Below, piece by piece: positions 1-64,000 of a DNA stretch of 64,000 nucleotides. This DNA is from an uncultured cyanobacterium (GTDB lineage: Bacteria; Cyanobacteriota; Cyanobacteriia; Cyanobacteriales; Nostocaceae). Under the pieces are notes generated by a model, which saw only the letters and a list, made by a program, of their open reading frames with translations, made no database searches and was not told where the DNA came from. A program made the translations under genes and the position numbers. Where the stretch lies: NCBI GenBank assembly GCA_963706595.1, contig OY970166.1, forward strand, positions 2,912,001 to 2,976,000. The letters run 5' to 3'. The first letter of the stretch is position 1; every line of letters begins with the position of its first letter.

Positions 1-47
1 AGATATAAAAAAGGTACACTTCTATATCTCACTTAGGTTTATTATTT

Positions 48-1748
48 GTGGACAGAATTACATCTGGCTTGTTAAATACTTTCAAAAAACAACAGTCTTT
101 TCCAGAAGATTTAAGAGAAGCAGAACTGTTTGAACATTTTGTTAATTATTATGTGATTTCCAAAGAATATAATTATCAATTTGGAATTGAAGATGTTCAT
201 GTAGGAGGCAGTGGTGATAAAGCCTTAGATGGTATAGCAATGATTGTTAATGGTAGTTTGATTAGTTCACAAGAAGAAATTGAAGATTTGGAAAAGAAAA
301 ATAAATATTTGGATGTGGAATTTATTTTAATCCAATCCAAAACTACTAGCAACTTTGATGCAGGTGAAATTGCAAAATTCTTATTAGGAGCTACCGATTT
401 CTTTAGTGAAAATTCTGAGTTGCCAGCCAATAATCAAATAAAAGATAAATCTGAATTAATGGAGCTAATATATAAAAAAAGTAGTTTATTTAAAAATAGG
501 AAGCCTTTATGTAAATTGTACTATGTGACAACTGGTAAATGGCTTGATGATAAACATTTAACGGTAACTATTGAGGGTCTAAGGAAAAGACTTGATGATA
601 TAGGAATTTTTGAAAAGGTTACATTTAATCCTATTGACGCGAATGGTATTCAGAATTTATATAGATTAGCAAATAATAAAATATCAAGACAAATTCAGTT
701 TGAAAGACGAGCCACTATTCCTAAAATCAATGATATCAACCAAGCATATATTGCAATTTTGCCAGCAAGTGAATATTTAAAATTAATTACTGATGAGGAT
801 GGTAATATAATTAGGGGCTTATTTTATGATAATGTGAGAGGATTTCAAGGTGAAAATGATGTAAATCAAGAAATAGAAGCCACTATAAAATCTCAGGAAC
901 GCCAGTTCTTTGTATTATATAATAACGGGATTACCATTGTGGCTGAATATGTTGACCTTATAGGAGACTTGATTACTATAAAAGATTATCAAATTGTTAA
1001 TGGATGCCAAACCAGCTATATTTTATATAATAACAGAGAATCCATAGATGATTCCTTATATATACCAGTTAAAGTAATTGCTTTAGATCGAGATAGTAAA
1101 CTAAAAAATAATATAATTAAAGCCAACAATAGACAAACACCTGTAAAAATAGAAGAACTAGAAGCCTTAACTGATTTTCAAAAAAAATTAGAGGAATACT
1201 ATAATTCTATGCGTGAAGAAAAAAGACTTTTTTATGAAAGAAGACCAAGGCAATTTAATGGAATAGATGAGATTGAAAAAATCAGAATAGTAGATATACG
1301 CTCTCAAATGAGATGCTTTGCATCTATGTTTTTAGAACAAGCTCAAAATGCAGGTAGATACCATGCAAGATTGCAAGAAGAAACTAAAGAAAAAATATTT
1401 TTACCTTCTCATCCACCAATAGGATATTACGTTAGTGCCTATGCAAAATTTTGTTTAGATGCTCTCTTTAGAAAAAGACAAATAGATCCTAAATACAGTC
1501 CATTTAAATACTACCTACTTAATATTCTGAGAATACAAGTTGCTGGTAAAATCATGCCTGATATACTATCTAATAGGTTTATTAGATATTGTGAAACAAT
1601 AGAACAAGCATTATGGGATGATGATAAGTGCAAAAATGTATTGTTAGATACTACAAAGATTATTGATGAAGTTGTCAATGGAAACTATGATCGTGAAGTA
1701 GCAAAAACTGTAGCATTTTCAAATGCTATAAATAATTGTTTTAAGTGA
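48..1748 (+). CDS. AIPR family protein (abortive infection phage resistance)
   Basis: 566 aa with YDNVRGFQG, NNGITIVA, YQIVNGCQT and NRQT motifs typical of AIPR; very AT-rich, no HIP1 octamer seen. Confidence 0.85.
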   Translation: MDRITSGLLNTFKKQQSFPEDLREAELFEHFVNYYVISKEYNYQFGIEDVHVGGSGDKALDGIAMIVNGSLISSQEEIEDLEKKNKYLDVEFILIQSKTTSNFDAGEIAKFLLGATDFFSENSELPANNQIKDKSELMELIYKKSSLFKNRKPLCKLYYVTTGKWLDDKHLTVTIEGLRKRLDDIGIFEKVTFNPIDANGIQNLYRLANNKISRQIQFERRATIPKINDINQAYIAILPASEYLKLITDEDGNIIRGLFYDNVRGFQGENDVNQEIEATIKSQERQFFVLYNNGITIVAEYVDLIGDLITIKDYQIVNGCQTSYILYNNRESIDDSLYIPVKVIALDRDSKLKNNIIKANNRQTPVKIEELEALTDFQKKLEEYYNSMREEKRLFYERRPRQFNGIDEIEKIRIVDIRSQMRCFASMFLEQAQNAGRYHARLQEETKEKIFLPSHPPIGYYVSAYAKFCLDALFRKRQIDPKYSPFKYYLLNILRIQVAGKIMPDILSNRFIRYCETIEQALWDDDKCKNVLLDTTKIIDEVVNGNYDREVAKTVAFSNAINNCFK

Positions 1749-1840
1749 AATGAGGAAGTCCATCTGTTAATGGACAACTAGTTATCTTACATACATAAGG
1801 CAGTCTGGTGATCGCATCATCTAGGATAACTTTAGCCGAA

Positions 1841-2302
1841 TCAGGTCAGGCGATCGCATGACTCCACCTCTAACTCACTTACCACCAAAATTCTCAACTC
1901 TGTTACTCGCTTCAAAGCCTGATCATTAGTCAAAAAAGCATCACAGTTACTTGTTAAAGCGATCGCTATCTGTAAAGCATCAGGTAACTGAAGGTTGTAA
2001 CGTAACCTTATGTTCGCAGCGTTTCGTGCAATTGCAGCATTAATATCCACAAAAACCACTTCATTACTGAGCAAGACATCAACAAAAGCTTGCTCTAAAT
2101 CCGCTAAACCCGAACGTATAGCACCCACCAAACACTCAGACAATGTTATGGGAGATACTACTGCTGTCATACCAGTTTCCAATCGGGCAAAAATTGGATC
2201 TACTAAATTCACAAACTGCGGATTGCGTTCTACAAAATAGATGACTGGCGCTGTATCAATAAATATATGAGAAACTCCTACCAATGCCTCGCTAATTTTC
2301 AT
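1841..2302 (-). CDS. vapC: PIN-domain toxin, VapC family
   Basis: IFIDTAPVIY, E, LPDALQIA, FLTND PIN acidic motif pattern; start overlaps the upstream small ORF stop (ATGA). Confidence 0.9.
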   Translation of the reverse strand: MKISEALVGVSHIFIDTAPVIYFVERNPQFVNLVDPIFARLETGMTAVVSPITLSECLVGAIRSGLADLEQAFVDVLLSNEVVFVDINAAIARNAANIRLRYNLQLPDALQIAIALTSNCDAFLTNDQALKRVTELRILVVSELEVESCDRLT

Positions 2303-2550
2303 TCTTGTTCTTGTAACAAACCTTCCCGATGCTCATCTCCTTCCCGTCTAGTCTGAGAAACCCACTGTTGAGCATCTTTATCCAATAGCGGATAGGAGGC
2401 CATACCCTTTAAATCACTCCATTTGCGTGTTGACTGTGCTGGAATGACGTGCTTTTTCATTCGTTCCACCAAATACCCCATGACTGTCAATTGGTCTTCT
2501 GGGGTAAGTTGGTCAATCTCGCTTAACATTTTTTGAAGTGATAGACTCAT
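2299..2550 (-). CDS. Putative antitoxin of the VapC toxin
   Basis: ~83 aa ORF translationally coupled upstream of the PIN gene; KWSDLKG...DAQQWVSQTR resembles cyanobacterial antitoxins. Confidence 0.7.
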   Translation of the reverse strand: MSLSLQKMLSEIDQLTPEDQLTVMGYLVERMKKHVIPAQSTRKWSDLKGMASYPLLDKDAQQWVSQTRREGDEHREGLLQEQE

Positions 2551-2778
2551 CAACTTCATCCCAATTAGTGAATAGTGTATTTCCAGATCGTAGCCTGAAT
2601 GCTACACATTTGACCACGCAACAAATTGTAGTAATCCGGTTTGATTTCCTCTTTATTTGCGTAGGTAGGGAGTAAGGAGTGGGGAGTGGGGAATGTAGAA
2701 ACCCGAAAGCTTAAGACAAAGCCAGCTTGGGGTAATTCATAACAACCAAACATGATATGATTGCCTGCTGCAAACATC

Positions 2779-4427
2779 TTAGTTGCTTTCAAATTCCTTG
2801 AGTCTTGATATAGCACTAGGAGGAATCTCTGTGACTAGGCGAAATGGAAAAGTGGCAGTTGAAAACAATTGAGCATAATCTGATGTCAGAAATACAGCAT
2901 ATTTATCAGCTTCAGGAGTAAGTTGTGCAGCCATTGCCAACGTGATGGATTTAACGAATTGACGAACATCTGTGGCTTGTTCACCAACAATTTCACCACC
3001 ACCAAAAGGTGTATTTGGTTTTCCTACCTGATCCAAAGTGGTGCTTGGGTCTTTCACACTTAAATGAGTACCCCCAATTACACCAACTAGCCATTTAGGC
3101 GCAGGTATTTGATTAAATCCTACTATTTGTTCGGTCAAAGCCGGGGTACTTTTATCTGCGGAACTGGCTAAGACTAAAGTAGGTACTTGCACTTTACTTA
3201 AACCTGTTTCACCAAACATTAAAGAACTGGTAGGACTGAGAGCGATCGCTTGTTTAATTCTATTATCTCGTAGTTGATAGCTATTTTCTGGCAATTCTTG
3301 AGCAATACACTGAACTGTTTCGCCCAAACTCAAAATAGCTAAATTACCTTTGCAGCGTTGTTTGAGACCTTCCAATTGTAACTCACCGCCAGCAATTGCT
3401 AAGGCTGTACCACCACCAAAAGAATAACCAAGCACCATCGCATTATTAGTCGCCAATTTCCCTTGTAATGGGTGATTAGCGCTTTGATTCAGCTTTTCTA
3501 GTTCATCTAAGACAAAACTAATATCTCTAGGACGTTCCAAGAACTCTTGGGGCTGTAAAAGCCTAGCTTTACCTTGTGCTGCTAAATTAGTATTTGTTTC
3601 ATTACTACCAGGATGTTCTAAAGCGGCGACGACATAACCGTGAGATGCTAAATGGTTGGCGAGGTAGCGCAACTCATGGCGAACTGATCCTAAGCCGTGG
3701 GTGAAAACAATTACAGGTTTTTCGGCAGTTGTGGCATTTGATGAGTATATATCAACGGGAATATCGCGATCGCGCTGTTGGTCATTCCAATTCAAATTCA
3801 GCACCTGGACTTGAGCCGTTCCGGTTTGACTGGGGTCAAATGGGAGGGAAATCTGCGGTGTTCTAGAGTCCAGTTCAGGTGCGATCGCTAGCATAAACTG
3901 TTGAGTGCGCCAAAAAGACGTATTTAAACTTCGTGCCACCTGAAAAGCCTGAAAAACATTAATTTCTAGGCGTTGGCTGGGATAAGCAGCAATAAAATTG
4001 AGTAGAGAAAGACCTTGGGGTTTAGTCGCACCTAACACGAATGCGGCTCTGAGTGCTTGTACCCCCGCTTCATCCTTTCTGACTACAGCATCAGACAAGT
4101 TACTGAGAATAGTTGTGCCAATTTGAGTATTGAGTAAGCGACTCAGTGTGACAATATCAATTGGTACTCTCGCTCTGAGTACTCCCAACAAAAAGCCGCG
4201 TTGTTCTTCAGATATTCTCCCGGTATAAAGTTCTAAACCCCTGGGAAATTTCCCAGTATCCGCAGCCTTTTGTAACTCGGATAGAGAGATAGATTCTGCA
4301 AAGGACCAAAACGTAAGATCACAGTATCAGCAGCGCTGACAGAGGTATTTGACCCACAAAACTGTGTCAAAGCGATCACGCTCAAGAAACTTGCAACTAT
4401 CTTCCAGCTTTTCCAGTTTATTCCCAT
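2779..4427 (-). pseudogene. Alpha/beta hydrolase with N-terminal DUF1400-like domain, frameshifted near 4300
   Basis: ORFs 4233..4427 (signal peptide, AADTVILRFGP) and 2779..4191 (HGLG, GYSFGG nucleophile elbow) join into one frame if one T is added to the T-run at 4300-4302 (..RFGPFAESISLSELQKAADTG..). Confidence 0.75.
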
Positions 4428-4588
4428 GAAATTTTACCAATGAATGCTTAGGGGAATATAACGGAAATTTGTGTATTTGACTACCCTAACGACACAAATA
4501 AATAAATTAAAAGAGCATAGCTATGCTATGCCCTTATTTTCTTAAAAGAGCATAGCAGTGTTATGCCCCTACTGAGTTTTTGACAAGA

Positions 4589-5668
4589 TTAAACTTTAGC
4601 AGATGCCTTAGTAATCATATTCAGTTCACCCTTAGCATACTTAGCAGCAAAATCTTCCAAAGAAATTTGCTTAATCTTGCTAGCATTGCCGGCAGTGCCG
4701 AATTGTTCATAGCGGTCAGCACAAACCTTCTGCATATATTTAATCGAAGGCTTGAGGAAGTGACGAGGGTCAAATTCCTTGGGATTTGCTGCCAAAGCTT
4801 CACGAACTGCGGCGGTGATAGCTAGACGGTTATCTGTATCAATGTTAACCTTACGCACACCACACTTGATACCTTTTTGAATTTCTTCTACAGGTACACC
4901 GTAGGTTTCGGGAATTGCACCACCATATTGGTTAATTAGTGCTAGTAAATCTTCAGGCACAGAAGAGGAACCGTGCATTACCAAGTGAGTGTTAGGCAGA
5001 CGGCGGTGAATTTCTTCAATGCGGCTAATTGCCAAAATTTCGCCTGTGGGCTTGCGAGTAAACTTGTAAGCACCGTGACTAGTACCGATAGCAACAGCCA
5101 AAGCATCTACCTGGGTGGCTTCTACAAACTCTGCCGCTTCGTCTGGGTCAGTCAACAATTGAGAGTGGTCAAGTGTACCTTCAAAACCGTGACCATCTTC
5201 AGCTTCACCAGCACCAGTTTCCAATGAACCCAAGCAACCAAGTTCACCTTCAACGCTGACACCCAAGGAATGAGCAACATTTACCACTTCACGAGTGACA
5301 TTGGTGTTGTACTCAAAGCTAGCAGGGGTTTTCGCATCAGCTTCCAGAGAACCATCCATCATGACGCTAGTAAAGCCATTCTTAATTGCTGAGTAGCAAG
5401 TAGAAGGAGCATTACCATGATCTTGGTGCATGACAATGGGAATCTCAGGATAGGTTTCTGTCGCTGCCAAAATCAGGTGGCGCAGAAAGTTTTCTCCAGC
5501 ATAAGCACGAGCGCCACGAGAAGCTTGTAGAATTACAGGGCTGTCTGTTTCTGCTGCTGCCTTCAGAATTGCCTGAATCTGCTCCAGATTGTTAACGTTA
5601 AAAGCTGGAATGCCGTAACCGTTTTCAGCCGCGTGATCCAAAAGCAGCCGCATTGGTACAAGCGCCAT
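4589..5668 (-). CDS. fbaA: Class II fructose-1,6-bisphosphate aldolase
   Basis: [53 protein letters not shown]. Confidence 0.97.
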
Positions 5669-6011
5669 ACATAGTCCTCCTAATTTATTTTTCAGCTAAT
5701 CGACTTGAGAAAAGCGTTATTATTACGCTAATCTTAATACTTTTTTCAACTTATAGGAAATTATAACTAGTGACGGGTGTTTATGTTGAAGAACTTTACG
5801 CCATCTTTCATCAATATGCCCTATACTTGCCATATACTACTGTACAGTAAGTTACTCTCTCATTAAAGGCTTTAGTAGCCCATATCCTAGATATCAGGTT
5901 TGCTCGTGCTTCTCCAAGAGCGATCGCATCTCATACTGAGTATCAGCTAGGGAAGTGCCATCTTCTGGCGATCGCTGGCAATGCCTAAATTACATTCATT
6001 AACCTTAAAAG

Positions 6012-6083
6012 TGGGTCGCCCGAGACTCGAACTCGGAACAAATCGGTTAAAAGCCGAGTACTCTACCATTGAGTTAGCGACCC
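6012..6083 (-). tRNA. trnK: tRNA-Lys (anticodon UUU)
   Basis: Reverse complement GGGTCGCTAACTCAATGGTAGAGTACTCGGCTTTTAACCGATTTGTTCCGAGTTCGAGTCTCGGGCGACCCA folds as a cloverleaf with TTT anticodon and GTTCGA T-loop. Confidence 0.96.
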
Positions 6084-6138
6084 TTTTGTTTTGCAACTTT
6101 GCCATCATAGCATGAACATCTGAGATTTGCAAATAATT

Positions 6139-7011
6139 TTATAAAAGATTTGCTGTTAAGCTTACAGATGCCGTGCAGCTAGCTTTTGGAGCCAATACGG
6201 TGAGGTTTGTACCAGTATTGAGAGCATTACGAGGGGCTGTCCAAGGTTCTAGACAGTAGAAGTCTTTGCCTTTGACTGTCCAAAACACCAAATGAGAATA
6301 GATCGGATCGTAATCTAAAGTTAGTTGGAGCGAACGGCTAGGATCTATGACTGTAGCAGACTGGCTACTCAAATCCTTAAAAGCAACATCTATTTCATCG
6401 CGGTTAAAATCAAAGTTACCGTCAAACGAGTGCATTTCCTTAGTATTTTGGTCTTGATACTGCACAGCAGGGATTTGAAACTCTAGCTGATTCTTATCAC
6501 CACCCGTCAGAAAATAAGGATGGAAACCAGCCGAAAAAGGCATTGGTGTGGATGACAGATTTTTATATTCCTGCCGAATTGTGAGAGTATGCCCTTGCAA
6601 TTCATAAGTAAAAATTACTTGAAAGTCAAAAGGATAAACTGCCTTGGTTTGCTCGTTGCTATTGAGTACGAGAGTCAGACTAGCTTTATCTTCAGTTTTC
6701 TGCTCAGTGACTTGCCAAGGTAACTCACGCGCAAAGCCGTGTTGTTTCAGAGTGTACTCTTGCCCGTTATGGGTGTAAGTATTCTCCGGTAAATTGCCAC
6801 ACAGAGGAAACAAAATCGGATTTCCACCCCTGACGCTTAAATCAGGATGAGTAAAGCGTTCAGTATCCAAATAGAAAATTTCTTGCCCCTGGATGCGCCA
6901 ACGTGTAATAATCCCACCTCTTTCTGGTACTACTTCTATTTGAGAGCCTGCACTGTCATCGCTGAGGATGTAAGTTTTGTATTGTTGCTCTTGAAGGGTG
7001 ACAGTAAACAC
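6139..7011 (-). CDS. Aldose 1-epimerase (galactose mutarotase-like) family protein
   Basis: RGGNPILFP, QHGFAR, GFHPYF, YCLEPW motifs. Confidence 0.9.
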   Translation of the reverse strand: MFTVTLQEQQYKTYILSDDSAGSQIEVVPERGGIITRWRIQGQEIFYLDTERFTHPDLSVRGGNPILFPLCGNLPENTYTHNGQEYTLKQHGFARELPWQVTEQKTEDKASLTLVLNSNEQTKAVYPFDFQVIFTYELQGHTLTIRQEYKNLSSTPMPFSAGFHPYFLTGGDKNQLEFQIPAVQYQDQNTKEMHSFDGNFDFNRDEIDVAFKDLSSQSATVIDPSRSLQLTLDYDPIYSHLVFWTVKGKDFYCLEPWTAPRNALNTGTNLTVLAPKASCTASVSLTANLL

Positions 7012-7083
7012 AAATTTTAGTCCTTATTGAAGGTTAATTGAGAGTAGACCCAGAAATCACATATCCGTCTTCGTTGAACATTT

Positions 7084-7111
7084 GTAGAGACGTTGCATAC
7101 AACGTCTCTAC
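7084..7111. repeat. GTAG-type REP-like palindrome
   Basis: gtagagacgttgcatacaacgtctctac hairpin; related copies at ~16581 and ~19058. Confidence 0.7.
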
Positions 7112-7129
7112 AAGTCTCTACAAGATACC

Positions 7130-8164
7130 TTACTCGTCTTCGGCGAATATGAAGCGATATAACTCGCTGGGGTCGGGTTCAGGGCTGCTTTCGGCAAACT
7201 TCACGGCTTCCTCGATCACTGCTTGAATTTTCCGGTCAATGGTTTTTAATTCGGCATCGTCTGCTAAATTTTGCTCAACCAGATAACCCGCCAGCTTCTT
7301 AATTGGGTCACGGGAAAACCAGAATTCTTTCTCGGCTTTGCTACGCATTTCATCTGGGTCGGCGAGGGAGTGTCCCCGGAAACGGTAGGTCAAGGCTTCA
7401 ATTAAGGTGGGACCTTCACCAGCACGAGCGCGGGCGACGGCTTCTTGAGCGACGGCGCGGACAGCTAACACGTCCATACCGTCTACTTCCACCCCTACCA
7501 TGTTAAATACACTGGCTTTTTTGTAAATCTCTGGCTGGGAAGTTGCGCGTTCGTGAGACATCCCAATTGCCCATTTGTTATTTTCGACAACAAACAGAAT
7601 CGGCAATTTCCACAGAGCTGCCATATTTAAAGTCTCGAAAAACTGACCGTTGTTAGCCGCACCATCGCCAAAAAAGCAAGCTGTTACTTGGTCAGCGTTT
7701 TGGTCTCCCAAAACTTCGCGGCGGTATTTGCTTTGAAAAGCTGCTCCAGCTGCTACAGGAATGCCTTCAGCCACAAAAGCATAACCACCTAATAAGCCAT
7801 GTTCAGCAGAAAACATGTGCATGGAACCACCACGTCCTTTGCTGCACCCTGTGGCTTTGCCAAATAACTCTGCCATCACTGCTCGAGCTGGTACGCCGGC
7901 ACTCAAAGCATGAACGTGGTCGCGGTAGGTGCTGGAAACAAAATCTTCCCCTGGTCGCATGGCTTGGATCACACCTGTGGAAACGGCTTCTTGACCGTTG
8001 TAGAGGTGGACAAAACCAAACATTTTGCCCCGATAGTACATCTCAGCGCATTTGTCTTCAAATGAGCGACCTAGTACCATGTCTTCATACAACCGCAACC
8101 CTTCTTCTTTGGTGATGTTGATAGTGTTGGTATTAAATGTAGGTAACGTACGTTCTTGAACCAT
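7130..8164 (-). CDS. pdhA: Pyruvate dehydrogenase E1 alpha subunit
   Basis: [31 protein letters not shown] motif, TYRFRGHS. Confidence 0.97.
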
Positions 8165-8860
8165 TATTTTTTAGTATTCCTATAGTAAAACTGACATTTA
8201 CCATCTCAAATAAGTTGCTTTGGGACAATATCTGCTTTGCATTAGCTAAGATGTGCTGAACTCAACCACCAAAATTTATGCACCAAAAAGGTTTATAGGC
8301 AATAGAGGCGAAACAATGAGTGAATTTTTGATTGTTCTACCCACGCTCTGCGAGGATCTAACCCTAACGGCAACAGATACACCCCTGAGTTTTTTCACTC
8401 TCTACTCCTGTTCATAGGCTATCAATCAGGATAGCTCGGTTTCTGCCTATCCATGAACAATTTAGAAAAAAGAACCAGGAAATTTTTCTATCTAGGTAGA
8501 TGGTTGTAAATTGCAGCTATTTATGCTAATATCACGAATCTTTAATTAACACATATTTTTTTAAAGATAGTTTCTTTAACTGCATAGCTGAAGAAATCCG
8601 TGAACAATCAGTAACTATAAGTTCTTACAAAGCCAAAATACCCAGAATTAACACAAAGTATTGGGGCTTTCTAGGCAAATGCAAAATAATGCTACTAAAA
8701 TATTATTCAAATTTTAGGAAGTAACAAAATCAATTGTCGCAATATATACTTATAGTGGAAGTCAGCCACGGTATTATTCACCGTACTATTATGGCACGGT
8801 TTTACATGCCTGGAATACTCTAGGTGAATTATGTTGATCACGGTGCAGGGGAAGTAGACT

Positions 8861-11137
8861 GTGCGAATTCCGCTAGATTACTACCGAATTTTGGGATTAC
8901 CGTTAGCGGCAAGTGATGAACAGTTGCGGCAGTCGTACAGCGATCGCATTGTGCAATTGCCGCGACGAGAGTATTCTCAAGCAGCAATTTCTTCTCGTAA
9001 ACAACTCATAGAAGAAGCTTACGTGGTTTTATCCAATCCTAAAGAACGTAACAGTTATGACCAGCTTTACCTTGCCCATGCCTATGGCCCCGACGGCAAT
9101 GGTAATACTGCTGTTGCCGTGGGAAACCACACAGACAGCAACAAAACTGATCCCGACATCCAAAGTCTGAGTGTTGACATTTCCCAAGAGGAATTAGTTG
9201 GTGCTTTGTTAATTCTGCAAGAATTGGGGGAATATGAACTGGTATTAAAGCTAGGTCATAATTATCTTACGACTCAAAGCGGGATAGCATCTGCCAGAAT
9301 GGCTAATAATCTGGCAAGTGAAGAATTTCTCGAAAATTCTGATTACCCAGATATTGTTCTGACTGTGGCTCTGGCTTGTCTAGAACTGGGTCGGGAGCAT
9401 TGGCAGCAAGGTCACTATGAAAATGCGGCTATTTCCCTAGAAACTGGTCAAGAACTGCTAGCGCGTGAAGGGCTATTTGCTAGTGTACAGGCGGAAATGC
9501 AGGGTGACTTGTATAAATTGCGCCCCTATCGAATTTTGGAACTGCTGGCACTACCGGAAGAAAAGGTGGCCCAAAGACGACAAGGGTTAGCGTTTTTGCG
9601 GGAAATATTGAGCGATCGCGGTGGTATCGATGGTTCTGGCAATGATCAATCTGGTCTGAATATAGATGATTTTTTGCGTTTTATTCAGCAATTACGCAAC
9701 TATTTAACCGTTTCAGAACAGCATAAGCTATTTGAAGCAGAAAGTAAACGTCCCTCTGCTGTTGCCACTTACTTGGCGGTTTATGCCCTATTAGCACGGG
9801 GATTCACTCAACGTCAACCGGCGTTAATTCGTCAAGCCAAGCAAATGCTGATGCGTTTGGGAAAACGTCAAGACGTGCATTTAGAACAATCACTGTGTGC
9901 GCTGCTATTGGGGCAAACAGAAGAAGCCACCCGTGTTTTAGAACTGAGTCAAGAATACGAAGCCTTGGCTTTAATTCGGGAAAAATCCCTAGACTCTCCC
10001 GACTTGCTACCGGGGTTGTGTTTGTATGCAGAACAGTGGTTACAACATGAAGTATTCCTGCACTTCCGAGATTTAGCTACACAGCAAGCCTCGCTGAAAG
10101 ATTATTTTGCTAACCAACAGGTGCAAGCTTATTTAGAAGCCTTACCTACTGATGCCCAAACCACTCAGGAGTGGTCTGTAATCAACCGTCAGTCTTTTTC
10201 CCAGCCTTCCCTGCACAATTATCATTCCACTGCTGTTTCCTCACCATTTGCTCAAGGTAAAACACCATTACCAGATTTATCAGCAACGCCAGATCACAAA
10301 AGACACGAAAATGTCCACGAATCCCCAACTAATGGGAAGACACCGCCAAATAAAATTCCGTGGAATGCCAACTCACCAGCAGATGTAGGACAATTTTCTC
10401 ATCCTGAACACACAACCAGGGCGACTCCAAATCATCTCAATGGTGCAGCAGCTAAGTCTACTCCTACTCGTCAAGTCAAAAAGCGTCGGAGGCGAAAGCC
10501 CCATCAAGCTGTCAATCGGGGTTATCCTCAACAGCAACAAGCTTTTGCTGCTAGCTTAGAAGGGAGAACACGACTTGTTTGGACTGTTTTTGCTTCTCTG
10601 GCAGGGGTGTTAGTTTTTTGGCTGTTAGTTTCGACGACATTTGGATGGATGAAAAATTTGTTTTTTCCTGCACCAGTTTTGCAAGGTAAACAGTTGTCTT
10701 TGCAGCTGAATGAACCACCAATAGAAATTCCAGACGAAACCAGCCAGTTGAAACCTCCAGAAGATTCTTTAACGGATGCGACGGCGCAAGAAGTTATTCA
10801 AACTTGGCTATCTACGAAAGCCGCAGCTTTAGGTCCCAAATATAATTTGGATAGTTTAGAAGATATCCTCACAGATGCAACCCTTTCTCAATGGCGGTTG
10901 CTTGCCCAACAAGAGAGGTCACAAAACCGCCATCGGACTTATAACCACACAGTGAAAGTGGAATATCTTGATCAAAAATCGGATCAAGCTGTCATTGTGG
11001 CTACAGTCAGGGAAGTAACACAGTTCTATGACCAGGGTCAAATCAGAAATTTTACTGATGAAACTTTGCGTGTCCGATATTCTTTAATTCGACAAGCCGA
11101 TGTCTGGCGCATCCAAAATATGTCAGTTATTAATTAG
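8861..11137 (+). CDS. ftn2: Cell division protein Ftn2/ZipN (ARC6 homolog; J-like domain, TM segment, IMS domain)
   Basis: MRIPLDYYRILG N-terminus, LPGLCLYAEQWL, TM segment and C-terminal ARC6-like domain. Confidence 0.92.
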   Translation: MRIPLDYYRILGLPLAASDEQLRQSYSDRIVQLPRREYSQAAISSRKQLIEEAYVVLSNPKERNSYDQLYLAHAYGPDGNGNTAVAVGNHTDSNKTDPDIQSLSVDISQEELVGALLILQELGEYELVLKLGHNYLTTQSGIASARMANNLASEEFLENSDYPDIVLTVALACLELGREHWQQGHYENAAISLETGQELLAREGLFASVQAEMQGDLYKLRPYRILELLALPEEKVAQRRQGLAFLREILSDRGGIDGSGNDQSGLNIDDFLRFIQQLRNYLTVSEQHKLFEAESKRPSAVATYLAVYALLARGFTQRQPALIRQAKQMLMRLGKRQDVHLEQSLCALLLGQTEEATRVLELSQEYEALALIREKSLDSPDLLPGLCLYAEQWLQHEVFLHFRDLATQQASLKDYFANQQVQAYLEALPTDAQTTQEWSVINRQSFSQPSLHNYHSTAVSSPFAQGKTPLPDLSATPDHKRHENVHESPTNGKTPPNKIPWNANSPADVGQFSHPEHTTRATPNHLNGAAAKSTPTRQVKKRRRRKPHQAVNRGYPQQQQAFAASLEGRTRLVWTVFASLAGVLVFWLLVSTTFGWMKNLFFPAPVLQGKQLSLQLNEPPIEIPDETSQLKPPEDSLTDATAQEVIQTWLSTKAAALGPKYNLDSLEDILTDATLSQWRLLAQQERSQNRHRTYNHTVKVEYLDQKSDQAVIVATVREVTQFYDQGQIRNFTDETLRVRYSLIRQADVWRIQNMSVIN

Positions 11138-11633
11138 CTGCCCGCTTGTCACTTCTTGTGCCGAGGATGGGAGATGAAGCATAGGGATTTAACTTCCTTT
11201 CCTGTGTAGATTGCGGCTTTTAGCTCATCTATAGCTTAAATGTTATGGAAACATGATATTCGCGTCATGCTGTGAAACCCAATTGCCGCCATTTGTGATG
11301 AAATCATGACATTGCGATCCCCAAAGAGCTTATAAATTCGTACAACAGGCAAAAAAGTGCCTGTAACCCCCTTGATCCCTAGTCAGGTTTACTGGTTAAT
11401 ATTTACTTAACATTCATAACTGCTTCGATCCCAAAGAAATGCTGATCATGGCATGATCGCGGAATCGAGAGGTAGTTACCCTCAATTTAAGAACAAACTA
11501 AAAATTTAAAAGCTGGGCAAAACCAGAAGTCAGGAATCAGAAATTTATCTGGGGTAGATGACATTTTATTTTTATAGAAGATTCTGTAACCCAGGGAAAT
11601 CATTTACCTTGCAAACTACTGGAGGCCAAAGGT

Positions 11634-12902
11634 ATGGCAAAAGAACGCCCACCACTAGAGGAGATGACATTAAGGCAATTACGAAAAGTTGCCAGTGAAT
11701 ATAGCATCTCTCGCTATAGCCGAATGCGTAAATCTCAATTGCTGGCAGCGATTCAAGAAGTCCAGCGCAGCAAAATATCGCTTAGTCCAACTCGTTCACT
11801 GGAGGCACAGGAAACCGTGGAAGCAGCAAAATTTGAATTAGGTCAAGAAGACCGGACTGGTGGTTCTTTGGCGGATGTTGATGAAGGACTTGCAGACCTA
11901 CCACAAGGTTATGGTGAAAGCCGGATTGTACTTTTACCCCGCGACCCTCAATGGGCTTATACCTACTGGGATATTCCCCATGAACACAAAGCGGAACTAC
12001 GGCAGCAAGGGGGACAGCAACTAGCATTACGGATATATGATGTTACCGACATCGATATTGACAACCAAAGCCCTCACAGCATTCAAGAATATCCGGCTGA
12101 CGAACTGGCCAGAGAATGGTATATTCCCATTCCAGTGAGCGATCGCGATTATGTTATAGATATTGGCTACCGTACTGCTGATGGTCGTTGGTTAGTATTG
12201 GCACGTTCTGCGAGAGTACACATTCCTCCCGTTTATCCATCTGACTGGATTGAAGATGCCTTTGTGACTGTCAATTTTGAAGAAGATTTACGTGGTCAAA
12301 CTGTTTACGAATTAGTCCCCCCTGCGAAGAAAGCAGCAGCCGCAGCTTCAGCAGGAGTAGCAGTAAATGGTAACAGTAACCCCATATACGAAGAAATCTT
12401 TGGCTTGGCTGAATCTGCTGAATCACAACGAGTTGCTGGTTCTATCTTCGGTTCCATGCACCAAGTACCAGGTTCTGCACGTCCTGAAGAGGCGATTAGT
12501 TCCTACGTTTTCCCCTCTGGTGTGGGGATGTGGGCGGTTCCCACTGCGTCTGGTTTAACCATGTCTGGTGCGGGTATGTCTGGTGCGGGCTTCTCGGCTG
12601 GCGTACCAATGAGTCCCCGCAAATTCTGGTTAGTTGCTGACGCTGAGTTGATTGTCTACGGTGCAACTGAACCTGATGCAACTGTTACTATTGGCGGTCG
12701 TCAAATTAAGCTAAATCCAGATGGGACATTCCGCTTCCAAATGTCTTTCCAAGATGGTTTAATTGACTATCCAATTGTGGGTGTGGCGGCTGATGGTGAA
12801 CAAACACGATCAATTCAAATGAAGTTTAATCGTGAGACTCCATCTCGAAATACCAATACGAAGGATGAAGCTGTTGTAGAATGGTCTCCCTTCAGTCGCT
12901 GA
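11634..12902 (+). CDS. DUF4912 domain protein with Rho-N-like domain
   Basis: MTLRQLRKVA..YSRMRKSQL, LLPRDPQWAYTYWD, FWLVADAELIVYGATEP. Confidence 0.85.
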   Translation: MAKERPPLEEMTLRQLRKVASEYSISRYSRMRKSQLLAAIQEVQRSKISLSPTRSLEAQETVEAAKFELGQEDRTGGSLADVDEGLADLPQGYGESRIVLLPRDPQWAYTYWDIPHEHKAELRQQGGQQLALRIYDVTDIDIDNQSPHSIQEYPADELAREWYIPIPVSDRDYVIDIGYRTADGRWLVLARSARVHIPPVYPSDWIEDAFVTVNFEEDLRGQTVYELVPPAKKAAAAASAGVAVNGNSNPIYEEIFGLAESAESQRVAGSIFGSMHQVPGSARPEEAISSYVFPSGVGMWAVPTASGLTMSGAGMSGAGFSAGVPMSPRKFWLVADAELIVYGATEPDATVTIGGRQIKLNPDGTFRFQMSFQDGLIDYPIVGVAADGEQTRSIQMKFNRETPSRNTNTKDEAVVEWSPFSR

Positions 12903-12927
12903 TGGTGAATTGAGAATTTAAAGTATT

Positions 12928-12958
12928 CCCCGCTATATTAATTTTATGGCGGGTTTTT
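12928..12958 (+). terminator. Probable intrinsic terminator
   Basis: cccgctata...tatggcggg stem followed by a T-run, just after the DUF4912 stop. Confidence 0.6.
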
Positions 12959-13014
12959 GTTTGTTTTTTGGAGAATCATTTCACCCCACCCCCAGCCCCT
13001 CCCCGCAAGCGAGG

Positions 13015-13169
13015 CTACGGTGTACACACAAGTCAGGAAATTCTCTTTTGCGTCATAAAACCCCACCCCTAGCCCCTCCCCGCAAGCGAGGAGGGGAACA
13101 AGATTTCTGATTAAATCTTGTTTTTAGGGCTGGAAACTCTTTTTGGCTGAGGATGTGTGTACACGGTAG
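13015..13169. mobile_element. MITE (CTACGGTGTACACACA termini), 155 bp
   Basis: TIR ctacggtgtacacaca / tgtgtgtacacggtag; flanking direct repeat caagcgagg at 13006-13014 and 13171-13179. Confidence 0.85.
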
Positions 13170-13284
13170 ACAAGCGAGGAGGGGAGAATATGAGACAGAA
13201 AATCTCTGAAACTTTCATTACTCTGTGTTCTCTGCGTCCTCTGTGGTTCGTTCTTTCATAAAAATCAGAGGAAAGCGCCAAGAA

Positions 13285-13942
13285 TTAAACCTTAGCTAAA
13301 CTTTGGGCTTTTAAATAAGTAAATACAGATTTATCGCCAATATCTGGCGGAATGGCTTGGAATGCTTTACGCAGTGCAAATATTAGAAACAAAATTGGAC
13401 CAAGTTCCTAATAAGATTTGTTCCCAGTGAGTTGGTAAAATTCCTACTAAATGTCCCAGTAAAAGTATCGGTACTATGAAAGTTAATAACTTAGTTTCTA
13501 GGCGATTAAAGCAAAAAGCTTCTTTGAAAAAAATACCTGTTAATGCTACGAAGGTAAAACCTATGCCAAATAATGTTAGCGGTTGGTTGTAAACTGCGAT
13601 CGCTAAAGGTTCACTACTAGACAATGCCAGTACTACTGCTGATATACTGCCGATAGCCCAAAAAACTTGTAATAGTCGGTGCAGAAATGCCATGTAAATG
13701 TGAATGGTTAATAAGCTGATACCTAGACCCAGACTAAAACAGGCATATAAAGGAGTGAGTGCGGCTATAGTATGAGGATTATTGTTGAATAGAACCAAGG
13801 CGCTGCTTATAGCAAAGCTGATTGCTGCTACCATTAACCCAGCCCGGTAGATAATCACGCCTGTGCGATCGCTATCATCAACTGTAAATTCCCCAAACTG
13901 ACCTTGATAAACTTCTGGTGTCGATAGTGTTTGTGTATTCAT
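13285..13942 (-). pseudogene. DUF2301 family membrane protein, frameshift near the C-terminus (~13397)
   Basis: YQGQFGEF, IHIY, FKEAFCFNRLE; removing one base at TGG TCC AAT restores ..WSILFLIFALRKAFQAIPPDIGDKSVF..KV* ending at 13285. Confidence 0.75.
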
Positions 13943-13995
13943 GTTTAGTGAATTTTGTCAATAGTATTTCAACGGAAAATTTAATTTTCTCAATT

Positions 13996-14817
13996 CTATG
14001 CGGTTTGGTTTGACTCCAAGTATAAAATTTGTAACGCATCTCGCCAGTTAATCTGCAACTGTGAGGAAGCATTACCGCTATTGATGGCAATTTCTACCCA
14101 GCCATGACTACCAACTAAAGCGGCTACTTCTCCCACTTTAACATCACTATAAGTTTCACATCCCGGTATAATCATCCCAGCCGCTTGCACACACCAACTT
14201 TTACCTTGCAGATATTTTCCGGGAATATTGCTGACTAAGTTGCCAAAATAATCAATATATTGAATACAACCTTTGACATCGGAATGAGTTTGTTGACATT
14301 CGCCTATCTCCAACTGTACCAAAGTGGCTGGATCGATTTCTTTTCCTAGCTGTTTTAAAGCGACACCACTAGCAAGATGAGCGCCCACAGGTGCAAAAAT
14401 ATCTCTACCGTGAAAAGTTTTGCTGGGTTCAGGTGTGCGCCAATAGTTAGTGTTTGTGAGTTCAACGGTATGAATGGCTGGACTTTGACTAAGTATGCCA
14501 CTAAATATGCCATTATCTGGACCTACCAGAAAACCTTGAGCAAATTCTACCGCGATCGCTCTGCGCCTACCACCCACTCCCGGATCTACCACCGCCACGT
14601 ATACTGTACCCACGGGGAAATAGGGGTAAACATTGATTAGACAAAACCTAGCTGCGGCGATATTTTGCGGCGGAATCTGGTGTGTCAAGTCTACTACCCT
14701 AATCTGGGCATTGATTTGAGCCACAACTCCTTTCATGACACTAACATAAACATCGCGATCGCCAAAATCGCTCATGAGTGCCAGGAGTGATGCTTGATTT
14801 ATTTGTTGTTCAGGCAT
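13996..14817 (-). CDS. SAM hydroxide adenosyltransferase / chlorinase-fluorinase family (DUF62)
   Basis: SDFG, DLTH, VVDPGVG, GPDNG, TFHGRDIFAP, IDYFGN. Confidence 0.92.
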   Translation of the reverse strand: MPEQQINQASLLALMSDFGDRDVYVSVMKGVVAQINAQIRVVDLTHQIPPQNIAAARFCLINVYPYFPVGTVYVAVVDPGVGGRRRAIAVEFAQGFLVGPDNGIFSGILSQSPAIHTVELTNTNYWRTPEPSKTFHGRDIFAPVGAHLASGVALKQLGKEIDPATLVQLEIGECQQTHSDVKGCIQYIDYFGNLVSNIPGKYLQGKSWCVQAAGMIIPGCETYSDVKVGEVAALVGSHGWVEIAINSGNASSQLQINWRDALQILYLESNQTA

Positions 14818-14854
14818 GGCTTAATGATGAAATTATATTAAGACACAATTTTCT

Positions 14855-14868
14855 GTATCGACAGATAC
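14855..14868 (+). promoter_or_regulatory. NtcA-binding site upstream of pirA (probable repressor position)
   Basis: Perfect GTA-N8-TAC (GTATCGACAGATAC), 6 nt before a TATGAT -10-like box at 14875-14880. Confidence 0.7.
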
Positions 14869-14924
14869 TAAAAATATGATATGTTAAGAATACCAGACAT
14901 AAAAAATTAAACAGGAGTATTATT

Positions 14925-15080
14925 ATGAGTCAGAATAGACTACAAGCTATCAGTCAAGCCCAAGAAGCTCATAGAGCGAATATTCAAAAAAGCCTAGAGC
15001 ATCGCTTGCAAGTAGCCAAGGCTAAGAGTGACGATCGGCTAATTCATCAACTCGAAGCTGAAATCAAATATATTCGTTGA
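14925..15080 (+). CDS. pirA: PII-interacting regulator of arginine synthesis PirA (Ssr0692-like), 51 aa; absent from the ORF track
   Basis: AGGAG RBS; MSQNRLQAISQAQEAHRANIQKSLEHRLQVAKAKSDDRLIHQLEAEIKYIR; NtcA box upstream and terminator downstream. Confidence 0.85.
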   Translation: MSQNRLQAISQAQEAHRANIQKSLEHRLQVAKAKSDDRLIHQLEAEIKYIR

Positions 15081-15113
15081 ATAAAAAATTTATACTTCCT
15101 AGTTTTTTTGTGT

Positions 15114-15138
15114 AAAACCCAGCTTCGGCTGGTTTTTT
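15114..15138 (+). terminator. Intrinsic terminator of pirA
   Basis: ccagc-ttcg-gctgg hairpin with T-tail. Confidence 0.75.
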
Positions 15139-15207
15139 AATGCATGGAAAAATCAAACACAAAAGTCTTTCTCAAGTCTCAATGATGCAAAGATATGGGA
15201 CAGCGTT

Positions 15208-16584
15208 ATGGAAAAAAAGATGCTGACCAAATCGCATATCCGCACCGAAATTAATGAGTTTATTAAACTGGCGATTCCGTTAGCTGGCGCTCAAGTGGCT
15301 CAAGCTGGTGTTGGGTTCGTAGACACCATTATGATGGGGCAACTGGGAGCAGAAAGTTTGGCAGCTGGTGGATTGGCATCTACATCATTTCAGTTTGTCT
15401 TGAATACGTCGAGTGGTGTAGTTATAGCAGTTAGTCTGCTAGTGGCTGAAGCACAGGGAGCAGGTGACAAAAGGCAAATTGAGCAAATTGTCCGCCAGGG
15501 GCTTTGGCTGTCTCTGATTCTGGGCATTCCCATGATGTTGCTAGTAGGGCATCTAAATTCTGTGATGCTTCACCTGGGACAAGCTGCATCAACGGTGAGA
15601 TTAGCACAGGGCTATCTCAACTTTGTTTTGTGGGGAATATTCCCAAGCTTGGGATTTATCATGCTCAGAGGCTATGTTTCAGCCCTTTCTCAAGCGAGTG
15701 TAGTCTTACCACTGGTGATTCTGGGAACATTAGTGAATGTAGCAGGTAACTATGTTCTCGGCTATGGTAAGTTTGGTTTTCCGCGAATGGAATTGGCAGG
15801 ACTGGGGTTAGCCAGCGCCATTGGGTTATGGACAATGTTCTTAGGATTGCTGATTTACACCCGCCTTCACCCACAACTCAAGCAGTATCCATTCTGGCGG
15901 AATTTACATCAACTTAGACCGAAAATTCTTCAGCAGTTGGCTAGAATTGGCGTGGCGATCGCAGTCACAATTGCGGTGGAGTACGGGTTATTTACAGCAG
16001 TGACGTTTTTTATGGGAACATTGGGAGTTGAGGTCTTAGCGGCTCACCAAACGGTTTATCAAACCATGATGTTGATTTTCATGGTTCCATTAGGGATGTC
16101 CTATGCCGTCACAGTCAGGGTGGGGTTTTGGTTGGGACAACAAAATATTGCCGGCGCTCGAAGAGCAGGATACGTAGGTGTAACTATTGCTGGCGCTTTT
16201 ATGATTTTGACAGCGATTGTGCTGCTCAGTTATCCACAACAGATAATTGGTATTTATTTAGACATTAATCAACCAGCGAATGCAGAGTTATTCCAGCTGG
16301 CGATGCCGATGTTGTTCATCTCGGCATTATCACAATTCTGGGATGGAGTACAACGGGTGGCTATGGGCGCATTATATGGACTTCAAGATACACAAGTCCC
16401 CATGTTGTTGAGTATTTTAAGTTTTTGGGGAATTGGCTTAACTAGTGGCTATGTGCTGGGATTCCCTCTAGGATTTGGCGGAGTGGGATTATGGGTTGGA
16501 CAGTCTTTTGGCGTAGCGATCGCGGGGATGATTTTCCTCTGGCGTTTTCACAGACTCACGTTTAAGCTGAAAACGCTCTTGTAG
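15208..16584 (+). CDS. MATE family efflux transporter (NorM-like)
   Basis: VDTIMMGQLG, GKFGFPRMELAGLGLA, about 12 hydrophobic segments. Confidence 0.92.
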   Translation: MEKKMLTKSHIRTEINEFIKLAIPLAGAQVAQAGVGFVDTIMMGQLGAESLAAGGLASTSFQFVLNTSSGVVIAVSLLVAEAQGAGDKRQIEQIVRQGLWLSLILGIPMMLLVGHLNSVMLHLGQAASTVRLAQGYLNFVLWGIFPSLGFIMLRGYVSALSQASVVLPLVILGTLVNVAGNYVLGYGKFGFPRMELAGLGLASAIGLWTMFLGLLIYTRLHPQLKQYPFWRNLHQLRPKILQQLARIGVAIAVTIAVEYGLFTAVTFFMGTLGVEVLAAHQTVYQTMMLIFMVPLGMSYAVTVRVGFWLGQQNIAGARRAGYVGVTIAGAFMILTAIVLLSYPQQIIGIYLDINQPANAELFQLAMPMLFISALSQFWDGVQRVAMGALYGLQDTQVPMLLSILSFWGIGLTSGYVLGFPLGFGGVGLWVGQSFGVAIAGMIFLWRFHRLTFKLKTLL

Positions 16585-16661
16585 AGACGCGATACCAGTC
16601 GCGACAACTTCAGGAAAGTTGGCAACGTCCTGGCCATTAATCGCATCTCTACTCAGAAATT

Positions 16662-16775
16662 TTAACCGCCCAATTCGTTGGGGCGCTTGTATTGCTGATA
16701 GGCGGCGAAAAATAGCCCAGCCAGAGTAACCACAATCAGACCAAGGACAATACCGGATAGCAAGGGTTCAACCAC
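16662..16775 (-). CDS. petG: Cytochrome b6f subunit V (PetG); absent from the ORF track
   Basis: GTG start: (M)[36 protein letters not shown]. Confidence 0.95.
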
Positions 16776-16985
16776 TTTCAGTCTCCTGTTTACAATTGTT
16801 CAATATTCGTTTCTGCTGTTCATTCTACCAAACACTTGTGATGAATCCCTAGTCCGACAATGCTTTGGCAAGACTAATGATCATAAAGAAATTATCATTT
16901 GTGCTTGCAGACACGATCAAGAACTTTTAAGCTATGTGTAGGAAATGAAAAATTTTTAGTACACTCCACTTCTACGGCAAACCTT

Positions 16986-17360
16986 TTGGAAAACCAGATT
17001 ACCAAACCGGAAACTCTGATTCAGTGGATCGCCTTGTCGGCTCTGGTGATACTGCTAGCAGCCCCTTTGGGCATTTTTGGTGTTCAAATGGTTAGAGCTT
17101 CTGATCCTTACGTGAAGAATGTCTTTTCCCTCAAAGGAGACTCAGTTCAAGGACACGCGATCTTTCAAATTAACTGCGCTGCTTGTCATGGACCCGAAGC
17201 CGATGGGCTAGTTGGTCCGAGTTTGCAAGGCGTATCAAAGCGCAAGTCACAATATAAGCTGATTCATCAAGTGATTAGTGGCGAAACACCGCCAATGCCA
17301 AAATTCCAACCTAGCGTTCAAGAAATGGCAGATTTATTGAGCTATTTGGAAACGCTGTAA
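16986..17360 (+). CDS. cytM: Cytochrome cM
   Basis: TM helix then NCAACH heme motif, VGPSL, TPPMPKFQP; TTG start at 16986 is inferred. Confidence 0.85.
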   Translation: MENQITKPETLIQWIALSALVILLAAPLGIFGVQMVRASDPYVKNVFSLKGDSVQGHAIFQINCAACHGPEADGLVGPSLQGVSKRKSQYKLIHQVISGETPPMPKFQPSVQEMADLLSYLETL

Positions 17361-17656
17361 TTTAGATTCGGATAATTTTTATACCTATGTATTGATATTT
17401 AAACTTAAAGATGTATCCGATTTTTTGTCTACATAGAGAAAAGGAAACATTAGTTTGTCAAGTTTTATAGCTAAATTACGGGTACGAACACTCATACCAA
17501 TTTGGGATTGGGAAGTCCCAAAAGTCTTGATTACAAGGCTGTTATAGAAGTATAGAATCATATTATCCTTTCCTATTTGCGATCAGAGATTCACTCTCAA
17601 CGCAGCTCGATATGTAAATTCGATATAAAATCTAAAACTTAAAATCAAAAATTACA

Positions 17657-19048
17657 ATGGCAACCCTAACTCCTAATTCTAGTTTTAGTTTGACCCTGCG
17701 TTTGCAAATTCCCAACCGTGTGGGGATGTTAGCATCAATTACCCAGGCGATCGCATCTTGTGGCGGTAATCTCGGTCAAATCGATTTAATTGAACAAACC
17801 CGGCATGAATCTACCCGTGATATTACTGTAGATGCAGCTAGTACCGAACACGCCGAGACTATTGTGCAAGCAGTGAAAGCATTGCCAGATATTAAGTTGC
17901 TCAGTGTTTATGACCGCACCTTTAATTTGCATCGTGGGGGCAAAATTGGCATTGTCAGCCGCATTCCCATCAAGAGTGTTTCTGATTTAGCAATGGCTTA
18001 TACTCCTGGAGTTGGTCGAATTTGTACAGCGATCGCTCAAGACCCAGAGGAAGTTTACAGTTTAACCATTAAACAAAACACCGTCGCCATTGTTACCGAT
18101 GGTAGTGCCGTTTTGGGTTTGGGAAATCTGGGACCCTCTGCGGCTTTACCAGTCATGGAAGGGAAAGCGATGCTATTCAAAGAATTTGCGGGGCTTGATG
18201 CTTTCCCCATCTGTCTCGACACCCAAGATACAGATGAAATTGTGCGGACAGTCAAACATCTGGCTCCCGTTTTTGGTGGTGTCAACTTAGAAGATATTGC
18301 TGCGCCCCGTTGCTTTGAAATCGAAAAAAGATTACGAGCCGAACTAAATATCCCAGTGTTTCATGATGACCAACATGGTACAGCCATTGTTACCTTAGCA
18401 GCCTTGTTTAACGCCTTAAAACTTGTCAATAAGTCAATAGCAGAAATCCGGATTGTGATTAATGGTGCTGGTGCGGCTGGAGTGGCGATCGCGCGGTTAC
18501 TTCGCAAAGCTGGAGCCGAAAAAATCTGGATGTGCGACTCCAAAGGAATTATCTCTACCAGCCGCACTGATTTGACCCCAGAGAAGCAAGAATTCGCCGT
18601 TAAAGCCCAGGGTACACTGGGGGGTGCAATGCAAGGCGCAGATGTGTTCATCGGCGTAAGCGCACCCGGAGTATTGACAGTGGAAATGGTGCAAGCAATG
18701 GCTAAGGACCCGATTGTGTTTGCTATGGCTAATCCCATTCCCGAAATTCAGCCCGAATTAGTCAGTAAAATTGTCGCTGTTATGGCCACAGGTCGCAGTG
18801 ACTACCCGAATCAAATTAATAACGTCTTGGCTTTTCCGGGAGTATTTCGTGGGGCTTTAGATTGTCGCGCCCAGACAATTACCACTACCATGTGTTTAGA
18901 AGCAGCCAGTGCGATCGCCTCCTTAGTCAAACCTTCAGACTTAAATCGGGAACACATCATCCCATCAGTCTTTGATCAACGGGTTGCGCCTGCTGTAGCT
19001 GCGGCTGTCCAACAAGCCGCCCGTCAAGAAGGAATCGCCAAGAGTTAA
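17657..19048 (+). CDS. Malic enzyme with N-terminal ACT domain
   Basis: AYTPGVG, VTDGSAVLGLG, PVMEGK, NLEDI, FHDDQHGT, GAGAAG, TGRSDYPNQINN. Confidence 0.95.
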   Translation: MATLTPNSSFSLTLRLQIPNRVGMLASITQAIASCGGNLGQIDLIEQTRHESTRDITVDAASTEHAETIVQAVKALPDIKLLSVYDRTFNLHRGGKIGIVSRIPIKSVSDLAMAYTPGVGRICTAIAQDPEEVYSLTIKQNTVAIVTDGSAVLGLGNLGPSAALPVMEGKAMLFKEFAGLDAFPICLDTQDTDEIVRTVKHLAPVFGGVNLEDIAAPRCFEIEKRLRAELNIPVFHDDQHGTAIVTLAALFNALKLVNKSIAEIRIVINGAGAAGVAIARLLRKAGAEKIWMCDSKGIISTSRTDLTPEKQEFAVKAQGTLGGAMQGADVFIGVSAPGVLTVEMVQAMAKDPIVFAMANPIPEIQPELVSKIVAVMATGRSDYPNQINNVLAFPGVFRGALDCRAQTITTTMCLEAASAIASLVKPSDLNREHIIPSVFDQRVAPAVAAAVQQAARQEGIAKS

Positions 19049-19123
19049 TTCCTCCTTGTAGAGACGCGATTTATCGCGTCTTCTTGATTTATATTCTTGA
19101 TCGCATCCCTATTTTTAACTCTC

Positions 19124-20125
19124 TTATTTCAAAGGAATAAAACCAGCACGTTCAACAGCCTGTTGTCCTGGAGGAGATAAAGCCAACTCCACAAATTGCT
19201 TAACGGCTGGGCTAGTTTTACGTGGTACTGCTAAATAAACAACGCGACTAATTGGGTAAGTACCATTTTTAACTAAAGCTTTATCTGTCGGCGATATCCC
19301 ATTAATAGGAACAATGCGAACACTTTGCTGATTTTCAATTTGAGTCACAGTGCTATAGCTAATACCGTCATTACCTAAAGCCCGTAAAATAGGCGTAGTT
19401 TCATCTTGCAGCACCGTAGTAAAATTACCACCATCAGGAGCAAAAGCTTTACCAGAAAGTACTGCCTCCTGAAAGAATGAATGAGTCCCACTGTCACGAG
19501 AACGGTTAATCACCTTTATAGGTAGATTCGGTCCACCCACTTCCGACCAGTTGGTGATTTGTCCGAGAAAAATTAAACGCAACTGTTCTACAGTTAATCC
19601 CCCTTTGTATGGGTTATTAATACCTACCGCCACAGCTAAACCATCACGCGCAATAGGTACTCCCACAATTCCTGCTGACAATTCGCTACCATTCAGGGGA
19701 CGTGAACTAGCTGCCATTAATACTTTGCCATCAATCAGGTTTTTTAATCCCGCATTAGTACCATTAGGTTTACCATCAGGCATCCCGTAAGTTGTGGGTA
19801 AATTAGGATTTAAAAAATTATAGGCAATCTGAAACTGTTTAACTAGAGTGACTATAGTTACACTGCCATCAATGCTTAAAACTGTTGGGTTTGGTAAACT
19901 TGCATCTAAACTTCCTACATCAAAACCTTGAACTGGACTAGATTCAGACCCAGAAGATTGATCCTTATTTAAAGCTTGCGATGCATTCTGATTGGGTTCT
20001 ATAGAATTTGGTGTTAGTCCAGGCAATAGTTTGAAGTACCACAAACCCAATCCTAAAACTCCACCAGTGAGCAATAGAGTCAGCACCAGTATAAGTATTT
20101 CTCTATTTTTGCTGTTTGTAGACAT
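19124..20125 (-). CDS. PstS-family phosphate-binding protein, membrane anchored
   Basis: IDGS, AASSRPL, ITNWSEVGG, SGT, YPISR. Confidence 0.85.
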   Translation of the reverse strand: MSTNSKNREILILVLTLLLTGGVLGLGLWYFKLLPGLTPNSIEPNQNASQALNKDQSSGSESSPVQGFDVGSLDASLPNPTVLSIDGSVTIVTLVKQFQIAYNFLNPNLPTTYGMPDGKPNGTNAGLKNLIDGKVLMAASSRPLNGSELSAGIVGVPIARDGLAVAVGINNPYKGGLTVEQLRLIFLGQITNWSEVGGPNLPIKVINRSRDSGTHSFFQEAVLSGKAFAPDGGNFTTVLQDETTPILRALGNDGISYSTVTQIENQQSVRIVPINGISPTDKALVKNGTYPISRVVYLAVPRKTSPAVKQFVELALSPPGQQAVERAGFIPLK

Positions 20126-20306
20126 ATTTTAGTATTGACCCTAATTTACCAACTTGATAGAGGTTTCCAGCTACCACCCAAAGGTTATTTTGTCATACTT
20201 TTAATACAATTGCCCTCTGAAAAATTCCGGATTTGACAGTGGATAACCAGCTAGACGCACCGGAAACTGTTTCTCAGATAGGTATCAATGTCGGGCTACA
20301 GTATTT

Positions 20307-21053
20307 CTATTCTGCGTTCAAAAATTCTAAATACCCTTTGCTGAGTTCTTTCACCGCTAAGTCATAAAATTGCTTACCGTGTTCTGGGGTTGCTAAAGCC
20401 GGATTTGAACCCATGCGTCCGTCTGGGTAACTTTTACGGAAGTCAGTTGCACTATAAATTCTGTGTCCACTGGCAACTTCTGGTGAGAGGGGTGCTTGTT
20501 TTATGGACTCTGGATAAATATACTGGGTAAGGGCGACTTCACTAGGAGTTGCATGAGAGCCTTCTTGGTCGCCATATAATTCTTTAGCGAGTTTGTATAC
20601 AGAACCGCACATAAACCAGTTAGCTACTTGACATTGTACCTGTTGGGCGTTGGCAATCTGCAAATCTTCCAAATGTGCGTAAGTTTCCGAAAAAGCAGCT
20701 TTGAGGGTGGCAATATTACCGCCGTGTCCGTTGATAAAATAGAATTTGGCAAAACCAGCTTTAGTTAAACAGGTGATGTAATCTCGTACTACCTGAATCA
20801 TCGTACTGGGACGCAGACTTATTGTGCCAGGAAAAGCGGTATGATGTAATGCCATGCCCACATTGATTGTAGGACCAATGAGCGCTTGAGTTGCTTCACC
20901 TACACCACGTGCGATCGCCTCTGCACAAATCGCATCAGTCCCAATTAAACCTGTGGGACCATGTTGTTCAGTAGAACCAATGGGGAGAATAATACCCCGT
21001 GATTGTTGTAAATAAGCTTCAACTTCTGTCCAAGTGCTTAAATGTAGTTGCAT
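20307..21053 (-). CDS. Creatininase family protein
   Basis: PIGSTEQHGP, GTD, INGHGGN, HA..E. Confidence 0.92.
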   Translation of the reverse strand: MQLHLSTWTEVEAYLQQSRGIILPIGSTEQHGPTGLIGTDAICAEAIARGVGEATQALIGPTINVGMALHHTAFPGTISLRPSTMIQVVRDYITCLTKAGFAKFYFINGHGGNIATLKAAFSETYAHLEDLQIANAQQVQCQVANWFMCGSVYKLAKELYGDQEGSHATPSEVALTQYIYPESIKQAPLSPEVASGHRIYSATDFRKSYPDGRMGSNPALATPEHGKQFYDLAVKELSKGYLEFLNAE

Positions 21054-21071
21054 TTTGCAGAAAAATCTAGA

Positions 21072-22229
21072 TTAGGAATATCCAATTTCTAGCATTTTAA
21101 AAAATTCTTGGACTACCTCATCTGGATTTTCAGAACACCTAGAGGAATCAAATCTTTCCACCACCTTGATACCGTGTCTTCTAAAAATGCGTTCTCTCTC
21201 TTGTTCTTCTACTCTGCGTTCTGGGGTATGATACGGTCCATCAACTTCCAAAATTCCCCATTTACCGTTGTAACAAATTAGGAAATCAGCCTCTTTATTA
21301 GCTCTCCCATTGGGTGTATTGAGTCGAGCTAAACAGTTTGGTAAAAATAAAACTTCAGCCCTGTCTAGTGCTTCAGCAATTTTGATTTCTGTTTTTGAGC
21401 GAAATGTTAGCCTTTGCCAAGTATGAGTTTTGTAATCGGGATTAAACTGAACTCCTTGGTTATTGGCAATATTAGGAGTTTCGGGAGTTTTGCGTAAAAT
21501 TAAGTCTGTATTTTCTATGATTTTTTTGTATAAACTAGCAAATTCTCCAGGTAAAAAATTACCTTCTATCGGTCGTCGTTCTTCTGGGTTAATTCTGTCT
21601 TCTTCCTCATCATATTCACCAGATAAATAAACATATTCACAAAGTAGTTTATCTAGTTTTGTTTCACTATTAATACTCCAATCTTTTATACAAGCACCTG
21701 TCAGAGTTACGTTATAAAAATTTGTAGCGATTACTTTCGATTCATATAAAATAGTCCTACCCAGGTCAGCACTACTCAAGTCAGCCCCTCTCAGGTCAGC
21801 CCCTCTCAGGTAGGCATTACTCAGGTTAGCACTACTTAGGTCAGCCCCTCTCAGGTAGGCATTACTCAGGTTAGCACTACTCAGGTTAGCACTACTCAGG
21901 TTAGCGCCACCCAGGTCAGCACTACTCAGGTAGGCATTACTCAGGTTAGCACTACTCAGGTTAGCGCCACCCAGGTCAGCACTACTCAGGTCAGCCCCTC
22001 TTAGGTCAGCATCAAGCAGATCAGCCCTTCTCAGGTTAGCATAACTCAGGTTAGCATTACTTAAATTAGCATTACTTAGGTTAGCAAGACGCAGGTTAGC
22101 ATCAATCAGGTCAGCATAACTCAGGTCAGCATGACTCAGGTCAGCATCTACATCTGTATTTTCACTCCTCCACTTATTCCAAACTTGTACACCCTGTTTC
22201 AGTATTGCTAAATGCTCTTCAGTCGCCAT
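21072..22229 (-). CDS. Pentapeptide-repeat protein fused to a C-terminal DUF559/Vsr-like endonuclease domain
   Basis: A(D/N)Lxx repeats; C-terminal RSKTE..ADFL..ILEVDGPYH..ER..GIKVVERF. Confidence 0.75.
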   Translation of the reverse strand: MATEEHLAILKQGVQVWNKWRSENTDVDADLSHADLSYADLIDANLRLANLSNANLSNANLSYANLRRADLLDADLRGADLSSADLGGANLSSANLSNAYLSSADLGGANLSSANLSSANLSNAYLRGADLSSANLSNAYLRGADLRGADLSSADLGRTILYESKVIATNFYNVTLTGACIKDWSINSETKLDKLLCEYVYLSGEYDEEEDRINPEERRPIEGNFLPGEFASLYKKIIENTDLILRKTPETPNIANNQGVQFNPDYKTHTWQRLTFRSKTEIKIAEALDRAEVLFLPNCLARLNTPNGRANKEADFLICYNGKWGILEVDGPYHTPERRVEEQERERIFRRHGIKVVERFDSSRCSENPDEVVQEFFKMLEIGYS

Positions 22230-22504
22230 TATCGATTTTTTATACTTAAATTTCTCAATATTCGGATTTTAACCTAATACCGGGAAACAAGCTCTTGAAA
22301 GTTAGCAATGAAAAATAAAGGTTTTTAACCCGCGTAGGCGGGTTTTGTCTGTATAGCCGCGATTTCTAATCGCCAGTCAGTAATAAATCACACTTTACAA
22401 ACATCATCTTATTCAAATTCTCACATAATTTATTGACAATATTTCTTAACTGATACAAATGCTGATATTATTTATTGATATTCTCAACTTTTACCAAGCC
22501 TAAA

Positions 22505-23245
22505 ATGCTCAAACAATTACAAAATAAATCTTATGTCTTTGTCGGTGGATATCTATTGACTGCGGTCTTAGGTTTGACTGGATGTGATTCTACTCCTAGT
22601 GAACCAACAAGTGAAAACACAAACACACCTGAAACTACTGCTCAACCCGTAGCAAGTGAGGAAAAAATTAGTGCGGGAGAACAAGCCAATGCGGATTTTC
22701 AGGATAAACTCAGTGGTCAAGCCCTTCTAAATGCTTTAAAACAAGGGGGTCATGTAATTTATTTTCGCCACACCCAAACAGAAAAAGATTATGCTGACCA
22801 ACTAAAAGCGGAGATGGGTGATTGTTCAACTCAACGGATGCTGAGTGAAACAGGATGGAAACAAGCTAGAAGTATTGGGGAAGGGTTTCGCAAGTCTGCT
22901 ATTCCTTTTGATAAAGTAATTTCTAGTCAGTATTGTCGGGCTTGGCAAACAGCAGATTTAGCCTTTGGTAAATACGAGAAAAATGCTGACCTCAACTTTC
23001 CCAAGGCGGAAGACTATACCCCCGAACAAACGGCTGAGATGAAAGCCCAGCTAACACCAATGTTAACGGCTGTACCCACAACAGGAACTAATACTATCAT
23101 TGTCGGTCATGATGATTTATTTGAAGCTGCAACAGGGATTTATCCAGACCCACAGGGTATGGCTTACGTTGTTAAGCCTGATGACAAAGGTGGTTTTGAA
23201 CTGATTGCTAATATGCTTCCCGAAGAATGGGAAAAATTAGAATAA
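22505..23245 (+). CDS. Histidine phosphatase superfamily lipoprotein
   Basis: Lipobox LTGC; FRH, SSQYCRAWQTA, VGH. Confidence 0.85.
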   Translation: MLKQLQNKSYVFVGGYLLTAVLGLTGCDSTPSEPTSENTNTPETTAQPVASEEKISAGEQANADFQDKLSGQALLNALKQGGHVIYFRHTQTEKDYADQLKAEMGDCSTQRMLSETGWKQARSIGEGFRKSAIPFDKVISSQYCRAWQTADLAFGKYEKNADLNFPKAEDYTPEQTAEMKAQLTPMLTAVPTTGTNTIIVGHDDLFEAATGIYPDPQGMAYVVKPDDKGGFELIANMLPEEWEKLE

Positions 23246-23250
23246 ATCTA

Positions 23251-23439
23251 TAGGAGTTACGCATGGACAATAAATACCAAATATGTTTAACACTAAGCAC
23301 ATATTTCGTAGGGGTTTAGCATTGCTAAACCCCTACCACACGGGTATATTTACTATCAACATAATCATTGTTCAAAGCCGGAAATTGGCTATTCTGGCAA
23401 CAGTATACCATGATTAATTTGTACAGTGCGTAAGTCCTA
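23251..23439. mobile_element. MITE with TAGGA(C/G)TTACGCA termini, 189 bp
   Basis: TIR taggagttacgca / tgcgtaagtccta, 5-bp direct repeat atcta on both sides, internal GTAG-REP hairpin; inverted second copy at ~40108-40285. Confidence 0.85.
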
Positions 23440-23644
23440 ATCTAGTATTTAACCAATCCAAAAAGAGCAGATAAAATCTGCTCTTGATGAGCGATTGAGT
23501 TTTATTTAGTAATTTGTCATAAATAATTCAAGGTTTGTAGTCAGGACTAAAGTCCTGAATTAAGGGCTATGAGCAATTACTACGAACTAAATGACAATAT
23601 TTTTAGATTGCTTCACATAGTTAGGTTTATTCTCGCCCACTTAC

Positions 23645-23917
23645 TTAATCAAAGCAATAATGTTTTTTCACGTCGCTTGTAATTTCCCATGTACAGGACA
23701 TACCAGCAGGAAAAGTGACTAAATCACCTTTACCCATCTGCACTGGTTGTCCACCATCAGGCGTAACAACGACATCACCTAACAAAAAATAACAAGTCTC
23801 TTGAGTATCATAAGTCCAGGGAAATTTGGAGATTTCTTTCTGCCAAATTTCCCATTTGAAAACACCTAACTCCTTAAGATGTTCTGCACTCGGTTGATGC
23901 TCAATTTTAATTTCCAT
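23645..23917 (-). CDS. Cupin domain protein (DUF861-like)
   Basis: FPWTYDTQETCYFLLG, GDLVTFPAGMSCTW. Confidence 0.88.
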   Translation of the reverse strand: MEIKIEHQPSAEHLKELGVFKWEIWQKEISKFPWTYDTQETCYFLLGDVVVTPDGGQPVQMGKGDLVTFPAGMSCTWEITSDVKKHYCFD

Positions 23918-23939
23918 GCTATGTTTTCTCGGTTGGGAT

Positions 23940-24305
23940 TTAGCAGTAGGTCTGGATGTCTTCTCCACACTTATCTACTAAATAACACAATGCCCGAAAA
24001 CGCAAGCCGACAAATTGATCATAAAGTGGATTGAACTTACACAAAGCGGGAATGTGGGCTATTTTGCGACCAAATAAAATGACATCACGCTCAAAAGGAC
24101 ACTGCGCCGGAATCAATTTCGCAATCAAGTGAGCAAAGTCGCGATTTTTGATTTCGAGATTGTCTAGCTTGTTACGCAATGGTTGCAGTAAATCGAATTT
24201 AGGGCGAGTAAATTTATTTTTGCTACCTGCTTGATGCGTGGCTTCTACTTCGGCGGAGTTGATAAAAGCAGGTAGGATAATATGTTGATTATTTGTCTTA
24301 AGCAT
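23940..24305 (-). CDS. Mo-dependent nitrogenase C-terminal-like domain protein
   Basis: LIPAQCPFERD, IPALCKFNPLYDQ, LRFRALCYL. Confidence 0.85.
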   Translation of the reverse strand: MLKTNNQHIILPAFINSAEVEATHQAGSKNKFTRPKFDLLQPLRNKLDNLEIKNRDFAHLIAKLIPAQCPFERDVILFGRKIAHIPALCKFNPLYDQFVGLRFRALCYLVDKCGEDIQTYC

Positions 24306-25064
24306 AGTTCTGAGCAAGGTCTTCCTTGTATTGATAAACTATTTGCCAATTTCGAGCTTTACCATGCAATCTATGTCGGGAATTTGTTTTGTGCTGATGA
24401 ATGGAACGAGCAAAAGCACAAAGTGAGTAATTTGCATAGAATCTGCTGGTAAATAGTTCACTTAATCTATATTTAAGCTCACTAGATCACGAATAACTGT
24501 CCCGTTAAATACAAAATAACAAAGAAAATATAAATATGGCCTTCCATTAACTTATACTTATTGATTGCTGATTTTGAAAGTAGCGATCCCCTATATTTGA
24601 TTCCAGTTCATAGTTTAGAAACTGCCTAGTAGTTTGATTTATACTATTGTCGGCTAAAGCAGGTGTAACCTTGACTCCAGCTAGGCTGAATTTCTAGTTA
24701 TTGCTTAACCACAAATGATATTAGAGCCTTAGTATCAAAAAAAATGTCCTTTTTGTTACAAAACTCCTACTAGATATTATTTAATTAACCGCACAATATC
24801 CTTTGATAAGTAGAAACTAATTTAATTTAGTCAGTTTCCGCAATTATTACCATAATCGGAGTTAAAGCGCAAGTATCATTCATCACATAAAAATGGCTGG
24901 GACGGATGATCTCCAACAGCTACAAGATTTAATTTAGGCTTTGTCACCCCAAAAAAATTGTGAAGTAAAATTACAAAATTTGCCAAAATATTGAGAAATT
25001 GGCTGCAAGCCAAACATGGCTTTAACGTAGAACCTATAGGAGATACTTGAAGAAAATATAAAAA

Positions 25065-25382
25065 ATGAACAAGAATAATACTCAAAAATACCAGTTCGTC
25101 TGTACCCTCACCTTTGGTGATATCTACGGTCAAATCATTGTTTGGCTAATCACAATCACTCTCAGTTTGGCTTCTGCTTTGGCGTTGATGGGTGCTAAAC
25201 GACCTGTATATGCTTTAGCAACTGTGGGTCTGATAGTTCTGTTATCACTGCCATTTTTGCTGTTTGCATTCGTAACTACGCTATTCAATCATATTGAAGT
25301 CACCGCTATATCTCCAGGAATGAAGAGCGAACCCATACCCGGTAATATTTCCCAGCAACAACCAGTACAAGCAACTAGCTGA
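25065..25382 (+). CDS. Conserved cyanobacterial small membrane protein
   Basis: CTLTFGDIYGQIIVWL, two TM helices; hairpin terminator at ~25405-25430. Confidence 0.7.
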   Translation: MNKNNTQKYQFVCTLTFGDIYGQIIVWLITITLSLASALALMGAKRPVYALATVGLIVLLSLPFLLFAFVTTLFNHIEVTAISPGMKSEPIPGNISQQQPVQATS

Positions 25383-25637
25383 TTTAACAAAATCATCATT
25401 TTGACACCCTGCTATGAGCAGGGTATTTTTATCCGATTATTGTGTACTCATCCACTGATATTATTTTTCACGGGGTCTGGAAAATCTCGCTTCCATTCAT
25501 CGCCCTACAAAAGAGGCAGGGGAGCAGGGCGCAAGGGGGCAAGGGGAAGCAGGGAACAAGATTTACATCATATAGCAAGAATAGAGGAACTGAATATTAT
25601 GGTTATGCCTCTGATGATGACAGGAGCAAAACAATAG

Positions 25638-28600
25638 TTGAATTTTGATATTGCTCATCAAAATAGCGATGTGATTTCAGTTGACTTGAATTGGGATCAT
25701 TTAGTAGCAAAAATCGCTCTCAAGATCCGTCAATCCTTAGACCTAGCAACGATTTTACAAACCACTGCTGACGAAGTGCATCAGGTTGTTAAGTGCGATC
25801 GCGTGCTACTCTACCAATTTGACCCGGATGGTCGCGGTCAAGTGGTGGTGGAAGCCATTTCCGACCCCCAGTGGTCATTACTGGATCGGGTGGTGCATGA
25901 TGCCTGCTTTGAGTCCTGCTGGCTGGAACCCTATCAAGAAAAGCAGATCCGCGCGATCGCCGATATTACTACTGCTAACCTCACCCCTTGTCATGCGGAA
26001 TTTTTGGCGGGATTTCAGGTAAAAGCCAACTTGGTAGTTCCAATTCTGTGTGCATCCCAGCTTTGGGGCTTGCTGATTTGCCATCATTGTCAGGCTCCTC
26101 GCCCGTGGACAGAGAAAGAAATGGACGGGTTGGGGCAAATTGCTGTCCATCTGGCGATCGCCATTTATCAAGCAGACTTGGTGGCACAGTTACAAGCCGC
26201 AAAGGCAGATTTGGCAGGACAGGTAGCCACTCGCACCCAGGAACTAGAGCAGGCTAATCAGCAACTTTTAACCAAAGTGGAGGAGTGTAACGAGGTCGCC
26301 ACAGCACTGCACCAAAGGGAAACTTTTTCACGCCAGGTTCTCGATAGTTTGTTAACCTTTGTGGGGGTATTAACCTTGGATGGGGTGTTGATTGAGGCCA
26401 ACCAAGCTCCCCTGGATGTGGCTGGAATCACCCGTGAGGATGTAATTGGTAAGTTCTTTGCTGATGCCTACTGGTGGCAGTATTCAATAGATGCACAGGC
26501 AAAAATTCGGGAGGCGATCGCCCAAGCCCAACAAGGAAACTGCGTGCGGTTTGATATTCCCATACAGGTGCGGGGAGGCGATCGCATCATCATTGACTTT
26601 TCCCTCAATCCCCTGCGTGATGCTACTGGGAAAATCACTCATCTGATTCCCTCCGCCATTGATATCACCGAACGCAAACAAGCCGAAATTGCCCTGAGCC
26701 AAAGCCAAGATGAACGGTTTCAACTGGCGGCGATCGTGAAATCGTCCCAGGATGCGATTATTAGCAAAACCCTGGATGGCATGATCACTACTTGGAATCA
26801 GGCGGCAGAAAAATTATTTGGCTATACCGCCTCAGAGGCCATCGGTGAGCAGATCACGTTGCTGATACCGCCAGAGCGCCAGTCTGAAGTCGCATCGAAG
26901 TGTCAGCACATCCACCAAGGGATGTCGGTTGATACCTACGAAACCCAACGGTTACATAAGGATGGCAGCTTGGTAGATGTAGCGTTAACCATTTCCCCCA
27001 TTTGCGACGAAAATGGTGTGGTAATTGGCGCATCGAAAATTGTCAGGGATATTCGTCAACAAAAACGCCTCGAAGCGGAACGGAACGAAGCCGAACTGAA
27101 GCTGCGCCAGAGTAACGCCCAACTCGAAGATTTCTTTGAAAATGCCAGCGACCTGATCCAGAGCGTCTCGTTGCAGGATGGGCGGTTTCTCTATGTTAAT
27201 CGCGCCTGGCTCACCACTCTAGGCTACCAGCGCGATGAACTTGCCGCCTTGACTATCTTTAACCTCATTGCCCCTGAATATCTACCAGATTATCGAAGGA
27301 TATTTCAGGAATTGCAATCGGAAATAGTCCACCATGTTGAGCGATTGGAAATTGCCTTTGTGGGTAAAACAGGGCAGAGGATTCTTCTAGAAGGTGGTCT
27401 CAATGTCCGCTATGAAGCAGGGATACCCATTGCCACCCGCACCATCTTGCGGGATGTGACAGCCCAACGTCAGGTGGAAAAAACTCTCCAGGAGCAAACA
27501 ACGATTCTCCGCATCTTCTATGAGTCTTCGCCCCTGATTCTGGGAGTGGTGGAATTGTCAGACAATGACATTCTCCATACACACCATAACCCAGCCAACC
27601 TCCAGTTTTTTGGGGTTTCGCCCGCAGCCCTCGACCACAAATGGGCTAGTGAAATTGGAGTTCCACCAAAGCATATCCAACGTTGGTTGTTTCACTACCA
27701 CCAAAGCCAGGAGATGCAACAGGCGGTTCAATTTGAATATGAACATGAAACAGAGGCTCAGACTTACTGGTTGTCAACGGTAGTCCAATTTATTGGCATT
27801 GCTGACAGTGGGCGATCGCAATTTTCCTACACGGTTCAAGATATCAGTGAACGCAAACAACTGGAAATTGAACATCAGCGTGCCGAAGCTATGCAGCGTC
27901 AGGCGGAACAAGTCAGTCATGAACTTAAACTTCTAGAGAAAATCTTAGAAGTCATCCTCGCAGGCTATTGGGATTGGGATCTTCAGAGCAATCAACAATA
28001 CCTCAGCCCTGGCTTTAAACAGATGTTTGGTTACGATGATCACGAACTCTCCAATTCACCAGACACCTGGCAAAAACTGATCTTTCCAGAGGATTTAACC
28101 AGGGCATTAGTCTGTTTTGAGCAACATATTCAAAGTTATGGGGAGATTCCCTACTATAACGAAGTCAGATATCGTCACAAGGATGGTTCAACAGTTTGGG
28201 TGGTATGTTCGGGGCAGGTGATTTCGTGGGATAACGACGGCAAACCCCTGCGGATGATTGGCTGTCATATAGACATGACTGTTCGCAAACGAGCGGAAAA
28301 CAATCTCCGCAACATCAATCTGGTGATGGAAAACGCTGTAGAAGGCATTGCCTTCTTGGATGCAACTGGAAGATACATCAGCGTTAACCGCGCCTATGCT
28401 GCGATTTGCGGCTACGAACCGGATCAATTAATTGGTCAGGTATGGACGGTTACAGTTTATGCAGAGGATTTACCTGCTCTGGAATCGGCCTATCAAATCA
28501 TGCTGGAAACAGGCAAAGTCGAGGCAGAAGCTAGAGGCATACGTCAGGATGGTTCTCTGTTTTATAAGCAGGTGATCATGATTACTGATCACGATGAGCA

Positions 28601-30458
28601 GAAGGCATTTATCGGACATTACTGTTTTCTCAAAGATATTAGCGATCGCAAATACAGTGAACAGCAACTAGCCGCCAGCGAAGCCCGCTATCGCCATATC
28701 ATTGAAACCACCCTAGAAGGTGTGTGGATGCTAGATGCAGAGGGCAAAACTACCTTTGTCAATCAGAGGATGGCAGATATGCTAGGCGACACTGCGGCCC
28801 AGATGGCAGGTACTACGGTGATGGACTTCATTTCTCTGGCTGATCGCCCCCAAGCCCAAATCTATCTAGAACGGCGACAGCAGGGCATTGAGGAACAGCA
28901 TCCCTTCAAGTTTCAGCGTCAGGATGGAACTCCTCTGTGGGCGATTGTTTCAGCTACACCAATGTTAGATGAGCAAAGCAACTTCATGGGGATAACTGGC
29001 TTACTCACCGACATTACCGAACTTGTCACTATTCAAGAGGCTCTCAAATCTTCCCAGATCCAACTGACGAGTGTTTTAAATAGTTCTTTGGATGGGATTA
29101 TGGCGTTTCGGGCGGTACGCGATCGCCAGGGGATGATTATTGACTTTGAATGGTTGTTAAGTAATCCCGCCGCCTGTCAAATGGTGGGGCGCTCATCGGA
29201 ACAACTGATTGGTAAACGGTTACTGGTGGAAATGCCTGGAAACCTCAAGGAAGGACTATTTGATCAGTATGTCAATGTGGTGGAATCAGAGAAACCTTAT
29301 AAACGGGAATTCTACTACAACCATGATGGCATTGAGTCTTGGTTTGAAAATGTTGCGGTCAAACTAGAAGATGGTTTTGCTGTCACCTTCAGGGATATAA
29401 CGGCAATCAGACAATCGGAACAGGCGATTCAGCAAGTGAATCAACAACTGCAAGAACGGGTTGCCGATCTTGACCAACGCCATGCAGAAATGTTGATCTT
29501 GAGCGAAATCAGTGATTTCCTCCAAGCCTGTCTGACGGTGACAGAAGCCTGTGCAGCCCTCAGCAGTTTGGTAGAACCCCTTTTCCCTGACTGTTCCGGG
29601 GGAGTGTTCATTACCAATGCGTCTCGCAACCGTGTGGAAGTTATTTCATCTTGGGGAGATTACCTGCGATCTGCACCGGACTTTCACCCCCAGGATTGCT
29701 GGGCTTTGCGGCGGGGCAGGTTACATACTTGTCACCACCATCAATCAGGGTTACGCTGTCAGCATATCCCGGCAGATCAGGAGATCGCCACGACTCTCTG
29801 CATCCCGATGATTGCCCAGAGTGAGACTTTGGGTTTATTTTATCTGAGTACAAATAACTCTACGGCGCTACCCGATGCTAAACGGCAAATTGCTCGTACT
29901 GTTGCGGAACAGGTGGCTCTGGCGATCGCCAATCTAAATCTGCGCGAAAGCTTACAATATCAAAGCATCCGCGATCCCCTCACGGGTTTATATAATCGCC
30001 GGTATCTCGAAGAAGTTTTGACTCAAGAAATTGCCCGTGGCCAACGTCGCCAACACCCCATCGGTGTGGTGATGGTTGATGTGGATCACTTTAAGCGGTT
30101 CAATGATACCTACGGTCATGATGTGGGGGACTATGTGTTGCAAACCATTGGCGCAATTCTCAAACAGAGTGTGCGTGGGTCAGATATTCCCTGTCGCTAT
30201 GGGGGAGAAGAAATGACTCTGATTTTGCCAGAATCTTCCCTAGAGGTAACCAGCATTAAAGCAGAAGGGATTCGGGAGGCGATCGCTAAACTGACTCTTG
30301 CATATAACGGGCAGCATTTGGGCAACCTCACCATCTCACTGGGCATCGCAGGTTTCCCGAAGCACGGCACAACAGGCACATCTGTGATCCAAGCTGCTGA
30401 TGCGGCCCTCTACCGTGCCAAAGCCGCCGGACGCAATCAGGTTGTCATTGCACCTTAG
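25638..30458 (+). CDS. Cyanobacteriochrome GAF - multi-PAS - GAF - GGDEF diguanylate cyclase
   Basis: N-terminal GAF with DACF and CH cysteines, several PAS/PAC repeats, RDPLTGLYNRRY, DVDHFK, RGSD I-site, RYGGEEM. Confidence 0.9.
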   Translation: MNFDIAHQNSDVISVDLNWDHLVAKIALKIRQSLDLATILQTTADEVHQVVKCDRVLLYQFDPDGRGQVVVEAISDPQWSLLDRVVHDACFESCWLEPYQEKQIRAIADITTANLTPCHAEFLAGFQVKANLVVPILCASQLWGLLICHHCQAPRPWTEKEMDGLGQIAVHLAIAIYQADLVAQLQAAKADLAGQVATRTQELEQANQQLLTKVEECNEVATALHQRETFSRQVLDSLLTFVGVLTLDGVLIEANQAPLDVAGITREDVIGKFFADAYWWQYSIDAQAKIREAIAQAQQGNCVRFDIPIQVRGGDRIIIDFSLNPLRDATGKITHLIPSAIDITERKQAEIALSQSQDERFQLAAIVKSSQDAIISKTLDGMITTWNQAAEKLFGYTASEAIGEQITLLIPPERQSEVASKCQHIHQGMSVDTYETQRLHKDGSLVDVALTISPICDENGVVIGASKIVRDIRQQKRLEAERNEAELKLRQSNAQLEDFFENASDLIQSVSLQDGRFLYVNRAWLTTLGYQRDELAALTIFNLIAPEYLPDYRRIFQELQSEIVHHVERLEIAFVGKTGQRILLEGGLNVRYEAGIPIATRTILRDVTAQRQVEKTLQEQTTILRIFYESSPLILGVVELSDNDILHTHHNPANLQFFGVSPAALDHKWASEIGVPPKHIQRWLFHYHQSQEMQQAVQFEYEHETEAQTYWLSTVVQFIGIADSGRSQFSYTVQDISERKQLEIEHQRAEAMQRQAEQVSHELKLLEKILEVILAGYWDWDLQSNQQYLSPGFKQMFGYDDHELSNSPDTWQKLIFPEDLTRALVCFEQHIQSYGEIPYYNEVRYRHKDGSTVWVVCSGQVISWDNDGKPLRMIGCHIDMTVRKRAENNLRNINLVMENAVEGIAFLDATGRYISVNRAYAAICGYEPDQLIGQVWTVTVYAEDLPALESAYQIMLETGKVEAEARGIRQDGSLFYKQVIMITDHDEQKAFIGHYCFLKDISDRKYSEQQLAASEARYRHIIETTLEGVWMLDAEGKTTFVNQRMADMLGDTAAQMAGTTVMDFISLADRPQAQIYLERRQQGIEEQHPFKFQRQDGTPLWAIVSATPMLDEQSNFMGITGLLTDITELVTIQEALKSSQIQLTSVLNSSLDGIMAFRAVRDRQGMIIDFEWLLSNPAACQMVGRSSEQLIGKRLLVEMPGNLKEGLFDQYVNVVESEKPYKREFYYNHDGIESWFENVAVKLEDGFAVTFRDITAIRQSEQAIQQVNQQLQERVADLDQRHAEMLILSEISDFLQACLTVTEACAALSSLVEPLFPDCSGGVFITNASRNRVEVISSWGDYLRSAPDFHPQDCWALRRGRLHTCHHHQSGLRCQHIPADQEIATTLCIPMIAQSETLGLFYLSTNNSTALPDAKRQIARTVAEQVALAIANLNLRESLQYQSIRDPLTGLYNRRYLEEVLTQEIARGQRRQHPIGVVMVDVDHFKRFNDTYGHDVGDYVLQTIGAILKQSVRGSDIPCRYGGEEMTLILPESSLEVTSIKAEGIREAIAKLTLAYNGQHLGNLTISLGIAGFPKHGTTGTSVIQAADAALYRAKAAGRNQVVIAP

Positions 30459-30589
30459 CACCTCTTTACCAGGAATTAGCGGGAGCGTGAAAGCCCCTGA
30501 GAAGCAGCAACGTAGTTGCGTACTTCGTGCTTCTCCCAAGGGGAGACGCTGCGCGAACAGACAGGGGATGAAACGCGACTCGGCAGGTT

Positions 30590-30736
30590 TTAACCTGCCG
30601 TATCTCCTTCAAGTCTTAAGCTATCAATCCAATCTTCAATCAAAGCTGTGATAGTTTTATCTTTTTGGGCAGCATATAAATAAAGCTTATTCTTTCTACG
30701 CTCAGATAAACGTATTGTTAATGTTTTTCCTTTCAT
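30590..30736 (-). CDS. Small ribbon-helix-helix (CopG-like) protein, 48 aa, divergent from tnpB; absent from the ORF track
   Basis: MKGKTLTIRLSERRKNKLYLYAAQKDKTITALIEDWIDSLRLEGDTAG; beta-alpha-alpha pattern. Confidence 0.7.
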   Translation of the reverse strand: MKGKTLTIRLSERRKNKLYLYAAQKDKTITALIEDWIDSLRLEGDTAG

Positions 30737-30791
30737 AATGCACATACATTGTTAGTATTTAGTGTTAGTATATCCCAAGGAGGTAAAAACG

Positions 30792-32090
30792 ATGTATGGT
30801 TGTCAGCAAAGTCTAGTTAATCCAGATGAAGGACTCAAAGCAGTCCTTGAGTTTATTTGCTCAGAGTCCCATAAGTTAACAAACTGCGGCATCTATTATG
30901 CTCGTCAACTATTTTTTAAAACAGGCAAGTTGATTGGTAAATATGACCTTGAAAAAGAATATAAAACCAATAAACATTATCAGTTTTTACACTCCCAAGC
31001 AGCACAACAAATACTTAGGTCTGTCGCCGAATCGTTCAAGTCTTTTAAGGAGCTAGATAAAAAGTACAGTAGAGGCGAGTTGCATTTTAAGCCTAAATTG
31101 CCCAAGTATCGAAAAGGTAAAGGCTATGCGCTTGTGACTTATCCTAAGCAAGCGCTGAAAATTGTTGACAACAATATAAAAATACCCTTGGGCAATACCG
31201 TTAAACGTTGGTTTAAACTTGACAGTTTCCTGCTACCAATGCCTTCTAACCTGAAATTTGCAGATATCAAGGAGCTAAGAATACTACCAAGAAACCAATG
31301 CTTTTATGCTGAATTTGTCTATGAGCAAGAATCTGCACCAGAGCTAGAGTTAAATCTAGAATACGCATTGGCTGTTGATCCAGGCATTAACAACTGGTTA
31401 AGTTGCGTTTCTAATGTTGGAACCAGTTTTATTATTGATGGGCGTAAAGTTAAATCGCTGAATCAGTGGTACAACAAACGTATTTCAACATTAAAAGAAG
31501 GCAAGCCTCAAGGTTATTGGGACAGCCAGCTATCTCATATGACCGAAAAACGTAATAGACAGATACGGGATGCTGTGAATAAAGCAGCTAAGTTAGTAGT
31601 TAGCCATTGTATTGAGCATCAAATTGGTACTTTAGTTTTTGGATGGAACCAAGGACAAAAGCAAAATGCTCAATTAGGTAAAACAACGCAATCTTTTGTA
31701 CAAATACCAACTGCTAAATTAAAGGAACGAGTTAAACAACTGTGCGAATACTACGGCATCAATTTTGTTGAAACTGAAGAATCGTATACCAGCAAAGCTA
31801 GTTTTCTAGATGGTGATTTTCTGCCTATTTTCGGCGCAAAACCTGAAGGGTGGACACCAAGCGGAAGGCGAGTAAAACGTGGTATGTATCGGACTAACAA
31901 AGGCATTCTAATCAACGCTGATTTGAATGGAGCCGCAAACATAATGCGAAAAGTAGAGACACAATTAGGTTTAAGCCTAGTCAAGGTCTGTAGGCAAGTT
32001 TTGACCCTTGCTACCAGATTTCGTATCTGGGAAACCAAAACTAAGAAGCGGAGAGGGACGGCTTTAGCCTCCCTCGTAGCAACAGTTTAG
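30792..32090 (+). CDS. tnpB: RNA-guided endonuclease TnpB
   Basis: AAGGAGG RBS before ATG 30792; RuvC-I AVDPGINN, EESYTSK, RuvC-III INADLNGAANI. Confidence 0.92.
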   Translation: MYGCQQSLVNPDEGLKAVLEFICSESHKLTNCGIYYARQLFFKTGKLIGKYDLEKEYKTNKHYQFLHSQAAQQILRSVAESFKSFKELDKKYSRGELHFKPKLPKYRKGKGYALVTYPKQALKIVDNNIKIPLGNTVKRWFKLDSFLLPMPSNLKFADIKELRILPRNQCFYAEFVYEQESAPELELNLEYALAVDPGINNWLSCVSNVGTSFIIDGRKVKSLNQWYNKRISTLKEGKPQGYWDSQLSHMTEKRNRQIRDAVNKAAKLVVSHCIEHQIGTLVFGWNQGQKQNAQLGKTTQSFVQIPTAKLKERVKQLCEYYGINFVETEESYTSKASFLDGDFLPIFGAKPEGWTPSGRRVKRGMYRTNKGILINADLNGAANIMRKVETQLGLSLVKVCRQVLTLATRFRIWETKTKKRRGTALASLVATV

Positions 32091-32158
32091 AATCCCCGTC
32101 GCTTTAGCGCGGGGAGAGGTCAAAATAGAACAACAACTGATTGCGGACAGGGTTAATT

Positions 32159-33886
32159 ATGCTGGAACATGATGTGATTATTGTCGGAGGGGGATTGGCG
32201 GGATGTCGCGCGGCTATGGAAATTGCACGCACTGACCCTAGTTTAAATATCGCTTTGGTGGCGAAAACTCATCCCATCCGTTCCCATTCTGTCGCCGCCC
32301 AAGGTGGAATGGCGGCTTCTCTGAAAAATGTGGATTCTGAAGATAGTTGGGAAGCACACGCTTTTGATACTGTCAAGGGTTCTGACTATTTAGCCGACCA
32401 AGACGCAGTGGCTATTCTCACCCAAGAAGCCCCAGATGTGGTGATTGATTTGGAACATATCGGGGTTTTATTCTCGCGTTTACCTGATGGTCGCATTGCT
32501 CAACGAGCTTTTGGCGGACATTCTCACGATCGCACTTGCTACGCTGCGGATAAAACTGGTCATGCGATTCTGCACGAGTTGGTTAACAACCTGCGGCGTT
32601 TTGGTGTGCATATCTATGAAGAATGGTATGTAATGCGCTTGATTTTAGAATCAGGTGAGGCCAAGGGTGTGGTGATGTTTCACCTGCTAGATGGGCATAT
32701 AGAGGTGCTGCGGGCGAAGGCGGTAATGTTTGCCACTGGTGGCTATGGTCGCGTTTATAATACGACTTCTAATGATTATGCTTCTACAGGGGACGGTTTG
32801 GCGATGACGGCGATCGCAGGTTTACCCCTAGAAGATATGGAATTTGTCCAGTTTCACCCCACGGGTTTGTATCCGGTAGGGGTGCTGATTTCGGAAGCTG
32901 TGCGGGGAGAAGGAGCGTATTTAATTAATAGTGAAGGCGATCGCTTCATGAAAAATTACGCACCCAGTCGCATGGAATTAGCTCCTCGTGATATTACCTC
33001 ACGGGCGATATCTTACGAAATTCGCGCCGGGCGTGGTGTTCATCCTGATGGCAGTGCAGGGGGTCCCTGTGTTTATCTTGACCTGCGACACATGGGTAAA
33101 GAAAAAATTATGAGTCGTGTTCCCTTCTGTTGGGAAGAAGCCCACCGCTTAGTCGGTGTTGACGCAGTAACTCAGCCGATGCCGATTCGCCCCACAAATC
33201 ACTATTGTATGGGTGGTATCCCAGTGAACACCGATGGACGAGTTCGCAGCAGTGGAGATAATTTAGTTGAAGGCTTTTTTGCGGCTGGGGAGACAGCTTG
33301 TGTGTCTGTACACGGTGCTAATCGCCTTGGTAGTAACTCGCTACTAGAATGTATAGTTTATGGTAAGCGGACTGGGGCGGCGATCGCTCAATATGTGCAG
33401 AATCGTAAATTACCTGCTGTGAATGAAGAATACTACATCCAAGCAGCCCAGCAAGAAATCCAAGCCTTAATAGAACAGCCAGGGAAACATCGGATTAATC
33501 AAATTCGTCAAGCTTTCCAAGATTGTATGACTGAATGCTGTGCGGTTTTCCGGACTGAAGAAATTATGCGTGAAGGTTGGCAAAAAATCACTGAATTACA
33601 AGAAAAATATCCGCAAATATATTTAGACGACAAAGGTAGCTGCTGGAATACCGAACTTGTAGAAGCCTTAGAATTACGAAGTTTGATGGTGGTAGGACAA
33701 ACAATTCTGGCCTCAGCCCTAAATCGTCAAGAAAGTCGCGGCGCACACTTCCGGGAAGATTATCCCCAGCGAGACGATGCTAATTTTCTGCAACATACAA
33801 TGGCTTATTATTCACCCGCAGGCATTGATATTCAATATCGCCCCGTGGTAATTAATATGTTTGAGCCAAAAGAGCGAAAGTATTAG
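32159..33886 (+). CDS. sdhA: Succinate dehydrogenase/fumarate reductase flavoprotein subunit
   Basis: [53 protein letters not shown]. Confidence 0.96.
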
Positions 33887-33986
33887 GAATGTTCGCAAAT
33901 TAAATTATTCATTTTGTAGTCCTCTTTTGATGCAGAGATCGTTGAAGCAGGAATCGCATCATTTCTAGTCATGGGAGGTTCAAGTT

Positions 33987-34138
33987 TATAGGAATCCGAT
34001 TTGATTATTGAAAAAATCTAAGTATATGTAGGGTGTGTTATGGCTTTAGCCTAACGCACCGTCTTTTGGGGCTTGGTGCCGTACTCTCCTCGATAACACA
34101 CCCTACGTGTGTTTCATAAATCAAAGATGAATCCTATA
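33987..34138. mobile_element. MITE with TATAGGA..TTTGATT termini carrying two REP-like hairpins
   Basis: tataggaatccgatttgatt / aatcaaagatgaatcctata imperfect TIR; internal gtagggtgtgtt..aacacaccctac. Confidence 0.7.
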
Positions 34139-34226
34139 TTATGCAAAAAAACATAATTTTTCAAGACTTAACTCTCTTTTTATAGAGGACAAAAAAAATG
34201 GCAATTATAATAACTATTATGATTGA

Positions 34227-34332
34227 TATAGCAATTCCCATTCACGTGAGGTACAAGCACTAATAATTAAACGCAGATGGACGCAGATAAACGCAGATAA
34301 TTTTGTACTTTATTAGACTGGTAAATGCTATA
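34227..34332. mobile_element. MITE with TATAGC..GCTATA ends and internal ACGCAGAT repeats
   Basis: Near-identical partial copy at ~45017-45096. Confidence 0.7.
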
Positions 34333-34501
34333 TTGATATATAGTTCTTGACTAGTTTAGCTCTGCCTGGGAACTTTTTTTAAAAGCAATTCAATCATACT
34401 ATTAGAAGTGTGAAACACTATAAAACTTACTTTTAACCTGTCCCTTGTAACAGTCAAGTTAGAGTGTCCACAGACCACTGTAGTGTAAAGATGAAAAAGT
34501 T

Positions 34502-35008
34502 ATGAAAACAACAATTCCTGGGTATGCCTTATTATCAGTTTTTGGTGCAGCGCTTGCTTTTTCAAGTATTGTGCCAATAACTCCTGTTCAAGCCCAAAGG
34601 CACTGTCTCAGGACGACTAGACCAGAAATTACCGAACTTTTCGACCGATGGAACAGGTCTTTACAAACAGGTGATCCAAATTTAGTTACTCAGAATTATG
34701 CCAGAAATGCTATTTTGTTGCCGACAGTTTCCAACCAAGTGCGACGAAATCATGAAGAAATTCAGGATTATTTTGTCAAGTTCTTAAAAAAGAAACCCGT
34801 AGGCAAAATTAATTACCGTAGTATTCGCCTTTATTGCGATGTCGCTATTGATTCAGGGATATATACATTTACAGTCGTCAATAATGGTCAAATTCAGCAA
34901 GTTCCAGCAAGATATACCTTTGTCTATAATCGAGTTGGCAATCAATGGCTAATAGCAGAACATCACTCTTCAGCTATGCCAGAAACAATTACTAGCAGCG
35001 CTGAATAG
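34502..35008 (+). CDS. Secreted SgcJ/EcaC (COG4875, CaMKII-association-like) protein; candidate iota-class carbonic anhydrase
   Basis: Signal peptide, LFDRWN..LLPTVS, ARYTFVY, C-terminal HHSSAMPE. Confidence 0.8.
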   Translation: MKTTIPGYALLSVFGAALAFSSIVPITPVQAQRHCLRTTRPEITELFDRWNRSLQTGDPNLVTQNYARNAILLPTVSNQVRRNHEEIQDYFVKFLKKKPVGKINYRSIRLYCDVAIDSGIYTFTVVNNGQIQQVPARYTFVYNRVGNQWLIAEHHSSAMPETITSSAE

Positions 35009-35018
35009 GATTATTATT

Positions 35019-35377
35019 AGAGGATGTTTTAAAAGTCTTATTGTCGGTAGCAAAACATTCTAGATCCCCCTAAATCCCCCTTAAAAAGGGGGACTTTGAT
35101 TCTAATTCCCCCCTTTTCAAGGCAGGGCTGTTTCATTCCATCAGGAGGGAGGATTTGTCAATATCATTAGGGATAATTTTTGGGACATAAGTCATGGAAA
35201 ACCTACATTTCAATCCAAAAAATTCAAATTTTTCTCAGGATATTTAGAGCGATCGCTTTAAATATCCCTTGACATAATAAGCCTTTGAGGGAATGAAACA
35301 GCCCTGCTTTTCAAGGGGGGATAGGGGGGATCATTAAGTGCCTAAAATCACAGCCGGACACTTTTCAAACAACCTCT
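35019..35377. mobile_element. MITE (AGAGG.TGTTT.AAAAGT termini) hosting a nested MITE
   Basis: agaggatgttttaaaagt / acttttcaaacaacctct, 16 of 18 positions complementary. Confidence 0.75.
35123..35306. mobile_element. Nested MITE, 184 bp, 17-bp perfect TIR, 10-bp TSD
   Basis: cagggctgtttcattcc / ggaatgaaacagccctg; TSD cttttcaagg at 35113-35122 and 35307-35316. Confidence 0.9.
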
Positions 35378-35461
35378 TAGGGATAAAATCAAAGTGGAGT
35401 TAAGCAAAATTTATTGTTGCTTGACTCCTACTAAAGATAGATGTATAATTGATATCAAATC

Positions 35462-35580
35462 GAAGGGGAGTAGCTGCTGGTACGTAAGTTTTAATTTACA
35501 AGCCAGTGCATCTGAATCAACATACTGGCGATGAGCCTGGTTCAGATGACAAATAAAAAATATTTGGTAGCGAGACCTTC
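35462..35580 (+). ncRNA. yybP-ykoY manganese riboswitch
   Basis: AAGGGGAGTAGC...ATCAACATACTGG...GCGAGACCTT signature in the leader of a GDT1/TMEM165 gene. Confidence 0.85.
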
Positions 35581-35679
35581 ACTGAGTTTACACAAAAAAT
35601 TGTGTGAAGCTCTCAGTGAAGTCTGACCACTCTCATTGAAGCTCCACACAGGTAAAAAATCCTTCAGGAGTTTGAGAGA

Positions 35680-36294
35680 GTGTTAACAGCATTTACAGCA
35701 GGTTTATTCCTAATTACAATTTCGGAGCTAGGGGATAAAACATTTTTTATCGCTGTCATTTTGGCGATGAAACACTCGCGAAAGCTAGTCTTCATCGGTG
35801 TGGCATCCGCCTTAGCTGCGATGACAATTATATCGGTACTATTTGGGCAAGTTGTATCTTTATTGCCACAAACTTATGTGAAATACGCCGAAATAGTTTT
35901 ATTTTTTGCCTTTGGGATAAAGCTGTTATATGCAGCTAGTAAAATGTCTGGTGGTAACTGTGAGACAGAAGTCAATGAGGCTAAAGAGGCAGTAGAAAAA
36001 GCCGAGTCAGAAACAAATATAAAAACTCCTTTAGCAATTTTAATAGAAGCCTTTACACTCACATTTGTAGCAGAATGGGGCGATCGCACACAAATTGCTA
36101 CCATTGCCCTAGCCGCCAGCTATAACGCCGTAGGAGTCGCTGCGGGTGCAGTTTTAGGACACGCAATTTGTACCGCGATCGCAGTCATTGGCGGTAAACT
36201 CATAGCCGGACGCATTTCCGAACGTCAACTCACCTTTGCCGGCGGCTGTCTATTTCTGATTTTTGGTATCGTTGCGGCTGTAGAAGGAATTTGA
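35680..36294 (+). CDS. TMEM165/GDT1 (UPF0016) Mn2+ exporter, Mnx/SynPAM71-like
   Basis: Two ExGD(K/R)T motifs: SELGDKT and AEWGDRT. Confidence 0.92.
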   Translation: MLTAFTAGLFLITISELGDKTFFIAVILAMKHSRKLVFIGVASALAAMTIISVLFGQVVSLLPQTYVKYAEIVLFFAFGIKLLYAASKMSGGNCETEVNEAKEAVEKAESETNIKTPLAILIEAFTLTFVAEWGDRTQIATIALAASYNAVGVAAGAVLGHAICTAIAVIGGKLIAGRISERQLTFAGGCLFLIFGIVAAVEGI

Positions 36295-36413
36295 GGTGGG
36301 GAGTTGGAAGAAGCAGGGGGGCAGGGAGCAGGGTGCAGGGGGGAGTTGGAAATTACTACTTTATACTCCCGGCTGCTGAATAACCTTTCCTCTTCTCCCC
36401 TACCCCTATATCC

Positions 36414-37289
36414 TTATTCTTCAGCAGGAGTTGAGGGCGATTCAGCAGGCGCTGGCGCTGGCGCAGGAGAGGGAGAAGCCGCCGCCCTGTTAATTTCATC
36501 CTTGTATTGAGCAGGTGCTAAAGCCACAGCGCTATCAAATAAAGGTTTAGCCTCTTCAACTTTGCCTTGTTCTCTGAAAAGCATTGCTTTTGCTAAAACG
36601 GGACGAAAATCTTGAGGATCTTTCTTAATTGCTTGCTCATAGACAGAAGTAGCTTGAGGATAGCGCTTCTGGGAAGCATGAACAGTCCCTAATAGCACCT
36701 GTACAGCCACCGTATCCACACTTCCCGGCTGAATTTTATTTCCCTGATCTGCATTGGAAAGGGTCTGTTCAAGCAAACCAACGGCGGATTCAGGACGTTG
36801 CTGATCTAACAACAGAGCAACCATGCCCTGCAAAGCCTTTAAATCACCGGGTTTAGTGTCTAAAATGGAGCGATAAGCTTGAGCTGCGCCTTCTTGGTCG
36901 CCCAGTTGCTGCTTTGCTTGAGCTAACAGCACTCCATATTCTGACTGTTGCGGATTGAGTTTAGCTAGCTTTTCTAGCGGCTCAATTACTCCTTGAATCT
37001 CACCTTGTTTTAAACTGAGCAGTTGTAGCCTCGCCTGCAATAAGCCATTCAGCGCAGTTTGATTTTCTGGTTCCCGTTGCAAAACCAATTCATAACCTCG
37101 TACTTCGTCTTGCAACTTTGATAATTGGTCAGAGGAAGGTACGCTGCTGTTAGTGCTGGCGGCATTTTGGTTTGAGGACGACGGATTATTAATGGCGCTA
37201 ATAATAGGAATGACCGAAACGCCCACAAAAGCAGAAACTGCGAGCGCTAAGATGATCCTAACTAGCCAACGATTGCGCGGTTGAGACAC
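36414..37289 (-). CDS. Membrane-anchored TPR protein
   Basis: N-terminal TM segment, repeated TPR helices (VLQREPEN, IKKDPQDFRP). Confidence 0.85.
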   Translation of the reverse strand: MSQPRNRWLVRIILALAVSAFVGVSVIPIISAINNPSSSNQNAASTNSSVPSSDQLSKLQDEVRGYELVLQREPENQTALNGLLQARLQLLSLKQGEIQGVIEPLEKLAKLNPQQSEYGVLLAQAKQQLGDQEGAAQAYRSILDTKPGDLKALQGMVALLLDQQRPESAVGLLEQTLSNADQGNKIQPGSVDTVAVQVLLGTVHASQKRYPQATSVYEQAIKKDPQDFRPVLAKAMLFREQGKVEEAKPLFDSAVALAPAQYKDEINRAAASPSPAPAPAPAESPSTPAEE

Positions 37290-37664
37290 AGTTTTGTCTT
37301 ACTCCAGAATTCAAACGACATGATCATTTACATAAATCGGAAAGCGAAAAATTTCCAAAACCTTGCGGAATACCGCCAATTGCCTGTGAATTTTATAACA
37401 ATTAACTATTCACATTGCCAAAGTAAGTGATGACTTTAGGAGGAGCCGTCAGAATTGTACTTATGATATGCTTCCGAAACTAGTGTAAAGGCTCTCAGTT
37501 ACATTAGCGTATTAATGCAAATGTAGCGTCTTTACCATTGTCTTGGGCGCTCTGGTGTAGGTTTATGAAAAGCCAATATAGTTTCATCAACCGCACAAAC
37601 GCTTTTTTTCCATTGCCTTCGTAAAATCCCATTATGGGATGTATCTCCGCCGCAAGGAGTTTTT

Positions 37665-38657
37665 ATGAATTCCGACCTGATGCCTTTGCCTGAATCTTCC
37701 AACTCTTCTACCAACCATCAGCCTCTAACCTATAAAGAGGCTACCGCTAATGTTCATACAGTAGCAGTGCATGACTCTAAGCCAGAAAAATCCTCCGTTC
37801 AGCCTGGGGAAACTACCTCAAATGGAAACCTAAGTCATCGCCTGCGACCGATTCCACCTCCCAGTGAGCCGATGCAGTACCGAGCCATCGGGTTAGTCCG
37901 AGGTCGTTACCTTGCTAGCAGCGAACAATTTACTCAAGGTATACTGCTAACCAAAGATGGTGTAGAACTCAACGCCGTCCTACTCGGCCGGATTATGAGC
38001 TTAGTCAAAAATCACCTTGATTTAGAAAAAGATCATTTGTGGGTAGTTTATCCCCGCACACGCCAAGAAAACGACACCTTGCACCTCCAAATTGTTGGGG
38101 TTTGGGAGCCAGAAAATCTGGCTCAACAGCCAACAGAGGAGGAAAAGCCAGATTCGGGTTCCCAAAAGTTGCAGACAACTGATGATCATGTACCCGAAAA
38201 CCAAGAAGAATTTTCTGATGGTAGTTTTTCTGTTCGTGGCGAAGTGGTGTACCAGTCTTTTGACGCTAAGAGCTTAGTGGTCAAAATTAAGCAAGCGCCG
38301 CGCAAATCAACCGATAAACCCAAATATTTTAAGTTGAAACTGCGGGGTGTACTGAGTACCAAAGCCGTGAGCAAGTTCTGGGACTTTAAAGCCAAGCGGG
38401 AAGCTGACGTATTAGTAGTAGAAAAAGCCGAAGCGATCGCCGATCTGCCCAAAAAACGCAAACCACCCTTCAAAGGTGGCTTTCGTGCTGGTGGTGGTGC
38501 TGGTGGCGCTGGGAGAAAACCATTTCCCCCTAGACGCAGTGGAGAAACCCCAAAACCAATCAAGAAAACAGCCGGCGAACCATCGGCGGTATCCAAACCT
38601 ATACCAAAAGCCCCAGCGCCTAAGCCTATTAAACGGCCAAAGCCAACTCAGGAGTAG
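37665..38657 (+). CDS. Conserved cyanobacterial hypothetical protein
   Basis: PIPPPSEPMQYRAIGLVRG, HLWVVYPRT, FSVRGEV, Lys/Pro-rich tail; AAGGAG RBS. Confidence 0.75.
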   Translation: MNSDLMPLPESSNSSTNHQPLTYKEATANVHTVAVHDSKPEKSSVQPGETTSNGNLSHRLRPIPPPSEPMQYRAIGLVRGRYLASSEQFTQGILLTKDGVELNAVLLGRIMSLVKNHLDLEKDHLWVVYPRTRQENDTLHLQIVGVWEPENLAQQPTEEEKPDSGSQKLQTTDDHVPENQEEFSDGSFSVRGEVVYQSFDAKSLVVKIKQAPRKSTDKPKYFKLKLRGVLSTKAVSKFWDFKAKREADVLVVEKAEAIADLPKKRKPPFKGGFRAGGGAGGAGRKPFPPRRSGETPKPIKKTAGEPSAVSKPIPKAPAPKPIKRPKPTQE

Positions 38658-38678
38658 GGAGTAGGGAGTAGGGAGTAG
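38651..38678 (+). repeat. Heptamer tandem repeat (GGAGTAG)x4, STRR-like
   Basis: Read directly; the first unit contains the stop codon of the upstream gene. Confidence 0.85.
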
Positions 38679-38712
38679 GGGGGAAGAACCTTCTCCATCC
38701 CAGTCCCCAACC

Positions 38713-39882
38713 CTAAAAGTCCGTCCAACGGTCTTGGGGTAAAAATGACCTGTCCATCGGAATGGGAGCCACAGGTTCGGTGAGGGTAAAAGTACCTGCG
38801 GAAATCCATTGTTTTAATTCTGTGGCAATTTGCCGAGAAAAAAACATACTGGCTAGGGGAGCAACTCTCACAGTTTTACCCTCAATGGTGATGCGCCCAG
38901 ACTTGAGTTGGGCGTAACTCACTAAACCAAAGGTAGGACGAACGCGCCGAGGAATCGAAAAGTCTACGATGGGCGCGACTAAATCTTTATCTTGAACACT
39001 ACAGCATTTAACTACTTCTTCGTTTAATACCGGGAGGGGGACACCTACACCCAGCATTAACGAGGGACCATAGCTTTTAAAGTAACAACCCCGCACCCAA
39101 CGCGCATCCATTTGTTTGGCATCTCCGATTAAGGCTAAAGTGGCAGAGGGGCCAATGGGTGTACGATTGGGTAAACGCTTTTGTAAGGGGAAGTGTTGAG
39201 TACCTTCCCAAGCGACGTAGCCAATACCGCCACCTAAAAAAATACGTGTACCAATGCCAACAAGTTGCAAATCGGGGTCGTTAAGTAAGGGGGAAATTGC
39301 TCCAGGGTTAGAGTAAACGGCATTTCCTAAACTCGGTTGTAATGGTCCGAGGTAAGTAAATAGTGGGCGATCGCCTCCGTTCACACCTACAATAAAATTC
39401 TGGTAAAGATTACGTGGATTGAATAAATAAAACTGATTAATGGTGTCACGGGTAACAGTAGTTTCAAAAGTCGCTCGTGGGTAACAATCTGTGACTTGTC
39501 CTTGAGCTTTTACGTGTACAGGTTTCCCGGCGATTAAGTTCTCAATTACATGACCACCACCATGTTCGCGGATTTCTTCCCCATCCATGACATCTACAGA
39601 ACAACTAGCACCCAAGTATAAATCGACTGCCCCAAAACCTGAGTATGCTGGTACGCCATCTATCCAACAGCGCCGAATTTTAATTGGGGGGTCAGTATGT
39701 CCGAGATTAATAATTGCACCACTGGATTCCATTGGCTCAAATGTCCCAGTAGTAATTACATCAACTTCTTTAGCAACTTTACTCACGCCGACTTCGGCTA
39801 CTCGTGCTTTTAATTCTTCAATTGTCAATACTACTGCACGTTTGCGGCTGATTTTTTCGTTAATTTCGGCAATTGTTCGCAT
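38713..39882 (-). CDS. DUF39 homocysteine biosynthesis protein (aspartate-semialdehyde sulfurtransferase-like)
   Basis: MRTIAEINEKI, VDVITTGTFEPM, GGGHVIE, TDCYPR, NPRN, IGTRIFLGG. Confidence 0.88.
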   Translation of the reverse strand: MRTIAEINEKISRKRAVVLTIEELKARVAEVGVSKVAKEVDVITTGTFEPMESSGAIINLGHTDPPIKIRRCWIDGVPAYSGFGAVDLYLGASCSVDVMDGEEIREHGGGHVIENLIAGKPVHVKAQGQVTDCYPRATFETTVTRDTINQFYLFNPRNLYQNFIVGVNGGDRPLFTYLGPLQPSLGNAVYSNPGAISPLLNDPDLQLVGIGTRIFLGGGIGYVAWEGTQHFPLQKRLPNRTPIGPSATLALIGDAKQMDARWVRGCYFKSYGPSLMLGVGVPLPVLNEEVVKCCSVQDKDLVAPIVDFSIPRRVRPTFGLVSYAQLKSGRITIEGKTVRVAPLASMFFSRQIATELKQWISAGTFTLTEPVAPIPMDRSFLPQDRWTDF

Positions 39883-40107
39883 CTTAAATATAATTTTCCG
39901 ATAAGTAATCCCGGTAGGTTGGGTTGTTCGCGTCAGCGTTGCGGAGCAATTTGCATTTTTCGTTCTTCCTGATAATTAGCTAATTTTTTCTCATACCATT
40001 TCTTTGTGAGGCTGCGCCGAATTTTTGAACCTTTTCTTTTCTGTCTCTGTGTCCTCTGCGTCTCTGTGGTTCGTTTAACTTTAAATTAGGCGCATCTTTA
40101 TACAGAA

Positions 40108-40285
40108 TAGGACTTAAACACTGTATAAATTAATCATGGTGTGCTATTACCAAAACAGCCAATTTCCGGCTTTGAACAATGATTATGTTGATAGTCAATA
40201 TACCCGTGTGGTAGGGGTTTAGCAATGCTAAACCCCTACGAAATATGTGCTTTTTAGTGTTAAACATATTTGGTATGTATTGTCA
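40108..40285. mobile_element. Inverted, one-end-truncated copy of the 23251-23439 MITE
   Basis: Closely matches the reverse complement of 23251-23439; second TIR missing. Confidence 0.8.
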
Positions 40286-40339
40286 ATATTATCAATGCTG
40301 TTGTTGGGTTGTACTGTCGCTTAACCCAACCTACATCTA

Positions 40340-41290
40340 TTAATCTGCTTCTGGTAAATTAGAGTTAACAATCTGTGCAAACTCTTCTAAAGAATTAACG
40401 CTAATTGTTGATACAAGAAGTTGTTCTAAAAAGGATGTATCATCAATTTGATTAATGCTTGCAACTAAATTTTCGGGAATATCACCAAACCGCACTTGTA
40501 CAAGTTTGATAATATTTTGTTTCAGAGTTTGTTTTGTGGTTTTTTCTATAGCGCGTTGTTCGATGTTAGTTAAAAGTGGCATTTTTCGTTCCTCTTGATA
40601 ATTAGCTAATTTTTCTTCAAAACTTAATTGCAGGTCTTGAGATAAAGCCATCATTAAATCAATGACTTTATACAAATCAACAATTTCTTTACGGTTATAA
40701 CCTCTTTCATAAAGTAATCTAGCTAAGTTCCATTTCCACTGTTCCCTAGCTGACAAATTGCTGTTAGTGGCTTTAGTCTTTAAATGTGCCATTACCACTA
40801 TAGCAAAAATATTATTACTTTGCTCTAACTCTTCCCATTGATAATCTAGAAGCTTAACACTAGAAAAGTTAAAGATTAATTGACTACTTCCTAAGCCATA
40901 TTGGTAAGAGCTAGGTCGCCAACTGTTGGTTTCATCTCCTAGTATGGCTAAACTAATAACTGGTTTTTGATATAAATCAAAAGCTCGATAGTTATAGATA
41001 AACATTCTTTGTGAAAATTCTTTATCATATTGACTTTGTACTTCTACATGGATTAATATCCAAACTTCTTGATTATCTAACAACCACACTTGAAATAACT
41101 TATCAGCATGGCGTGTTTTGCTGTCCGCAGAGGCGGTAATCTGTTCTAATTCTTTATCTAGAGAAATGGGGTTTTTCGTCCAATCAATTTGTTGATATAT
41201 TTCTGGGTAAAAGAAGGTGATAAATGAATCAAAATAATCTCCTATTACTTCTTTCCAGGTTTCATCATAGTTAGCTGTAATTTCCGTCAT
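40340..41290 (-). CDS. Rpn-like PD-(D/E)xQ nuclease / putative transposase family protein with helical C-terminal tail
   Basis: YDETWKE, ADKL..HVEVQSQ, RMFIYNYR, PVISLAILGD; tail with RFGDIP..LEQLL. Confidence 0.8.
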   Translation of the reverse strand: MTEITANYDETWKEVIGDYFDSFITFFYPEIYQQIDWTKNPISLDKELEQITASADSKTRHADKLFQVWLLDNQEVWILIHVEVQSQYDKEFSQRMFIYNYRAFDLYQKPVISLAILGDETNSWRPSSYQYGLGSSQLIFNFSSVKLLDYQWEELEQSNNIFAIVVMAHLKTKATNSNLSAREQWKWNLARLLYERGYNRKEIVDLYKVIDLMMALSQDLQLSFEEKLANYQEERKMPLLTNIEQRAIEKTTKQTLKQNIIKLVQVRFGDIPENLVASINQIDDTSFLEQLLVSTISVNSLEEFAQIVNSNLPEAD

Positions 41291-41436
41291 TGTAATTAAA
41301 ATAGTGTTAGTAATTATCTAAGAGTGTTTGTTTATATAGCAGTCCTAAGTCATTTCTGAACCTCTTTACTTCTTCACTTGGCGACCTTGGCGGCTTGGCG
41401 GTCAGATAAATTCGTAAATCAAATAGGATGGCTATA

Positions 41437-41542
41437 TATAGCGGTTATCAGTTAAGTGAGATACAAGAACCCCACCCCCAACCCCCTCCCCGCAAGCGAG
41501 GAGGGGGCTATGATGTCCTTCATTCGAGTGCATACCGCCATA
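41437..41542. mobile_element. ~106-bp MITE family (TATAGCGGT..CCGCTATA), copy 1; abuts further TATAGC-type MITEs (41335-41436 and from 41541)
   Basis: Three similar copies at 41437, 44355 and 54920, all carrying ccctccccgcaagcgaggaggg. Confidence 0.8.
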
Positions 41543-41887
41543 GCGTATTGCAGGTTAATGAGGTACACCAAGAAATAATCAACCACAGATAAACACAGAG
41601 TTACAGAAAACCTACTCAAATGTATAGGTACTTACGCGATTTCAAATTGCCAGGGCTAGTATTCTCAGACACCTATAGTCAATCATAAAGTGATTTATAC
41701 AATAAAGTAGCCCCAGAAGGGTTAATCACGGGCGAGGTTCTCACCCCAAATTTTCGGTAGGATGATTCAAGATGCAAAAGAGGCTAGGGGTGACAGACTA
41801 GATATTAGTCTTCTCCCGCTTTTGTGAAGACGAGCTTAATTCGCTCTCTACAGCACTCGGCAATATTTCAACAAACAAGCACACTCC

Positions 41888-44323
41888 ATGCGTATTTCTC
41901 TAAATTGGCTGCGGGAACTGGTAGAAATTAAACTTAGCCCGGAAGAATTGGCTGAAACCCTCACAATGGCTGGGTTTGAAGTAGAAGACATTGAAGACCG
42001 CCACACTTGGGCTAATGGTGTTGTTGTGGGTAAAGTGCTTGAGCGTCAACCCCACCCCAATGCTGATAAATTAAGTGTTTGTCAAGTGGATATCGGTGCA
42101 TCTGAGCCTTTAAATATTGTCTGCGGTGCGCCTAATGTCAAGGCTGATATTTATGTACCAGTGGCAACTACAGGCACTTATTTACCGAATATTGATTTAA
42201 AAATTAAACCGGCAAAGCTTCGCGGTGTCCCCTCTCAAGGGATGATTTGTTCTTTAAAGGAACTCGGTTTACCTACTGATGTAGACGGTATTCATATTTT
42301 TCCCCAGGAAAATCTGCCTTTGGGTAGTGATGTGCGTCCGTTATTAGGTTTAGATGATGTAATTTTAGATGTGACTGCAACTGCTAACCGTGCTGATGCT
42401 CTCTGTATGGTGGGGATAGCCAGGGAAGTTGCAGCTTTGACTGGTGGTAAGTTGAGTATTCCTACACCTGGTGCAACATCAGTGTTAAAAGGTGCGGCTC
42501 ATTTAGGATTAAAAATTGAGGATCAGCAAGCTTGTCCTGCTTATATTGGCACGGTGATTGAACAGGTGAAAATTGCCCCTTCTCCTGATTGGTTGCAACA
42601 GCGTTTACGGGCGGCTGGGGTGCGTCCTATAAATAACGTGGTAGATATTACTAACTATATTTTGTGGGAATGGGGACAACCACTACACGCTTTTGACAAA
42701 GACCGTTTAGAGTCTGTTACGGGTGGTGAAGGTTTAACAGTTGGTGTTCGCTTCGCCGGTTCTGGGGAATCTTTGAAAACTCTGGATGGACAAACGCGCA
42801 ATTTGTCAACCCAAAATTTGTTAATTACTGCTAATGATAAACCGGTTGCACTTGCAGGTGTAATGGGTGGAGAAGAAACGGAAGTTCATAGCGGTACTCA
42901 AAGCTTAGTTTTAGAAGCAGCATTGTTTGATTCTGTGGCTATTCGTCGTTCTTCTCGGAGTGTGGGGTTAAGAAGTGAGGCTTCTGGAAGATATGAGCGA
43001 GGAGTCAACCGGGCTGAGTTGGAAATCGCCTGTAATCGCGCTTTATCATTATTGAGTGAACTGGCTAATGGCGTAATTGTTCAACAGGAAATTGCTGATA
43101 CTCGCCCAGATTCATCTACTTGGAGTCGTTCTATTTCTCTGCGTTTAGACAGAGTTAATGAGGTGCTGGGGCCAGTGGATTTGGGCGAGGACACAGGAGA
43201 AGTCACTGAAGCTGATGTGGAGCGCATTCTCTCGGCGTTGGGTTGTCAGCTAACGGCTGCTGGTGAAGGAACTTGGACGGTGACAGTACCGCCTTATCGT
43301 TACCGCGATTTAGAACGGGAAATTGATTTAATTGAAGAAATAGCCCGGCTCTATGGTTATGACAATTTTTGTGATACTCTCCCAGAGAAGTCGGAAGCTG
43401 GTTATTTATCTTTAGAACAAGAGTTAATCCGCAAGGTACGCGCCTTTTTCAGGGCGGAAGGTTTAACGGAAGTTATCCATTATTCTTTGGTGAAACCTGG
43501 AAATGATCGTCAGGTGGTTTTGAGTAATCCGCTTTTTGTGGAATATTCGGCGTTGCGAACTGATTTGATTTCTGGTTTGATTGATGCTTTCCAATATAAT
43601 TTGGAGCAGGGAAATGGTTCGTTGAATGGTTTTGACCTGGGGCGGATTTTCTGGCAGGAAGAAGACGGTTTGCAAGAAACTGATGCGATCGCTGGTATTA
43701 TGGGAGGCGATCGCTCAATAGGCAAATGGTCAAAAGGTAGCAGTGAAAACCCGATGACTTGGTTTGATGCTAAAGGTATTTTAGAAAGCGTCTTCCAGCA
43801 ACTTAACTTAACGGTGGAATATCAACCCGATTGTCGCGATGAGCGTTTACATCCAGGACGCACGGCTTCTTTGTGGCTGGGTGGTAACAGACTGGGTATT
43901 TTTGGACAACTTCATCCCCAACTACGACAAGATAAAGGTTTACCGGATTCTGTCTATGTATTCCAGCTTGATCTAAATGTGCTGTTGGATGCACTTGATC
44001 AAGATGAAGTTATGGTTCCCAAATTCCATGCTTATTCTACCTATCCTGCAAGCGATCGCGATATTGCCTTTTTCGCCCCGGTGAAAATTTCGGTAGCGGA
44101 TATTGAAAAATCCATTAACAAAGCCGCAAAAGGACTGCTGGAATCTGTGGAATTATTCGATGAATATCGCGGTGAAAACGTACCAGATGGACAACGTAGT
44201 TTAGCATTTCGTTTAATTTATCGGTCAAGCGATCGCACTCTGACTGAGGCGGAAGTGGAACCTGTTCACAATAAAGTCCGTGAGGCTTTAGTGGAGAAAT
44301 TTGGCGTTAATCTCAGAAGTTAG
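41888..44323 (+). CDS. pheT: Phenylalanine-tRNA ligase beta subunit
   Basis: [36 protein letters not shown]-terminal anticodon-binding domain. Confidence 0.97.
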
Positions 44324-44354
44324 TTAATAGTAGTTTTAGATTTTGGGTTGAATA

Positions 44355-44460
44355 TATAGCGGTTATCAGTTAAGTCAGATACAAGAACCCCACCCCCAAC
44401 CCCCTCCCCGCAAGCGAGGAGGGGGCTATGATGTACTTAATTTAAGTGGATACCGCTATA
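44355..44460. mobile_element. ~106-bp MITE, copy 2
   Basis: tatagcggt...accgctata termini; similar to 41437-41542. Confidence 0.8.
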
Positions 44461-44603
44461 TCCAAAATCTAAAATTATTAGTGCGGGTGTATCTCATTTA
44501 GGTAAAATGTGCTGTAATTTTGCATGAATACTTAATAGGTCAAAATATATCGGTAAGGTTCTTTTATGCCGAAACCAAAACGCGAAAAATGATAAGATAA
44601 ACA

Positions 44604-44792
44604 ATGAAAGTTTCTGAAATTATCAAAATATTAGAAGCAGATGGATGGTATTTGTCGAGAACTAAAGGAAGTCATCGTCAATATAAACACCCTAATAAAC
44701 TGGGAACAGTTACTGTTCCTGGTAAACAGTCCAAAGATTTAGGAATTGGCACTCTTAAAAGTATTCTTAAACAAGCACAATTGGAGGAATGA
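44604..44792 (+). CDS. hicA: HicA toxin
   Basis: LEADGW..KGSHRQYKHP..VTVP..GTLKSILKQA. Confidence 0.93.
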   Translation: MKVSEIIKILEADGWYLSRTKGSHRQYKHPNKLGTVTVPGKQSKDLGIGTLKSILKQAQLEE

Positions 44793-45007
44793 TCATGCGT
44801 TATGCAATTATTATTGAAAAAGCTCCAGCAAACTATTCTGCTTACGTACCTGATTTACCTGGATGTGTGAGTGTTGGTGACACAATAGAAGAAGTTAAAC
44901 AAAATATTCAAGAAGCAATTGCTTTTCACTTAGAAGCATTAATAGAAGATGGATTAAACATTCCTCAACCGCAAACAGAATGTGATTATGTTGATGTAGC
45001 TGCATAA
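44789..45007 (+). CDS. hicB: HicB antitoxin (short form, no DNA-binding domain)
   Basis: YSAYVPDLPGCVSVGDTIEE..IQEAI; overlaps the hicA stop. Confidence 0.93.
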   Translation: MIMRYAIIIEKAPANYSAYVPDLPGCVSVGDTIEEVKQNIQEAIAFHLEALIEDGLNIPQPQTECDYVDVAA

Positions 45008-45247
45008 TTCGTGATGTATAAGCAGTAATAATTAAACGCAGATGGACGCAGATAAACGCAGATAATTGTGTACTTTATTAGACTAGTAAATGCTATAATC
45101 AGATAAATTTAGGTGCTGACACATTCCCTGAAACGTTTCTACAGGGGTTTGGACAACATCAAAAATCTTATTCATACTTCAAATCAGCAATGCCAACAGG
45201 AAATATACTAAACTCTTGGTAAATATCAAGAGGAGAGACAAGTAATC

Positions 45248-45517
45248 ATGGCGAAATTTATTATGTGGGGAAGTTACTGTGAGAACGTTCTGGAAAAACG
45301 CGCACCCTATCGTCAAGACCATTTAGACGGATTAGGAAAACAGAAAGAATCGGGTGTATTGATTACCCTTGGTCCCACAAAGGATAGTACCAAAGTCTTT
45401 GGCATTTACGAAGCTGAAGACGAAGCAACTGTACGCCAGTTGGTGGAAAATGACCCCTACTGGAAAAATGGTATCTGGACCGAATATTTCATCAAAGAGT
45501 GGATTCAAGCCTTTTAA
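45248..45517 (+). CDS. YciI family protein
   Basis: RAPYRQDHL, LGPT, DPYWKNG. Confidence 0.88.
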   Translation: MAKFIMWGSYCENVLEKRAPYRQDHLDGLGKQKESGVLITLGPTKDSTKVFGIYEAEDEATVRQLVENDPYWKNGIWTEYFIKEWIQAF

Positions 45518-45545
45518 CAGTTATCAGTTATCAGTTATCAGTTAT
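45518..45545 (+). repeat. Heptamer tandem repeat (CAGTTAT)x4
   Basis: Read directly, immediately after the yciI stop. Confidence 0.85.
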
Positions 45546-45672
45546 CAGTCAGGAGACATAATTAGATTTCAGTGTCCCACTACATTGGTGTTAACTGATG
45601 ACTGTTGAATGTTCACTCAATAATATTGATACTCTTAACCTTTGCGTCTCTGCGCCTCTGCGTGATACAAAT

Positions 45673-46092
45673 TCATTCTAAAGAATTTGGTTCAATAAAC
45701 TGTTTATTGGCTCTCACGAAACAATTTCCTTGAGTTTTTCCTTGATTATTGACTATCTTTACCCGCAGCCAAGGATTACCCTGTGAATCCCGCACAATAG
45801 GTTCTTGAGAATTTTTTGCACCCGCATCGGCTTGGAGTAGCTCATTTGGTTGAAATTGCTTGAGAACTCGCTGATTTACTCCAGGGGTGCTACGGCAGTT
45901 TAGTTTACCACTACGAATATTAGTAAACCATGATAATAATACAGCTTGACTACCATCAGGAAATGTGGTGATGGCTGAATTGTAGTCACCTTGACGATTA
46001 GGGGTGGGTATTTGGCGTTGTTGGGCGAGGGAAGGTAGAGAAATCATACCAATTAAACTAGCGATCGCGATCGCTGCAACAGAACGAACCAT
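45673..46092 (-). CDS. Secreted protein, SH3-like domain
   Basis: Signal peptide; LNCRSTPG..PWLRV..CFVRAN..FIEP. Confidence 0.65.
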   Translation of the reverse strand: MVRSVAAIAIASLIGMISLPSLAQQRQIPTPNRQGDYNSAITTFPDGSQAVLLSWFTNIRSGKLNCRSTPGVNQRVLKQFQPNELLQADAGAKNSQEPIVRDSQGNPWLRVKIVNNQGKTQGNCFVRANKQFIEPNSLE

Positions 46093-46202
46093 AATTTAAG
46101 CTCCCAAAGTCTGAGATGTATGACCACAAACCAGGGAGCATTAATTTCGGAAACCAAAGCCTCCTGAACAAAACCCCATCTTTTAATTATGAGGATTTCC
46201 CC

Positions 46203-46230
46203 TTTGACTTTTGACTTTTGACTTTTGACT
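46203..46230 (+). repeat. Heptamer tandem repeat (TTTGACT)x4
   Basis: Read directly. Confidence 0.85.
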
Positions 46231-46244
46231 TCCGCGCAGCGGCG

Positions 46245-46436
46245 TTAGCCTTTTAACGCCTTTCTAAAATTGCGGCGATATGATTTATTCGCAATAATTA
46301 AAGCAGGCCATAGCAATGATAAACCGAGGCGATTAGGTAAAGTTTGACTAAAATTAGTTCGTTCAAATCCAGTCCATAACTTCCAAACACCACCTACATA
46401 AACCACCAAAAGACCGAAAATAATTAACTTAATCAT
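46245..46436 (-). CDS. Small conserved membrane protein
   Basis: YVGGVWKLWTGFERTNF..LSLLWP..YRRNFRKALKG; GGAG RBS. Confidence 0.75.
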   Translation of the reverse strand: MIKLIIFGLLVVYVGGVWKLWTGFERTNFSQTLPNRLGLSLLWPALIIANKSYRRNFRKALKG

Positions 46437-46982
46437 TTTTATTGACTCCCTTAGTAACTGACAGTACTTAAGTTAAGTGTTATTACACTATTGAGATTAT
46501 GCAGTACCTACGCTGATTAAAGATGACTAAATTCTTCATTACTTCCACACCTTTATTTATAAATACATTCTTTGATTTTAGAGTAAAGGACATTCCTGTA
46601 TTGCAGCTAGTCAGCTTTTACCAAAATGGAGTATCTATTGCCACAATAGAACATATCACCCAGAAACACCAATTAAACAACAAAATGTCAAAAAAATGTC
46701 TTTTTCAGGCTTGTTGTGCCTTGTTTCCTGAAAGTTTCTAGGCCAAGAGTAAGTCACTCATACCAAACAAGTGCGCTTCAGGGCTACTCAAAGGCAGTTT
46801 TTTATCTTGATTGTCTCCGAACATACACGTTAAAGTAATGAGTAGATTTGCTTATTTCATAGCAGATGCTTCTTAGGTAAGTTACTCAAATCCCAATATC
46901 CATAGCAGACTAAAGAAAGAAGATACAACACACTCTCACGGGTCTGTAAGCAGCATAAGCTGTAAATAGCTAAGGAGAATTT

Positions 46983-49511
46983 ATGCGTGCAGTACTGATG
47001 GCTGGCGGTTCAGGAACACGGCTTCGACCGTTAACTTGTGATTTGCCTAAACCGATGGTTCCTATTCTCAATCGGCCTATTGCCGAACATATCATCAATC
47101 TGCTCAAGCGGCATCAAATCACAGAAGTTATTGCGACATTACATTATCTACCGGATGTCCTGCGAGACTACTTTCAAGATGGTAGCGATTTTGGCGTGCA
47201 GATGACCTATGCTGTGGAGGAAGACCAGCCTCTAGGCACAGCCGGCTGTGTGAAAAATATTGCCGAACTTTTAGATGAAACATTTTTAGTGATTAGCGGC
47301 GATAGTATCACAGATTTTGACCTGACAGCTGCGATCGCCTTTCATAAACAAAAACAAGCCAAAGCCACTTTAGTTTTAACCAGAGTTCCCAACCCAGTGG
47401 AATTTGGGGTGGTAATTACCGATGAGCAAGGACATATTAATCGCTTTTTAGAAAAACCCTCTAGCAGTGAAATTTTTTCCGATACCGTCAACACTGGTAT
47501 TTATATTCTAGAACCAGAAGTATTAGATTATCTGCCATCTAACACTGAAAGCGACTTCTCCAAAGACTTATTTCCCTTGATGCTGGAAAAAGGCGAAGCT
47601 CTATATGGTTACATTGCTCACGGATACTGGTGTGATGTCGGTCACTTAGATGCCTATCGTGAGGCTCAGTATGATGCCTTAGATCGGAAAGTCAAACTCG
47701 ATGTTGCTTATAAAGAAGTTTCGCCGAATTTGTGGGTAGGACAAAATACGTTTATCGCCCCTACAGCCAGTATTGAAACTCCCGCCGTGATTGGTGATAA
47801 TTGCCGCATTGGGGCGAGAGTCCAGATTGAAGCGGGAACCATTATTGGGGATAATGTCACCATTGGCGCTGATGCTAACCTGAAGCGACCAATTTTGTGG
47901 AATGGGTCAATTATTGGCGATGAAGCACATCTGAGCGCTTGCGTCATTTCTCGTGGGACGCGTGTAGACCGTCGCGCTCATGTCTTAGAAGCGGCTGTAG
48001 TGGGTTCCCTGTCTACTATTGGCGAAGAAGCCCAAATTAGTCCGAATGTGCGGGTTTGGCCGAGTAAAAAGATTGAATCAGGGGCAATTCTCAACATTAA
48101 CTTGATTTGGGGTAACACTGCTCAAAGAAATTTATTTGGTCAACGTGGTGTCCAAGGTTTAGCCAATATTGACATCACTCCAGAATTTGCTGTGAAGTTA
48201 GGATCTGCTTATGGTTCCACCTTGAAACCCGGTTGTAAGGTCACTGTTTCCCGTGACCAACGTAATGTTTCGCGCATGGTGACTCGCTCGTTAATTGCTG
48301 GTTTAATGTCTGTAGGGATTGATATTCAAAACCTCGATGCGACAGCGATTCCCATAGCGCGGACGGTGATACCGACAATGTTTGTGGCTGGTGGAATTCA
48401 TGTGCGGGTACACCCGGATCGCCCTGATTATATCCTGATTGAATTTATGGATGCTAAGGGGATTAATATCACTAAAGCTCTGGAGAAGAAAATTGAAGGA
48501 GCTTATTTTAAAGAAGATATGCGGCGATCGCAAATTCATGAAATTGGCGATGTGGCTTATCCTAGCCAAGTCATGGAACGCTACTGCACAGCCTTTGAAA
48601 AGCTGTTAAATGTAGATACTCTCCGCAACAGTCGGGCAAAAGTCGTAATTGACTATGTTTATGCGGTGTCTGGCGCAGTTTTACCGTTAATGTTAGATAA
48701 ATTTGGCGCTGATGCGGTAGTGCTGAATGCGAGTGTAAATAAATCGGCGATGTCAGTGACTGATCGGGAAGCATTGCTGACTCAGCTAGGTCATGTAGTG
48801 GAGGCGTTGAAAGCTAACTTTGGTGTGCAAGTATCGGCGAATGGGGAACAACTGATTTTAGTTGATGAGTCAGGCTTTGCGATTCGGGGGGAGATTTTGA
48901 CCGCACTGATGGTAGACATGATTTTAACATCTAACCCCAGAGGCACGGTAGTTGTCCCGGTTCATGCTTCCAGTGCTGTGGAACAAGTCGCCCGTCGTCA
49001 TGATGGTCGGGTAATTCGCACTAAAGCCAATCCCACAGCTTTGATGGAAGCTTCTCAGAAAAATCCCAATGTGGTGTTAGGAGGTAGTGGAGAAACTGGT
49101 TTTATTTTCCCACACCTGCATCCGGGATTTGATTCGATGTTCTGCATTGCGAAGTTAATTGAGATGCTGACAATTCAAGAGCGATCGCTTGCTACAGCCC
49201 GTTCAGAATTACCCCGTGTAGTTCACAAAAGTTATACAGTTCGTTGTCCTTGGACTGCTAAGGGGGCGCTAATGCGTTATTTAGTCGAAACACACCCAGC
49301 CCAAAATTTAGAGTTAATTGATGGGGTGAAAATTTGCCAACCTTATGATGATAGTTGGCTATTAGTTCTACCTGATGCTAGTGAACCTTTAGTACATTTA
49401 TATGCGAATAGTAATGATCGCGATTGGGTAGATGAAACTTTGAGGAACTACCGCACCCGTGTTCAAACCTTTGTGGAAAGACAACAAGAATACCAACCAG
49501 CAGAAGTGTAA
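46983..49511 (+). CDS. Mannose-1-phosphate guanylyltransferase / phosphomannomutase-like fusion
   Basis: [20 protein letters not shown] transferase, hexapeptide repeats, LFGQRGV phosphohexomutase-like C-terminal half. Confidence 0.92.
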
Positions 49512-49641
49512 ATTTAGCGAATCTTTATAGGGTGGGTTTCCCGCCCTTCATCAACTTAACGTCATCATATCAAGTCCGCTTGAATACTTACAAAACGCTA
49601 AAACCTGCCAAATCTTTGAGTTATCTCCCCTCCTCGCTTGC

Positions 49642-49781
49642 CTACCGTGTACACACATCCTGATCCAAAAAGGGTTTTCAGCCCTACAAACCGAATTTCA
49701 CTGTAAATCCGGTTCCCCTCCTCGCTTGCGGGGAGGGGCTAGGGGTGGGGTCTTATGACACAAACGAGAATTTACCGACTT
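49642..49781. mobile_element. Truncated inverted copy of the CTACGGTGTACACACA MITE
   Basis: ctaccgtgtacacaca end intact; other end stops at gactt, a few bases from the WD40-KAP stop codon. Confidence 0.8.
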
Positions 49782-49788
49782 CAACTAA

Positions 49789-52700
49789 TTAAACTGACAT
49801 GATATCATTTTTACCATTTTCAAATCTATATTCACGATTGTAGTTATCATCTGGATCATAACCAATATCGCCCACAAAACAGAAGGATCTGACTAAATTA
49901 AAGGTTCTAGTTTCAAAATAAAATTCTTCTCGTGGGGACATTTTGAGAAAGTCGTTTTTAAACTTCTTCCATTCCCTTTTGTTATGTATATCCATTAATT
50001 TATCGTGATTTTTTAAGCGTTCTAGCCAAATATCTTTTTCAATTATTAGCGTGTTTTCATCTGTTTCTTCAAATTCTAAATAAATCTCTTCTAATAGTTT
50101 TCGCATTTCCTGGGGATATCGACCAGCTAAAGCTAAAAATGCAATTAATGTTTGCTTGTATTCTGGACTTGGTTCTTCTTTCCAAGTTTTATCATTCTCT
50201 ACTGGAGTCCAGATTATTTTAATGATTTTGCAAATATTAATCAGTCGTTTTGCAGTTCTGGGAGTTAAATCAACGTGCTGACAAGCTTCTGATATCCATT
50301 TAAATTCCTCAGCAGTAAATCTTTCAAAACTAACTAATGGATCTGTATTTGCAGAATGTTGGATTTTTGTATTGTTTTTTTCTAAATTAGATTCTCTATT
50401 GTTGGGTTGAGAAATACCTTTAACAACTGAGTTTTTAGTAGGAGTAGGTACTGGTAAATTAAAATCTTCCTCTGTTGGTTCTTCAGTATCAACAGGTATT
50501 TCTGCAATTTCATTTTGATATGATTGTTCGGGGAATTGTTCTACAATGCTACTTTCATCAGTTAGTTCTTGTAAGGGGATAAAATCTTCTCCGGTTGTTT
50601 GTTCTAAAAATGTATTTTCATTAGTTACTTGTTGGAACATTGCGAAACTTTCTGAGTTGTCTGGTGTAAAATCCTCTTCAACATCTACCAAAGATTTTAA
50701 ATAACTCGCTGTCACATCCTTACTAATTGGTCGCATTCTGTAGGGAAGTTGGATAATTTTCTCTATATAGTCAACACCACAGGGAGTACCACCACGTTTT
50801 AACACACCTTTGTAAGTGTGTTCTAAAGCCCGACCAATATAACGGTCATCTATTGCTAAAACAATGATAAAAAGTTCTGTATTTAGCAATAATTGCACAG
50901 CTTCTAAAACTTGTACAACTCTATCAGGAGGACAACGATCTAAATCGTCTATATATAAAACTATTCTCGCCGGACCTCTAGGAAAATATTCTTTAAGGAC
51001 TTTAAGTTTTTCAGGATTTGTATTTCCTGATTTATAGCTTAAATGTTCAGATAAATCTGCCAAATCATCTTGAATTTGATGCATTAAACCGAGCATTTTT
51101 TGATAAGAATCTTCTTCCAAACGGTTATTGACAAAATCCACTAAAGATGTATATTGAGCAGTTAAACCAACACGCTGTTTTTGTCGTTCTACCTGTGCTT
51201 GCAGTTTTTCGATTTCCTGCTGTTTTTCAGTTAGTTCTTCTTTCACTGTTTCCTTTTCTTTATAAACTTGATCTTTCTGTTGTTTAAAATTTTTCTCGTC
51301 AATTTTAGCCTTAATTTTCTGAGCCTTCTCAGCAGCTAGTTTCTGTTTCTCCTGTTCTACGCTTTCTTTTGCTACTTTAAACAATCTGCGAATTTTAGTT
51401 TGAAAAGACCGGATTTTTGTAGATATTTCAACTCCGATACCGATAGCGGGAATTGTGAAAACTGTGGTTAACCAAAATTTTAACCACGAACCTATTTGTT
51501 CTATTAATGGTAAGGCATTAGATAAAATATAAGCAATAACATAATAAAATATAAATGGTAAAGACGTTGCAGCTACAAATATGAATATTATTTTTGGTTC
51601 TTTTTTAATAAACTCAATTAAACCAACTATTTTACTAGGTTGTTCTTCTACATAATTCTTAAGCCTCCCGGATTTTTGAATAATATCCTCTATCGTGCTA
51701 TCTTTGTTTTTAATCAATTTTTCAACTTGATCAATTAGATTCGATTCCTCTAATTTGTCTAACTCTTTAACAATCGGAATTTGCGCTTCCAAATTTTCTC
51801 GATTTTCAAATCCGTAGTAATTGAGAAAATCTTTAAAAATAGAATCACCAAAGTCATCTTTACGCAGTTCTTTGAGTTGAGTTAAAAAGACAATGACTAT
51901 AGATGTATTTTCAAATTCTTGATTTATTTTCCTTTCTATTTTTTCTGTTTCTTTATCAATATTATCCTCGATATCTGCAATTTTTTTCTCAAATTTACGC
52001 TCAATGTCTTGAATTTCATTTTTTACTTCTGCTTCTAAGCTTTGTAATTCTTTTTCCGTGAGTTTTAGCTTCTCCTGTTCTTCTTGTCTAACTTGAGTGA
52101 GAATATCCCAAAGGGCATTACCATCTGCATTTTTATCTTTTAAATTATCAAATACTTCCTGACTTAATTCCGACTCTAATATTGCCTTTCTATCACTATC
52201 ACTCATCTGATTTAGGACACCCCAAACGTCACCTCCAGCCAGCAAATCAGAAACTTTACTTAACTGCTGTTCTAAAGTTAATTGACGGTCAAGTTGATCA
52301 AAAATAGTCTGGATTAAACTTGCCCACAGGTCAGACTTTGCATAACTCCAGGCATTAAATTTGATTTGGTAAACATGACCAACATACGGGGAAAGATGCG
52401 CTTCATCTCCCTTATCACCCCAGGTCTGTTTTGCAGTTAGCTTTTGACAGCGAATTTTGGTAATTTGTTTTTCTATGAGGTGCATACCAAAAGATTTACC
52501 GCTACCCCAACTGCCTAAAATCGCCACTGCTAAAGGAGGTTCAAGACTCCGCAACATCAACACATCAGCCAAAGATTGCAGTTCTTTAGCCACATCTAGA
52601 GAGTCTTCACCTGTCGGTTGGTCATTGCGGAAAGCTTGGGGAACACGACGAATATTAAACCCTTCCCAACGCCAGATTTTGATACCATTTAGACCAGCAC

Positions 52701-54543
52701 TGATGATGTAGTCTCCCTGCGGGTCAAAAGCGACGGAATAAACCGGTCCTTCATCTTCTCCGATAATTATTTGCCAGTTGCGCTGGGGGTCAGAAATATC
52801 CCACAACCGCACTGTCTTGTCATGACTGCCACTGACAACGGTTTTACTGTCGGGACTAAAGGCGACTGAGTAGACAATATATGTATGACCAGAGAAAGGT
52901 TGACCGATAGCTTGTCCAGTGTTGACATCCCACAACCGCACTGTCTTGTCATCACTGCCACTGACAACAGTTTTGCCGTCGGGACTAAAGGCGACTGAGA
53001 AGACGGTAGATGTATGACCAGAGAAAGGTTGACCGATAGCTTGTCCAGTGTTGACATCCCACAACCGCACTGTCCTGTCATCACTGCCACTGACAACGGT
53101 TTTGCCGTCGAGACTAAAGGCGACTGAGATGACAATATCTGTATGACCAGAGAAAGGTTGACCGATAGCTTGTCCAGTGCTGACATCCCACAACCGCACT
53201 GTCTTGTCCCAACTGCCACTGACAACGGTTTTGCCGTCGGCACTAAAGGCGACTGAGATGACAATATCTGTATGACCAGAGAAAGGTTGACCGATAGCTT
53301 GTCCAGTGCTGACATCCCACAACCGCACTGTCTTGTCCCAACTGCCACTGACAACGGTTTTGCCGTCGGCACTAAAGGCGACTGAGAAGACAGTAGATGT
53401 ATGACCAGAGAAAGGTTGACCAATAGCTTCTCCAGTATTAACATCCCACAACTGCACTGTCTTGTCAGCACTGCCACTGACAACGGTTTTGCCGTCAGGA
53501 CTAAAGGCGACTGAGTGGACAATATCTGTATGACCAGAGAAAGGTTGACTTTTAGCTTGTGCAGTGATGACATCCCACAACCGCACTGTCTTGTCATCAC
53601 TGCCACTGACAACGGTTTTGCCGTCGGCACTAAAGGCTACTGAAGTGACAGAACCAGTATGACCGGAGAAAGGTTGACCTATCGCTTCTCCAGTGATGAC
53701 ATCCCACAACCGCACTGTTTTGTCCGAACTGCTACTGACAACGGTTTTGCCGTCGGGACTAAAGACTACTGACCAAACATACTTTGTATGACCTGTGAAA
53801 GGTTGACCTATCGCTTCTCGTGTATTGACATCCCATAACTGTACTGTGTTGTCCCTGCTGCCACTGACAACCATATTCCCGTCCGGACTAAAGGCTACTG
53901 AGGTGACAGAACCAGTATGACCTGTGAAAGGTTGACCGATAGCTTGTGCAGTGTTGACATCCCACAACCGCACTGTCTTGTCATCACTGCCACTGACAAC
54001 GGTTTTGCCGTCGGAACTAAAGGCGACTGAGTTGACATCATCTGTATGACCAGAAAAAGGTTGACCGATAGCTTGTGCAGTGTTGACATCCCACAACCGC
54101 ACTGTCTTGTCATCACTACCACTGACAACGGTTTTGCCGTCGGGACTAAAGGCGACTGAGTTGACAAATTCTGTATGACCAGAGAAAGGTTGACCGATAG
54201 CTTGTCCAGTGATGACATCCCACAACCGCACTGTGTTGTCTAAACTGGCAATGACAACGGTTTTGCCGTCGGGACTAAAGGCGACTGAGTTCACAGTAGA
54301 TGTATGACCCTGGCAGCTTGACCACTTTTCTCCAGTTAGGAAATCCCAAATTTCGATAGTAGCATCTGCTAAACCCACAGCTATGCGTCTGCGTCCCTGG
54401 GGTGATATGGCTACTGATAATACTGCACTCTGGAACTCGGCAAAGGGTTTTTCGGGTTCTGGGGCTGCTTCTAGGTCAGTTTCAATTTCTGGGATGATAA
54501 ATTCTTGGCTGCTTATTTCTTGTTGACCTTGGGGTGGTTCCAT
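49789..54543 (-). CDS. WD40-repeat / KAP-family P-loop NTPase fusion
   Basis: 12 near-identical plus 2 divergent WD40 repeats; Walker A GSWGSGKS, FNAWSY, TM and coiled-coil insert, Walker B IVLYIDDLDRC, YIEKIIQLPY, TPRTAKRLIN. Confidence 0.9.
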   Translation of the reverse strand: MEPPQGQQEISSQEFIIPEIETDLEAAPEPEKPFAEFQSAVLSVAISPQGRRRIAVGLADATIEIWDFLTGEKWSSCQGHTSTVNSVAFSPDGKTVVIASLDNTVRLWDVITGQAIGQPFSGHTEFVNSVAFSPDGKTVVSGSDDKTVRLWDVNTAQAIGQPFSGHTDDVNSVAFSSDGKTVVSGSDDKTVRLWDVNTAQAIGQPFTGHTGSVTSVAFSPDGNMVVSGSRDNTVQLWDVNTREAIGQPFTGHTKYVWSVVFSPDGKTVVSSSSDKTVRLWDVITGEAIGQPFSGHTGSVTSVAFSADGKTVVSGSDDKTVRLWDVITAQAKSQPFSGHTDIVHSVAFSPDGKTVVSGSADKTVQLWDVNTGEAIGQPFSGHTSTVFSVAFSADGKTVVSGSWDKTVRLWDVSTGQAIGQPFSGHTDIVISVAFSADGKTVVSGSWDKTVRLWDVSTGQAIGQPFSGHTDIVISVAFSLDGKTVVSGSDDRTVRLWDVNTGQAIGQPFSGHTSTVFSVAFSPDGKTVVSGSDDKTVRLWDVNTGQAIGQPFSGHTYIVYSVAFSPDSKTVVSGSHDKTVRLWDISDPQRNWQIIIGEDEGPVYSVAFDPQGDYIISAGLNGIKIWRWEGFNIRRVPQAFRNDQPTGEDSLDVAKELQSLADVLMLRSLEPPLAVAILGSWGSGKSFGMHLIEKQITKIRCQKLTAKQTWGDKGDEAHLSPYVGHVYQIKFNAWSYAKSDLWASLIQTIFDQLDRQLTLEQQLSKVSDLLAGGDVWGVLNQMSDSDRKAILESELSQEVFDNLKDKNADGNALWDILTQVRQEEQEKLKLTEKELQSLEAEVKNEIQDIERKFEKKIADIEDNIDKETEKIERKINQEFENTSIVIVFLTQLKELRKDDFGDSIFKDFLNYYGFENRENLEAQIPIVKELDKLEESNLIDQVEKLIKNKDSTIEDIIQKSGRLKNYVEEQPSKIVGLIEFIKKEPKIIFIFVAATSLPFIFYYVIAYILSNALPLIEQIGSWLKFWLTTVFTIPAIGIGVEISTKIRSFQTKIRRLFKVAKESVEQEKQKLAAEKAQKIKAKIDEKNFKQQKDQVYKEKETVKEELTEKQQEIEKLQAQVERQKQRVGLTAQYTSLVDFVNNRLEEDSYQKMLGLMHQIQDDLADLSEHLSYKSGNTNPEKLKVLKEYFPRGPARIVLYIDDLDRCPPDRVVQVLEAVQLLLNTELFIIVLAIDDRYIGRALEHTYKGVLKRGGTPCGVDYIEKIIQLPYRMRPISKDVTASYLKSLVDVEEDFTPDNSESFAMFQQVTNENTFLEQTTGEDFIPLQELTDESSIVEQFPEQSYQNEIAEIPVDTEEPTEEDFNLPVPTPTKNSVVKGISQPNNRESNLEKNNTKIQHSANTDPLVSFERFTAEEFKWISEACQHVDLTPRTAKRLINICKIIKIIWTPVENDKTWKEEPSPEYKQTLIAFLALAGRYPQEMRKLLEEIYLEFEETDENTLIIEKDIWLERLKNHDKLMDIHNKREWKKFKNDFLKMSPREEFYFETRTFNLVRSFCFVGDIGYDPDDNYNREYRFENGKNDIMSV
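52762..54309 (-). repeat. 129-bp (43 aa) tandem repeat array, 12 units
   Basis: Recurrent ..gacatcccacaaccgcactgtc..actgacaacggttttgccgtc..actaaaggcgactgag..tatgaccagagaaaggttgacc.. Confidence 0.92.
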
Positions 54544-54919
54544 GCCAGTAGTGTTACCAGTTGTGTGTGGGTGTTACTGGTTATACTATGTTGCTATTTG
54601 CTTGTAAATACTTTTATACGTTTATTTACGGTGGCTATCTATAAAATATCCCCGAATTCGCTCGTAGTTGCGCTTTAGCGATAAAGCCCCAACCATGATG
54701 GTTTATTCATGCCGATTTACTTAAATTAAAAATGCGAGAACACAGCCTGCACTGCCAATAAATTATAATTATATTAAGTTGCATAAGTTAAAATTGTCTG
54801 TAATAAATATTGTTTAAAACAACATAATAGACATATCCAAGCAATAATTTAGAGACTTGACATTTCACGTCTCTACAAAGGTTCTGAAAAATGCATATTT
54901 AAATTCGGTCGATGTTTAA

Positions 54920-55025
54920 TATGGCAGTTATCGGTTGAGTGAGATACAAGAACCCCACCCCCAACCCCCTCCCCGCAAGCGAGGAGGGGGCTATAATATA
55001 CCTTATATGATTAGGAAAGGCTATA
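54920..55025. mobile_element. ~106-bp MITE, copy 3 (degenerate ends)
   Basis: Core gagatacaagaaccccacccccaaccccctccccgcaagcgaggagggggcta shared with copies 1 and 2. Confidence 0.75.
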
Positions 55026-55043
55026 ATAGTCAAAGTTAATAGC

Positions 55044-55328
55044 TTAATTAATTCGCCCTGCTAACCAAGGTTGTAAATCAGCCACACTGTTAAAATCTAA
55101 TAGTGCTTCGCTCAAGTCTTCCAGAACATCTAAAGGTAAACCAGAAATAGATGAGCGTATTTCTTCAGAGATTTCTCCAAAGCGTTTAGTCAATTGTCGA
55201 GAAATAATATTAGCCATCACTTCACGAACTTTTTCAAGACGGGCTTCTTCAAGCCCTTCTAAGCGCCCTTCTTCCTTAACTTCTTGGTAAAACCTCGTTT
55301 CCTGGAGCGTGATGTTCGTATTCAGCAT
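55044..55328 (-). CDS. Orphan DUF4351-like C-terminal cassette (RpnS-like)
   Basis: Paralog of 55369-55620; GAAGGT-N7-ATG start; ETRFYQE..EEG..RQLTKRFGE..LEDLSEALLDF..W. Confidence 0.75.
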   Translation of the reverse strand: MLNTNITLQETRFYQEVKEEGRLEGLEEARLEKVREVMANIISRQLTKRFGEISEEIRSSISGLPLDVLEDLSEALLDFNSVADLQPWLAGRIN

Positions 55329-55368
55329 AATCTTTACCTTCATTCGGCTGAGTATTAAAGTTAATAAC

Positions 55369-55671
55369 TTAATTAATTCGCCCTGCTAACCAAGATTCTA
55401 AATCAGCCAAATTGTTAAAATCTAACACTGCTGCGCTTAAGTCTTCCAGAACAGCCACGGGTAAACCAGAAATAGAGGAGCGTATTTCCCCTGAGAGTTC
55501 CCCAAAGCGTTTAGTCAATAGTCCAGAAATGGAATTAGCCATCACTTCACGGACTTCTTCACGTCCTTCTTCCTTAATTTCTCGGTAAACTCTGGTTTCC
55601 TTGAGGGTGATTCCTAACATAGTCTCTACCTCCATTCGACTGAGATTTTCAAACCTATACACCATGATTGT
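55369..55671 (-). CDS. Exon 2 of Rpn-like (DUF2887/DUF4351) gene
   Basis: Resumes after intron end CCCGAC with ACA ATC ATG (TIMVYRFENLSRMEVETML..); in frame with exon 1, giving 283 aa. Confidence 0.85.
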   Translation of the reverse strand, partial: TIMVYRFENLSRMEVETMLGITLKETRVYREIKEEGREEVREVMANSISGLLTKRFGELSGEIRSSISGLPVAVLEDLSAAVLDFNNLADLESWLAGRIN

Positions 55672-58054
55672 GTCGGGTAGGGCGGGGGCATTGCTACCCC
55701 TTTCCCCCCTAAGAACCGGACAAGCAAGTTTCCAAGCATCCGGCTCAAGCAAAGTCACTCCTGTTGGTAATGTACCTTTTGATGGCAATATTGATGTAAC
55801 CAAACTAGGTTTTTAGTTTCGCTTTTTCCACCATGACACCGAGGAATTATATGGTGTAGGTGTAGCGGTTCACCATTAAACAGTGACTCTCCACAGATAG
55901 GACATTTATAGTCTTGTTTTTTGGCTACATTTTGTTGGATGCGGCTGAGTTTTTCGGCAGTTGATTTATCCCTGATTCGTTGTCTTTTTTCCCAGTATTC
56001 CCTTAATTTTGGGTCGTCTGGGGAAGATTTATGTTGAACCAAAGGGTGTCTTTTAATGTTAAACCACCTAAACTTCAGCATATAAGCCCCAGAAGGTTTA
56101 TCTCCAAATACCCATTTGTCGTTAGGTCTATGGAAGTTTAACCTGCCCCAATATTTTTGTTTTTTCCATGCCTTTGATTTTTGAGGATGGGTGCGATTGA
56201 CAAATCTAACTTGTCTACGGAATAAATGGTCATCTAGTTTAGAGAAAGCTTTTGATGACACTACAGTTTTTAGATAATTAGCTTTGCCTCTAATTATGGG
56301 GTTGATGGCGGCAATTAATAATCCAACGTGTTTTCCCTTGTGTTCTAGGAAGACATTTTTGATATCATTTCGGGTTTGTTGCAAGAATTGCTTGCTGGGC
56401 TTGATGAGTAATTTGTATCCGGTTTTTGTATTGCTGACAGGGTAATGTCGGATATTGAAACCCAGAAAATCAAAGCCTTGTGTAAGATGAACTATTTTGG
56501 TTTTTTCCGGTGAGAGTTCTAAACCTCTAGTTGTTAACCAGTTGTTGATTTCATCTTGGGCTTTTTGTGCATCTGTAAGGGTTTGACAAAGAATCACAAA
56601 GTCGTCGGCGTATCTTACCAGTGTTCTGTTACTTTTGATTATTCCTCGGTTATCGTATTTGATTCCCAAGGCATCTTCCATGCCATGTAAGGCAATGTTA
56701 GCTAGTAAAGGGCTGATAATACCGCCTTGCGGTGTTCCAATTTCTTGGTCGTGGAAGACATTATTGTCTATGTATCCCGCCTTTAACCACTGCCAGATTA
56801 ATTTTCTACCTGGGAAATTGCCGATGGTAGTCATTAATTGGTTGTGGTTGATATTGTCAAAACACCCTTTGATATCCGCATCTACTGCCCATTTTTTTGT
56901 GCCATTTGGTCGGGTTGATAGATATATTTTCCCGATAGCATCATGGGGGCTTCTGCCAGAACGGAAACCGTAACTTATTCCTTCAAATTGTGCTTCCCAA
57001 CATGGTTCTAAGGCATTTTTGACGATTGCCTGTAAGCATCTATCCCGAATTGTGGGTATTCCTAGTGGGCGTTTTTTGCCATTGCTTTTGGGTATGTAGA
57101 TTCTTCTGACGGGTAATACTTGCCAGTCTTGGTTTTTGGCGAGGTCGTCCACCAATTTCCCCCTTTGTTGTGGGGTTTTGACTAGTATTTTGTCCACTCC
57201 TGCGGTTTTGTTGCCTTTGTTTTGTTGTGTGGCTTTCCTGATGGATTGCTGCACGTTTGAGTAACTTTTTAGCATCAGCCTTTGGAGATTACGGACTTTT
57301 CGCCAGTTACCTTCACGAGTTGCTTTAAATATGCGTCGTCTGAGATTCCTAACTCTCCGATTGACTTGATACCAGTTGATACTGTGCCAGTCGGAAGTCC
57401 TGTTGGTTACGTTTGCAGTATTTTGCATCTAACTTTTCCCAAATCAGTTCGGTTTCTTAACTTGGTCAATTCTGCTGACTTCACCTGCCAAAGTCTGCAC
57501 CCTTTCGGGTTGGGTATTGCCCTATTCGTCCAGTTATGAACCAATTAGTTTTGTTTCCTGTTCCCTTGCGGGTGACGACATTCGCTTGTTTGGCATCCTC
57601 TCCCCTCTGCGGTTTTCGGCTTTCCTTGCGGTTGGCTTACTCAAGTTTTCGACCTGGGCTTGAGACCTCATAGGGGTTATCCCGTTCCACACTTTTGAGA
57701 TGCGATATCTTTAGGTTTGTGCTATACTCCGGGAGATTTTTTGGTAGCCTAGGTAATTGATCACGGGAATTACCTCTTTGACTATCTCATCATCGGCGAT
57801 AGCCCTATTCTCCGCACTATCCCCAACCATCTTTATCGGAATAGCCTAGATTATCGAAGCCTACACAACAAACCTTGGATTTCTTACCCTAGCCCTTTCT
57901 TATCCAGATGGTTTAGATTCAGTCAGGACATTTCACCCTCTAGCTGTGAGACATCCCCGTTACCAGTGATGCCCCTTCGGGCGGATACTACCTGGCTACT
58001 AGGTAGGAGTCTTTCATGGAGACTCACTCAGAAAGTACGACTTTCGGTTCGCAC
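55672..58054 (-). mobile_element. Group II intron, 2383 nt, full length
   Basis: 5' GTGCG at 58054; domain V GAGCCGGATGCTTGGAAACTTGCTTGTCCGGTTC at ~55714-55747; domain VI ending CTACCCGAC; removal restores the host ORF. Confidence 0.93.
55755..57428 (-). CDS. ltrA: Group II intron reverse transcriptase/maturase with HNH endonuclease
   Basis: RPLGIPTIRDR, ADIKGCFDNI, GTPQGGIISPLLANI, RYADDF, FDFLGF, CPICG..HHIIP..NL..H..CH. Confidence 0.95.
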   Translation of the reverse strand: MQNTANVTNRTSDWHSINWYQVNRRVRNLRRRIFKATREGNWRKVRNLQRLMLKSYSNVQQSIRKATQQNKGNKTAGVDKILVKTPQQRGKLVDDLAKNQDWQVLPVRRIYIPKSNGKKRPLGIPTIRDRCLQAIVKNALEPCWEAQFEGISYGFRSGRSPHDAIGKIYLSTRPNGTKKWAVDADIKGCFDNINHNQLMTTIGNFPGRKLIWQWLKAGYIDNNVFHDQEIGTPQGGIISPLLANIALHGMEDALGIKYDNRGIIKSNRTLVRYADDFVILCQTLTDAQKAQDEINNWLTTRGLELSPEKTKIVHLTQGFDFLGFNIRHYPVSNTKTGYKLLIKPSKQFLQQTRNDIKNVFLEHKGKHVGLLIAAINPIIRGKANYLKTVVSSKAFSKLDDHLFRRQVRFVNRTHPQKSKAWKKQKYWGRLNFHRPNDKWVFGDKPSGAYMLKFRWFNIKRHPLVQHKSSPDDPKLREYWEKRQRIRDKSTAEKLSRIQQNVAKKQDYKCPICGESLFNGEPLHLHHIIPRCHGGKSETKNLVWLHQYCHQKVHYQQE

Positions 58055-58603
58055 GGTGATCATCTCTATTATGACGCTAGTTGATAGAGATGTTGCTTCT
58101 TCATGAGTTCTAGTTAACAAATACCTTGCTTCTTCTAGTCCTTGACTTTCCTCTACTGTAGTCAGTACCATCAGCGCTAACCATAAAGGGAGTTGGCGAA
58201 TATTACCCAATTCATCTAAATATACCCGATGGACTTGGTTACTATTCAACAATGCTCGATGGGGATAAATGCTACTCTGTTCAATTGCACGATTTGGATA
58301 TATAATTACTGCTTGCCAATCACTAAATCTTGCCCGGTTGCGATAGAAATATAGAGAAGATTCCGCAAAAACTCTTTCATAAAGCTGTTCATCCTTTTGG
58401 AATTGCACCTCGCAAAAATATACAACTCCTGCGTCTACATTTTCAGGTGGGAGAAATACCCCATCAATTTCAAATTTAGGTTCTTTGACAGCTACGGAAT
58501 CAAATCGATAAGCATCTGCATTTGTTGGTGGTGTTTCCAGTAGTTGAAATAACAGATTAGGCGATTGTTGGAACAGTTTGTAAAAAATCGAATCTCGACG
58601 CAT
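58055..58603 (-). CDS. Exon 1 of Rpn-like (DUF2887) nuclease gene
   Basis: MRRDSIFYKLFQ, IDGVF..EVQFQKD, VHRVYLDEL; ends ..IIEMIT at the intron boundary (183 codons). Confidence 0.88.
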
Positions 58604-58620
58604 AAAATATATTATTGATG

Positions 58621-59913
58621 TTAATTTGTAGGAAATATTGCTGACTCGCTTTGAGGGTCAAAAAAGTGCAGTTTTTCGGGATTTAATGATAACCATAATT
58701 GCTCACCAACACTTACTAATCTATCTGGTGGGATTCGTACTTGGAGATAATTATCTGTATGACTAACTTGAGATTCTGGTTCTGAAATTCTCACAGATAG
58801 GAAAGAATCATTACCCAGATTTTCTACTAAGTCTACTTTTACGGGTAAATTTTTGGTCGCAGGTACACTCAAAATTAAGTGTTCTGGACGCATACCTAAA
58901 ATAATGGTTTGCTTATCGTATTTTCGCAGTGCTGTTTCCCAAGTTTCTGGGAGGGTGAGACGGAAATTTTCATGGGTAATTAACAACGGTGCATGAAATG
59001 TTACAGGAATAAAATTCATCGGTGGTGAACCAATAAACTCGGCGACAAAGCGGTTAGCAGGGCGGTTGTAAAGTTCTAAGGGACTGGCAACTTGCTGAAT
59101 TTGACCTTGATTCATAATGGCTATGCGATCGCCCATTGTCATCGCTTCGGTTTGGTCGTGGGTAACGTAAATCGTCGTGGTTCCTAGTTGACGTTGCAAT
59201 TTGACAATTTGGGCGCGAGTTTCGGCGCGGAGTTTCGCATCCAAGTTAGAAAGGGGTTCATCCATTAAAAATACTTGAGGATCACGGGCGATCGCTCTTC
59301 CTAATGCTACCCGTTGTCTTTGTCCCCCAGATAGCTGTTTGGGTAAGCGATTCAGCAAGGTTTCCATTTGCAATAATTGCGCCACATTTCTTACTTGCTG
59401 GTCTACTTGTCTTTCTTTGTCTGAAATGTAACGCAGTCCTTTAGGTAACTTTCTGGTGACACCCACCAGCAGATTTTTCGCCCAATCAGGAAGTGAAGAG
59501 TCCTGAGTTTCCCGATGATCTAATTCCCGTCTCCGGAGTCCAAAGGCGATGTTGTCATACACCGTCATGTGAGGATAGAGGGCGTAATTTTGAAACACCA
59601 TTGCAATGTCTCGTTCTTTGGGAGGTAGATCATTGATGAGGCGATCGCCTACAGTAATATTTCCTCCTGTCATGGTTTCTAACCCCGCAATTAACCGCAG
59701 TAGAGTGCTTTTACCACAACCCGAAGGACCGACAAGCACCATAAATTCACCATCAGCAATGGTGAGGTTAATTCGCCGTAAGACAGTAATAATGTCTGCT
59801 TCTGGAGTTGTATCACCTTTGGGGCGATCGCTGGGAGAGGTTGGAGAAGCCACACTTTCCCCTTTGCGTTGGGGAAAACTTTTATAGATATTTTCTAAGA
59901 CAACTTGCGCCAC
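58621..59913 (-). CDS. Sugar ABC transporter ATP-binding protein (MalK-like)
   Basis: GPSGCGKST, VFQNYALYPHM, LSGGQRQR, MDEPLSNLD; GTG start is inferred. Confidence 0.93.
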   Translation of the reverse strand: MAQVVLENIYKSFPQRKGESVASPTSPSDRPKGDTTPEADIITVLRRINLTIADGEFMVLVGPSGCGKSTLLRLIAGLETMTGGNITVGDRLINDLPPKERDIAMVFQNYALYPHMTVYDNIAFGLRRRELDHRETQDSSLPDWAKNLLVGVTRKLPKGLRYISDKERQVDQQVRNVAQLLQMETLLNRLPKQLSGGQRQRVALGRAIARDPQVFLMDEPLSNLDAKLRAETRAQIVKLQRQLGTTTIYVTHDQTEAMTMGDRIAIMNQGQIQQVASPLELYNRPANRFVAEFIGSPPMNFIPVTFHAPLLITHENFRLTLPETWETALRKYDKQTIILGMRPEHLILSVPATKNLPVKVDLVENLGNDSFLSVRISEPESQVSHTDNYLQVRIPPDRLVSVGEQLWLSLNPEKLHFFDPQSESAIFPTN

Positions 59914-60047
59914 GGGTATTTGGGGTAACGGTATGCAATGGATAGCTGATTCCACAAAGCGGAACATTCAGCGCCCATGATATATGTTACCTGTGACTAC
60001 GAAAAGTGAAGTACCCTAGATTTATAGGAATATCAGCAGGTGTTGTC

Positions 60048-61280
60048 ATGACTACCGATGTAACTGAAAATCCTGCCCATGAAATTTTAGACGTAACAAC
60101 TACAGATTGTTGTATTGTCGGTGGGGGACCAGCCGGGGCGGTTTTGGCTCTACTATTAGCACGTCAAGGCGTTTCTGTCAAGCTTTTGGAAGCGCATAAA
60201 GATTTTGACCGGGACTTTCGGGGGGATACAATTCACCCCTCGGTAATGGAAATTATGGAGGAATTGGGGTTAAGCGATCGCCTGCTACAATTACCCCATG
60301 CAAAAATGCACGGCTTGAGAATCCGCACTCCTGAAGATACCGTCACTTTAGCCGATTTTAGCCATCTAAAAACCCGTTACCCCTACATCACCATGATGCC
60401 CCAGGTTAAATTCCTGGAATTCATCACCGAAGAAGCCCAGCAATATCCACATTTTCACTTAGTCATGGGTGCAAATGTGCAGGAATTAATTGCGGAAAAT
60501 GGTGTAATTCAAGGTGTCCGTTATCGGGGAGGCGGCGGTTGGCATGAAGTCAGGGCTGTACTGACAGTAGGTGCAGATGGTCGTCACTCACGCTTAAGAC
60601 AACAAGGTGATTTTGAGTCTATTCAAGCATCGCCACCAATGGATGTCCTCTGGTTCCGTTTACCCCATCAGCCAGAAGACCCAGAGGGAGGCATAGGAAA
60701 CGTTGCTCAAGGTCGGATTGTGGCTATGCTGGATCGTGGTGATGAGTGGCAACTTGCCTATGTAATTCCTAAAGGCGGTTATCAGCAAATTCGCGCTGCT
60801 GGGTTGGAGGAATTGAAAAAATCTGTTGTGGAAGTTGTGCCAAGTTTAGGCACGCGTATAGACCATTTACAAGATTGGTCACAGGTATTCTTTCTCTGTG
60901 TGGAATCCAGTTTCGTTAAACGCTGGTATCGTCCGGGACTGTTACTGATAGGTGATGCGGCTCATATTATGTCTCCAGTGGGGGGAGTGGGCATTAATTA
61001 TGCAATTCAGGATGCTGTCGTGGCTGCTAATATTCTCAGTCAACCTCTGAAAAACAAACACATAGAACTGAGTGATTTAGCCAAAGTCCAACGCCAACGG
61101 GAATTACCTACTCGGATTATTCAAGCATTTCAAAGCTTAATTCAGAAACGAGTCTTAGCCCCGGTTCTCCAATCACAGCAGACTTTTAAGCCTCCGGTTT
61201 GGTTACGGTTGCCTATTTTACGCGACCTTCCGGGGCGGTTGATTGGTTTGGGGATTTTTCCAGTTCATGTCCGAAGTTAA
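60048..61280 (+). CDS. FAD-dependent oxidoreductase/monooxygenase
   Basis: IVGGGPAG, DFRGDT, GADG, IGDAAHIMSPVGGVGINYAIQD. Confidence 0.9.
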   Translation: MTTDVTENPAHEILDVTTTDCCIVGGGPAGAVLALLLARQGVSVKLLEAHKDFDRDFRGDTIHPSVMEIMEELGLSDRLLQLPHAKMHGLRIRTPEDTVTLADFSHLKTRYPYITMMPQVKFLEFITEEAQQYPHFHLVMGANVQELIAENGVIQGVRYRGGGGWHEVRAVLTVGADGRHSRLRQQGDFESIQASPPMDVLWFRLPHQPEDPEGGIGNVAQGRIVAMLDRGDEWQLAYVIPKGGYQQIRAAGLEELKKSVVEVVPSLGTRIDHLQDWSQVFFLCVESSFVKRWYRPGLLLIGDAAHIMSPVGGVGINYAIQDAVVAANILSQPLKNKHIELSDLAKVQRQRELPTRIIQAFQSLIQKRVLAPVLQSQQTFKPPVWLRLPILRDLPGRLIGLGIFPVHVRS

Positions 61281-61612
61281 TCAGAATATGGATTTGTGTC
61301 ACGCATCAGCGAAGCGAAGCACGAAGTGCGTTAGGCGCAAAGGCGCAAAGGTAGGAAGATCAGAAGGTAAGAAGGTATTTTTTCTGCTATCTAATGGTAT
61401 AATTGTACTACTCATGCAGAAATCAATGCTCGTTTTAGTCAGGCGAAGTGGCGAATAGTATTCTAAATACTGTTCAAAGCGATCGCTTGGCTTTTATGCT
61501 AGAAAAGACCCAAGCTGAAAGTGTTGTCAGGAATTTATTCAGGCAAATTACAAATATTTAGCTAATAAAACCCCTATTTCCCACTCAGTATTTTTACAGT
61601 CAGGAGGATTAA

Positions 61613-62152
61613 ATGAATAGCTGCGTTTTAATGGCAGAAATCATTCAAGAACCACAGTTACGCTATACCGCCGAGAACTTAGCCATCACGGAAATGCTGG
61701 TGCAGTTTCCCAATTCTCAGCGCGCCGAAGACCAGTTAGTTACCTTAAAAGTGGTTGGCTGGGGGAATATGGCTACAGAAATTCAGCAAAATTATCATCA
61801 AGGCGATCGCGTCATTTTAGCAGGACGCTTAGGGATGCATACTGTTGAACGTCAAGAAGGTTTTAAAGAAAAACGTGCTGAATTGACAGTACAACAAATT
61901 CAACCTTTAGGAAGTGGTTTGGGCCCATCGCCATCGGTAACTGCAACACCCGCACAACAACCATCCCCAGCAGTTCCATCTTCACAGAACGAAGTTAATG
62001 TACGTCCAGTCACCGCCCCGGCGACAACTCCCCTTAGCGTTGTTCCCAGTCCGACAAACTTCGTACCCACACCTCCACCTCAAAATTTTGAGCGCACCAC
62101 TTATTCTCCAGTCAAAGAGCAAGAACCAGACCCAGATGATATTCCTTTTTAA
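61613..62152 (+). CDS. ssb: Single-stranded DNA-binding protein
   Basis: OB fold (PQLRYT..GDRVILAGRL), Pro-rich linker, C-terminal DDIPF. Confidence 0.9.
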   Translation: MNSCVLMAEIIQEPQLRYTAENLAITEMLVQFPNSQRAEDQLVTLKVVGWGNMATEIQQNYHQGDRVILAGRLGMHTVERQEGFKEKRAELTVQQIQPLGSGLGPSPSVTATPAQQPSPAVPSSQNEVNVRPVTAPATTPLSVVPSPTNFVPTPPPQNFERTTYSPVKEQEPDPDDIPF

Positions 62153-62162
62153 ACTGGGGAGT

Positions 62163-62426
62163 CTACGGTGTACACACATCCTTATCCAGAGAAAGTTTCC
62201 TGGATGAAAGCAATAATTAACCGCTTATCTAGTCCCCCTCCTCGCTTGCGGGGAGGGGTTAGGGGTGGGGTGTTATGTCCACCAACGCGCAATTTCCATA
62301 CTTGTGTGTACACCGTAGTGGCGTGACAAGGCTAAAATGTTGCAATAGATTTTTGAGAAAATCGAGATAAATCAATGTTTTCTGCTTTTTACCTAATGCA
62401 CTATTTTAAGCTTGCCACGCTAGTAG
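62163..62426. mobile_element. Tandem of two MITEs (62163-62318 and 62319-62426) inside one direct repeat
   Basis: First element ctacggtgtacacaca / tgtgtgtacaccgtag; second tggcgtgacaaggctaaaat / attttaagcttgccacgcta; ctggggagt at 62154-62162 and 62428-62436. Confidence 0.75.
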
Positions 62427-62462
62427 GCTGGGGAGTAGGGAGATAAACAAGGGAAATATCAA

Positions 62463-64000
62463 GTGCGATCACTGATTATTGATAACTACGATTCTTATAC
62501 ATTTAACCTCTATCAGATGATCGCCGAAGTCAATGGAGAACTTCCCCTTGTAATTCGCAATGACCAACTGGACTGGGAGCAATTAAAGAAACTGACATTC
62601 GACAATGTGGTAATTTCTCCCGGCCCCGGTCGCCCAGAAAAGGTGAAAGACTTCGGTATTTGCCGAGAGGTGATTCAAAAGGTAAATGTACCCCTATTGG
62701 GCGTTTGTCTCGGTCATCAAGGACTAGCTCATGTCTATGGTGGAACTGTAATTCATGCACCAGAAATTAGACATGGGCGATTGAGTAAAATATATCACAA
62801 TAATTCTGAGCTATTTCAGGGTATTCCTCATAGCTTTTCTGTTGTCCGCTACCACTCCTTAATAGTTGCAGAAGAGTTACCCAGTTGTTTGGAAAAAGTA
62901 GCTTGGACTGAAGAAGGGCTAATCATGGCGCTGCGTCATCGACATTTACCATTTTGGGGTGTGCAGTTTCATCCAGAATCAATCTGTACAGAATACGGTG
63001 GGAAACTTTTAGAAAATTTCCGAGATATCACTGAGCAATTTACGCAGAAAAAATCAGGAGTAAGAACTGAAAACCGGGAAGTTTCTTCACCCCTGCAACA
63101 GCACCCCCGCCTCCCTAACTTTTCTGATTCCCAGTACCAAGTTTGCAGTCAAAAACTGGATATTTATCTGGATGCAGAACAGGTGTTTGTTCATTTGTTT
63201 GGGAAAGATACTCACGCCTTTTGGCTTGATAGCAGCTTAGTTGAGCTTGGTCTTTCTCGTTTCTCTTTTATGGGTGGGAGTGGTGGTTTAAATAGCTTGT
63301 TGGTTGAGTATTGTACCCAAACCCAAGCAATCACTATTACTCAATCAAGTATTATTACACACTGCACAGACAGTATTTTTGACTATCTCAAACGGGAAAT
63401 TAATCGCCGACAGTGTAAATCTGAGCAGCTACCTTTTGACTTCAATTGTGGGTTTGTGGGTTACTTCGGTTATGAAATTAAGGCAGAATGTGAATCTGAG
63501 CTAGTGCATCCTGCGTCGCTTCCCGATGCGATGTTTATCTTCGCTGATCAAATGATTGTTTTTGACCACCAAGAACAAACTATATATCTGGTATGTCTTA
63601 CCAAAAAGCATCAAACTACACAAGCACAAACTTGGTTTGAGTCAACAGAAAAACAACTTCGCGCCCTAGCTCCCCTACCGCCGATTATTCCCGTGAGTGC
63701 CAAAGAACCGATAGTTTTCCGCCTCAGCCGTTCTCACGAAACTTACATAAATGATATTCACAAGTGTCTCAATGAAATCAAGGAGGGCGAGAGTTACCAA
63801 ATTTGTTTAACTAACAAACTTTATACAGACAGCACCCCTAATTCACTGGAATTTTATCGCACCTTACGCCGAGTTAATCCAGCCCCATACTCAGCATTTC
63901 TGCGCTTTGGTGAGGTGGCGATCGCTTGTTCATCTCCAGAAAGGTTTTTACGAATTGACCGCACCGGATGGGTGGAAACGAAGCCGATCAAAGGTACTTC
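62463..64000 (+). CDS. pabB: Fused aminodeoxychorismate synthase (PabA-PabB), runs off the window end; absent from the ORF track
   Basis: GTG start: RSLIIDNYDSYTFNLYQ, ISPGPG, GVCLGHQ, RYHSL, GVQFHPES, FWLDSS, GESYQICL, SSPERFL, KPIKGT. Confidence 0.9.
   Translation, partial: MRSLIIDNYDSYTFNLYQMIAEVNGELPLVIRNDQLDWEQLKKLTFDNVVISPGPGRPEKVKDFGICREVIQKVNVPLLGVCLGHQGLAHVYGGTVIHAPEIRHGRLSKIYHNNSELFQGIPHSFSVVRYHSLIVAEELPSCLEKVAWTEEGLIMALRHRHLPFWGVQFHPESICTEYGGKLLENFRDITEQFTQKKSGVRTENREVSSPLQQHPRLPNFSDSQYQVCSQKLDIYLDAEQVFVHLFGKDTHAFWLDSSLVELGLSRFSFMGGSGGLNSLLVEYCTQTQAITITQSSIITHCTDSIFDYLKREINRRQCKSEQLPFDFNCGFVGYFGYEIKAECESELVHPASLPDAMFIFADQMIVFDHQEQTIYLVCLTKKHQTTQAQTWFESTEKQLRALAPLPPIIPVSAKEPIVFRLSRSHETYINDIHKCLNEIKEGESYQICLTNKLYTDSTPNSLEFYRTLRRVNPAPYSAFLRFGEVAIACSSPERFLRIDRTGWVETKPIKGT

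Follow-up and report, generated by a model that had tools for sequence, protein, structure and literature searches.

We provide evidence that a group IIB intron, recently arrived and still competent for mobility, targets a conserved spot in a cyanobacterial rpn gene, a spot that appears to lie just behind an internal promoter, and that its insertion is probably tolerated as a partial knock-down; this is the account that we favor, with moderate confidence. The window, a 64,000-nt stretch of DNA from an uncultured cyanobacterium of the Nostocaceae (genome G000), had been read in an earlier note as holding an intron whose splicing might set the ratio of an Rpn nuclease to an antitoxin made from an internal start. 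The Rpn identity, the conserved internal start and, by modeling, the binding of the tail all survive from that reading, but the splicing switch kept by the host does not: the landing site looks like the choice of a parasite. All window features described here lie on the minus strand.

The intron (55672..58054; 2,383 nt, in sense orientation) has the ends GTGCG..CCCGAC and interrupts the rpn gene in phase 0, between IIEMIT and TIMVY. Because empty orthologues run uninterrupted across the junction, without duplication, its boundaries are independently confirmed. It carries the features of a mobile group II intron, namely GUGYG...AY ends, a catalytic domain V and a branch domain VI (55672..55748; 55.8 bits for RF00029 in Rfam, where the gathering score is 40), and it encodes an intact RT-maturase-endonuclease protein of 557 aa (55755..57428; RVT_N, RVT_1 with YADD, maturase, and HNH; no stops; TIGR04416 at 352.5 bits, cut-off 300). 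Unspliced RNA would yield a 191-aa product closed by 8 intron codons and a TGA (58028..58054), and spliced RNA one of 283 aa; both lengths and the stop at 58028 were confirmed, and the positions first given for the intron, the junction, the internal ATG, and its ribosome site were all correct. The CL2/IIB2 subgroup was rejected, as the FLG motif is followed by +7 residues only and not roughly +16; the protein is 41% identical to that of the IIB2 intron of NC_007410 and falls on a separate branch, and a IIB1/CL1-like assignment, with one reference per side, is likelier. A class C-like loss of EBS2 in the intron's clade was also rejected, EBS2 and EBS2a both being present.

On these sequence comparisons, the intron is a recent, rpn-homing parasite, because an identical copy sits in a paralogue, orthologues are empty, relatives' alleles lack it, and only decayed pieces occur elsewhere. 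The second copy (G000:C1:1216254-1213872) is 100% identical and interrupts the same codon of an rpn paralogue that is itself 80.5% identical to the window gene. The syntenic orthologues in G156 and G218 (97% and 94% identical) are both intron-free, as are all 88 alleles from 87 loci of relatives, and among 11 genomes of the genus and 389 of the family only G000 holds a full copy. All copies outside G000 have decayed along with their host gene: in G047, rpn codons 1-166 run into an intron piece of 98% identity, and in G003, a member of another genus, an intron 3' end of 99% identity passes into exon 2 at the codon used in the window. A junction pattern, blind to remnants, matched exactly only in G000 across 401 genomes of the order, and none of its 14 one-mismatch matches there lay with an rpn gene. 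The 10 loci of a metagenome pattern scan, none of them in an rpn gene, comprised 4 chance matches, 5 sister introns, and a 109-nt 5' fragment of G003 (L107); the last was considered as an rpn allele and left uncounted, as tblastn found no rpn flank. The host genes of the closest sister introns are not rpn, and the "Rpn-like" host gene of an unrelated intron at L134 had no Pfam or NCBIfam match. The old, vertically conserved position of a domesticated intron was not seen.

In a search for RNA, 14 runs covered small shares of the stretch, none of them from this strain, and 4 were mapped onto it. The joint 55671-58055 in run X5 was rejected as splicing evidence because it is another strain's empty allele: it lies on a single contig that differs from the stretch at 38 of about 740 letters, carries a 24-nt repeat insertion, and leaves the intron uncovered. 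Run X13 covers the tail only and cannot rank the parts of the gene.

The host gene consists of exon 1 (58055..58603; 183 codons), the DUF2887/TIGR01784 nuclease part with D4, K40, D47, E65, Q67, and R77, and exon 2 (55369..55671; 100 codons), a DUF4351 tail. Its Rpn identity holds: against TIGR01784, with its cut-off of 52.1 bits, the unspliced 191-aa product scores 57.4 and the orthologue in G156 scores 80.8. Among the candidate catalytic residues of a putative PD-(D/E)XK fold, D47, E65, and K40 are invariant across 85 aligned rows and D4 and Q67 exceed 90%. The structure model (pLDDT 92.7) gave only weak Foldseek matches, to EndoMS and BstEII, and none at E<=0.001; a PDB sequence search found no match, and no PADLOC model matches the DUF2887 proteins here. 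The intron lies at no clean domain border: exon 1 spans DUF2887 positions 1-181 of 200, and the cut falls inside the helix 172-189 of the model.

Seventeen codons past the junction, an in-frame ATG at 55620, preceded by GGAGGT (55628..55633) with a 7-nt spacer, opens an RpnS-like ORF of 83 aa (55369..55620). This start is Met in 85/86 related alleles, with GGAG/GAGG upstream in 77/84, and as M201 it is invariant in 85 aligned proteins that range from 29 to 94% identity; judged by these alignments, the conserved ATG and ribosome site are more than chance. The EGRE-type four-residue repeats of the tail vary (+8 residues in G156 and +12 in G218, relative to the window gene), and tail lengths are mostly 76-100 aa. 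Downstream stands a duplicate, RpnSs-like tail gene (55044..55328; 94 aa, ATG after GAAGGT-N7) with different repeat content, present in G156 and absent from G218. The earlier note had overlooked this gene, as well as the identical second intron copy.

A complex model of the small tail with the long protein, built on the G156 orthologue, scored 0.70 in all three runs, against 0.01 for the best control (with contact agreement of 84% or more and a partner pLDDT of 86 or higher); of known cases, 116/157 solved and 2/215 mismatched pairs reach the mark. Binding of the small tail protein to the full-length protein is thus supported by modeling, a pass that may reflect self-dimerization of the tail. 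Every long-chain contact is at residue 184 or beyond, that is, in exon 2. The tail's start is independent of splicing and, since only the long form depends on it, the intron would plausibly disarm the putative toxin and leave the antitoxin. We propose that the long nuclease would be made only after splicing, and RpnS and the extra tail downstream with or without it. Devoid of the entire modeled tail-binding surface, the stub of 191 aa from unspliced RNA is probably inactive; with RpnS made regardless, the insertion would be tolerated as a partial toxin knock-down with the antitoxin intact, and intron-bearing alleles would decay over time.

Selection by the host could in principle have kept the intron for removing the cost of a toxic nuclease, and two observations would fit: each of the three closest subfamily members in G000 is interrupted, the intron accounting for two and frameshifts for the third, and in L180, probably also in P0083, a different short repeat is inserted a few bases from this junction. 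Homing alone explains that saturation, however; most relatives' alleles are intact across the junction, and exon 1 differs from that of G156 by 16 silent and 5 replacement codons, with no sign yet of relaxed selection, so that we regard such disarming as very unlikely. We find it highly improbable, moreover, that splicing responds to stress or phage and so sets the toxin:antitoxin ratio. The geometry permits it, with sense orientation, phase 0, and an intact ribozyme and protein, and the long form alone, its catalytic residues intact, needs splicing. Against this splicing-gated defense switch, as the earlier note had framed it, stand a strain-specific insertion with empty orthologues, identical young copies, a full mobility protein, and decayed remnants elsewhere, as well as a mismatch of the window copy at the splice-adjacent EBS1 pair and an extra tail gene that would supply antitoxin independently of splicing. 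Group II introns, furthermore, generally lower host mRNA (PMC6003770).

The parasite that we favor would home to one conserved spot in the DUF2887+DUF4351 rpn subfamily, and its pairing elements fit that target. EBS1 (CGTGAT, 57760..57765), located in a hairpin loop by sister-intron alignment and pairing, exactly complements the subfamily's modal sequence. In the window it makes 5/6 pairs with IBS1 (ATCACC, 58055..58060), with a C.C mismatch at -1, and at the second copy, where IBS1 is ATCACG, it makes 6/6. EBS2a (57853) and EBS2 (ATCTA, 57851-57847), together spanning 57847..57853, were placed by the same alignment and a rule from PMC8643678; EBS2 makes 4/5 pairs with IBS2 (-14..-10, 58064..58068) and likewise 4/5 at the second copy, and both elements covary with the exon in sister introns, as read by eye from the alignment. 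Scored as empty, the second-copy site outranks every other target in the genome (11/12, all others being <=10); the window site, at 10/12, is tied with 17 unoccupied sites, so that its choice is not explained by EBS pairing alone.

Thirteen nt ahead of the insertion site lies CATAAT (58068..58073), a new observation; the hexamer includes position 58069, the IBS2a of the intron, and also overlaps IBS2 at its edge. From silent-site conservation we predict it to be the -10 box of an internal promoter that would transcribe RpnS, with a start, by spacing, at 58060..58061, 6-7 nt before the intron; the insertion site would then probably lie just behind the antitoxin's own promoter, and the intron would be transcribed from it as well as from the rpn gene's own. 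Among the alleles behind these counts, which are kin, position -19 is C in 84/86, both exceptions reading TATCAT, and position -7 is a purine in 85/86. Of 31 four-fold sites, codon -7 varies least at its third position although its amino acid changes 6 times, and Ile -6 and -5 show two changes, against 13-19 at 4/5 other Ile codons; near-fixation is also seen at silent sites elsewhere, with 2 changes at Ile -49 and with 2 and 4 at the four-fold sites -8 and -11. Such internal starts exist in E. coli rpn genes (PMC10400941). A partial table of transcription start sites (TSS) for two Fischerella species held no rpn match, and a subset of 1,716 TSS candidate rows (PMC5580265 supplement 4), queried with 6 motifs, held 3 CATAAT rows, all at other genes.

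It is unlikely, in our estimate, that the intron simply homes into a conserved multicopy coding sequence as a leaky knock-out, with no internal promoter and with its closeness to the RpnS start a coincidence; the -10-like hexamer would then amount to IBS2a/IBS2 together with an A/T-rich motif that the intron protein recognizes. EBS2 and EBS2a are indeed present and covary with the exon, as expected of an ordinary homing IIB intron, positions -18, -17, and -15 are also those read by EcI5 (PMC2882425), and our -35/-10 promoter scan neither called the CATAAT site nor found a -35 box. IIB introns in general prefer A at -15 (39/69; PMC8643678), and part of the hexamer is therefore expected without promoter seeking. 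Yet alleles that lack the intron conserve the hexamer at silent sites, the TATCAT variant being compensatory, and the constraint therefore belongs to the host gene. Sister introns, too, lie 12-13 nt behind a -10-like YAnnnT in 17/29 site classes, against 6.9% expected from other offsets, the secA, efp, and ndhC leaders included; of the 10 motif-bearing classes with both flanks known, 6 lie in the leader or at the start of a gene in the same sense, a placement that 8.6% of the YAnnnT sites of G000 share. The remaining 12/29 classes, CRISPR repeats and YADD motifs among them, have no YAnnnT, as plain homing would allow. We advance only tentatively, as a possibility well below even, a cyanobacterial IIB clade that would use protein and RNA together to recognize a sigma-70 -10 box and would land 6-7 nt downstream of the transcription start; its member tuned to the rpn antitoxin promoter would gain a promoter, silence the nuclease, leave the antitoxin, and possibly reopen spliced or paralogous rpn mRNAs.

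The favored account, a parasite homing behind an internal promoter, yields a base-level prediction of that promoter for a large cyanobacterial Rpn subfamily, and the natural intron-plus, tail-less, and tail-only alleles offer a test of how Rpn toxicity depends on the tail. A true -10 preference would add a target rule to the three listed for bacterial group II introns and would explain why introns of this clade occupy leaders of housekeeping genes, among them secA, efp, and ndhC, in which a failure to splice carries little cost; promoter-directed targeting would be the counterpart of terminator-seeking by class C introns.

The closest known system is the RpnL/RpnS genes-within-genes of Zhong et al. 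2023 (PMC10400941), which share with the window gene the TIGR01784 nuclease, an internal ATG and ribosome site that are both conserved, 4-residue repeats that vary, a downstream duplicate tail, the DUF4351 named there, and tail binding via a long first helix, here by model. The available part of that study covers tests in E. coli only plus a C. difficile gene and describes no intron; the window gene is a cyanobacterial DUF2887 form whose toxin or defense role would hold by analogy. Ll.LtrB in a relaxase gene (Qu et al. 2018, PMC6003770) is likewise a homing intron inserted in sense, in a gene whose family is mobile or accessory, and reduces the output of full-length host mRNA, but it belongs to subgroup IIA (PMC8643678) and its host has one product, whereas here an internal second product would escape the intron. 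The IIB1/IIB2 homing introns EcI5 and Th.e.I3 (PMC8643678, PMC2882425) share the EBS1/EBS2/EBS2a pairing, the RT-maturase-HNH protein, and protein-read bases near -18 to -15; unlike in them, the read bases here are T/C-A-n-A-A-T, many of the clade's sites are gene leaders, and the insertion after FLG is shorter than in IIB2. Finally, the available text of a review of group II introns (PMC4424553) gives three specificities, homing site, terminator, and attC, with no promoter one; EBS2 is missing from its class C (IIC) introns, which sit after terminators and in attC sites and rely on terminator hairpins, whereas the clade of the window intron keeps EBS2, and if the promoter reading holds, targeting in both would be tied to a transcription signal.

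We re-checked the window sequence and confirmed every coordinate in the earlier note; the feature is real. A group II intron of 2,383 nt (58054..55672, minus strand) interrupts a gene in phase 0 between IIEMIT and TIMVY, dividing exon 1 (58055..58603; DUF2887, profile positions 1-181 of 200) from exon 2 (55369..55671; DUF4351). It encodes a 557-aa RT-maturase-HNH protein in an unbroken reading frame, and Rfam located domains V-VI at its 3' end. The assignment of the gene to Rpn held as well, the curated cut-off of TIGR01784 being passed by the unspliced 191-aa product and by an intact orthologue. Directly behind the rpn tails lies a 1,584-aa WD40-repeat and KAP-family NTPase gene (49789-54543, minus strand) that matches Pfam KAP_NTPase, matches QatA and PifA weakly, is missing from the corresponding site of two other genomes (G156 and G218) and is a possible defence-type gene. 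Rfam also places a tRNA gene at 6012-6083 (minus strand). A third subfamily member elsewhere in the genome (G000:C1:2719629-2718760) retains its tail intact although the nuclease part is frameshifted; its target site is empty and matches poorly.

The genome carries exactly two copies of the intron, 100% identical across 2,383 nt; they occupy one and the same codon in two DUF2887 paralogues, which share 80.5% identity in their first exons. No intron is present in the syntenic orthologues of G156 (97% aa) and G218 (94%), nor in the counterpart of the second-copy gene in a further genome, G047 (92% identical). The search for introns at this codon in relatives, proposed in the earlier note, yielded remnants and no intact copy: none of 88 rpn alleles (86 distinct) contains an intron, the junction being readable in 86 of 87 loci chosen from the best matches, and among the 11 genus and 389 family genomes searched a full copy occurs only in the window's own. 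Near-identical remnants lie on rpn sequence in two other genomes. A third allele in G047 fuses codons 1-166 to 107 nt of the intron ORF (98%) and has lost the tail, and in a genome of another genus (G003) the last 86 nt of the intron (99%) are joined to exon 2 at the same codon, the nuclease part being gone and the 77-aa DUF4351 tail intact. The host alleles are 76-83% identical but the intron pieces 98-99%, which points to horizontal spread with separate insertions. The intron is a recent rpn-homing element, and every copy outside this genome is a wreck, a life history that fits a parasite rather than a kept switch.

The earlier note had proposed that splicing would set the toxin:antitoxin ratio, either as a splicing-gated defence switch or through an intron that disarms the toxin and spares the antitoxin. 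The geometry of that proposal survives: the ribosome site of RpnS, the antitoxin-like tail translated from the internal ATG at 55620, lies 3' of the intron, so RpnS would be made spliced or unspliced and splicing would gate only the long form. Such gating is a consequence of geometry with no sign of host selection for it, however, and with the copies elsewhere decayed and the orthologues in G156 and G218 empty, we regard a host-kept switch as very improbable. The rpn junction may be an insertion hot spot, since a short palindromic repeat element lies within a few bases of it in one allele (L180, in genome G148) and apparently near it in a distant paralogue (P0083). What we take to be transposase-like genes, in two tandem pairs, lie near the second copy (G000:C1:1209000-1221000), and so does an ORF of 607 aa that presumably resembles a phage tail sheath.

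The sequence of EBS1, CGUGAU (57765-57760), is the exact complement of the rpn family's modal sequence at -6 to -1, and 16 of the 88 empty alleles pair with it at 6/6 positions. EBS2 and EBS2a, positioned by alignment to sister introns under a rule in the accessible part of PMC8643678, covary with the exons at L005, L031, L111, L117 and L118, as judged by eye from the alignment. Scored as if empty, the site of the second copy (G000:C1:1216254-1213872) is the best target in the genome (11/12; 97,183 anchored sites scored). The window site scores 10 of 12, level with 17 unoccupied sites, and shows a C.C mismatch at -1. This suggests that the window copy is probably the secondary landing, and it may splice less well. 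By sequence the intron is group IIB, chloroplast-like; subgroup IIB2 was considered and rejected, its marks being absent. In a 27-row tree the 21-row clade (support 90/89) has an intron of a Priestia plasmid as its neighbour, and a published IIB2 protein falls elsewhere.

Thirteen bases before the junction ends a CATAAT hexamer (58073-58068). Across 86 intron-free alleles G-21, A-18, T-17, A-15 and T-14 are invariant, and -19 is C in 84 and T in two, both of which read TATCAT. Changes were counted on a tree of 84 rows, from which L180 and L201 were excluded for being out of register. Codon -7 had a single change at its third base, the lowest number among 31 four-fold sites, although the encoded amino acid changed six times. 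Ile -6 and Ile -5 each showed two changes, compared with 13-19 at four other Ile codons. Against a promoter, Ile -49 is equally fixed, neighbouring four-fold sites change only 2-6 times and the alleles are kin. A -35/-10 promoter scan did not call the site, and a partial Fischerella TSS table has CATAAT 8-9 nt before the end of TSS strings only in genes other than rpn. For E. coli, the portion of PMC10400941 available describes a short rpn transcript, more abundant, that begins at an internal start. The simplest reading is that CATAAT is this promoter, with a predicted rpnS transcript starting at 58061/58060 and a leader of ~58 nt, which would put the intron 6-7 nt into the rpnS leader and simultaneously inside rpnL.

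We collapsed related introns (protein identity 52-77% wherever a protein remains, together with 5' fragments) to 29 site classes. In 14 of these 29 a TAnnnT hexamer ends 12 or 13 nt upstream of the junction, and in 17 a YAnnnT hexamer does so; the corresponding rates for other offsets within these flanks are 2.7% and 6.9%. Significance is overstated, since the motif was first spotted on these same classes and the introns are related. Later examination of 26 loci yielded a 5' flank for 17; the motif fits none of seven CRISPR-repeat sites and nine of ten others, one of the ten repeating L137 and most falling in classes counted before. Ten motif-bearing classes have both flanks (9 of 25 loci yielded no 3' end; L142 was added later), and in six of them, with one more doubtful, the junction falls in the leader or at the start of a gene read in the same sense (ndhC, secA, efp, IS605 tnpB, an Hsp70-like gene and an ISL3 transposase), against a background of 8.6% of YAnnnT sites in this genome. 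Upstream of ndhC, introns of two different lineages occupy positions a single base apart, both behind the TATAAT. The close sister intron at L219 (AP018282.1; 70%) lies within the second codon of an IS605 tnpB that looks leaderless, 12 nt downstream of TATAAT. A caution is that the motif may reflect no more than what the protein prefers, with promoters favoured as a by-product, since 12 of 29 classes do not fit and IIB proteins read -18, -17 and -15 anyway (PMC2882425, in part), with A at -15 in 39 of 69 (PMC8643678, part of the supplement).

Sister introns have other targets. One clade inserts at one position of CRISPR-like direct repeats (L221 [NZ_CP054694.1], whose array sits between annotated cas1 genes, L009, L011, L014, L018, L021, L023, L128, L129, L251, L252 and L261-L265), and a large group targets one repeated non-coding element carrying TACAAT (L015, L017, L019, L024, L028, L120-L124, L130, L131, L253-L258 and L267). 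At L020 and L139 a sister intron has entered the RT gene of another intron immediately 3' of its YADD motif, forming twintrons, and L006 lies within what we assume resembles IscB guide RNA. The group II intron at L134 (G167:C190) is unrelated to these (46% protein identity); it interrupts, in phase 0 and inside an E-V-Q motif, a gene that presumably resembles Rpn-type nucleases but matched no Pfam or NCBIfam model.

In a model of the intact G156 orthologue (pLDDT 92.7) the nuclease core spans residues 1-130 and the junction cuts helix 172-189. Modelled with its own tail, this protein scored 0.70 in three runs versus 0.01 for the best control (own alignment; contact agreement 84% or more, partner pLDDT 86 or more; 116 of 157 solved pairs attain the score mark, as do 2 of 215 mismatched ones), a score that may reflect tail self-dimerisation. 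All confident contacts of the long chain lie at residue 184 or later, in exon 2; on this model, therefore, RpnS could not hold the unspliced stub. From the tolerance of the insertion, and from the survival in G047 of a 207-aa ORF that lacks the tail and has every catalytic residue, we infer that the stub is probably inactive, or else splicing is efficient. In Ll.LtrB the spliced intron can also reopen its own host mRNA (PMC6003770, in part), which, if it happened here, would again strike the long form only.

The best reading, which we consider rather likely, is a young rpn-homing intron landing behind the antitoxin's predicted internal promoter and disarming the toxin. Literature searches, covering titles and abstract openings with subscription papers mostly outside their reach, returned nothing combining group II introns, cyanobacteria and Rpn, nothing on intron-bearing rpn genes, nothing on targeting of -10 boxes and nothing on group II introns inserting downstream of promoters. 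A 2007 paper reportedly describes specialised intron lineages at start and stop codons, which may bear on novelty. The accessible part of a review lists three target specificities of bacterial group II introns (PMC4424553), and the word promoter is absent from the available portion of PMC8919778. At the host locus, the stand-alone second DUF4351 tail 3' of the window's rpn gene (55328-55044, minus strand) carries its own copy of the ribosome site, matching what part of PMC10400941 describes for RpnSs genes.
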